Shown: positions 1-51,555 of the stretch, piece by piece | Layout of the letters: each line of letters starts with the position of its first letter | How positions within the stretch are numbered: the stretch's first letter is position 1 | DNA from: a virus | Length of the DNA stretch: 51,555 nt | Strand: one strand, 5' to 3' | Virus record (IMG/VR): IMGVR_UViG_3300001525_000450 | Location: 1 to 51,555 of that record | Translations under genes and position numbers: made by a program | Notes under the pieces: model-generated | The model's input: the letters and a program-made list of their open reading frames with translations, nothing else | The model's database searches: none | Told to the model about the DNA's origin: nothing

Positions 1-75
1 AAACATGTCTGGATTCAAAACCATGTAACCAGAACCCCAAGAGAAACACATTTGATCTTTGCCTTTGATTGGCTC
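1..75. repeat. 75-bp terminal direct repeat, copy 1 (identical to 51481..51555); most likely circular-assembly overlap
   Basis: Bases 1-75 (aaacatgtctggattc...tgattggctc) recur base-for-base at 51481-51555. The repeat lies inside a coding frame that reads across the junction. Confidence 0.95.
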
Positions 76-78
76 CAT
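1..78 (-). CDS. 5' part of a 49-aa junction-spanning hypothetical protein (MEPIKGKDQMCFSWGSGYMVLNPDMFYRLPQKRQDQIIAAVCKAAERSK); continues from 51480 to 51409
   Basis: ATG at 78..76 is preceded by a GGGAGGAG RBS that overlaps the rSAM stop. The frame stays open through base 1, continues from 51480, and ends with a TAA overlapping the kinase ATG (TAATG). Confidence 0.5.
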   Translation of the reverse strand, partial: MEPIKGKDQMCFSWGSGYMVLNPDMF

Positions 79-85
79 TTATATC

Positions 86-1063
86 TTACTCCTCCCAAGG
101 ACGTTTGTAAAGAGTTTTGCACAAATGTTTATTGTTTTTCGAAATGCTTCGAGCATAGCTCAAAATCTTGTCATTGGGTTCTGGCATATCTTCTTTGCCA
201 CGGCCATCAGGCAACAACCCAACACGATGACTCAATGCGTTGCACCCATAGCAGGGCTTGAAACTTCGTTCACCTGCATACAACAGAATTCGAGCAGCTT
301 CGAATCGTTTACTGTACCAAATGTTCTCAATGCTCTGCTCCATGATGTTGCCAATTGGGTACTCACCACGGAAGTCATTACAGCAGATTGCCACAGAGCC
401 GTCATAGCGGATCGCCAGCTCTCTGAAAGGACGAGCGCACCGTTTACCCTGATAGGACGTGTCAAGAGGTCCAGCTGCTCCACAGTGGTTGCACAGATGA
501 CGATTGATAGCTTTCTCTTTTTGAATCGGAGGATTGAACAAAACGCGGAAGCCATTAGCATTTGTACTGTACAAAGGAACCTTGGGTGCCAGATGTTCAA
601 TCTTCAGATCAGATACTTCCTGAAGAGCGTCCTCAATCGTTCGAGCATCACCTTTGTCAGCATAATAGTCGATGATCAGATCGTTAAGGCCAGCATCTCT
701 CAGAGCATAGACTCGATCAACAATAGTCTTTTGATCTGCTACCATGCCAAACCCATTGACAATGCCATAGCCATTGCTCATCATAGACATGACCGCTTTG
801 GGAAAAGCCTTTCTGAACATCTTGATGATTCTAACTGCATTAGAGTTAAGGGTTGGTTCTCCATGCATAGAGAAGATAAATCTGCTGTGCCAGCCAACAC
901 GTTTGACTTCAGCAATAATTCGCTCTGCAGTTTCTTTCTTCATGCGGTACCAAGGCTGAGTTCCTTTCTCTCGCATGCCACGAAGACCACAGAATTTGCA
1001 TCCCAGATTGCAGCCCTCATTCAGCTCAATCTGAATAGAATATGGTGGGCTCTGTTTTCTCAC
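86..1063 (-). CDS. radical SAM enzyme with C-terminal SPASM/twitch-like Cys-rich domain
   Basis: CNLGCKFC (CxxxCxxC) near the N-terminus. C-terminal CARPF..DGSVAICCNDF..GNI..SIENIW..CYGC resembles a SPASM domain. GTG start at 1063 follows GGGAGGA and overlaps the upstream stop as GTGA; the ORF-track ATG at 1084 is an alternative. Confidence 0.85.
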   Translation of the reverse strand: MRKQSPPYSIQIELNEGCNLGCKFCGLRGMREKGTQPWYRMKKETAERIIAEVKRVGWHSRFIFSMHGEPTLNSNAVRIIKMFRKAFPKAVMSMMSNGYGIVNGFGMVADQKTIVDRVYALRDAGLNDLIIDYYADKGDARTIEDALQEVSDLKIEHLAPKVPLYSTNANGFRVLFNPPIQKEKAINRHLCNHCGAAGPLDTSYQGKRCARPFRELAIRYDGSVAICCNDFRGEYPIGNIMEQSIENIWYSKRFEAARILLYAGERSFKPCYGCNALSHRVGLLPDGRGKEDMPEPNDKILSYARSISKNNKHLCKTLYKRPWEE

Positions 1064-2013
1064 TTTGATTCCTCCCAGAAACATTTGATTCTCTTGCTGC
1101 CATGGATCTTATGATAGGCTGTCCAATTGATGTCACCCCACATATAGTCACCATCGGCATCTCTGAAGCTGGTTCGCAGATAGTCCTTGATTGGGTATTT
1201 CTGCAACATATTGTATTCGTATCGATGAAGCTCTTTCTCAGTTTCAGGAGTACGAATAACACTATCGCACTTCTCACTCACATAGTCATATGTCAAGCAA
1301 GGAATATTGAAGCAGTGACCACCATTGGCAAGAATGACAGCACAGAACCCAATGTCGTCACCGTGACGATCAAAAATCATGTCACGATCAATCTTTGCCT
1401 TGTAAAGACCCTTGACATTTATCAAAGTGACCTGACGAGGGGTTGGACCGGAATCAACGATGTATTTCAGCTTGGCATTTTCCACATGCTGGGACATCCG
1501 TTGACGACGAATGTTACCCAAATAGACCTTTGGGTATGTCTTAAAAACTTCTTTGCCAATGACACCAGCCATTGTCAGAACTTTTTGCTCGAGCAGTGGA
1601 TCTGCTTCTCGATCTGCATTGATAGCATGCTTAGAACAAGGATTGCCAGACCCAGAGAACCCATCGTACATATACGCAAGATTGCGAATATCATCATCCA
1701 TGTCAATGATCATTGAATACTTATGCTCAGCGGCATACTCATAGATGAATTGACGAGTGCTGGCCAACCCATTGATTGGCAGATGAAAGTCTTTTGCGAT
1801 GGGTAGAATGTGAAGATTTGGATTTGCCTTTCGATAGGCTTTTGCTTGTTCCGGACGAACAACAATATGGATCTTTTCAAGAGCTTCTGGTTCAAAATTC
1901 TTGAACATCTCAGCAGTTACAAAGTGAGGTCTGTTGTACGAGGGAACAAATATATGAGGAAGTTGATTCACAGACAAGCTGTTAAGGTGTCTGTACATTT
2001 CTTGCTTTTTCAT
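1060..2013 (-). CDS. GT-A fold glycosyltransferase-like protein (candidate DNA-base glycosyltransferase)
   Basis: N-terminal IFVPSYNRP (GT2-type PxYNR motif) and DMDDD (DxD motif). GAGGTGA RBS upstream of ATG 2013. Sits directly upstream of, and is translationally coupled to, the rSAM gene. Confidence 0.55.
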   Translation of the reverse strand: MKKQEMYRHLNSLSVNQLPHIFVPSYNRPHFVTAEMFKNFEPEALEKIHIVVRPEQAKAYRKANPNLHILPIAKDFHLPINGLASTRQFIYEYAAEHKYSMIIDMDDDIRNLAYMYDGFSGSGNPCSKHAINADREADPLLEQKVLTMAGVIGKEVFKTYPKVYLGNIRRQRMSQHVENAKLKYIVDSGPTPRQVTLINVKGLYKAKIDRDMIFDRHGDDIGFCAVILANGGHCFNIPCLTYDYVSEKCDSVIRTPETEKELHRYEYNMLQKYPIKDYLRTSFRDADGDYMWGDINWTAYHKIHGSKRIKCFWEESK

Positions 2014-2025
2014 GAATTCACCTCA

Positions 2026-2058
2026 TAAAAAGTGCCCTCCCATGGGCTGAGAGGGCAT
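2026..2058 (-). terminator. intrinsic terminator-like hairpin between the SSB gene and the glycosyltransferase gene
   Basis: On the minus strand, UGCCCUC..(11-nt loop)..GAGGGCA is followed by CUUUUUAU. It lies 18 nt after the SSB stop and immediately before the GT RBS. Confidence 0.55.
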
Positions 2059-2076
2059 TTCAGTGATCAGGAGAGA

Positions 2077-2775
2077 TTATTCCTCTTCCCAATCGTCATC
2101 GTCGTCCTCGTCATCTTCTTCGACGGGTTCCGGCTTCTTCTTGGTTTTCTTTGCAGGTGCTTTCTTGGCAGGAGCTTTCTTCTTGGGGGCAGGCTTTTCC
2201 TCCTCTTCCTCGGAGTCATCCTCATCCTCGTCCCAGTCATCGTCCTCATCCTCTTCAGGATCAGGCTTCTTCTTGGCCGGAGCTTTCTTTCCTGCAGGCT
2301 TCTTCTTGGGCTTCGGAGCTTCCTCCTCGACTTCCTCCTCGTCCTCAGCAACATCCTCTTCATCGAAGCTGTCCTCATCCTCATCGTCATCATCCGACTT
2401 GGTTGCACCAGGCTTCAGATAGTCACTGACTCGAGCACGAATCTGACCGTTGTACTCCTCGTGAGTGACATTGATGTTCAGGGTCTTGCCGATCATGTTG
2501 TCAAGATCAACAGCGACCTTGCCATCGCATTTCATGCCGATGATCTGCAGCAGAGACTTGAACTTCCACAGAGCCTTGTCGGTGAGAACCAGATTGTCAA
2601 ATACCTTGACACCCTTGTCATCACCGGAAAGAATCTCAAAAGCAACCTGCAGCATGGGGTCACCACCCTGAGTATTCTTTTCCTGGATGTCAGAGATCTT
2701 GACATGATGGATACCCTCGCTTGCGCGCTGGAATGCCTCAACATTGGTAAAATCGATTTTAACTTTGCGTGCCAT
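2077..2775 (-). CDS. DUF669-type phage single-stranded DNA-binding protein with long charged low-complexity tail
   Basis: MARKVKIDF start with a GGAGG RBS; the ORF-track start at 2817 lies upstream of that RBS. The core ISDIQEKNTQGGDPMLQVAFEILSGDDKGVKVFDNLVLTDKALWKFKSLL fits the DUF669 pattern. The tail alternates D/E runs with KKAPAKK repeats and ends DDDDDWEEE. It sits next to the Sak4-like ATPase. Confidence 0.75.
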   Translation of the reverse strand: MARKVKIDFTNVEAFQRASEGIHHVKISDIQEKNTQGGDPMLQVAFEILSGDDKGVKVFDNLVLTDKALWKFKSLLQIIGMKCDGKVAVDLDNMIGKTLNINVTHEEYNGQIRARVSDYLKPGATKSDDDDEDEDSFDEEDVAEDEEEVEEEAPKPKKKPAGKKAPAKKKPDPEEDEDDDWDEDEDDSEEEEEKPAPKKKAPAKKAPAKKTKKKPEPVEEDDEDDDDDWEEE

Positions 2776-2816
2776 GATAGATACCTCCAAAATAGTGTTG
2801 TATATTTCCAAAGGCA

Positions 2817-3587
2817 TTATGCCTGTTGGTCAGTAGGATTCTCTTGGTTAAGGCCAAGAATTTTGATGAGCTTCTGATATGTGAGATCACGAACCTGAGC
2901 AGGAACTTTCAGATCCTTGGGCTTTTGGAGCTTGGTCCAATAATAAGGGTTCGGACCGATCTGACAGATATAGGTTGCAATTGTTTTATCAACCCCATCA
3001 ACAGTGATCTCTTTCTTTTTGATCAGGGTGTGAAGCCCATAATTAGACATGCCCTCAAGATATGTTCGAGCACCTTTTGTTGTGCTTGGGTGGATATCAG
3101 GAAGAATTTCGTCTTCCATACCCTCAAAGGAATCACTGACTTCATGACAACTGGCAAGAACCCAACAATGCTCAGCCAAACGATGGCAAAGACGAATGAG
3201 TTCTTCTGTCTCTGTTTTCAGATCACCCCACATCTGCTGAGTCATCTTCTTGTTCTTGTCAATTGCATTTTCCTTGATCCAGATATTCGTGACCATAGAA
3301 AATGTATCAGCGAATACTGTCTTATATTTGAGTTTCCCATGTTCTGCCGAATCGATTAGCTCCTTGAGTACTGCAGAGAGTTCTGCAAGATTTTTAATCC
3401 GTAAAGCCTTGATACCTTTCTTGGATTTGATGGTGTTGCTACCATCATCACCGACCTGAAGATATAGCATAGGCTTCGGAAAAGTAGAACCCAACTCTGT
3501 TTTGCCAGAGCCAGACTTGCCGTAAATCGTGACAAACTTATGCTGACCCAAATCAGCAATGTCAACGACCTGAGAAAGATATCCCAT
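2817..3587 (-). CDS. Sak4-like RecA-fold ATPase (AAA_24 family) recombination protein
   Basis: Walker A GKSGSGKT, AAGGAG RBS. Typical synteny with the DUF669 SSB and a Cas4-like exonuclease. Confidence 0.8.
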   Translation of the reverse strand: MGYLSQVVDIADLGQHKFVTIYGKSGSGKTELGSTFPKPMLYLQVGDDGSNTIKSKKGIKALRIKNLAELSAVLKELIDSAEHGKLKYKTVFADTFSMVTNIWIKENAIDKNKKMTQQMWGDLKTETEELIRLCHRLAEHCWVLASCHEVSDSFEGMEDEILPDIHPSTTKGARTYLEGMSNYGLHTLIKKKEITVDGVDKTIATYICQIGPNPYYWTKLQKPKDLKVPAQVRDLTYQKLIKILGLNQENPTDQQA

Positions 3588-3599
3588 ATGTCATACTCC

Positions 3600-4574
3600 T
3601 TAAATGAACTTTGAGTCATCACGCTCATGAATTTCGTATTCACGGGCAATGAGATTATCAACATCTCCCTCGGTCAATTCTGTGAAGCAGATATCTCTAT
3701 ATTCACAGAACTTACAATCAGGAGTCATGTTTTTTGTCTTATTCTTGTGACCTTGTCGTACAATATCACGACATGTGTATTTGAACCCATCGAAAATATT
3801 GTCAACCATAGAGGGTACAATATCAAGTTCACAACGGAAAAAGAAATTGCTGACATTATTGGCATACATATTGCCTTGTCGCAAGATCTCAATATCCGTG
3901 ATACCTTTGAGCTCACAAGCACGTCGCCAAGAAAAGGGTGTGATGTTATTGCTTTTTGCTTGAGAAAATTTTCCTGACTTGGGCAACCAAATTGGCATAG
4001 AAGCAGGAGTTGAATGAATGTAGTCCCAGATGAAAGACTTTGGCATGACCCCTGTCATGATGTACATGGCCTTTGCGTAAAGGTTCTTCTGAGTGTTCAT
4101 GACCAAGACATTCTGATCAGGCTTGCGATTGAATGTCTTATGATCACCCAGCTTGCACATCTTCTCACCGTTTCGTCTATACTTGTAGACTTCATCGATG
4201 ATGCCATTGAAGATGATTGGTTCACCCTTGTAAGACCCAATCTCAATCTCAAATGGACGTTCCGTCTGGGTCGGCTGAGGAGAGTCTTTATAGATCTCTA
4301 TGTAGTCAGAGAAGATCGACTGCAGATTGAAGAGATAATCCTCACCGAGCTCTTCTTGCCATTTGGGTGGAAGATCATAATATGCATCCCCAATAGCTTT
4401 TTGAGCTTGAGCAAGTTCTTCAGGTCTGTTACGAAGCTCAAGGAGCTTGTGAAAGTCTGTACCAAAATACAAAGGCTTCACTGGAGCATTTTTGCGAAGA
4501 CCCACATAATACCCAAGATAATGTTTATATGGGCATCGTAGATAGGATGCAAATCGTGAATAAGAAAATTTCAT
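3600..4574 (-). CDS. PD-(D/E)XK exonuclease, Cas4/RecB-like
   Basis: N-terminal FSYSRFASYLRCPYKHYL and a C-terminal Cys cluster (CKFCEYRDIC), typical of Cas4-like phage exonucleases. GAGAGG RBS. Confidence 0.7.
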   Translation of the reverse strand: MKFSYSRFASYLRCPYKHYLGYYVGLRKNAPVKPLYFGTDFHKLLELRNRPEELAQAQKAIGDAYYDLPPKWQEELGEDYLFNLQSIFSDYIEIYKDSPQPTQTERPFEIEIGSYKGEPIIFNGIIDEVYKYRRNGEKMCKLGDHKTFNRKPDQNVLVMNTQKNLYAKAMYIMTGVMPKSFIWDYIHSTPASMPIWLPKSGKFSQAKSNNITPFSWRRACELKGITDIEILRQGNMYANNVSNFFFRCELDIVPSMVDNIFDGFKYTCRDIVRQGHKNKTKNMTPDCKFCEYRDICFTELTEGDVDNLIAREYEIHERDDSKFI

Positions 4575-4593
4575 GTTGACCTCTCAATGATTA

Positions 4594-4670
4594 TGGTCGA
4601 GATGACAGGATTCGAACCTGCGACATCTTGGTCCCAAACCAAGCATTCTACCTGCCTGAATTACATCTCG
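4594..4670 (-). tRNA. tRNA-Pro (anticodon UGG), CCA encoded
   Basis: The reverse complement folds as a cloverleaf: acceptor CGAGATG/CATCTCG, D stem ATTC/GAAT, anticodon stem CTTGG/CCAAG with loop TTTGGGA, T arm GCAGG-TTCGAAT-CCTGT, then A-CCA. Confidence 0.85.
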
Positions 4671-4954
4671 ATAAAATCTTGTGAGTGCCGGGAACACTCA
4701 CAAGAATGCGGGGACTGGTTCAGCACCGCGCTGTAGCAGCTTCTTCTGCCTTAGAATCGCCCTCGGATTCCTTTGAGCTGTTGTTTTTCACTACCTTTGA
4801 AGTTGGCCAAATCTCACTGGAGGTACAACAGTAACCTTGCCATATGATGTATATCAACGAGATGTGGACTCGTGATACCTTTGAAGACCCTCCATGAGGA
4901 TACCAAACTCATGGAGGGAGCAATAGGAAGAGGTTCAGACTTTGGCAAGTCTGA
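4671..4954 (-). other. structured non-coding spacer between the two tRNAs (several perfect hairpins)
   Basis: No convincing ORF. Hairpins at 4678-4704 (10-bp stem, followed on the minus strand by AUUUUAU), 4888-4918 (11-bp stem) and 4935-4954 (7-bp stem abutting the tRNA-Thr 3' end). Confidence 0.5.
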
Positions 4955-5030
4955 TGGTGCCAGAAACAGGACTCGAACCTGCAATCAGCTGATTACAAAA
5001 CAGTCGCACTACCAATTGTGCTATCCTGGC
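4955..5030 (-). tRNA. tRNA-Thr (anticodon UGU), CCA encoded
   Basis: Acceptor GCCAGGA/TTCTGGC, D arm GCAC-AATTGGTA-GTGC, T arm GCAGG-TTCGAGT-CCTGT, A-CCA. The anticodon loop TTTGTAA is closed by only three Watson-Crick pairs, with mismatches at 27-43 and 31-39. Confidence 0.7.
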
Positions 5031-5249
5031 ATAGAATGCTTGGGACAGTAGGATCCCAAGCAGACTGTAAAGAAGCATACTATGAAAACGGAGAATTTTT
5101 ATGACTATTCAGAACACCCTGCAGCATGGAGGTATTGATGATCCCTACTGATCATGGCTCTGTGTCTATGCGGACTTGCCACCGCTATCATACGAGGTTG
5201 CTTGCTCCCTGTATGACAGTCACATTACAGGGGAATTTTCCCCTGGGGA

Positions 5250-5600
5250 TCAGGCATCCTCGTACTCATCGTCGTCGACATCTTCCTCGTCGTCAACGAC
5301 CTCAGGCTCCGGAGCTTTCTTGGCTTTCTTGGCAGGCTTTGCAGCAGTCTTCTTGGCAGCAGGGGCTTTCTTCGCGGACTTCTTCTTTTCGGGTTCCTTT
5401 TCCTCGGTCACACGAGATGCACAGCGAGGAGTCTTGGCATCGATCTGCTTGCCAGTCTCACGGTCGAATGTGGTGGTGCGGCCGTTCTTCTGAACGATAG
5501 AGATCGTCTTCTTGTCAGAGGCAGTGATCTCGAACTCGCCGAGATACATGCCAGTGAATGCATACATGTGGATTTTTTCGCCTTTCTTACGAGTGATCAT
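5250..5600 (-). CDS. small protein with Lys/Ala/Pro-rich basic segment and acidic C-terminal tip (DNA-binding-like)
   Basis: GGAGG RBS, own promoter upstream. C-terminal half is EKKKSAKKAPAAKKTAAKPAKKAKKAPEPEVVDDEEDVDDDEYEDA. Confidence 0.7.
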   Translation of the reverse strand: MITRKKGEKIHMYAFTGMYLGEFEITASDKKTISIVQKNGRTTTFDRETGKQIDAKTPRCASRVTEEKEPEKKKSAKKAPAAKKTAAKPAKKAKKAPEPEVVDDEEDVDDDEYEDA

Positions 5601-5652
5601 TGTTGTGTCCTCCTATAGACATTAGATTTTGTTAAGGTTTAACCTTGAATAT

Positions 5653-5681
5653 ATTGTACTCCTTTTGGAGTAGTTTGTAAA
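5653..5681 (-). promoter_or_regulatory. promoter of the conserved phage family (TTTACA-17-TACAAT)
   Basis: Minus strand reads caaaaggtcTTTACAaactactccaaaaggagTACAATat, upstream of the gene starting at 5600. Confidence 0.7.
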
Positions 5682-5707
5682 GACCTTTTGTTGAATTTTC
5701 TGAAATT

Positions 5708-6028
5708 TTATTCAACAACATTGACTTCGCCGTTGACCATACAGTTCTTCAAAGAGATCAGCTCATTCTGAGCAAAAGACTTGCAGGCTTTGAATGCCCT
5801 GGTCTTTTCAGTTTTGCTGAATTTGTTGAAAAACATACGCTTGGCATCATCAACATAAAATGGATCAAAGAAATTGAAGTCACCAGTGAGCTCATAAAGC
5901 TGCTGAAAGAGCTTTTCAAGAGCAAGAATACCATCGCCACAGTTGAGCTCTTTGTAGTTCCAGTTGAACTGCTTGACCAGTTTTGCAGCTTCGTTGACTT
6001 TGCTGACAGAATATGTTGCCTTTTCCAT
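5708..6028 (-). CDS. hypothetical protein (106 aa)
   Basis: MEKATYSVSK start with a GGAGG RBS. The ORF-track start at 6142 would lie upstream of the promoter at 6069-6097. Confidence 0.65.
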   Translation of the reverse strand: MEKATYSVSKVNEAAKLVKQFNWNYKELNCGDGILALEKLFQQLYELTGDFNFFDPFYVDDAKRMFFNKFSKTEKTRAFKACKSFAQNELISLKNCMVNGEVNVVE

Positions 6029-6068
6029 TTTGAGTACCTCCGTTGCTTGTTTCTTCCTTACAAGTAAC

Positions 6069-6097
6069 ATTGTACTCTCATTGCTGACAATTGTAAA
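6069..6097 (-). promoter_or_regulatory. promoter of the conserved phage family (TTTACA-17-TACAAT)
   Basis: Minus strand reads aaaacctcTTTACAattgtcagcaatgagagTACAATgt, between the polymerase stop and the next gene. Confidence 0.7.
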
Positions 6098-6126
6098 GAG
6101 GTTTTGCGAAAATATTTTGAAAAATT

Positions 6127-7821
6127 TTAATGTGTACCCCATGGACCCCAGCCAATGTCAATGTCCAAAGGAACTCGAAGTTCAACCCCAAAGTCATCAA
6201 GCACTTTTGGGTGAAGCATGACTCTGCGGATGACAGAGTCTACATAGTCTTTGTCTTCAATCCGGCACTCTCCAATAATTGAGTCATGAACTGTAGCACC
6301 GATCCAAGCAACACCCTTGAGTTCCTTATTGATTTGAGTTGCAGCAGAGATCAGCAAGTCAGACCCAGAACCCTGAACAGGTGTATTGATAGATCGCCTG
6401 GCAGCACTGGCTCGCTCCCATTTGTTCTGGGAATAGATCAAGGGAAGTTTCCTGAATCGACCAAACAGATTATACACGCCACCCTGAGCTTCACACAGTT
6501 GCTCTTGCTCTTGATGCCAAGGAAGCAGTCTTGAATACTTGGCAAAGAACAATTCACGAATATGCTCAGCTTCTTGTGGTGTAAATGTTTGACCATAGCT
6601 ATTGAGAGCATATGCAACGAACTTCTTTGCCATCATACCATAAAGGAACCCGAAATTGACAGCTTTGGCCTTGCCACGTTCCTCTTTTGTGGGTTCACGA
6701 CCACCAGTGAACAGCTTGGCGGTCTCAGTATGAATATCACCTTTCTCATGGTAGATCCGGAGCATGGTTTTCTCATTGGCATAATGAGCAGCGATACGCA
6801 ACTCCAGCTGAGAATAATCAGCTTCAAATAGGATCATGCCTGGAGCACCACTGAAGAGCCCTCGAATATCCTTTGTACGAGGAACCTGCTGAAGATTCGG
6901 GTTGCTCGAGCTGGTTCGTCCAGAAACAACATTAGTCAAGTTGAAGCTGGCATGAATTCGACTCTCATAGGAATCATCTTCCCATCTGTTAAGGAACATC
7001 TTATTTCTTGTAGCAGCATCTTTGTACTGCATCAAGATTGTAGGAATTTCATAACCTTTGCGAGCCAGTTTCTTCAGTGCAGAAGCCGAAGTAGATGGAG
7101 CGCCTTTGGGTGTCTGCTCAAATACAGGCATCTTCTCAAGATCATAGAATACATGAGCGACCTGAGCTGAGCTCGCCCAGTTGATATCATAATTGCTTTT
7201 GAGTTTGGCAAGAAGAGATTCTTCCTCTTTCTTGTACTTTGCTCGAACCACTTTTAACTGGTTAAGGTCTATGTACAATCCGTTGCGTTCAATGTCTCTA
7301 TATGCACAGTATGCGGGACGGAGCAGCTGAGTATAGATCTTGAGCTGTTGAGGGTTCGCTCGCTCCATAAAGAAATTGAAGAGCCCCCAGGTATACTTGA
7401 CGTCTTTCTTCAAATAAGGAACAATGCTCTGAGCACCAGAAGTCTTTTCTTTCTTTGCAATATCCCAATCTGGAACACCCAAGTATTCCTGTGCCATGTG
7501 TTTCAAACCATGCTCAGCAGAAAGATCATATGCTGTAGCAATCAGCATAACATCCTCATGAATCGGCAACTTGATCCCATAGGCTTGCTCAAGAAACAGT
7601 GTATCGAATTTGCCATTTTGAAATACTGTACGAACCTTGTGTTGTTTGAGTTTCTTTACAAGAGCTCTGAACCGATCTACTTGACCAGGCTTCTGCACAT
7701 TGAAGATGTATCCTTTGAAGATGGGTTCACCAACGTCTTTGGAAAGGCCAACACCAATGAATGTGACCTTGTCTTTGTATCGGTTAAGGCCTGTTGTTTC
7801 GATATCAATTGTAGCATACAA
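6127..7821 (-). CDS. family A DNA polymerase with 3'-5' exonuclease domain
   Basis: DIETTGL (Exo I), SSSNPNLQQVPR, KAVNFGFLYGM (motif B), VHDSII (motif C). AGAGGTGAG RBS. Confidence 0.95.
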   Translation of the reverse strand: MYATIDIETTGLNRYKDKVTFIGVGLSKDVGEPIFKGYIFNVQKPGQVDRFRALVKKLKQHKVRTVFQNGKFDTLFLEQAYGIKLPIHEDVMLIATAYDLSAEHGLKHMAQEYLGVPDWDIAKKEKTSGAQSIVPYLKKDVKYTWGLFNFFMERANPQQLKIYTQLLRPAYCAYRDIERNGLYIDLNQLKVVRAKYKKEEESLLAKLKSNYDINWASSAQVAHVFYDLEKMPVFEQTPKGAPSTSASALKKLARKGYEIPTILMQYKDAATRNKMFLNRWEDDSYESRIHASFNLTNVVSGRTSSSNPNLQQVPRTKDIRGLFSGAPGMILFEADYSQLELRIAAHYANEKTMLRIYHEKGDIHTETAKLFTGGREPTKEERGKAKAVNFGFLYGMMAKKFVAYALNSYGQTFTPQEAEHIRELFFAKYSRLLPWHQEQEQLCEAQGGVYNLFGRFRKLPLIYSQNKWERASAARRSINTPVQGSGSDLLISAATQINKELKGVAWIGATVHDSIIGECRIEDKDYVDSVIRRVMLHPKVLDDFGVELRVPLDIDIGWGPWGTH

Positions 7822-7827
7822 AATAGC

Positions 7828-8058
7828 TCACCTCTTTTCTATGCGAGTGATTTTGAAGACCTTGCCAGGAATCATAGTCTTGACAGCAAATTCTTTTGCA
7901 TCAGGGTACATCAACCCAGAGATTGCTTCAAGCTGATTGGCAACGTCAAGAAGAGAAACTTCCTTTGCGTCATCATCTTTGAATCGTACATCAGGATAGA
8001 GCTTGTACTGCTTCTTGAGAGCTCTGAGACTGAGCTTCATGATTCTCTTCATGTTCAT
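7828..8058 (-). CDS. hypothetical protein (76 aa)
   Basis: ATG lies 4 nt after the upstream stop, in a tightly packed operon. The RBS is weak, so the start is uncertain. Confidence 0.45.
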   Translation of the reverse strand: MNMKRIMKLSLRALKKQYKLYPDVRFKDDDAKEVSLLDVANQLEAISGLMYPDAKEFAVKTMIPGKVFKITRIEKR

Positions 8059-8062
8059 TATA

Positions 8063-8254
8063 CTACACCCGCAAAATATTGGAAAGAGTATAAATGGCAT
8101 TTTCATACTCTGTTGAGGAAAGGTTGAGATCAGAGATGAGCTTTTTGTACCACTGGTACACATAGATGTTGTGCTTCGGTTCTTTCTTTGCTCTGCGCAG
8201 TATGCGCTGCAAGCTATAGTTTTTATACTTCGACACCTGCTGACTCTGCATCAT
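8063..8254 (-). CDS. hypothetical small basic protein (63 aa, MMQSQQVSKYKNYSLQRILRRAKK...)
   Basis: AGAGGTGG RBS 5 nt upstream of ATGATG. Fills the gap between flanking genes. Confidence 0.5.
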   Translation of the reverse strand: MMQSQQVSKYKNYSLQRILRRAKKEPKHNIYVYQWYKKLISDLNLSSTEYENAIYTLSNILRV

Positions 8255-8594
8255 TTTTGCCACCTCTTTCTCTTCCCTTTGGGCAATACCAATTTTCTGG
8301 CTTTTCTGTTTTATCAAGGCTGCACAGCATCTTGAATACTCGCTTTGGTGCATTCTTCTTGTGAAATTTCTTGTAGAACTCACAGTTCTTACAACGGCAT
8401 ACTTTCTCAAGAGAATTGAGATCAAATGGATCATAGCACCAATGGTAAAGGTTCTCTATTTGAGCAATAGCTGCATCAATCGAGATCTTTTGAGTCCCAA
8501 GCTCTGTTGGAAATTCTACTTCTGCATTTGGAGTTTTCCTTCTCTTACTCTTCAGGGTGTCTATAGCAATAGACAATACTTGTCGTGTTGTCAT
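8223..8594 (-). CDS. hypothetical protein (123 aa) with CxCxxC motif
   Basis: MTTRQVLS start lies 2 nt after the HD-gene stop. Contains CRCKNCEF. Confidence 0.55.
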   Translation of the reverse strand: MTTRQVLSIAIDTLKSKRRKTPNAEVEFPTELGTQKISIDAAIAQIENLYHWCYDPFDLNSLEKVCRCKNCEFYKKFHKKNAPKRVFKMLCSLDKTEKPENWYCPKGRERGGKNDAESAGVEV

Positions 8595-8596
8595 AA

Positions 8597-9145
8597 TCAA
8601 AGACCCATAACTTGAGAAGCCCACATATCCGCAGTGTGAGTATAAAGGACGTTCTCATATGCACAACATGCAGCAGAATAGCCTTTCCAGTATTTCTCAC
8701 CCTCGAATGGACCCATATGCCAACGAATGCAATAGAGTTCTTCAGGAGTGAGGTCAAGGAACTGCTGAATGAGAATTACACTGGCATCACCATGCCCAGG
8801 AAGAATTGAATTGCCCGTGTGGGTGTAAGTCCCATCCCCTTGCCTTGTATACAGCTTTGTTTTGCAGTAGTCATGCAGCATGCCAATGAGATATGGAGAA
8901 GCAGGTCTTTCCCATTTGAGATGAAGAAAATCTGTATACTCATGGAGCTTCCATGCTACAGCATAGGAGTGATCAAAAAGACCACCCTCATAATTGCCAT
9001 GATGAGAAGCTGATGCAGGAGCAGTGAAGAACCCATCGTCTATGAGCTGTTGAACCAGCCCATGATTATATGGATCGGGTATAATGCCCATGAACAAATC
9101 GATACGATCTTGCATTGTTCTATTGATCAGTGGCTGACTTTTCAT
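8597..9145 (-). CDS. HD-domain phosphohydrolase
   Basis: SASHHGNYEGGLFDHS and IGMLHDYCK provide the H..HD..D signature. Confidence 0.8.
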   Translation of the reverse strand: MKSQPLINRTMQDRIDLFMGIIPDPYNHGLVQQLIDDGFFTAPASASHHGNYEGGLFDHSYAVAWKLHEYTDFLHLKWERPASPYLIGMLHDYCKTKLYTRQGDGTYTHTGNSILPGHGDASVILIQQFLDLTPEELYCIRWHMGPFEGEKYWKGYSAACCAYENVLYTHTADMWASQVMGL

Positions 9146-9149
9146 AAGA

Positions 9150-11084
9150 TCACCTCTTGAATTGTTTGAGAGTTATGCCTTTCCAGCTTGCCTCTCGTGT
9201 CTTTGGGTTTCTATATTCTATGTACCCAAGAGACCTCATGTTTCGAATAAATCCGTGCTTTTTGTGGCATTCACGACCACTGCTCACACAGAATTGCGCA
9301 TAGGCTTCATAGAGAGCATCCTTGCCAATATATGCATCTTGGTCTTTCTTGCACTTCTTTACAAGGAATGCATGAATACTATCAGAGTCCTGACGCAAGC
9401 CCTCCACCATTCGATTGGAGCGTTCTGTACGAGGAATTGCTTCTACTGGCAAAAGGCTGAGCAGATATGGAATGACTTCTTCAACGCTCTCATCACTGCA
9501 AAGATCATTGACATATGCATCGTTAAGGAATAGCTCATGATTCATGTACAGAATCCGCATTCGTTTGTAGAATGCATTTGACTTTTCTTCCAGCTGAAGT
9601 GGGAGCTGGTTGAAAGAAAAGATCAGTTTGCAGAAAGGTACAAAGAAGAAAGGCTCTTTGCCTTTCTTTTCATGCATGATTTGGTCACCACCAGTGATCT
9701 TTTTCAAGTTCTCGATACTGCTCAGTGGCAATGAACCATTATCACCACAGGAGTTCAGCAGTGTATTGTACAGCTGAGCTGGGTAGAATCGAGCACTGAG
9801 TTCATGCATACTTAAAGATGAGACGTTTTCTCGCCCAACCATATTCTCAATGAATCGGAGCAAAACGGATTTGCCCGTATTAGACTGACCACAGAGGATC
9901 ATAAAGGTTTTCAGGCCATAATTCAAGGTCAAGCAATATGCCATATATTTCAAGGCCATTTTGATATCTTCCTTGTTAAGGCAAGTCTTTTTGAAGAACT
10001 GATAGAGCCTTGTATTTACAAAAGGAACGTATTCACCCACTTCATGTGGGATCTGCAGTGTTTGTAGATACTTGCTATCATGAGGAAGAAGTTTCCCCTG
10101 CTCAATATCCCAAACACCATTCTTGAAGTTGATCAGATTGTGATCCTTGTTAAGGTCTTTTGTCTCTTTTTGAAGTCGTGTATCATCAATAATCAGCCGG
10201 AAGCACTCCATGATTCTTGCCTGAGTGATCAAGCTGTCAACCATGATCATATCACGAATTGTATTGCGAACATAACTGCTGGCTTCTTTGTACACACCCT
10301 CTTGGTAAAGGTATGCTTCACCGCCCAAGACAAATATGTCACCACGATTGACGAAGTAGTCACATATTGCTCGGCTGTTCACATTGACTGGGTGACCTTT
10401 GGTATTGTAAATCAAATAGGGGTTGTCACCCTGTTCCTGAGCTTCATAGTTCTTTGTGTTGCGAATGATCTTCTCAAGCTCTTCCTCATCCATGGGTTGA
10501 TCAAAAATGATAGTATTGATGATGTGAGCCATCTTATCAATCTGATCATCATTGGCACCTCTGTTTTTGTATGCCATAAGATGAGCAAAGAGTGTAGCGT
10601 TTCTGCCATCACCCTCCTTAAGACCCAGAAGAGATTCTCTTCTGTTTGCCATTGGGGTGAATTCAAGAGGAAGATCTTCAATCGTCCTGCAATTATTGAA
10701 CTTTCGGTTTTCTGTGCCCCAAGGAAGAATGACATAACCTTTGTTGGCACAGCGAAAATCACATTTAAGACCACAAGGCAAGATCATGCCGATACGCTGA
10801 GGAAAGTCCTTGTTGGTCTTAAAGTAAAGGTGTAGACCCTTTGGAGTCTTACACATTAGAGTTTTGAGGTGCATTTTGCGAACAACCTTGAGAGCTTCTT
10901 CTTTGCCCTCATCAATATCAACAATGATATATCCGGTTCGCACCCACCAACCAATCTGCCCACCGTTCTCAACGTGAGCAGCTGCAGCTCTTTCAGGTAC
11001 AATAGCAGTGTCGATACGCTTCTTTTCCATACAGCGCACATAGCTGTCTTGCCCGATCAAGCTGTTAAACTCAGATAATTTCAT
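9150..11084 (-). CDS. bifunctional primase-polymerase / SF3 helicase (D5/P4-alpha-like)
   Basis: N-terminal prim-pol-like IIVDIDEG. Walker A LCGQSNTGKS with a P4-type primase C-terminal region. 644 aa. Confidence 0.9.
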   Translation of the reverse strand: MKLSEFNSLIGQDSYVRCMEKKRIDTAIVPERAAAAHVENGGQIGWWVRTGYIIVDIDEGKEEALKVVRKMHLKTLMCKTPKGLHLYFKTNKDFPQRIGMILPCGLKCDFRCANKGYVILPWGTENRKFNNCRTIEDLPLEFTPMANRRESLLGLKEGDGRNATLFAHLMAYKNRGANDDQIDKMAHIINTIIFDQPMDEEELEKIIRNTKNYEAQEQGDNPYLIYNTKGHPVNVNSRAICDYFVNRGDIFVLGGEAYLYQEGVYKEASSYVRNTIRDMIMVDSLITQARIMECFRLIIDDTRLQKETKDLNKDHNLINFKNGVWDIEQGKLLPHDSKYLQTLQIPHEVGEYVPFVNTRLYQFFKKTCLNKEDIKMALKYMAYCLTLNYGLKTFMILCGQSNTGKSVLLRFIENMVGRENVSSLSMHELSARFYPAQLYNTLLNSCGDNGSLPLSSIENLKKITGGDQIMHEKKGKEPFFFVPFCKLIFSFNQLPLQLEEKSNAFYKRMRILYMNHELFLNDAYVNDLCSDESVEEVIPYLLSLLPVEAIPRTERSNRMVEGLRQDSDSIHAFLVKKCKKDQDAYIGKDALYEAYAQFCVSSGRECHKKHGFIRNMRSLGYIEYRNPKTREASWKGITLKQFKR

Positions 11085-11098
11085 AGACTGTCATCCTA

Positions 11099-11455
11099 TT
11101 AGTTCATAGTTACTGTTCGATCCTCTACAGTGCGCTGCATACTGGTGCTGTTGTCAAGCCAACGCTGTACACGCTCAACCTTGGCAACCTTTCTGACATC
11201 GATCTCTTCCTGGTTAAGGTTGAAGATCGCTTTGACATGATGCAGAATAATCTCAACGTCAGCCACCTCATCAATAGCTTTCTGATGAAGATCAAGCTGA
11301 GCTTCATACTCGGAATCATATCGAGGAAACTTTGCCAACACACAGGCCAGCTCATTGAGTTCCTCGATGGCAACCAAGATCTGATTTTTATTGCCATAGA
11401 CATCACGAGCTTTGGCAAGTGTTGTTGCAATGCTATTTGCCTGTTCTTGGGTCAT
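11099..11455 (-). CDS. MazG-like all-alpha NTP pyrophosphohydrolase
   Basis: AIEELNELACVL and IDEVADVEIIL (EExxE...ExxD metal-binding pattern). GAGGTGA RBS before MTQEQ. Confidence 0.75.
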   Translation of the reverse strand: MTQEQANSIATTLAKARDVYGNKNQILVAIEELNELACVLAKFPRYDSEYEAQLDLHQKAIDEVADVEIILHHVKAIFNLNQEEIDVRKVAKVERVQRWLDNSTSMQRTVEDRTVTMN

Positions 11456-11465
11456 ATATATCACC

Positions 11466-11942
11466 TCAATTCACTGCATCAGGAGCATCCCAGCTGGTCA
11501 CCTGAACACTCTTCACACCGTTATATGCAAAGATCTGCTCTGTTTCCTCACTGATATACTGCTTGCGCCCATAGTACACCTCTGTGATTCCTGCAGCAAC
11601 AATAACACGTGCACAGGCTTCACAAGGATAGCGTGTTACATAGATTCGTCCACCTCGTGCAGATCTTTCCAGATGAGCAATAGCATCAACTTCACTATGG
11701 ATAGCACGGCAATCTGCAGGTCCACGATGGGTCTTATCATTGTTGCCATATTTCTTGATACGCAAGCAGCCCTCAAACTGACAAAGATTTGGGATTGTTG
11801 CATTTGCTCCAAAGGAGAGAATTCTGCCATGCTTATCTGTAATGCAAGACCCAACAGCAACTTTCAAGCATCCTGATCTTGATTCTGCATAGGTCTGAGC
11901 CATGTCAAGATATCTTTTGACAGGCATTTGTTCATTTGCCAT
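11466..11942 (-). CDS. deoxycytidylate (dCMP) deaminase
   Basis: HSEVDAI (HxE) and PCEACARVI (PCxxC) zinc motifs. MANEQ start overlaps the upstream stop (ATGGCAAATGA). Confidence 0.9.
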   Translation of the reverse strand: MANEQMPVKRYLDMAQTYAESRSGCLKVAVGSCITDKHGRILSFGANATIPNLCQFEGCLRIKKYGNNDKTHRGPADCRAIHSEVDAIAHLERSARGGRIYVTRYPCEACARVIVAAGITEVYYGRKQYISEETEQIFAYNGVKSVQVTSWDAPDAVN

Positions 11943-12129
11943 TGTTGTTCCTCTTTTCCTGTTCTTTCTGTTCACGACGAGCTTTCTCACGACGTGCTGC
12001 TCGGCACTCACTACAATGCGTGAAAGGCTTCAGCCCACGAGTTTCGAGCCAAGCCAGCTCGTTGTCAGAGATAGAGAAAGGACGATTGCAGGTCTTGCAG
12101 ATCCTCTGCTGACGATTGTTTTCTGCCAT
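11932..12129 (-). CDS. zinc-ribbon protein (zf-trcl-like)
   Basis: CKTCNRPFSISDNELAWLETRGLKPFTHCSECR, two CxxC pairs with a basic tail. GGAGG RBS. Confidence 0.55.
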   Translation of the reverse strand: MAENNRQQRICKTCNRPFSISDNELAWLETRGLKPFTHCSECRAARREKARREQKEQEKRNNNGK

Positions 12130-12144
12130 GATGAAGTACCTCCA

Positions 12145-13173
12145 TTATTTGTGTTGTTTGTATTTGACACGAGGACGACCAGTGCCCTCGATTGTCCGAA
12201 TGTATTTGCTGAGCTCACACATACAGTTTTCCAAGCTCATAATGTTAAGGCAACGATCATATATGGGAAGATCTATGAAAATTTCTCTCGGATCCCAATA
12301 CTGACCGTTGGGTTCCATGATCTTTGAGAAGATATGATCAACATTGTCTCTCAGCCAGAACAGTGCTTCTTCTGGAGACATGCCGTCATAGTCATCAAAA
12401 AGATAATCGAGTCCTTTCTTACACCCAGGGCCAGCTACAACAAATTCGTTTTCACTGAATGGGAACTCTTTTATATAGGTCAAGTCAACAAAGACTTGAT
12501 ATGCCAGAAAATCAGAGAATCCCTGAATCTCTTTGATGATCTCAAATGCAGCTTTTTGGTTACTGGCGTTCATGAGTCTATTGACTGTATCATGCTGCTG
12601 AAGCCATGGACCAAGATGGAACACTCGTAAAGGTATATCCTGTTCTACTCCGTCACTGAAATGATCAATATCTCCCCATCTCCAGGCCTGTTTTGTTCCA
12701 CCTTGATTATATGCTGAGCTCCACCATTTACGCTCCGGATCTTCTTCAAGGAGCCATTTGTAAATGGGTCGCACCAAAGACTTCATTCTTTGTGAAGAGT
12801 AAAGGGCTTTTGCTTGCCACGGACCACCAAAATCTCGCATTGTATCCCAGTTGTTCCATGCTCTAAAATAGAACGTATTGATGATTTTGTCAATCAGAGC
12901 AAGATCGGGATTGGTACTGATGTTTTTGATAAGATACTGGCTCTGACGATCATGTTCACGACGAACATTACAGAACTTGTACTGCTGCAGAACCCCATCG
13001 TTGGTCCAGGGAGCTTCTTTGTGAAGAACATCTTTGCGAAGATGAATTTTATATCGCTCTGTTACAAAATCATAGAATCTTCGCATGTTCTCAAGATTGT
13101 ACTTTGGGTTTGCAACTCGGATTTTGATCCTGTTGACACCACAGTACAACTTGTCTCGAGGTTTGGTTTTCAT
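12145..13173 (-). CDS. alpha-glutamyl/putrescinyl-thymine pyrophosphorylase-like (aGPT-Pplase-like) DNA base hypermodification protein, tentative
   Basis: APWTNDGVLQQYKFCNVRREHDRQSQYL matches my recollection of the PWTxDxIL..Y.FxNV.RE.DR signature of this phage family. ATG at 13173 with an AAGGCGGTG RBS, directly downstream of its own promoter. Confidence 0.45.
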   Translation of the reverse strand: MKTKPRDKLYCGVNRIKIRVANPKYNLENMRRFYDFVTERYKIHLRKDVLHKEAPWTNDGVLQQYKFCNVRREHDRQSQYLIKNISTNPDLALIDKIINTFYFRAWNNWDTMRDFGGPWQAKALYSSQRMKSLVRPIYKWLLEEDPERKWWSSAYNQGGTKQAWRWGDIDHFSDGVEQDIPLRVFHLGPWLQQHDTVNRLMNASNQKAAFEIIKEIQGFSDFLAYQVFVDLTYIKEFPFSENEFVVAGPGCKKGLDYLFDDYDGMSPEEALFWLRDNVDHIFSKIMEPNGQYWDPREIFIDLPIYDRCLNIMSLENCMCELSKYIRTIEGTGRPRVKYKQHK

Positions 13174-13203
13174 ATCACACCGCCTTTGCTTCAAGTATTA
13201 CAT

Positions 13204-13232
13204 ATTATACTCTCATATCGGACTATTGTAAA
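13204..13232 (-). promoter_or_regulatory. promoter of the conserved phage family (TTTACA-17-TATAAT)
   Basis: Minus strand reads aaaaatctcTTTACAatagtccgatatgagagTATAATat. The -35 overlaps the end of the upstream gene. Confidence 0.7.
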
Positions 13233-13813
13233 GAGATTTTTTCGTCCTTGTAGCAGTATTTGAGAACGTCCTTTTTGGCAGTCAGCAGCTTTTCAGTTCC
13301 TCTGAGCTTTTTACCATACCCATGAACAGCTCCACCACGACCGATGATCAACTTGCGATATCGCATAGTCTCTGCATCAATGTAGTATCTGATTTTTACA
13401 GTCATCAACCCATTGGCATCAACACACCAAGTTGTTTTCATAGAGTTAAAGCTGACACTGTCACAATCTGCCACCTCGTGCTTCAGCTGTGCCCAAGCAG
13501 CCATCTGCTTGGCATTTGGCTGACCCTCGCTTTTGGGAGATTTGGAAAAGTCCACGATCACCTGTCTCTTTGGGCTGGTGTCTCCTGTGGAGGGCTTTTC
13601 CTCCTCGTGGGTAGTTTTCTCCTCAGGTTCCTTAGAGAGCTCCACAGGAGGAGCTGCTACAACAGCAGAGACACGTCGTGTGCTGAGCGATTCAGGGTCT
13701 ACACTCAGGATTCCGGCCGTGATAGTTTTGGCCTGGGTGGCGGTCTCACACTTCACAGACCCAAGGACTTTCCCGTCCTTGACCATATTATAATAGTACA
13801 CTCGGATTCTCAT
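13223..13813 (-). CDS. hypothetical protein (196 aa)
   Basis: GGAGG RBS. The central P/E/K-rich linker separates two domains. Confidence 0.65.
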   Translation of the reverse strand: MRIRVYYYNMVKDGKVLGSVKCETATQAKTITAGILSVDPESLSTRRVSAVVAAPPVELSKEPEEKTTHEEEKPSTGDTSPKRQVIVDFSKSPKSEGQPNAKQMAAWAQLKHEVADCDSVSFNSMKTTWCVDANGLMTVKIRYYIDAETMRYRKLIIGRGGAVHGYGKKLRGTEKLLTAKKDVLKYCYKDEKISLQ

Positions 13814-14039
13814 TTTGGAACCTCCACAGTTTTCTTGTTTTATGATAGATATGAATAACGTCCATCACATCAGAATGTAACGTCGGATCGAGTTTTCTTA
13901 AACGAACTTTCATGTGCCAGCCAACAGTGCTGAGCGGAACATTGAAGTGCTCAGACACCTCTTTGTAAGTTGCCAAGTTCTTATTGATGTACCTTGCCTC
14001 CTCGAGAACAAAGTCATCAGTGTAGCTTCTCTTCATCAT
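13788..14039 (-). CDS. SpoIIID-like helix-turn-helix transcriptional regulator
   Basis: LATYKEVSEHFNVPLSTVGWHMKVRLRKLDPTLHSDVMDVIHIYHK parallels the SpoIIID HTH and its C-terminal part. GAGGTGG RBS before ATGATG. Confidence 0.6.
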   Translation of the reverse strand: MMKRSYTDDFVLEEARYINKNLATYKEVSEHFNVPLSTVGWHMKVRLRKLDPTLHSDVMDVIHIYHKTRKLWRFQNENPSVLL

Positions 14040-14049
14040 TCTGACCACC

Positions 14050-14709
14050 TCATTTTTTCAAGGAACGAGCGTCCATGCAAGCACGACCATCAGATAAGCC
14101 CTGGGTGTATGCATCATAGTTGACAGAGCCGGAGCTGGTCAGGCCACCTTTGTGAGTAGCAAGGCTGGGAAACTTGTCATGGAACTTGTCGTTGACATCC
14201 TGAGGAACAATCAGTACAAGAGCCTGGCACTGCTTGTCGAGCTTCTCACGAAGACCCCCAAGGAAGCCCATCACATAGCTGTTGAATACATTCTTGGTCT
14301 CAAGGCAATCACGACGAGCCTGACCAACGCAAGCATCACCCTGCTTCTTTGCGAAGTGATAGGCATATTCAAAAGCCGATTTGGCAATCTTGGCATCATC
14401 AGCATGACCGAAGAATGCGACCTGCTTGTTGCTGAGCAGAATAGTTTTGCAACGGAAATTGCGTGCAATGATCACTGCCAGCTGGCAACGGAACCCTTTG
14501 TTGCCTTTGTGCTCACAGGCTTCCAACCCATAGGACACAGGCTCGTCAACGTTGATCTCAACATCACTCATCTGAACCCCGTGTTCAGCCATGAGCTGCT
14601 GAGCCTTGAGAAGTGCAGCCTGAGCTTCAGCGTCACTGTCATTGCGTTTGCTATCAGCCAGGGCGAGCAGTTTCTGGATCTTCTTTACGATTGCATTGCT
14701 TTCAGTCAT
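14050..14709 (-). CDS. DUF2786-like protein
   Basis: N-terminal VKKIQKLLALADSKRNDSDAEAQAALLKAQQLMAEHGV fits the DUF2786 signature. AAGGAG RBS. Confidence 0.6.
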   Translation of the reverse strand: MTESNAIVKKIQKLLALADSKRNDSDAEAQAALLKAQQLMAEHGVQMSDVEINVDEPVSYGLEACEHKGNKGFRCQLAVIIARNFRCKTILLSNKQVAFFGHADDAKIAKSAFEYAYHFAKKQGDACVGQARRDCLETKNVFNSYVMGFLGGLREKLDKQCQALVLIVPQDVNDKFHDKFPSLATHKGGLTSSGSVNYDAYTQGLSDGRACMDARSLKK

Positions 14710-14769
14710 GATAATTCTCCTTGTGATGTTATTTTAAGAGCCATCCGCTCTGGGAGGGTTGTCATATAC

Positions 14770-14826
14770 AACTCCGACACCCTTTCGGGTGTTTCGTCGC
14801 AATTTTCAGCGACTCATCAGGGAGTC
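14770..14826 (-). ncRNA. type I hammerhead self-cleaving ribozyme
   Basis: Minus strand reads GACUCC-CUGAUGA-GUCGC-UGAAAAUU-GCGAC-GAAA-CACCC-GAAA-GGGUG-UC^GGAGUU. All core nucleotides are present (C3-A9, G12-A14, A15.1-U16.1, C17). Stems II and III are capped by loops and stem I is open. Predicted cleavage is between 14776 and 14775. Confidence 0.85.
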
Positions 14827-14828
14827 TA

Positions 14829-15004
14829 TTAGATTTGTACACCAAGCTTTTCTGCTGCAGCAGAAACGACTTTCTCGACTTCTTCAGGACTTGCTTCGTT
14901 CCACTCATCCTGCATATCAGCTGCCACACAAAGCTCAGCACAAAGGTCATAGTCCCAAAATCAAGCTCTCGGATGTCAACAGCAATTTCTTGAGGATCGC
15001 GCAT
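14829..15004 (-). CDS. promoter-proximal leader ORF; reading frame ambiguous (needs a -1 shift at TTTT 14960-14957 to reach the TAA at 14831-14829)
   Basis: ATG at 15004 with a GGAGG RBS gives MRDPQEIAVDIRELDF. The zero frame then becomes atypical and runs through the ribozyme to 14762. The -1 frame reads WDYDLCAELCVAADMQDEWNEASPEEVEKVVSAAAEKLGVQI and stops 2 nt before the ribozyme. Confidence 0.35.
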
Positions 15005-15055
15005 TTTAATTACCTCCAGTTGTTTGAGTGTTTTCTTGTTTCTTATTGTGACTAT

Positions 15056-15084
15056 ATTGTACTCCTCCTGCAAGCAATTGTAAA
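15056..15084 (-). promoter_or_regulatory. promoter of the conserved phage family (TTTACA-17-TACAAT)
   Basis: Minus strand reads caaaaggtcTTTACAattgcttgcaggaggagTACAATatagtcacaataag. Confidence 0.7.
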
Positions 15085-15113
15085 GACCTTTTGCAAAAAT
15101 TTCTGAAGGATTT

Positions 15114-15371
15114 TTAGAAGGTGTCCCGCAAGATATACCCATAGATAATTGTACCAATGATCAGACCGATTGTAAAATGTAAAGGGTAGATGTCACCAAA
15201 TACCCATTTGGCAATTCTGTAGATCAGCAATACCACAAAGGCGCTGGCAAGTGTAGAAAGGAAACATGTCCATATGTACTTGACAAATCGCTTGATGAAG
15301 CTCCACAGGTCTTTCAGGGCATCGTACTTATGCTCCAGTAGCTGAACAAATACACTATCATTGATCTTCAT
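15114..15371 (-). CDS. small membrane protein (two predicted TM helices)
   Basis: Hydrophobic stretches CFLSTLASAFVVLLIY and FTIGLIIGTIIYGYIL. ATG lies 1 nt after the upstream stop. Confidence 0.6.
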   Translation of the reverse strand: MKINDSVFVQLLEHKYDALKDLWSFIKRFVKYIWTCFLSTLASAFVVLLIYRIAKWVFGDIYPLHFTIGLIIGTIIYGYILRDTF

Positions 15372-15372
15372 T

Positions 15373-15588
15373 CTATATCCCCATTTCTGTTCTTCTATTC
15401 CATAGTGTGATGACCCTCTCTACTGCACTCCCAGAGGGAACGTTGTTCCCGCTCTTCATATCACATAGAATCTGGGTCTGAGCGTTGCAGTGAGAGCAAT
15501 AGATCTTTACTCCGGAGCCAACAAAGAGGTATGCCTTGCCACCACAGAATGGACATCTCTTGAGCTCAGGCATCTCGACTTTCGTCAT
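15373..15588 (-). CDS. Lar-family restriction-alleviation-like zinc protein
   Basis: LKRCPFCGGKAYLF...KIYCSHCNAQT...AVERVITLWNRR matches the Lar-family pattern (CPFCGG...C..C...WNRR). AAGGAG RBS before MTKVEM. Confidence 0.6.
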   Translation of the reverse strand: MTKVEMPELKRCPFCGGKAYLFVGSGVKIYCSHCNAQTQILCDMKSGNNVPSGSAVERVITLWNRRTEMGI

Positions 15589-49377: not shown

Positions 49378-49806
49378 TCAAACTCCTTTCTTCAGAAACT
49401 CACAATAGGATTTGTGAATGGCAATATTCAAGTCTTTGTGATTGACATCAAGTCTATGACACCAGTAAAGAAAATCTTGCTCAACTGGGATTGCCTTGTC
49501 ATCAATGTAAAGGTCAGCAAAAACCTTTCTTGTGTCATTGTTGTAGAGAGCAATCACTTCAGGAATATTTGTATTGATTGCATCAAATACAATTCCTTTC
49601 TGGTGGCAATAGGAGACAGCATCAATGAGATTTTTGCCATCTCGAGATGTCCAAAGAATGACTCGTACACCTTGCGCCTGAAGAGCTTTTACAAGGCTGA
49701 ACATTCCCATATTGGGCTCCCCAATTTCAGGGAATTTGTCTTCTACCAAAGTACCATCAAAATCGATAGCAACAATCTTTGGCAGATCATTATTTGTTTT
49801 GTTCAT
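49378..49806 (-). CDS. HAD-superfamily phosphatase-like protein
   Basis: IVAIDFDGTLVED (DxDGT motif I), ILWTSRDG (motif II-like), LYIDDKA (motif IV-like). GAGGAG RBS. Confidence 0.65.
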   Translation of the reverse strand: MNKTNNDLPKIVAIDFDGTLVEDKFPEIGEPNMGMFSLVKALQAQGVRVILWTSRDGKNLIDAVSYCHQKGIVFDAINTNIPEVIALYNNDTRKVFADLYIDDKAIPVEQDFLYWCHRLDVNHKDLNIAIHKSYCEFLKKGV

Positions 49807-50179
49807 ATTTTACAGTCTCCTCTTTCATGTGGAGAGAGGTCCAATTCTTTATGACCCCATCCATAGGAAGTGCAGCATGCCCAAGTGTTGGGCTGAATAG
49901 TTCAAAATATCTGTCTTGATATGCGATGTAAATTGCTTTTTTCACAGAGTCTACATCGCTCTTTCGAGCCATTTTGAATGTGATATCGAAGTCTTCTTTG
50001 CACCATTTTCTGATCCAAACACTTATGTCAAACCCATCAGTGTTTGTAGCTTTTGAAAAGGCATCCCAGACTTCAACAGGTACATAGCAAAAATGAATCC
50101 AAATGATCCCTTGATCACTTATTACCTTTGACAGAACTTTCCTGTACACCGCTTTCGAGTTTGGGCTTCTGTGTCTCAT
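49790..50179 (-). CDS. hypothetical protein (129 aa)
   Basis: GGAGGG RBS before MRHRSPNSK. Overlaps the 3' end of the ThyA-like gene by 65 nt. Confidence 0.5.
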   Translation of the reverse strand: MRHRSPNSKAVYRKVLSKVISDQGIIWIHFCYVPVEVWDAFSKATNTDGFDISVWIRKWCKEDFDITFKMARKSDVDSVKKAIYIAYQDRYFELFSPTLGHAALPMDGVIKNWTSLHMKEETVKYEQNK

Positions 50180-50981
50180 TGTTACCCTCCGGAGCTTTTT
50201 CACCATCCGGCAAGTTGCGCTCATAGATATGTAACGAACCAGCCTGATGGGTATATGTACCAACATCAACACCCAAAGTCATTGCCATCATCACCTGCAT
50301 AGAGCAGAAGCTGAACATGTCATAGGGTACACCAGTCCAGACGTCATTGGAACGCATGGTTGTCGTGAGGTTAAGGCGACCGTCACGGAGCAAGAACTGA
50401 AGAGACAATGTACACGGAGTATCTTTTGTTGGCTCACTCATGGGTCGAGGATTCTTGATCTGAATCACTGCCTGGCGACTATTCGGATCAGCTTTGAGAC
50501 GGTTAATGACATCCTGCCACTGATCAAACCCATAGAAATGCTGAATCTTGTGACCATAGCAGCTATTGACTGTTTCTCCGTCATCACTCATACGGTTCCA
50601 AGCAGAACTGAAAAGCCCAATGTCTTTGAGTTTGTTAGACCCAGAGAGATACCACAGCAATTCACCCACAGCATAACGCATGGGCATCTTGCGAGCTTCA
50701 CTCTTGACAATCATACGGGTGGGATCCTTGACAACGGTGATAGCATTGATGATCTCAGCAGCCACAGCGCCATCACGAGAGGAAGCAGTTTTCTTATTCA
50801 TACGGTGCTGAGCCAGCAGAGCAGCGAACCAGTATTCCCATGCATTATTGACATCGTTGACAACCACATAATTGTCAATATCAGCATCGCCACACAGGCG
50901 ATCACTCTTGTTGTAAAGGGACGTGAGCTTATACTCTTTTACAACTTTATTGAAGTCTTCCACATTGAACAGCAAACCCAT
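50115..50981 (-). CDS. thymidylate synthase-family pyrimidine C5 (hydroxy)methylase with Asp at the Asn177-equivalent position (dCMP-specific type predicted)
   Basis: ELLWYLSG, DPNSRQ, catalytic Cys in TPCTLSLQF, RSNDVWTGVPYD (ThyA: RSCDVFLGLPFN), GSLHIYERN. GGAGG RBS before MGLLFNV. Confidence 0.8.
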   Translation of the reverse strand: MGLLFNVEDFNKVVKEYKLTSLYNKSDRLCGDADIDNYVVVNDVNNAWEYWFAALLAQHRMNKKTASSRDGAVAAEIINAITVVKDPTRMIVKSEARKMPMRYAVGELLWYLSGSNKLKDIGLFSSAWNRMSDDGETVNSCYGHKIQHFYGFDQWQDVINRLKADPNSRQAVIQIKNPRPMSEPTKDTPCTLSLQFLLRDGRLNLTTTMRSNDVWTGVPYDMFSFCSMQVMMAMTLGVDVGTYTHQAGSLHIYERNLPDGEKAPEGNNETQKPKLESGVQESSVKGNK

Positions 50982-50983
50982 TT

Positions 50984-51409
50984 TTAAGTCCTCCAAATCT
51001 CAATCTGCAGAGTTGAATTTCCCATGACCTCATCGAACCGCTTCATCAGCTCTTTGACAGGATACATGGGAGTTTCGTTGCGCTTGTTAAGGCGCTCTTC
51101 GATAGTCTTTTCTTGAGTGGTGACATAGATCACCTTTGCACCACGAGCAAGCATAGCAGTCTCCAAATGATAGAGATCTTCCTTGCTCAGCTTCCGTTCT
51201 TCAGGAGTCTGATAAACGAACTGACCATAGCAAAACCGATCAGCAATCACATTTTCATTGGTCGCTGCATCGAGAATGTGATGGAAATAACGATAGTCAT
51301 TTGGGGTATCCTTTGTACAGTGGATAATACGTGCGTTGAGAATTCTTGCGAGCTTTCTGGCGATAGTGCTTTTGCCAACGCCATCAACTCCCTCCAATAC
51401 AATGAGCAT
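50984..51409 (-). CDS. short P-loop nucleotide kinase (Tmk/dNMP kinase-like)
   Basis: MLIVLEGVDGVGKSTIARKLA (Tmk-type P-loop), DRFCYGQFVY. Only 141 aa. Confidence 0.7.
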   Translation of the reverse strand: MLIVLEGVDGVGKSTIARKLARILNARIIHCTKDTPNDYRYFHHILDAATNENVIADRFCYGQFVYQTPEERKLSKEDLYHLETAMLARGAKVIYVTTQEKTIEERLNKRNETPMYPVKELMKRFDEVMGNSTLQIEIWRT

Positions 51410-51555
51410 TATTTGCTCCTTTCTGCTGCCTTGCAGACAGCTGCAATGATTTGATCTTGTCTCTTCTGGGGCAACCTATAAAACATGTCTGGATTCAAAA
51501 CCATGTAACCAGAACCCCAAGAGAAACACATTTGATCTTTGCCTTTGATTGGCTC
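51409..51555 (-). CDS. 3' part (all but the start codon) of the 49-aa junction-spanning hypothetical protein
   Basis: Same ORF as 1..78 read across the circular junction. TAA at 51411..51409 overlaps the kinase ATG. Confidence 0.5.
   Translation of the reverse strand, partial: EPIKGKDQMCFSWGSGYMVLNPDMFYRLPQKRQDQIIAAVCKAAERSK
51481..51555. repeat. 75-bp terminal direct repeat, copy 2
   Basis: Identical to bases 1-75. Confidence 0.95.

Follow-up and report, generated by a model that had tools for sequence, protein, structure and literature searches.

Organization of the Locus

The window analyzed here, the whole 51,555-nucleotide stretch of IMG/VR virus record IMGVR_UViG_3300001525_000450, begins with a pair of genes on the minus strand. 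The upstream gene (1060..2013; start ATG at 2013, stop TGA at 1062..1060) encodes a GT-A glycosyltransferase (GT) of 317 aa, and the downstream gene (86..1063) encodes a radical SAM (rSAM) enzyme of 325 aa with a GTG start codon. The GTG at 1063..1061 shares its TG with the GT stop codon to give GTGA, and the coding sequence of GT contains a GGGAGGA ribosome-binding site for rSAM (1070..1076, minus strand), located 6 nt before the GTG. Both features, from which a preliminary description had proposed translational coupling, were confirmed on the minus strand from the sequence. An alternative in-frame ATG for rSAM is present at 1084. The GTG was taken as the start codon because homologues in the alignment start at this position or a few residues from it and the Shine–Dalgarno placement fits. 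Overlaps of the GTGA type occur commonly in operons of phages and are unremarkable alone, and among relatives this one was not universal: on three contigs, a 375-nt insert separated the two genes. Upstream of the pair, a terminator-like hairpin with a 10-bp stem and a T tract (2033..2057, minus strand) lies between a DUF669 gene and the GT start and is followed by a GAGGTG ribosome-binding site ahead of GT; the interval from this hairpin to the start of GT yielded no sigma-70-like promoter.

Bases 1–75 of the window are identical to bases 51481–51555, and this 75-nt terminal repeat shows that the genome is circular or circularly assembled. When the repeat was collapsed, an ORF of 49 aa came after the rSAM stop codon, followed by a kinase gene and a ThyA-like gene, in agreement with the gene order previously proposed. 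The 5′ part of the 49-aa ORF (1..78, minus strand; ATG at 78) spans the duplicated end, and the TAA of its 3′ part (51409..51480, minus strand) overlaps the kinase ATG (TAATG). The GT–rSAM pair has recombination/replication genes on one side and the kinase and ThyA(Asp) genes on the other, in a single, tightly packed operon, with the ThyA(Asp) gene three genes downstream of GT; this arrangement was kept in relatives.

Nucleotide-Modification Genes

The kinase (141 aa; 50984..51409, minus strand) is a dTMP-kinase-like dNMP kinase (Pfam Thymidylate_kin, E=1.5e-12; phrog_761) and is predicted from its family to act as a 5hm-dCMP kinase. The ThyA homologue (50115..50996, minus strand; Pfam Thymidylat_synt, E=1.4e-33) had the CMP 5-hydroxymethylase MilA as its best PDB match (E=2.3e-34). 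The residue rules for the dCMP-hydroxymethylase signature in the thymidylate synthase superfamily comprise N177D, an acidic residue at the L143 position, retention of D169, and the catalytic Cys (PMC13326640). Residue mapping showed that the ThyA homologue carries this signature: N177 is replaced by Asp, a further Asp precedes the catalytic Cys by three residues, D169 is retained, and the catalytic Cys is present. The L143 position was assigned by motif, as this further Asp aligns with the E. coli A144 column, next to L143, and the L143 column is a gap in another alignment. The ThyA(Asp) assignment of the preliminary description was thus upheld, and a 5-hydroxy-dCMP synthase was rejected because D169 is retained. 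The same operon also contains a 142-aa HAD-type phosphatase and a conserved ORF of unknown function, which has an uncertain start and encodes about 160 aa (both within 49378..50272, minus strand); the two are syntenic in relatives.

Away from this operon, a MazG-like NTP pyrophosphohydrolase (121 aa; phrog_2245, E=2e-14) and a dCMP deaminase (181 aa; phrog_174, E=1e-30; also Pfam dCMP_cyt_deam_1) are encoded at 11099..12011 on the minus strand, and by analogy these nucleotide-pool genes are in line with T-even logic. The aGPT-Pplase-like protein noted earlier is present at 12145..13194 (minus strand; Pfam HMUDK_hel, E=1e-59), likewise away from the operon, and has no P-loop. Its full-length homologues occur in ViI-like and Microbacterium phages, one Microbacterium copy being annotated as "pyrophosphorylase." Neither a PF18748 kinase nor a Pfam aGPT-Pplase match was found in the window; PF18748 kinases are carried by two relatives (L024 and L025).

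Family Assignment of the Glycosyltransferase

The preliminary description recognized a GT-A-like protein with PSYNRP and DMDDD motifs, and this was borne out by Pfam and by fold. Both motifs are in the GT protein (R28 and D106–D108, respectively), and the alignment of homologues showed R28, D106–D108, T191/R193, and G218/D220 to be invariant. GT matched Pfam TAGT (PF20691) at 42 bits (cutoff 27.5; E=1.3e-10), the profile covering only the N-terminal half of the protein (aa 20–117), and PF20691 was present in 91 of 98 GT homologues. It was also assigned to the phrog_4519 GTs (E=6e-24). The AF2 model (pLDDT 93.5) had a GT-A fold, and all PDB structure matches were GT-A enzymes, among them GTs acting on proteins or teichoic acid (E about 1e-5 to 1e-6). 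Its top neighbors in BFVD were TAGT proteins (E 1e-26 to 1e-10), and the viral structural neighbors included beta-glucosyl-HMC-alpha-glucosyltransferase. GT is therefore a TAGT-family enzyme with a GT-A fold, by a Pfam score above cutoff and viral fold neighbors, and not a cell-wall GT. TAGT-family members glycosylate 5hmC DNA (bioRxiv 10.1101/2023.12.21.572611; PMC13390438), and family membership together with gene context suggests that the substrate of GT would be the 5-hydroxymethyl group in DNA.

Family Assignment of the Radical SAM Protein

The rSAM protein matched Pfam Radical_SAM (E=6e-11; 43 bits, cutoff 29.5) and Pfam SPASM (E=6e-14). Alignment of homologues showed an invariant CX3CX2C motif at C18/C22/C25 and an invariant H67-G68-E69-P70. 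The auxiliary-cluster Cys residues are C209, C227, C271, and C274; in addition, C228 is invariant and C194 near-invariant. The seven-Cys motif of full SPASM enzymes, CX9-15GX4C ... CX2CX5CX3C ... C, corresponds to two auxiliary clusters, whereas the conserved C-terminal pattern of rSAM consists only of C209-x12-G-x4-C227 and C271-x2-C274. No CX5CX3C follows C274 and later Cys residues are not conserved, which rules out a full SPASM enzyme. Thus, of the radical SAM/SPASM assignment made initially, the CxxxCxxC motif, the C-terminal Cys cluster, and the SPASM match stood, and the domain itself is of the Twitch type with one auxiliary cluster.

BtrN was the best PDB match by sequence (5.7e-11), profile (6.8e-20), and fold (Foldseek E=9e-12; TM 0.72 on BtrN length). 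The profile match covered both halves of rSAM, and the runner-up reached only 1.9e-5. C169, the Cys of LPCFEDF, C232, and C235 of BtrN, which we take to be its auxiliary-cluster ligands (Goldman et al. 2013), aligned to C209, C227, C271, and C274. We conclude that rSAM is a BtrN-like Twitch enzyme. A BtrN orthologue was ruled out by an identity of about 20%, the absence of aminoglycoside pathway genes from the window, and a different gene context made up of phage replication and nucleotide genes. The second fold match was BlsE, which acts on a cytosine-linked sugar, and DesII was also among the fold matches. The structure model of rSAM was moderate (pLDDT 72.6).

Other identities of rSAM were considered. 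Matches to PADLOC pVip (21 bits, N-terminal rSAM core only) and NCBIfam viperin (21 bits, cutoff 180) were weak and confined to the rSAM core, and a viperin/pVip identity was dismissed. An rSAM of the phage M6 gp53 type, which is SPL-like, was also ruled out: tblastn of the window rSAM against 50,697 GenBank phage records gave one match, to a fecal contig and not to M6, and SPL was absent among the fold matches. A further reading makes rSAM a RiPP maturase whose precursor peptide is encoded by the adjacent 49-aa ORF; the ORF is small, encodes two Cys residues, lies immediately downstream, and is translationally coupled, and peptide maturases are frequent among SPASM/Twitch enzymes. However, the ORF was kept in close relatives only, and in relatives with rSAM proteins 55–76% identical to that of the window it was absent or replaced by unrelated small ORFs, which makes such a role unlikely. 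Moreover, CX3CX2C begins at residue 18, too early for a RiPP recognition domain to precede it at the N terminus, the best NCBIfam RiPP matches scored 16–22 bits against cutoffs of 300 or more, and the conserved partner of rSAM is GT, not a peptide. The maturase reading, which we regard as highly improbable, was rejected on the non-conserved ORF and the absent recognition domain. With no conserved precursor peptide and no characterized equivalog matched, rSAM did not fall into any of the well-characterized unrelated families that the preliminary description had named as a possible outcome.

Distribution and Gene Neighborhood

The rSAM family comprised 274 cluster representatives at E<=1e-30 and is essentially viral, cellular homologues in a GTDB genome scan being limited to three MAG contigs. 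Megablast of 8 kb for close cultured relatives returned tRNA-sized matches only. The nearest GenBank relatives were a rodent-derived virus (sample type not stated), which encodes the nearest PolA (57% identical) and lacks the GT–rSAM pair, and Clostridium perfringens phages; the host is probably an anaerobic Firmicute, likely of the Clostridia type and from the gut.

The pair and its gene order were conserved down to about 50% backbone identity, which is far beyond chance, and GT and rSAM were the best-conserved proteins of the module in the two relatives that had diverged most (about 50–60% backbone identity). Among 38 dereplicated rSAM loci, 18 had a TAGT-like GT within 4 genes, and tblastn added one more (19/38). 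ThyA homologues were found near rSAM in 14–16 of these loci and HMUDK_hel proteins in 11–13. TAGT–rSAM fusions formed two separate 50%-identity clusters, one of them on three contigs from three sources. The neighborhood survey called for earlier thus showed a recurrent adjacency of GT and rSAM, which together with the two fusion clusters strongly supported the proposed GT–rSAM link. An apparent second rSAM paralogue proved to be TAGT-like GTs joined to the rSAM family through a fusion protein and was separated by domain-level HMM searches. Two neighbor families were not counted as GTs: f16 gave sub-threshold GT-B matches only, and f48 had no match in Pfam, PHROGs, or PDB.

Some loci carried a PIG-L-like putative deacetylase beside rSAM, and one protein was a PIG-L/GT-A fusion. 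In about ten dereplicated loci, rSAM was part of a virion or lysis module and ThyA was absent within 10 kb, so the family may not always target DNA. The pair of the window could likewise have a target other than DNA, for example a protein of the virion or a polymer of the host cell envelope; in one large locus group, rSAM is flanked by genes for head morphogenesis and lysis and has GT-like and PIG-L-like neighbors, and protein and teichoic-acid GTs are among the PDB neighbors of GT, as described above. In the present genome, however, the pair adjoins the kinase, ThyA(Asp), and recombination/replication genes in a packed operon, GT scores as TAGT with DNA GTs as its viral structural neighbors, and ThyA recurs next to rSAM across the family. 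We therefore consider a non-DNA target quite improbable.

Proposed Function of the GT–rSAM Pair

The explanation that we favor, with slightly better than even confidence, is that the region is a two-enzyme DNA-hypermodification module heading a nucleotide-modification operon, in which 5hmC would be glycosylated and the sugar then tailored by radical chemistry. Judging from family signatures, the MazG-like NTPase, ThyA(Asp), and the dNMP kinase would convert dCTP/dCMP to 5-hydroxymethyl-dCTP, which the phage polymerase would incorporate so that 5hmC replaces C. The TAGT-type GT-A enzyme would then place the sugar of a host nucleotide-sugar on the 5-hydroxymethyl group in DNA, a step proposed from family and context. 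Finally, rSAM would cleave SAM at the CX3CX2C cluster and remove a hydrogen from one of the carbinol carbons in the sugar, with the electron passing to the one auxiliary [4Fe-4S] cluster of the enzyme. This would yield a keto-sugar or an epimerized or deoxygenated sugar derived from it, and rSAM would most likely act after transfer, on the DNA-bound sugar. In an anaerobic host, the resulting tailored glycosyl-5hmC may protect the phage genome against the nucleases of that host. Modified virion DNA, the sugar, its acceptor, and the rSAM substrate are all predictions from sequence. Several observations count against the model: the window encodes neither an aminotransferase nor any other enzyme that would obviously use up a keto-sugar, the model gives the aGPT-Pplase-like protein no evident role in a 5hmC phage, and the identity of about 20% to BtrN is low and the rSAM structure model only moderate.

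The order of the last two steps could be reversed, with rSAM first turning a nucleotide-sugar of the host into an unusual keto, deoxy, or epimerized donor, whose sugar the TAGT enzyme then attaches to 5hmC. The NDP-sugar level is the usual stage of sugar tailoring, the fold matches DesII and BlsE use small sugar-nucleotide substrates, and GT–rSAM adjacency and fusion are equally compatible with tailoring before transfer. Against this order, the GT and rSAM proteins are both basic (pI 9.25 and 8.54, respectively), and the PIG-L-type deacetylases next to rSAM suggest post-transfer tailoring in those loci, neither point being decisive. In all characterized cases, PIG-L-type deacetylases (MshB, BshB, BtrD, and PIG-L) act on already-attached GlcNAc. 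Tailoring before transfer is the nearest variant of the favored model, and we judge it unlikely.

Alternatively, rSAM could act on the base, either oxidizing the 5-hydroxymethyl group of 5hmC/5hmU to an aldehyde, comparable to the Ser/Cys oxidation by anSME, or carrying out a radical C–C rearrangement, with GT acting on a separate base fraction. Alcohol dehydrogenase-type rSAM enzymes include BtrN and anSME, ThyA homologues of both base types and HMUDK_hel proteins co-occur with the rSAM family, and an rSAM of phage M6 acts on modified thymine (PMC8989533). However, GT needs the same hydroxyl group, so the adjacency and fusion of the two enzymes would remain unexplained, as would the PIG-L-like loci without a nearby ThyA, and rSAM has no similarity to M6 gp53. 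The co-occurrence of rSAM with both Asp177 and Asn177 ThyA types fits action on an appended group rather than on the base, and the base-acting reading appears improbable.

Returning to the favored reading of glycosylation followed by tailoring, the repeated adjacency and fusion of rSAM with DNA-type GTs predict an oxygen-independent radical step in the building of DNA-linked glycans. A bolder version, which we put forward tentatively and with clearly less than even confidence, is that rSAM acts directly on the DNA-attached sugar and that the TAGT–rSAM pair may be a portable cassette for keto-, amino-, epi-, or deoxy-glycosyl pyrimidines on the 5hmC and 5hmU genomes of anaerobe-infecting phages; among radical SAM enzymes that tailor carbohydrates, rSAM would then be the first to use a DNA-bound substrate. 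Hypermodification of their DNA lets phages overcome restriction and CRISPR systems, and such modifications have also provided tools for epigenetic sequencing and nuclease-resistant DNA. The proposed module, if correct, would expand natural DNA chemistry and offer a defined, testable enzyme pair.

Comparison With Known Systems

To our knowledge, M6 gp53 is the only radical SAM enzyme that takes part in installing a DNA modification. Like this glycinyl-thymine isomerase, the present rSAM lies in a phage pyrimidine-hypermodification cluster beside a ThyA homologue; gp53 differs in resembling spore photoproduct lyase without a Twitch or SPASM domain (PMC8989533), and instead of a GT the M6 pathway requires a 5-HMUDK kinase together with aGPT-Pplase2. 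Microbacterium phages (Neferthenavirus and related) share full-length GT homologues (25–29% identity), ThyA Asp177, a thymidylate-kinase-like gene, MazG, and an HMUDK_hel homologue with the present phage, whereas they have a second GT instead of a radical SAM gene and an aerobic host. We found no characterized DNA modification in the Microbacterium phages with this GT/ThyA/kinase module.

BtrN, the 2-deoxy-scyllo-inosamine dehydrogenase of butirosin biosynthesis (PDB 4M7T), is a carbohydrate-type alcohol dehydrogenase. Its rSAM core and Twitch domain align with those of the phage protein over the full length, with the four auxiliary-cluster Cys residues shared, and some related phage loci, with a PIG-L-like protein and a possible GT, echo BtrD and BtrM. 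In contrast to BtrN, the phage family has the extra invariant C228, about 60 more residues, and a viral, DNA-modification context without 2-deoxystreptamine pathway genes.

T-even 5hmC glucosylation uses a dCTPase, the gp42 dCMP hydroxymethylase, the gp1 dNMP kinase, and DNA glucosyltransferases including the TAGT-family beta-glucosyl-HMC-alpha-glucosyltransferase of T2/T6. The present phage similarly has a ThyA homologue with Asp at N177, a dNMP kinase, a MazG-like NTPase, a dCMP deaminase, and a TAGT-family GT. Unlike T-even phages, it is small (about 51 kb), with an unrelated backbone, probably an anaerobic Firmicute host, and an only distantly related GT, and it has an rSAM partner and an aGPT-Pplase-like protein, both missing from T-even phages. 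Accordingly, the possible novelty claimed for the whole gene combination holds for the rSAM step and the overall combination, while the GT, ThyA(Asp), and kinase part follows known T-even logic. Literature searches turned up no phage DNA GT described together with a BtrN-like, SPASM, or radical SAM partner, and such a partner appears to be undescribed.

The GT-A enzymes of 5mYOX/TET-associated metavirome phages belong to the same GT family and share the R...DDD motifs (Burke et al. 2021; bioRxiv 10.1101/2023.12.21.572611). The preprint reports that they are frequently associated with thymidylate synthase homologues. The tailoring enzymes described in these studies are GTs, epimerases, and kinases, radical SAM neighbors appearing only as "pVip" defense annotations. 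Given the weak pVip matches of rSAM (21 bits), these "pVip" labels may be misreadings of the present rSAM family, and the proposed module, if correct, would explain rSAM genes of hypermodification clusters that were previously read as viperin-like defense genes.

Organization of the GT-rSAM gene pair and its operon

The glycosyltransferase (GT) ORF, encoding 317 aa with the PSYNRP and DMDDD motifs, extends on the minus strand from an ATG at 2013 to a TGA at 1062..1060. The gene for the radical SAM protein (rSAM), as read from the sequence, starts on the same strand with a GTG at 1063..1061, sharing bases with the GT stop codon in a GTGA overlap, and ends with a TAA at 88..86; GGGAGGA is located at 1076..1070 (minus strand), 6 nt upstream of the GTG. 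The motifs, GTGA coupling, and GGGAGGA claimed in the preliminary description were all found. An alternative in-frame ATG for rSAM is present at 1084, and homologues in the alignment start at the GTG position or a few residues away.

An exact 75-nt direct repeat (1-75 and 51481-51555) duplicates part of a 49-aa ORF, and this identity of the ends demonstrated that the record contains either a circular-genome assembly overlap or terminal redundancy. After collapse of the repeat, the 49-aa ORF followed the rSAM stop codon and overlapped the start of the 141-aa kinase gene (50984..51409, minus strand; TAATG), so that the described continuation through this ORF and the kinase into the ThyA-like gene (50115..50996, minus strand) was seen. 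Tightly packed genes for the ThyA homologue, an unknown ORF, a HAD phosphatase, a nuclease-like protein, a small ORF, and an SNF2 helicase lie beyond the kinase, and a bidirectional terminator-like hairpin (47250-47274) closes the far end of the block. Another strong terminator-like hairpin (2057..2033, minus strand) precedes the GT start by 20 nt; no promoter-like site was found between the two, and the GT operon may depend on terminator read-through.

No close phage relative was found in GenBank. The order GT, rSAM, kinase, ThyA, HAD, nuclease, and SNF2 was kept in IMG/VR relatives down to about 50% backbone identity, and GT (72-81%) and rSAM (62-66%) were the most conserved proteins of the module in the two most divergent relatives. 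The 49-aa ORF was restricted to near-identical relatives; it was missing in L015-L017, L024, and L025, and unrelated small ORFs occupied its position in L018 and L019.

Elsewhere in the window, tRNA-Pro(UGG) and tRNA-Thr(UGU) genes (4594-4670 and 4955-5030, minus strand) lie between a PD-(D/E)XK nuclease gene and the polymerase region. Acidic residues and lysine abound in the tail (roughly 120 aa) of a DUF669 protein, and a low-complexity tail of similar kind (Lys/Ala/Glu/Asp) occurs in a second small protein (2077-2817 and 5250-5600, both minus strand). A sigma-70 region-2-like protein is encoded at 17901-18437 (minus strand), and near 18 kb both the GC skew and the coding strand change.

Classification of rSAM

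Pfam assigned Radical_SAM and SPASM domains to the 325-aa rSAM, which approached none of the NCBIfam equivalogs (top match, 52 bits against a cutoff of 380). An alignment of 22 homologues, the most distant at 49% identity, showed conservation of C18/C22/C25, C209, C227, C228, C271, and C274, with C194 nearly invariant; a full SPASM enzyme was ruled out by the absence of the CX2CX5CX3C block. BtrN was the sole strong solved relative, as detected by phmmer (E=5.7e-11) and by the rSAM profile (E=6.8e-20, covering both the core and the C-terminal domain; anSME, 1.9e-5). A Foldseek search with an rSAM model of moderate quality (pLDDT 72.6) likewise retrieved BtrN (E=9e-12; TM 0.72 on BtrN length), followed by BlsE, EpeE, and anSME at about 3-4e-6. 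The four Cys residues of the BtrN auxiliary cluster aligned with rSAM C209, C227, C271, and C274, which makes rSAM a Twitch-type enzyme carrying a single auxiliary cluster. The proposed radical SAM assignment was thus upheld, and the SPASM-like C-terminal Cys cluster is of the Twitch type. Models of prokaryotic viperins (pVips) matched rSAM weakly.

BtrN oxidizes an aminocyclitol at a secondary alcohol, and BlsE acts on cytosyl-glucuronic acid; the nearest characterized relatives of rSAM act on carbohydrate-type alcohols. A role in RiPP maturation, to which the SPASM match might point, is less likely, because the cluster motif begins at residue 18 and rSAM has no N-terminal peptide-recognition domain.

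The nearest PolA matches (a rodent-derived virus, 57%; Clostridium perfringens phages, 37%) and a 456-aa endolysin-like ORF (20705-22075, plus strand), best matched by human faecal phage contigs, suggested that the host is likely an anaerobic gut Firmicute, with which an oxygen-sensitive rSAM would be compatible.

Glycosyltransferase and nucleotide pathway genes

GT belongs to Pfam TAGT (42 bits; cutoff 27.5) and matched a full-length GT family and a beta-glucosyl-HMC-alpha-glucosyltransferase family in PHROGs. Its confident AlphaFold model, built from 25 homologues (pLDDT 93.5), had only generic GT-A enzymes as PDB neighbours (POMGnT1, LH3, ppGalNAcT, and TarP; E about 1e-6 to 1e-5), and TAGT proteins as viral-model neighbours, including a beta-glucosyl-HMC-alpha-glucosyltransferase (E=3e-13). 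The invariant residues R28, D106-D108, T191/R193, and G218/D220 agree with the motif logic published for phage GT-A DNA glycosyltransferases (bioRxiv 10.1101/2023.12.21.572611). The acceptor of TAGT enzymes is 5hmC or a sugar already on 5hmC (bioRxiv 10.1101/2023.12.21.572611; PMC13390438).

The ThyA homologue was nearest in the PDB to the CMP 5-hydroxymethylase MilA (E=2.3e-34; best thymidylate synthase, 2e-22). Asp occupies the N177 position and also precedes the catalytic Cys by three residues, and D169 is kept; the signature rules summarized in PMC13326640 predict a dCMP hydroxymethylase rather than a 5-hydroxy-dCMP synthase. A MazG-like NTPase, a dCMP deaminase, and an HD phosphohydrolase, encoded on the same strand elsewhere in the window, parallel the T-even logic.

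The 349-aa protein encoded at 12145-13194 (minus strand) contains HMUDK_hel alone (E=1e-59), without a P-loop. ViI-like phages encode full-length homologues (34-40% identity), and Microbacterium phages also have homologues, one of which is annotated 'pyrophosphorylase'; the earlier label 'aGPT-Pplase-like' is therefore apt, although the Pfam aGPT-Pplase model gave no match. No P-loop 5-hmdU DNA kinase was found in this phage, whose ThyA homologue is of the dCMP (Asp177) type. ThyA(Asp) co-occurs with a PF18748 5-hmdU-type DNA kinase in L024 and L025, the former also having a second rSAM. Since ThyA(Asp) accompanies HMUDK_hel or PF18748 kinases, these 'thymidine' hypermodification families may also work on 5hmC.

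Distribution and genomic contexts of the rSAM family

The rSAM family comprised 1198 members at E<=1e-5 (indexed search) and 274 representatives of 50%-identity clusters at E<=1e-30 (exhaustive search); only three MAG contigs carried it among GTDB species genomes. Inteins interrupt two members (P0346 and P0475), one with an HNH domain. To survey neighbourhoods, 80 IMG/VR loci were dereplicated to 38, and called ORFs were searched with purpose-built HMMs. TAGT-like GT-A proteins were encoded within four genes of rSAM in 18 of the 38 loci, plus one by tblastn, followed by ThyA homologues (14 loci; 16 within 6 kb), HMUDK_hel (11; 13 within 6 kb), and PIG-L-like proteins (10). A 579-aa TAGT-rSAM fusion with TAGT, Radical_SAM, and SPASM domains is encoded at one locus and recorded on three contigs from three sources, and a second fusion (588 aa) came from a different 50%-identity cluster. 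PIG-L-like and GT-A domains are fused in another protein. The rSAM-adjacent ThyA carries Asp177 in this phage group, whereas 15 more distant loci have Asn177, so rSAM is not bound to a single base.

At about ten dereplicated loci, rSAM lies in a virion or lysis module without ThyA within 10 kb; for the GT-rSAM pair of this phage, a non-DNA target is a less likely reading. In a large phage group (L039, L051, L053, L057, L067, L072, L075, and L079; near 10 kb in each), head/lysis-module rSAM adjoins a PIG-L-like protein together with a TAGT-like GT-A or a ~480-aa protein whose GT-B matches are sub-threshold, a trio recalling BtrN, BtrD, and BtrM; its target there may be DNA or a virion protein. 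Two neighbour families suspected as GT-B (f16 and f48) were not confirmed by searches, and the 346-aa f48 had no match in Pfam, PHROG, or PDB. The order HMUDK_hel, f48, rSAM, ThyA(Asn177), HD/YfbR-like, PolA recurs in distant phages (L085, L092, L096, L102, L103, and L106). By eye, a protein beside rSAM in L105 (191-1108) has a TET/JBP dioxygenase-like HxD...H pattern, sulfotransferase-like RRSG[GS]H proteins lie between GT and rSAM in L091 and L097, and L091 also encodes a radical SAM protein with an SPL-like CSMGCTYC motif (by-eye L091 proteins, 8581-9363 and 6304-7731).

Proposed chemistry and comparison with known systems

Because the partner of rSAM is a glycosyltransferase and its closest relatives act on carbohydrate-type alcohols, we propose that rSAM performs radical tailoring of the sugar of glycosyl-5hmC in this phage. 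The likeliest reaction would be a two-electron oxidation to a keto-sugar, or a derived epimerization or deoxygenation, probably after sugar transfer. The main variant is that rSAM alters the nucleotide-sugar before transfer; direct oxidation of the hydroxymethyl group is less likely.

The known rSAM of DNA hypermodification, phage M6 gp53, is spore photoproduct lyase-like and acts on glycinyl-thymine (PMC8989533). A metavirome study of phage GTs gave their partners as epimerases, other GTs, and kinases, and mentioned 'pVip' annotations in GT clusters only in passing (bioRxiv 10.1101/2023.12.21.572611). The literature searched contained nothing relevant linking SPASM, BtrN, or radical SAM with phage DNA glycosylation, and within it the GT-Twitch rSAM module is undescribed.

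GT homologues occur in at least 174 Microbacterium phages and HMUDK_hel homologues in 34 Microbacterium phage records; no description of their DNA modification was found. Both records examined (L020 and L111; Luna18 and Carostasia) combine the GT homologue with ThyA, kinase, and MazG, and Luna18 has Asp177 in ThyA and an annotated second GT. The GT, kinase, and ThyA(Asp) core represents the known 5hmC-glycosylation paradigm, to which the window adds a new element, a viral Twitch rSAM that has a glycosyltransferase as its conserved partner, up to gene fusion. GT, ThyA(Asp), kinase, MazG, and the HMUDK_hel homologue are common to the window and the Microbacterium phages, whereas rSAM is present only in the former.

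Follow-up and report, generated by a model that had tools for sequence, protein, structure and literature searches.

An Intergenic Type I Hammerhead Ribozyme in a Phage Early Operon and Its Place in a Phage Subfamily

The window analyzed here, a stretch of phage DNA of 51,555 nucleotides, carries on its minus strand what we consider to be a genuine type I hammerhead ribozyme, a reading that is well supported by sequence, predicted fold, and relatives, and for which we infer catalytic activity from the complete match to the consensus core, taken together with the published activity of other phage hammerheads. The earlier description of this site was borne out: the hammerhead is of canonical type I and lies, in the coding orientation, in an intergenic gap of an early minus-strand operon. 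We regard it as quite probable that the element is an active, tertiary-stabilized ribozyme between a 58-aa early gene and a DUF2786/DUF7168 gene, where it would cut the early polycistronic mRNA.

From 14826 to 14770, the minus strand reads as the first-pass annotation had given it, GACUCC CUGAUGA GUCGC-UGAAAAUU-GCGAC GAAA CACCC-GAAA-GGGUG U C GGAGUU, placing in order the 5′ strand of stem I, CUGAUGA, hairpin II, GAAA, hairpin III, C17, and the 3′ strand of stem I (Table 1). This is the type I topology, with stem I open and stems II and III closed by loops. Stems I, II, and III comprise 6, 5, and 6 bp, respectively, and the closing pairs 1.1–2.1, 10.1–11.1, and A15.1–U16.1 are all Watson–Crick (G–C, G–C, and A–U). 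The invariant core is complete, as had been claimed, with CUGAUGA at 14820–14814, GAA at 14795–14793, and C17 at 14776; cleavage is predicted 3′ of C17, such that the 3′ product would start with G14775. The minimum free energy (MFE) fold of 65 nt is a three-way junction of –24.2 kcal/mol (z = –5.2), and none of 200 shuffles was as good.

Table 1. Features of the ribozyme and of its surroundings, in coordinates of the window
Feature	Position	Strand	Remarks
Type I hammerhead ribozyme	14770..14826	–	Sequence, MFE fold, subthreshold Rfam match, custom model, relatives
Stem I 5′ strand GACUCC	14821..14826	–	Pairs with GGAGUU 14775–14770; outermost pair is a G–U wobble
Core strand C3-U4-G5-A6-U7-G8-A9 (CUGAUGA)	14814..14820	–	Invariant in the phage hammerhead alignment
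Stem II GUCGC/GCGAC, closing pair G10.1–C11.1, 8-nt loop UGAAAAUU	14796..14813	–	Loop is the phage-subfamily signature
G12-A13-A14, stem III ACACCC/GGGUGU (A15.1–U16.1 and 5 pairs), GAAA loop, C17	14776..14795	–	
UAA stop of upstream gene (14831–14829), then U14828, A14827	14827..14831	–	Flank
Hairpin GG.AGUUGU-AUAUG-ACAACCC at the 5′ end of the predicted 3′ product	14756..14775	–	Competes with stem I
Upstream 58-aa gene	14829..15004	–	Intact in L001–L004; frameshifted in the window
Sigma-70-like promoter CTTTACA-N17-GAGTACAAT	15056..15085	–	Conserved in relatives; likely start near 15049
Hairpin AGAGC-GGAUG-GCUCU in the DUF2786 5′ UTR	14737..14751	–	Predicted; in the window and all of L001–L006
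Downstream gene, DUF2786 + DUF7168	14050..14709	–	SD AAGGAGA 14722–14716; ATG 66 nt past the cut

The sequence CTGANGA occurs 71 times in the window, counting both strands, and in a conditional-probability estimate around these sites the chance of random context completing a hammerhead with stems of at least 5/4/4 is 2.3 × 10^-5, corresponding to ~0.0016 per window. Stems of at least 6/5/6 did not arise once in 400,000 trials (<2 × 10^-4 per window).

The first-pass annotation had named the lack of a covariance-model hit as one of two observations that would count against its reading, and the Rfam search that it proposed returned nothing at the gathering thresholds. Below these thresholds, in a 401-nt scan, Hammerhead_1 (RF00163) matched exactly 14770–14826 with 20.1 bits (cutoff 34, E 0.027), and the best-scoring Rfam model was RAGATH-1-hammerhead, with 24.2 bits (cutoff 56.3). 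Rfam gathering scores are reached by none of at least 30 related phage hammerheads at 20 loci, and because these relatives also fail the thresholds, we read the subthreshold score as a blind spot of the Rfam models, which is no evidence against the ribozyme. The RF00163 gathering score is an operational annotation threshold, and neither a structural nor a biochemical defining feature. The Hammerhead_1 model, which we take to have been built mainly from eukaryotic satellite sequences, has topology and core in common with the window element and aligns to it end to end; however, its stems II and III are modeled with 3 bp and short loops, and the stems of the window are longer, with a score below gathering. 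Similarly, the element resembles RAGATH-1 in its type I architecture, short stem I, and long stem III hairpin, but its stem II is much longer and the defining upstream hairpin is unmatched. We rejected membership in RAGATH-1 (RF03152) at the score given above, with the upstream accessory hairpin aligning through noncanonical pairs. A covariance model of the phage relatives gives the window site 81 bits, a score that it has by construction, the window sequence being in the model. The next best site in the window scores 13 bits (25823–25885) and is without stem II, in agreement with the earlier claim that there is no second hammerhead.

Among GenBank phages, megablast found no match to positions 13000–17000 of the window. 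Four close relatives retain the element; in three of them (L001, L002, and L004, with DUF2786 proteins 93% identical) it is intact, and the stem I 5′ strand of L002, AGCUCC, keeps all six pairs (U–A becoming U–G, and U–G becoming U–A). In L003, the core reads CCGAUGA, a change of U4 to C that would be expected to impair catalysis; at least one lineage may therefore do without the element or be losing it, or this base may be a sequencing error. L005 and L006 are more distant (69% identical). Ahead of the same gene, they have a type I hammerhead whose core is unchanged but whose stems are wholly different, and a model built without them detected it at 20 bits (E 3 × 10^-4). Both have a promoter in the stretch from the ribozyme to DUF2786, and expression of the downstream gene therefore does not need the ribozyme.

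Of the cells in an alignment of 32 phage hammerheads, 95.3% are paired, and both partners vary in 14 of the 17 pairs. Because rows were chosen that had stems I and III, the percentage paired is inflated, whereas pair-type variety is not. The covariation score reaches 0.639, compared to 0.14 in shuffles, of which none of 500 reach it, and at most 0.117 with slid partners. Within the family, each of the six stem I pairs varies at both of its positions, and four of the six stem III pairs show compensatory changes, A15.1–U16.1 and C15.2–G16.2 being invariant. A loop-defined scan yielded at least 108 distinct phage hammerheads with loop II UGRRAAUU; in this set, stem II is always paired, in five sequence variants, with the loop conserved. 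Stem I is 5–6 bp long in 103 of the 108 members listed. In the flank, the listed members have A at –7 in 103, W at –8 in 102, and R at –6 in 105 of the 108 cases, and U14828, A14827, and G14826 are the corresponding W(–8), A(–7), and R(–6) of the window. The A at –7 is present in 35 of 38 hammerheads with the UGRRAAUU loop, compared to 8 of 18 with other loops (Fisher p = 2 × 10^-4), two groups that also differ in base composition. Taking this co-conservation together with the resemblance to the RzB/PLMVd motif described below, we infer that loop II may contact the W-A-R flank, which would then serve as its receptor in the window as well.

The RzB/PLMVd tertiary motif, as described in PMC11875169 and PMC4770207, joins a UGRRAU loop II to a UAA that bulges out 5 nt away from the core. 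According to these secondary sources and PMC1199579, the artificial hammerhead RzB (Saksmerprome 2004) has the type I topology, as does the window element. In both, loop II begins with UGRRA and ends with U, and the ribozyme strand has an unpaired U-A-A/R triplet 5–6 nt 5′ of C3. The natural loop, however, has 8 nt (UGRRAAUU) as opposed to the 6 nt of RzB/PLMVd (UGGGAU, UGAGAU, or UGAAAU), and whereas in RzB the UAA bulges out from within a long stem I, stem I of the phage elements ends after 5–6 bp and the triplet is a single-stranded flank, often a stop codon. With its 8-nt loop UGAAAAUU, U-A-G at –8 to –6, and a UAA stop just 5′ of this, the window resembles the RzB/PLMVd motif and is not identical to it. 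Stem II of the window, GUCGC/GCGAC, is identical to that of the RiboSoft "extended" design.

The placement of the subfamily is stereotyped. Downstream of a same-strand ORF lie 92 of 93 members, and in 51 of these 92 a stop codon ends on the flank (–10 to –4), this stop being UAA in 46; the median distance from the cut to the next SD and start codon is 40 nt. The window fits this geometry, with the stop ending at –8 and the ATG at +66. A constant partner gene was sought among 35 flanking proteins of the family loci and no association was found, these proteins including one each of an SSB, an HTH (Xre/Cro-type) regulator, and a superinfection immunity protein, with the others having no known match. 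Most members belong to phages or prophages of Clostridia from the gut, and Clostridia are the likely hosts of the window phage.

The surroundings of the ribozyme in the window were only partly as first described. The first-pass annotation had placed it between a promoter-proximal leader ORF and DUF2786/SpoIIID-like/aGPT-Pplase-like genes; the position in the gap, the DUF2786/DUF7168 gene, and the SpoIIID-like gene stand, but the two remaining labels do not. What had been called a leader ORF is the gene of a conserved 58-aa protein, which in the relatives reads MRDPHEIAADIRQLDFWDYNLCAELCMAADMQDEWNEASPGEVEKVVSAAAEKLGVQI followed by the stop codon, and of which the L004 copy is not promoter-proximal. 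The supposed aGPT-Pplase-like gene is a 196-aa ORF without a Pfam match, and the gene after it encodes a 5-hmdU DNA kinase. The ribozyme lies in a 118-nt noncoding gap on the same strand, from the 58-aa stop (14829) to the DUF2786 ATG (14709). In the relatives, the 58-aa gene has a TAA or TAG stop just ahead of the ribozyme; in the window, it is apparently frameshifted, a T run having lost 1 nt (T4 at 14960–14957, compared to T5 in L001–L004), which results in a spurious 131-aa ORF (15157..14762) that reads through the ribozyme. The promoter upstream of this gene occurs six times in the window, in nearly identical form, as compared to 0.03 matches expected. On the minus strand from this promoter (15085–15056) to the next one at 13233, we found no intrinsic terminator. 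The phage, of ~51 kb, also has a Lar-like anti-restriction gene nearby.

In the mechanism that we propose, the operon would be transcribed from the sigma-70-like promoter or from farther upstream, and the ribozyme would fold once its last strand (14775–14770) leaves the polymerase and cleave itself between C17 (14776) and G14775. Because of the type I topology, nearly the whole ribozyme would stay on the upstream fragment, which would keep the stem I 5′ strand, stem II, and stem III and end in a 2′,3′-cyclic phosphate. The mRNA of the small gene would in this way gain a compact structured 3′ end right after its stop codon, and the downstream mRNA (DUF2786, SpoIIID-like, and 196-aa genes) would begin with 5′-OH GGAGUU, 66 nt before the start codon. 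The net effect would be to uncouple the stability and translation of the neighboring cistrons while transcription continues, with presumed consequences for RNA stability. The glmS ribozyme likewise cleaves itself in a 5′ UTR to leave a 5′-OH mRNA, the fate of which is set by 5′-end-dependent RNases of the host; in Bacillus, RNase J1 reportedly degrades this 5′-OH product (a finding attributed to Collins et al. in 2007). glmS, however, senses a ligand, whereas the window hammerhead is without ligand sensing.

An additional hairpin that had been claimed at the 5′ end of the 3′ product does form in silico, but no better than in shuffles (z = –0.78), and for the 3′ products of the window lineage shuffles pair as often (0.56–0.67). 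As a general stabilizer, such a 5′-terminal hairpin was rejected, with at least four stem I nucleotides paired in 22 of 55 products as compared to 17.7 expected from shuffles.

Secondary-structure thermodynamics assigns the hammerhead fold a probability of ~0.64 when transcription is just past 14770, and of ~1 × 10^-4 once the SD region (14722–14707) has been made, where CUCC.CUGAUG can pair with CAUCA..GGAG. Cleavage would therefore need to be fast and cotranscriptional. A doubtful but wider reading would make the whole subfamily a translation-coupled processing device, in which the UAA stop doubles as the loop II receptor, such that a terminating ribosome and the active fold would be mutually exclusive, and in which uncut transcripts of the window phage would refold, with the 5′ half of the ribozyme masking the DUF2786 SD. 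If this were true, cleavage would have two roles, giving the upstream mRNA a 3′ end that needs no terminator and licensing downstream translation.

The narrower possibility of a translation switch licensed by cleavage, which we consider improbable, concerns the window phage itself: in uncleaved RNA, CUCC.CUGAUG (14824–14815) would pair with CAUCA..GGAG (14727–14717) and mask the DUF2786 SD, only cotranscriptionally cut transcripts would free it, and the speed of the ribozyme (responding to Mg2+, temperature, or ribosome traffic on the upstream stop) would set DUF2786 output. The MFE structure of the 181-nt context indeed forms the alternative CUCC/GGAG pairing instead of stem I, and the fall in fold probability upon adding the SD region is the same in L001, L002, and L004. 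We note, however, that C-rich stem I strands are trivially complementary to G-rich SDs, that covariation is uninformative where the paired segments are identical in close relatives, and that the energy model leaves out tertiary stabilization and ribosomes. Moreover, in L005 and L006 the SD region is conserved, yet stem I of their ribozyme cannot pair with the SD and a promoter intervenes. Nor is the effect family-wide, as many members keep a probability >0.3 with 90 nt of downstream sequence; SD sequestration as a property of the whole family was rejected, members being heterogeneous in this respect.

Returning to the active ribozyme that we favor, the changes in the core of L003 and in the upstream gene of the window, where the frameshift could reflect relaxed selection on the region, would also fit an inactive relic, that is, a hammerhead descendant with no useful cleavage rate or function, persisting as a neutral passenger or as a stable pair of hairpins. 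The scores under the Rfam thresholds could be read in the same way. We consider this very improbable, given that the core nucleotides, closing pairs, and subfamily loop and flank of the window are all intact, that the stem I changes of L002 keep pairing, and that a different hammerhead occupies the equivalent place in the diverged L005 and L006. That the element is not a ribozyme at all, its hairpins being an intrinsic terminator, a protein-binding element, or part of the 131-aa ORF that spans it, is scarcely tenable despite terminator-like hairpins at 14773–14789 and 14811–14826 in a consensus scan, since hairpins alone leave 11 unpaired core nucleotides, invariant across >100 relatives, unexplained. 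Two specific forms of this reading were rejected: the terminator-like matches are on the plus strand only, antisense to the operon, and no U-run follows the minus-strand stems; the coding reading is an artifact of the 1-nt deletion, the gene of the relatives stopping before the ribozyme.

Hammerheads of phages and prophages are known to flank small genes and to cleave both in vitro and in E. coli, and processing of polycistronic RNA has been proposed as their function (PMC3088659; PMC6155905); catalogs of such elements in phage operons date back to 2011, yet their biological role is still treated as open in the literature (PMC6155905, PMC6765202). The window ribozyme is an ordinary further example of these, and the locus alone adds little. 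Like those of Perreault 2011 (PMC3088659), it combines the consensus core with a place on the coding strand of a phage operon, where its neighbors are small genes of poor conservation. The anti-restriction gene nearby is Lar-like here and ardA there, and the role proposed there, polycistronic RNA processing, is the same as that proposed here.

The wider pattern is more useful than the locus: more than 100 phage hammerheads are missed by the Rfam thresholds and carry an RzB-like loop-and-flank signature with stop-codon placement, and routine annotation thus under-calls ribozymes in phage genomes. In the main texts of the phage-hammerhead papers, we found no description of the UGRRAAUU loop II, the W-A-R flank, or the stop-codon placement. 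The stereotyped geometry suggests two hypotheses, one that the upstream cistron owes its 3′ end to the ribozyme and the other that cleavage interacts with translation termination.

The window genome has a single hammerhead, as opposed to the cluster in the phages of Perreault 2011. Other ribozyme classes occur in the same genomes, as they do with the Perreault 2011 hammerheads, with pistol in the family loci and twister in the window phage, where a conserved twister ribozyme lies ahead of the tRNA genes.

On the minus strand, positions 14826 to 14770 read GACUCC-CUGAUGA-GUCGC-UGAAAAUU-GCGAC-GAAA-CACCC-GAAA-GGGUG-U-C-GGAGUU, identical in sequence and position to the type I hammerhead proposed in the first-pass annotation. 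The three-way junction is both the minimum free energy (MFE) and the centroid structure of the isolated 65-nt segment when folded in silico, at -24.2 kcal/mol compared to -11.6 ± 2.4 kcal/mol for shuffled sequences (z = -5.2). There are 71 CTGANGA heptamers on the two strands of the window; based on 400,000 random contexts of the same base composition, the probability of chance completion to a hammerhead with stems of at least 5/4/4 pairs is 2.3e-5, or 0.0016 per window, and stems of at least 6/5/6 pairs were obtained in none of these contexts (<2e-4 per window), confirming that the observation is far beyond chance. Judged from sequence, all defining features of a type I hammerhead that can be tested in silico are present, bar the Rfam score threshold, with catalysis being predicted; the annotated finding is real and its interpretation correct in the main. 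Two further sites, a hammerhead-like one without stem II at 25823-25885 (plus strand; 13 bits with a custom model) and a weak STnc320 match at 47240-47294 (minus strand; 31.7 bits, cut-off 50, E 0.047), are probably due to chance.

Coordinates of the hammerhead, the surrounding genes and promoters, and other ribozymes and tRNAs (L-numbers denote phage loci with related hammerheads)
Feature	Position	Strand	Remarks
Stem I		minus	GACUCC/GGAGUU; six pairs, outermost a G-U wobble
Core C3-A9	14820-14814	minus	CUGAUGA
Stem II		minus	GUCGC/GCGAC; closing pair G10.1-C11.1; 8-nt loop
G12-A13-A14		minus	between stems II and III
Stem III		minus	six pairs from A15.1-U16.1; GAAA loop
C17, cleavage-site nucleotide	14776	minus	predicted 3' product starts at G14775
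Lar-like restriction alleviation protein	15373-15621	minus	
85-aa ORF		minus	between Lar-like gene and 58-aa gene
58-aa gene	15004..14829	minus	directly 5' of hammerhead
DUF2786/DUF7168 gene	14050-14709	minus	downstream of hammerhead
SpoIIID-like protein	13788-14048	minus	
196-aa ORF		minus	no Pfam hits
5-hmdU DNA kinase	12145-13194	minus	
dCMP deaminase	11466-12011	minus	
D5-like primase		minus	beyond dCMP deaminase
Promoter copies	17883-17854, 15085-15056, 13233-13204, 6098-6069, 5682-5653	minus	
Promoter copy	31610-31639	plus	
116-aa gene	5250-5600		stop codon 18 nt before twister
tRNA-Thr(UGU)	4955-5030		~120 nt past twister
tRNA-Pro(UGG)	4594-4670		downstream of twister
Pistol ribozyme	L044:12299-12360		above Rfam gathering score
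Pistol ribozyme	L049:2962-3025		above Rfam gathering score
Pistol ribozyme	L050:2217-2290		above Rfam gathering score

The covariance-model check of the annotated motif gave a divided outcome, as Rfam 15 at gathering thresholds returned two tRNAs only and no hammerhead across the whole window, whereas a relaxed-threshold scan of 401 nt around the element aligned Hammerhead_1 end to end with exactly 14770-14826, albeit at a sub-threshold score (20.1 bits, cut-off 34, E 0.027). In the same relaxed scan, RAGATH-1-hammerhead scored 24.2 bits (cut-off 56.3), its characteristic upstream hairpin being unmatched. Across 20 loci carrying at least 30 unambiguous phage hammerheads of this type, none of these reached the Rfam gathering score, while three pistol ribozymes within the same loci did. 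Because these related hammerheads fail as well, and because the Rfam type I model is built for very short stems II and III, we take the failure to be a property of the model and not of the sequence; the score threshold is an operational criterion, not a structural one. The pistols lie from a few hundred bases to a few kb from hammerheads of the subfamily described below, and no hammerhead of their three loci exceeds the Rfam thresholds.

The relatives of the element were collected from IMG/VR in two scans. The first (CTGATGAGTCGC-N(4-12)-GCGACGAAAC) returned 51 loci, most with the loop UGAAAAUU or a UGRRAAUU variant, and most with stems I and III that are complete yet unrelated in sequence. 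In an alignment of 32 of these hammerheads, standard pairs occupy 95.3% of the cells, as opposed to 68.4% after shuffling and 28-44% when partners are slid, both-side changes are seen in 14 of 17 pairs, and the covariation score is 0.639 (0.14 in shuffles); as the rows were picked for having stems, the percentage paired is inflated, whereas the range of pair types is not. The second scan used core and loop only (CTGATGAG-N4-TGRRAATT-N4-CGAAAC), which avoids selection on stem II, and gave at least 120 loci and at least 149 distinct contexts. Among the matches listed, 122 of 149 contexts are complete type I hammerheads by strict rules, and 108 of these differ from one another in stems I and III. 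All 108 listed have a fully paired stem II, in five sequence variants (GUCUU/AAGAC 60, GUCGC/GCGAC 37, GUCGU/ACGAC 6, GUAUC/GAUAC 3 and GUCUC/GAGAC 2), stem I comprises 5-6 bp in 103, and 99 have C17. Conservation in the same listed set extends to the three bases preceding a 5-bp stem I, namely W at -8 (102/108), A at -7 (103/108, background A 0.36) and R at -6 (105/108). A at -7 is found in 35 of 38 subfamily members vs 8 of 18 other-loop hammerheads of the same loci (Fisher p = 2e-4), two groups that differ in base composition. With U14828, A14827 and G14826 preceding its core and loop UGAAAAUU, the window element is a typical subfamily member.

This combination of loop and flank resembles a known tertiary stabilizing motif. 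The RiboSoft "extended" designs read UAA-N5-CUGAUGA-GUCGC-UGAAAU-GCGAC-GAAAC (PMC4770207); the phage subfamily carries its W-A-R equally far from the core, and its loop is UGRRAAUU. From the co-conservation and this resemblance, we infer that the subfamily comprises "extended", fast hammerheads in which loop II would dock on the 5' flank. Stem II and loop are found in the same form in 21 GTDB species genomes, mostly MAGs of gut Clostridia (Lachnospiraceae, Oscillospiraceae, Ruminococcus, Monoglobus and Christensenellaceae), which, consistent with the SpoIIID-like gene, suggests a Bacillota host. Several loci carry multiple ribozymes: seven type I hammerheads within ~4 kb in L008 (about 530-4560), each between small genes, four plus one pistol in L044, and three in L082.

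No GenBank phage matched window positions 13000-17000 at the DNA level (megablast), and six IMG/VR contigs of 42-53 kb (L001-L006) encode a homologue of the DUF2786 protein. An intact hammerhead occupies the same place in L001, L002 and L004 (93% DUF2786 protein identity); L002 has the stem I strand AGCUCC in place of GACUCC, so that a U-A pair becomes U-G and a U-G pair U-A, with six of six pairs kept. In L003 (93% identity; L003:2876-2948), the core reads CCGAUGA, a U4-to-C change that should impair catalysis, and this copy may be inactivated or may reflect a sequencing error; unless the latter is the case, the element can decay. A 3-nt deletion in L003 also moves a TAG stop onto stem I. The most informative relatives are L005 and L006 (69% identity), where a type I hammerhead with an identical core but three stems unrelated in sequence (CCCGC/GUGGG, G-A-GCUGG/CCAGC-C and a longer stem III) lies 5' of the same gene, and was detected at 20 bits (E 3e-4) by a covariance model built without them. 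In both, a copy of the phage promoter intervenes between the ribozyme and the DUF2786 5' UTR, and thus the ribozyme sits at the end of the upstream unit; in this lineage, DUF2786 expression is clearly independent of it.

In the window, early and replication genes form a long minus-strand block, within which the hammerhead occupies the coding strand. The downstream labels DUF2786 and SpoIIID-like of the first-pass annotation hold, whereas its "aGPT-Pplase-like" label was not confirmed, the 196-aa ORF and then the 5-hmdU DNA kinase being found there. This kinase, whose closest cultured-phage homologues (Aeromonas and Salmonella phages) are <40% identical, forms a thymidine-hypermodification gene set with the dCMP deaminase (11466-13194, minus strand). 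An extended sigma-70-like promoter, CTTTACA-N17-GAGTACAAT, upstream of the ribozyme is one of six near-identical copies of CTTTACA-N17-(G)AGTAYAAT in the window (0.03 expected), which are found again in relatives and mark the phage transcription units. The next minus-strand copy downstream is that at 13233-13204, and a consensus scan of the minus strand between the two gave no terminator-like site, placing the ribozyme inside a polycistronic unit of same-strand genes, as originally proposed. Upstream of the DUF2786 start, a hairpin AGAGC-GGAUG-GCUCU (14737-14751, minus strand) followed by UUAAAAUNACAUCACAAGGAGAA (14736-14712) is shared by the window and each of the six relatives, and is a possible 5' UTR stabilizer or regulatory element; in L005 and L006 it would form the extreme 5' end of the promoter-proximal transcript.

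The window ORF list also contains a 131-aa ORF (15157..14762) traversing the ribozyme, which we reject as a coding sequence, as it is an artefact of a frameshift at a T4 run; the relatives' gene stops before the ribozyme. Where the relatives have GATTTTTGGGAC, the window has GATTTTGGGAC, i.e., T4 at 14960-14957 vs T5 in four relatives, and a fifth T restores a conserved 58-aa protein ending with TAA at 14831-14829, two bases 5' of stem I. The window copy is thus frameshifted, which may be a mutation or an assembly error. What had been described as a promoter-proximal leader ORF is therefore a real gene, a conserved 58-aa one, and it is not promoter-proximal in L004.

This placement recurs across the subfamily. 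Among the matches listed, 93 distinct members have enough flank for a survey of gene position, and in 92 of these an ORF on the same strand, 50 codons or longer, ends no more than 150 nt upstream. Its stop codon ends 4-10 nt before C3, on the conserved flank, in 51 of the 92 listed (UAA in 46), and a Shine-Dalgarno sequence with start codon follows in 74 listed members, at a median of 40 nt past the predicted cut (quartiles 31-68). The first, smaller hammerhead set shows the same pattern, and the window agrees with it (stop ending at -8, ATG at +66). These stop and start positions argue that the ribozyme is linked more closely to where the upstream cistron ends than to where the downstream one begins, with which the L005/L006 arrangement agrees. 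In 9 of the 92 listed, the upstream frame enters the ribozyme and its apparent stop is the UGA within CUGAUGA, a core that contains stop codons in two frames. No constant identity was found among 35 flanking proteins (one SSB, one Xre/Cro-type HTH regulator, one superinfection-immunity protein and others unassigned), in agreement with Perreault et al. 2011 (PMC3088659) and a 2017 review (PMC6155905).

The best explanation is that the nascent early transcript self-cleaves between 14776 and 14775, with the ribozyme body, owing to the type I topology, retained on the upstream product. Right behind its stop codon, the latter would carry a 2',3'-cyclic phosphate after two stable hairpins, and thereby plausibly gain a 3' end that resists exonucleases and needs no terminator. 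The downstream product would begin with 5'-OH GGAGUU, with an effect on the DUF2786 mRNA, protecting or exposing, that would depend on the host: in Bacillus, RNase J1 degrades the 5'-OH product of glmS, whereas RNase E prefers 5'-monophosphate ends. The hairpin that had been suggested for this new 5' end does form in silico, but is indistinguishable from chance here, and is not enriched in the family (22 of 55 members vs 17.7 expected).

When more downstream sequence is added, stem I is lost from the predicted MFE structure, and the ribozyme CUCC.CUGAUG pairs with a CAUCA..GGAG segment containing the DUF2786 Shine-Dalgarno sequence. At equilibrium, the hammerhead fold has a probability of ~0.64 for a transcript ending at 14770 and ~1e-4 once 14720-14707 is present, a collapse which suggests that cleavage must be co-transcriptional. 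It could also be read as masking of the DUF2786 Shine-Dalgarno sequence in uncleaved RNA, which we consider improbable: close relatives share the drop in fold probability, but it is not general across the family, and the underlying energy model ignores tertiary contacts and ribosomes.

The element is typical of a phenomenon that is already known, as phage and prophage hammerheads between small genes, active in vitro and in E. coli, were described in 2011 with a proposed role in polycistronic transcript processing (PMC3088659), and their biological role is still called open (PMC6155905, PMC6765202). Our search of published papers, in their main text, found no instance of the loop and stem sequence, and earlier descriptions of the subfamily signature and stop-codon placement may or may not exist. 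Greater interest would attach to the element only if the translation-coupled or Shine-Dalgarno-masking readings were true.

Finally, a twister-P1 match lies at 5231-5152 on the minus strand, with 31.8 bits (cut-off 67.2; E 0.005 over the whole window), and 7 of 10 related contigs have homologous hits of 36-56 bits at this place. Once aligned, they display compensatory changes in P2 (UGUG/CACA, UGCA/UGCA, UGUA/UACA) and in both pseudoknots, which a covariance model cannot score (T1 AC:GU vs GC:GC; T2 GGC:GCC vs GAC:GUC), making this a probable genuine twister of type P1. A possible role is to free a tRNA precursor from the mRNA, and the location of the twister in front of the tRNA genes is noteworthy in its own right.

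Follow-up and report, generated by a model that had tools for sequence, protein, structure and literature searches.

Which nucleotide is made by a phage enzyme that resembles thymidylate synthase (ThyA) and carries Asp at its base-specificity position, and what would bring that nucleotide into DNA? The question is raised by a pair of genes near one end of a 51,555-nucleotide stretch of virus DNA (IMG/VR virus record IMGVR_UViG_3300001525_000450, positions 1 to 51,555), which we call the window. The original prediction, made from the letters alone, had proposed a C5-modified dCMP pathway with a coupled nucleotide kinase and T-even-like logic in a Firmicutes-type siphovirus, and our analysis supports this. 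It had also placed the choice between a hydroxymethyl and a methyl product beyond what sequence can tell; published signatures do discriminate between the two, and they point to hydroxymethyl. We estimate at about three in four the chance that the kinase and ThyA-like genes form the core of a T-even-type pathway that replaces cytosine at the pre-replicative stage and would put 5-hydroxymethylcytosine (5hmC or hmC) into DNA. This estimate draws on computed fold, family, signature residues, gene linkage, and conservation.

Both open reading frames are present on the minus strand at the coordinates originally given. The kinase gene (50984 to 51409) comes first, and its stop codon is separated by a 2-nucleotide gap from the ATG of the ThyA-like gene (50115 to 50981; 288 amino acids [aa]), with no terminator found between the two. 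A GGAGG Shine-Dalgarno site belongs to this ATG; translation from a TTG at 50996 would instead yield 293 aa but would overlap the kinase gene. All of the motifs quoted for the ThyA-like protein in the original prediction, ELLWYLSG, DQWQDVINRLKADPNSRQ, TPCTLSLQF, RSNDVWTGVPYD, and GSLHIYERN, were found. The protein matches Pfam Thymidylat_synt (PF00303) with an E value of 1.4e-33 (116.6 bits; cutoff, 24.3), and its homology to ThyA is far beyond chance. Among solved proteins it is closest, by sequence and structure, to MilA (PDB 5b6d and 5jnh), a CMP 5-hydroxymethylase from the mildiomycin biosynthetic pathway and the best PDB sequence match (E = 2e-34, about 36% identity). MilA also came first in Foldseek (8e-19) when the AF2 model (pLDDT of 86.5, C-terminal tail disordered) was used as the query, with T4 dCMP hydroxymethylase (dCH) next (3e-14) and thymidylate synthases after it. 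The protein is not a canonical ThyA: Asn177 and Leu143 are replaced by Asp221 and Asp187, the C-terminal closing segment of about 50 residues is absent in the alignment, and the best NCBIfam score is 94 bits against a ThyA equivalog cutoff of 327. We annotate it as a ThyA-fold predicted dCMP hydroxymethylase.

Positions were called from phmmer pairwise alignments and two MAFFT alignments with experimentally characterized controls. The key residues are Glu107, Ser140-x-Tyr142, Arg169, Asp187, Cys190, Ser211, Asp213, Asp221, His251, and Tyr253. All of the alignments place Asp221 in the column of E. coli Asn177, T4 Asp179, and MilA Asp186, and the Asp at the base-specificity position thereby passed the rigorous alignment that the original prediction had set as its own check. 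The dUMP-using controls E. coli ThyA, M6 gp58, and a ViI-like enzyme have Asn in this column. Catalytic Cys190 (T4 C148, E. coli C146) and general acid Glu107 (T4 E60, E. coli E58) occupy invariant columns. At about 25 to 27% identity to T4 gp42, the protein has a counterpart for each gp42 residue that serves catalysis or specificity (T4 Glu60, Ser94, Tyr96, Arg123, Asp145, Cys148, Ser169, Asp171, and Asp179), and its D187, C190, D213, D221, S140, and Y142 are identical to the T4 residues. The signature is common to 121 of 121 sequences, comprising the query and its 120 best homologues. Conservation was further counted over 92 loci, part of which were retrieved with a sequence pattern containing "PYD", so that Asp221 is present in these partly by construction; independent support for it comes from the 121-sequence set.

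The ternary complex and mutagenesis of T4 dCH have linked hydroxymethylation to an acidic residue (Asp or Glu) at position −3 relative to the catalytic Cys together with a Ser/Thr-x-Tyr motif (PMC6400193). Both are found here as Asp187-x-x-Cys190 and Ser140-Cys-Tyr142 (T4 D145, S94, and Y96) and are invariant in the clade. The meaning of positions L143, D169, and N177 has been described (PMC13326640), and the columns L143/C146/D169/N177 read L/C/D/N in E. coli ThyA, D/C/D/N in the dUMP hydroxymethylases M6 gp58 and ViI-like enzyme, E/C/N/D in the 5hodCMP synthase RB69 gp48, and D/C/D/D in the query; the L143 and D169 rules rest on a modest number of characterized enzymes, and the D169N rule comes from one 2026 paper. 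MilA shares Asp with the query at the L143 and N177 positions. Its Ala176 and Lys133′, however, favor a ribonucleotide, whereas the query has Ser211 (T4 S169) and Arg169 (T4 R123′) as in dCMP and dUMP enzymes. Since Ser/Arg versus Ala/Lys determines deoxyribose versus ribose (PMC5175136), a deoxyribonucleotide substrate is indicated, and a MilA/BcmA-type CMP hydroxymethylase was rejected. The genes also differ in setting, an antibiotic gene cluster for MilA and a phage replication module for the query. On the basis of Asp187, Ser140-x-Tyr142, Asp213, Ser211, and Arg169, the predicted product is 5-hydroxymethyl-dCMP (5hm-dCMP).

Asp221 alone would also fit an XP12-type dCMP methyltransferase, which would make 5-methyl-dCMP by reductive methyl transfer and leave 5mC in DNA; N177D/N229D thymidylate synthase mutants do turn into dCMP methylases. 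We regard this as very improbable. The bulky, water-excluding Leu143 is replaced by Asp187, Ser140-x-Tyr142 and Met131 (at the place of E. coli Trp83) are as in T4 dCH and unlike thymidylate synthase, and the closing segment is missing. In addition, the two best structural matches are cytosine hydroxymethylases, and the DNA glycosyltransferase in the same operon (see below) requires a hydroxyl acceptor.

A third possible product, 5-hydroxy-dCMP, had not been considered in the original prediction. It would be made by a flavin-dependent synthase of the RB69 gp48, DLP3 gp80, or HY126 AfhB type, with the sugar attached directly to the C5 oxygen. The D169N exchange of RB69 gp48 and DLP3 gp80 is missing here, Asp213 being kept in the query and in 120 of 120 homologues, and RB69 gp48 further has Thr in place of Ser140, Ala in place of Trp128, and Phe in place of Tyr253. 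The HY126 hydroxylase ranked 41st in Foldseek, after MilA and T4 dCH. The resemblance is otherwise considerable, in that these enzymes too are acidic at both the N177 (Asp) and the L143 position, have MilA as their best structural match, and adjoin YorR-like kinases, HAD phosphatases, and glycosyltransferases. Because Asp213 is kept, we consider a flavin-type synthase quite improbable and predict folate-dependent hydroxymethylation.

The kinase gene, which has an AAAGGAG Shine-Dalgarno site, encodes a compact YorR/Tmk-type P-loop nucleotide kinase of 141 aa. The earlier label "Tmk-like" holds in the broad sense (Pfam Thymidylate_kin, PF02223, 48 bits; cutoff, 27), but the protein falls below the NCBIfam cutoff for a bona fide dTMP kinase (TIGR00041, 49.1 against 83.25 bits), has 141 aa against about 200 aa, and groups with SPbeta YorR (2e-11 over the full length; hhalign, 99.5%). 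Its AF2 model (pLDDT of 96.4) retrieved YorR (TM of 0.81), then Tmk and dNK, in Foldseek. The motifs LEGxDGxGK and ADRFCYGQFVYQ and residues R72, R106, and R110 are invariant or nearly so, and the protein has the features of a YorR-like kinase, namely, the P-loop GVDGVGKS, a DR(Y/F) NMP-site motif in the ADRFCYGQFVYQ block, LID arginines, and a full-length match. T4 gp1, in contrast, is a DNMK-type dNMP kinase and matches PF21448, which the query does not match in a Pfam search; an hhalign comparison gave a probability of 18% over 25 columns, P-loop only. In 38 of the 92 loci, spanning unrelated backbones and different cassettes, the kinase gene immediately precedes the ThyA-like gene, and its product is the sole candidate small-molecule kinase in the genome. 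We infer that it is a 5hm-dCMP kinase. In DLP3, RB69, and RL38J1, too, the cytosine-modifying ThyA homologues have YorR-like "nucleotide kinases" as neighbors. It is for a T4 gp1-type dNMP kinase, however, and not for the YorR-like one, that phosphorylation of the modified dCMP has been shown in RB69 and DLP3 (PMC13326640), which counts against a YorR-type kinase in this role.

The window also encodes a 349-aa helical protein similar to M6 gp55 (12145 to 13194, minus strand; Pfam "HMUDK_hel," PF18723, 1.1e-59). M6 gp55 itself matches PF18723 and finds the window protein by phmmer at 1.8e-10. In M6, the gene of this family adjoins a 5-hmdU DNA kinase gene, and no PF18748-type DNA kinase was found in the window, which leaves the gp55-like protein an orphan. 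The 141-aa kinase might instead phosphorylate 5hmC in DNA, acting as a catalytic subunit together with the gp55-like protein and priming 5hmC for further substitution, and 5hmC phosphorylation by P-loop kinases has been proposed for TET clusters. This is unlikely, as the kinase has no PF18748 match and aligns with M6 gp54 over only 28 P-loop columns, carries Tmk-type NMP-site and LID residues on a YorR/Tmk/dNK fold, and occurs alongside a true PF18748 kinase in loci L010 and L103. Its gene is linked to the ThyA-like gene, with the gp55-like gene about 13.7 kb away. As a separate observation, gp55-like proteins and the PF18748 kinases of relatives are so far known only from 5-hydroxymethyluracil pathways, which speaks against a 5hmC pathway.

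An exact 75-bp direct repeat at the ends of the window (1 to 75 and 51481 to 51555) is a terminal repeat that marks the genome, 51,480 bp in length, as circular or circularly permuted. The circle junction is colinear with relatives L015 and L017, and the gene order is identical in L008 and L009. Closing the circle puts a GT-A glycosyltransferase gene and a BtrN-like radical SAM gene directly upstream of the kinase/ThyA-like pair, so that the genes from radical SAM through kinase are joined in one block. Because the window is a circularly permuted genome, the original prediction missed the rest of the system, which comprises these two genes across the window ends and, downstream, a 129-aa open reading frame and a HAD phosphatase gene. 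The phage is a member of a widespread group of Clostridia-type gut siphoviruses. In its relatives the slot between DUF669 and the kinase/ThyA-like pair holds other modules, among them PF18748-type DNA base kinases, methyltransferases, and a second radical SAM enzyme.

The glycosyltransferase (1060 to 2013, minus strand; 317 aa) is of the TET-associated GT-A type (TAGT, JGT-like). It matches the N-terminal half of the PF20691 profile (42 bits; cutoff, 27.5), phrog_4519 glycosyltransferase over its full length (6e-24), and phrog_842 beta-glucosyl-HMC-alpha-glucosyltransferase (1.6e-12). Its invariant motifs PSYNRP, DMDDDI, and HGDDIGF fit the published R...DDD... motifs of GT-A DNA glycosyltransferases. 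For TAGT-family enzymes, glycosylation of 5hmC in DNA has been shown experimentally (PMC8256090; bioRxiv 10.1101/2023.12.21.572611), and the window enzyme is predicted to do the same. The radical SAM enzyme (86 to 1084, minus strand; 332 aa; PF04055 and PF13186) has a SPASM/twitch auxiliary Fe-S domain. Its best PDB match is BtrN (5.8e-11; residues 17 to 106 in the core and 212 to 285 in the auxiliary domain); NCBIfam matches to twitch/SPASM families were all far below cutoffs. Cysteines C25, C29, and C32 (CxxxCxxC) and six more are invariant. Dehydrogenases of the BtrN-like twitch/SPASM class oxidize a secondary alcohol on a sugar-like substrate. A prokaryotic viperin (pVip) with an associated kinase was rejected, the PADLOC match (5e-5, 21 bits) covering only the generic radical SAM core (residues 18 to 112) and the SPASM/twitch C-terminal domain being foreign to viperin. 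The radical SAM gene adjoins the TAGT gene in 12 of the 13 syntenic loci that have it, and also in L103 and L104. Its product may tailor the sugar or the base.

Downstream of the ThyA-like gene, what looks like a gap is open in frame and holds the conserved 129-aa open reading frame (49790 to 50179, minus strand; ATG at 50179, GGAGGG Shine-Dalgarno site), which overlaps the ThyA-like 3′ end by 65 nucleotides. In 37 loci the conserved peptide is encoded right behind the ThyA-like gene; searches of Pfam and PHROG assigned it to no family. The next gene (49378 to 49806, minus strand) encodes a 142-aa HAD-superfamily phosphatase of the BT0820 type, with matches to NCBIfam NF046079 (3.8e-30, but below cutoff), PDB 2obb (5.8e-19), and phrog_1238, the PHROG name annotated on RB69 gp51. 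In 44 of the 92 loci the ThyA-like gene is followed by this gene at a distance of 1.0 to 1.2 kb.

Three further enzymes named in the original prediction are present as well: a 121-aa MazG-like NTP pyrophosphohydrolase (11099 to 11464, minus strand; phrog_2245, 2e-14), a 181-aa dCMP deaminase (11466 to 12011, minus strand; PF00383, 2.5e-14; phrog_174, 9.6e-31), and a 167-aa dUTPase (20192 to 20695, plus strand; phmmer with the VPE25 dUTPase, 2.5e-21). The MazG-like gene adjoins the deaminase gene in the window and in L034, L039, and L049. The MazG-like product may be a dCTP/dUTP pyrophosphatase that supplies dCMP; it matched nothing in Pfam, NCBIfam, or the PDB sequences, and no relative with demonstrated dCTPase activity was found. 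A family A DNA polymerase gene (6127 to 7821, minus strand) was identified by tblastn to phage DNA polymerase I genes, and its orthologues in L010 and L012 carry PF00476.

dCMP deaminases accept 5-substituted dCMP. If 5hm-dCMP were an intermediate, the deaminase could turn it into 5hm-dUMP and the Tmk-like kinase could activate this, giving DNA with 5hmU or with both bases. Such a route would account for the genes of 5-hmdU-pathway type, since the window encodes a deaminase together with a thymidylate-kinase-like kinase and a gp55-like protein, and relatives have PF18748 "5-hmdU DNA kinases" next to the same Asp-type enzyme. It would nevertheless be a needless detour, because Asn-type dUMP hydroxymethylases exist and are used by every characterized 5hmU phage. 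T4 likewise pairs a dCMP deaminase with hmC, and phages VPE25 and VFW, with a homologous enzyme, have modified cytosine. We hold the route to be improbable in the extreme.

For the 5hmC pathway we infer every chemical step, along with the kinase substrate, the pyrophosphatase specificity, the sugar, and the radical SAM reaction. The ThyA-fold enzyme would bind dCMP, with Asp221 reading the cytosine N3/N4 edge and Ser211 and Arg169′ accommodating the 2′-deoxyribonucleotide. Cys190 would attack C6, and the methylene of 5,10-methylene-THF would move to C5. Without hydride transfer, a water placed by Asp187, Ser140, and Tyr142 would add to the exocyclic methylene, for an overall reaction of dCMP + CH2-THF + H2O → 5hm-dCMP + THF. 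The translationally coupled kinase would convert 5hm-dCMP to the diphosphate and host NDP kinase would yield 5hm-dCTP, which the phage family A polymerase would have to accept to incorporate 5hmC into DNA. The MazG-like pyrophosphatase, dCMP deaminase, and dUTPase would set the pools, turning dCTP into dCMP and dCMP into dUMP for dTTP and keeping out dUTP. Once the DNA is replicated, a sugar would be put on the 5hmC hydroxyl by the GT-A glycosyltransferase, whose gene lies two genes upstream in the block, and the BtrN-like enzyme would then modify the sugar adduct. With a predicted 5hm-dCMP enzyme, a kinase, and a DNA glycosyltransferase/radical SAM pair, the phage DNA probably carries sugar-decorated cytosines.

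The predicted pathway is a T4-like hmC pathway assembled from partly nonhomologous parts. The T4 system of gp42, gp1 dNMP kinase, gp56 dCTPase/dUTPase, cd, and alpha- and beta-glucosyltransferases has the same logic and the same first-enzyme family, and both phages encode an NTP pyrophosphatase and a dCMP deaminase and glycosylate their DNA after replication, the last being predicted for the query phage. However, the query MazG-like protein has no detectable relation to gp56, the glycosyltransferase is a GT-A TAGT and not a GT-B alpha- or beta-glucosyltransferase (neither of which was matched in the window), the radical SAM partner is an addition, and the phage is a siphovirus of Clostridia-type bacteria. 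The RB69 gp48 and DLP3 gp80 clusters (PMC13326640) similarly combine a cytosine-specific ThyA homologue, a YorR-like kinase, a HAD phosphatase, and DNA glycosyltransferases; unlike them, the window has no arabinose or NDP-sugar genes and no gp1-type dNMP kinase, and it has GT-A instead of GT-B.

Enterococcus phages VPE25 and VFW, with 9183 and nattely, are Gram-positive siphoviruses with an Asp-type ThyA homologue 42 to 48% identical to the query, a small, weakly homologous kinase directly upstream, a dUTPase, and glycosyltransferases. The DNA of VPE25 and VFW resists bisulfite conversion, and its cytosine is therefore modified. These phages differ in their genomes of about 86 kb, another backbone, and a T4-like GT-B beta-glucosyltransferase, which adjoins the 42%-identical ThyA homologue of VPE25/VFW; radical SAM or TAGT genes were not found in the region examined. 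The same glycosyltransferase family as in the window occurs in clusters of 5mYOX(TET)/C5-methyltransferase plus GT-A and of ThyS plus GT-A, and metagenome mining had already noted GT-A DNA glycosyltransferases with ThyA homologues (PMC8256090; bioRxiv 10.1101/2023.12.21.572611). The 5mYOX(TET) clusters oxidize 5mC in DNA, whereas the query is predicted to make 5hmC before replication from dCMP, and the radical SAM partner and kinase are not described in these two papers. The nearby "viperins" that these papers list may be radical SAM genes of this type.

Thymidine hypermodification phages M6, ViI, PaMx11, SP10, and PhiW-14 (PMC8989533) resemble the query phage in that a replication module combines a ThyA-homologue hydroxymethylase and a dCMP deaminase with an HD hydrolase, a radical SAM enzyme, and a PF18723 protein of the gp55 type; relatives of the query further carry PF18748 DNA kinases. 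The hydroxymethylases of these phages, in contrast, use dUMP and carry Asn in the specificity column. The radical SAM enzyme of M6, with 480 aa, is not the same protein as that of the window, and the window has neither the PF18748 kinase nor the amino acid:DNA transferase of PF18724.

The literature already reports hmC in Gram-positive siphoviruses (VPE25/VFW) as well as gene clusters in which GT-A enzymes accompany ThyA homologues. The hmC core is of a known kind, and the conserved radical SAM-glycosyltransferase pair is the new element of the system. A further possibility, less likely than not, is that the GT-A glycosyltransferase and the BtrN-like enzyme install a not-yet-described hypermodified cytosine and that the slot is a swap-in "hypermodification cassette." If this is true, 5-hydroxymethylcytosine might, for example, bear a keto sugar, an amino sugar, or one otherwise rearranged by radical chemistry; DNA kinases acting on 5hmC would exist, and cytosine would have its own family of hypermodifications alongside those known for thymidine.

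Two co-oriented genes were found on the minus strand at 50115-51409, where the original prediction had placed a thymidylate synthase-like enzyme next to a short P-loop kinase, and all the peptide segments it quoted occur in the sequence. The kinase gene (50984-51409, 141 aa) has AAAGGAG before its ATG, and the ThyA-like gene (50115-50981, 288 aa) has GGAGG before its own, which lies 2 nt past the kinase stop codon with no terminator-like site at the junction. Positions 1-75 and 51481-51555 form an exact 75-bp terminal direct repeat, and joining the two ends gives a junction colinear with that of close relatives. This is how a circular or circularly permuted genome, here with 51,480 bp of unique sequence, shows up in an assembly, and the genes at the start of the window thus sit directly upstream of the kinase. 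After closing, the order is AAA_24, DUF669, glycosyltransferase, radical SAM enzyme, kinase, ThyA-like enzyme, a 129-aa open reading frame (ORF), HAD phosphatase, VRR-like nuclease, and SNF2 helicase, and this order recurs in relatives. Elsewhere in the genome, tRNA-Pro(TGG) (4594-4670, minus) and tRNA-Thr(TGT) (4955-5030, minus) are phage encoded within the replication module. The minus strand also has a 413-aa ORF at 45516-46757 with no family matches and an unusual, Cys-rich, low-complexity makeup; plausible genes on the plus strand overlap it, and it is unlikely to be a gene.

The ThyA-like protein belongs beyond doubt to the thymidylate synthase family, with matches to Pfam Thymidylat_synt (1.4e-33) and to PHROG "thymidylate synthase" families (as low as 1e-52). 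All its scores against the NCBIfam ThyA equivalogs fall far under the cutoff, and it is therefore not an ordinary ThyA. Among solved structures, the CMP hydroxymethylase MilA matches best (2e-34); true thymidylate synthases score no better than 1e-22. An AlphaFold model built with 32 homologues was confident (pLDDT 86.5, pTM 0.85), and a Foldseek search with it ranked MilA first (8e-19) and T4 dCMP hydroxymethylase second (3e-14), followed by thymidylate synthases; the flavin-dependent HY126 dCMP hydroxylase came only at rank 41. The C-terminal segment with which ThyA closes its active site is missing from the protein, whose final 27 residues are predicted to be disordered.

We aligned the protein with Escherichia coli ThyA, T4 gp42, RB69 gp48, a ViI-type dUMP hydroxymethylase, and MilA, and in a control alignment M6 gp58 was also included. 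The Asp predicted at the position of ThyA Asn177, which separates cytosine from uracil, was borne out: Asp221 aligns with E. coli N177 and T4 D179. The general acid Glu107 (E. coli E58, T4 E60), the catalytic nucleophile Cys190 (C146, C148), the phosphate and deoxyribose ligand Arg169 (R126, R123), and the deoxyribose ligand Ser211 (S167, S169) are all in place. Asp187 stands at the site that decides between hydroxymethyl and methyl products (L143 in E. coli, D145 in T4), and Ser140-x-Tyr142 matches the water-positioning S94 and Y96 of T4. Asp213 (D169, D171) occupies the site where Asn marks a hydroxylase. The controls behaved as published, with Asn at position 221 in the dUMP enzymes, Leu at 187 in E. 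coli ThyA, and Asn at 213 in the 5-hydroxy-dCMP synthase RB69 gp48. N177D has been linked to use of dCMP, an acidic residue at L143 to a non-methyl product, and D169N to hydroxylation (PMC13326640). In T4, hydroxymethylation is marked by Asp145 together with Ser94/Tyr96, and D145N, S94N, and Y96F are inactive (PMC6400193). The ribose preference of MilA comes from Ala176/Lys133' and is reversed by A176S/K133R (PMC5175136). Read by these rules, which derive from few characterized enzymes, the protein carries the full signature of a folate-dependent 2'-deoxy-CMP hydroxymethylase. The nine signature residues are common to all of the best 120 database homologues; they are also present in the 92 related loci, a count that is not independent, as the search pattern that yielded most of these loci itself included "PYD".

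The kinase reaches the threshold of Pfam Thymidylate_kin (48 bits; threshold, 27) and misses the cutoff of the NCBIfam dTMP-kinase model (49; cutoff, 83). Its sole full-length solved relative is the uncharacterized SPbeta protein YorR (2e-11; hhalign, 99.5%), on which its very confident model (pLDDT 96.4) superposes with a TM score of 0.81, followed by thymidylate and deoxynucleoside kinases. The family retains LEGxDGxGK, an invariant ADRFCYGQFVYQ block, and Arg72, Arg106, and Arg110, a set that matches the nucleoside monophosphate (NMP) site plus LID pattern. We also considered a T4 gp1-type dNMP kinase and a DNA kinase of the M6 type, whose gp54 is a validated DNA base kinase; both readings were rejected, since in hhalign comparisons the resemblance to either was confined to the P-loop. 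In two loci (L010 and L103), a kinase of the 141-aa type lies beside a genuine PF18748 DNA kinase, and the two therefore have distinct functions. The 141-aa kinase is found immediately 5' of the ThyA-like gene in 38 of the 92 loci, including unrelated backbones, and phage VPE25 has a weak homologue at the same position. No second small-molecule kinase was detectable in the genome. From its family, its motifs, its linkage to the ThyA-like gene, and the lack of another such kinase, we infer that it phosphorylates 5-hydroxymethyl-dCMP (5hm-dCMP). YorR-like "nucleotide kinases" also adjoin ThyA homologues in DLP3, RB69, and RL38J1, but there the kinase shown to act on modified dCMP is a gp1-type enzyme. 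In loci without the 141-aa kinase, the slot directly upstream of the ThyA-like gene often holds another P-loop protein, whose Walker A motif ("GxxGSGKD") resembles that of T4 gp1 (about nine loci: L012, L022, L024, L025, L029, L034, L038, L049, and L050). hhalign gave 44% over 42 columns for this family against T4 gp1, a likeness that is only suggestive, and a non-orthologous displacement of the kinase by a gp1-like one is thus no more than a possibility.

The gene at 1060-2013 (minus) encodes a DNA glycosyltransferase of the TET-associated GT-A type (TAGT), with invariant PSYNRP, DMDDDI, and HGDDIGF motifs. Members of this class put sugar on 5-hydroxymethylcytosine (5hmC) in DNA, and earlier metagenome mining had already found them associated with ThyA homologues. 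The TAGT and 5-HMUDK families were reportedly defined by Iyer et al. in 2013, and we calibrated both names empirically on validated M6 proteins. Next to the TAGT gene is one for a radical SAM enzyme (86-1084, minus) with a SPASM/twitch domain. Among solved proteins this enzyme is closest to the sugar-alcohol dehydrogenase BtrN, and the match takes in the core as well as the auxiliary-cluster domain. Identification as a viperin was rejected, the PADLOC "pVip" match being weak and limited to the generic core. PADLOC also gives the kinase a full-length "VakA" match (5e-11), and automated pipelines could mislabel the pair as a viperin defense module. A 2023 preprint reported "viperins" near ThyS/GT clusters, and these may be radical SAM genes of the same sort.

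Of 39 syntenic loci surveyed for the space between DUF669 and the kinase/ThyA-like pair, 21 have a PF18748 "5-hmdU DNA kinase" with a partner of ~315 aa, split or fused, and 19 have TAGT; the twitch radical SAM enzyme occurs in 13, 12 of which also have TAGT. A SAM methyltransferase fills the slot in L012, and a second radical SAM enzyme occurs in L103, where the radical SAM-TAGT pair is part of a larger cassette. On an unrelated contig of 97 kb (L104, 7001-8820), too, the two genes are neighbors; a gene of the dCTP deaminase/dUTPase family lies beside them, and there is no ThyA homologue within 7 kb. All the slot cassettes adjoin ThyA homologues bearing the cytosine (Asp) signature, which for the PF18748 kinases hints at DNA kinases directed at 5hmC. 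Kinship of the ~315-aa partner with the PF18723 family of M6 gp55 was unsupported (hhalign, 12%).

Downstream, an apparent 309-bp gap 3' of the ThyA-like gene had no Rfam match as a regulatory RNA and proved to be a conserved protein-coding ORF (49790-50179, minus, 129 aa). It starts with an ATG at 50179 behind a GGAGGG Shine-Dalgarno sequence, overlaps the 3' end of the ThyA-like gene by 65 nt, and has no Pfam or PHROG family match; its peptide is kept at this place in 37 related loci. The BT0820-type HAD phosphatase (49378-49806, minus) lies 1.0 to 1.2 kb downstream of the ThyA-like gene in 44 of the 92 loci, with any cassette. It matches phrog_1238 ("phosphoheptose isomerase"), a name annotated on RB69 gp51, and RB69 gp51 and DLP3 gp81 have recently been assigned to arabinose-5-phosphate dephosphorylation. 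Because no arabinose genes were found here, the phosphatase may instead act at the nucleotide level.

Four further genes would shape the nucleotide pools: those for a MazG-like NTP pyrophosphatase, a dCMP deaminase, a dUTPase, and an HD hydrolase, whose specificities, including the dCTP depletion step, are putative. The MazG-like, HD, and HAD proteins gave no informative sequence match to solved structures, except for the HAD protein to the uncharacterized BT0820 protein (2obb). By phmmer, no hidden PF18748 kinase, gp56-like dCTPase, or T4 alpha- or beta-glucosyltransferase was found in the window. Adjoining the dCMP deaminase and MazG-like genes is a 349-aa PF18723 protein ("5-hmdU DNA kinase, helical domain," the M6 gp55 family; 12145-13194, minus), and neither a PF18748 DNA kinase nor a PF18724 transferase was found in this genome.

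The nearest cultured homologues are in Agathobaculum phages (54% identity), Lactobacillus phage ATCCB, and Enterococcus phages of the VPE25 group; modified cytosine is known in VPE25/VFW DNA. The backbone proteins resemble those of Clostridium, Clostridioides, and mammal-gut metagenome phages, in agreement with the predicted Firmicutes-type siphovirus, and no near-identical cultured phage turned up when the region was compared by megablast with 50,697 phage records. The clade is abundant, with 2,111 homologues from public metagenomes at E ≤ 1e-10 and at least 594 loci in IMG/VR.

We put the probability at about three in four that 5hm-dCMP is produced, activated, incorporated into DNA, and then glycosylated; the substrate of the kinase, the dCTP depletion, the sugar, and the radical SAM reaction are presumptive parts of this scheme. 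The logic is like that of the T-even phages, but the kinase, glycosyltransferase, and pyrophosphatase are not of the T4 families. The core of a cytosine-type ThyA-like enzyme and a kinase belongs to an already known type of system, whereas the system as a whole differs from known ones in three respects: its parts are nonhomologous, a radical SAM enzyme and a glycosyltransferase form a conserved pair, and relatives use one slot for PF18748 DNA kinases, a second radical SAM enzyme, or a methyltransferase. As this locus shows, products can be assigned straight from sequence with the four-position ThyA signature (L143, D169, N177, and Ser-x-Tyr). The link between a radical SAM enzyme and a DNA glycosyltransferase offers a concrete and testable starting point for new DNA chemistry, and relatives of the system point to possible 5hmC-directed DNA kinases. 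If the model is true, a large and mostly uncultured group of roughly 50-kb gut siphoviruses swaps cytosine for glycosylated 5hmC, which would bear on how these phages escape restriction and CRISPR, on their recovery by sequencing, PCR, and bisulfite methods, and on their engineering.
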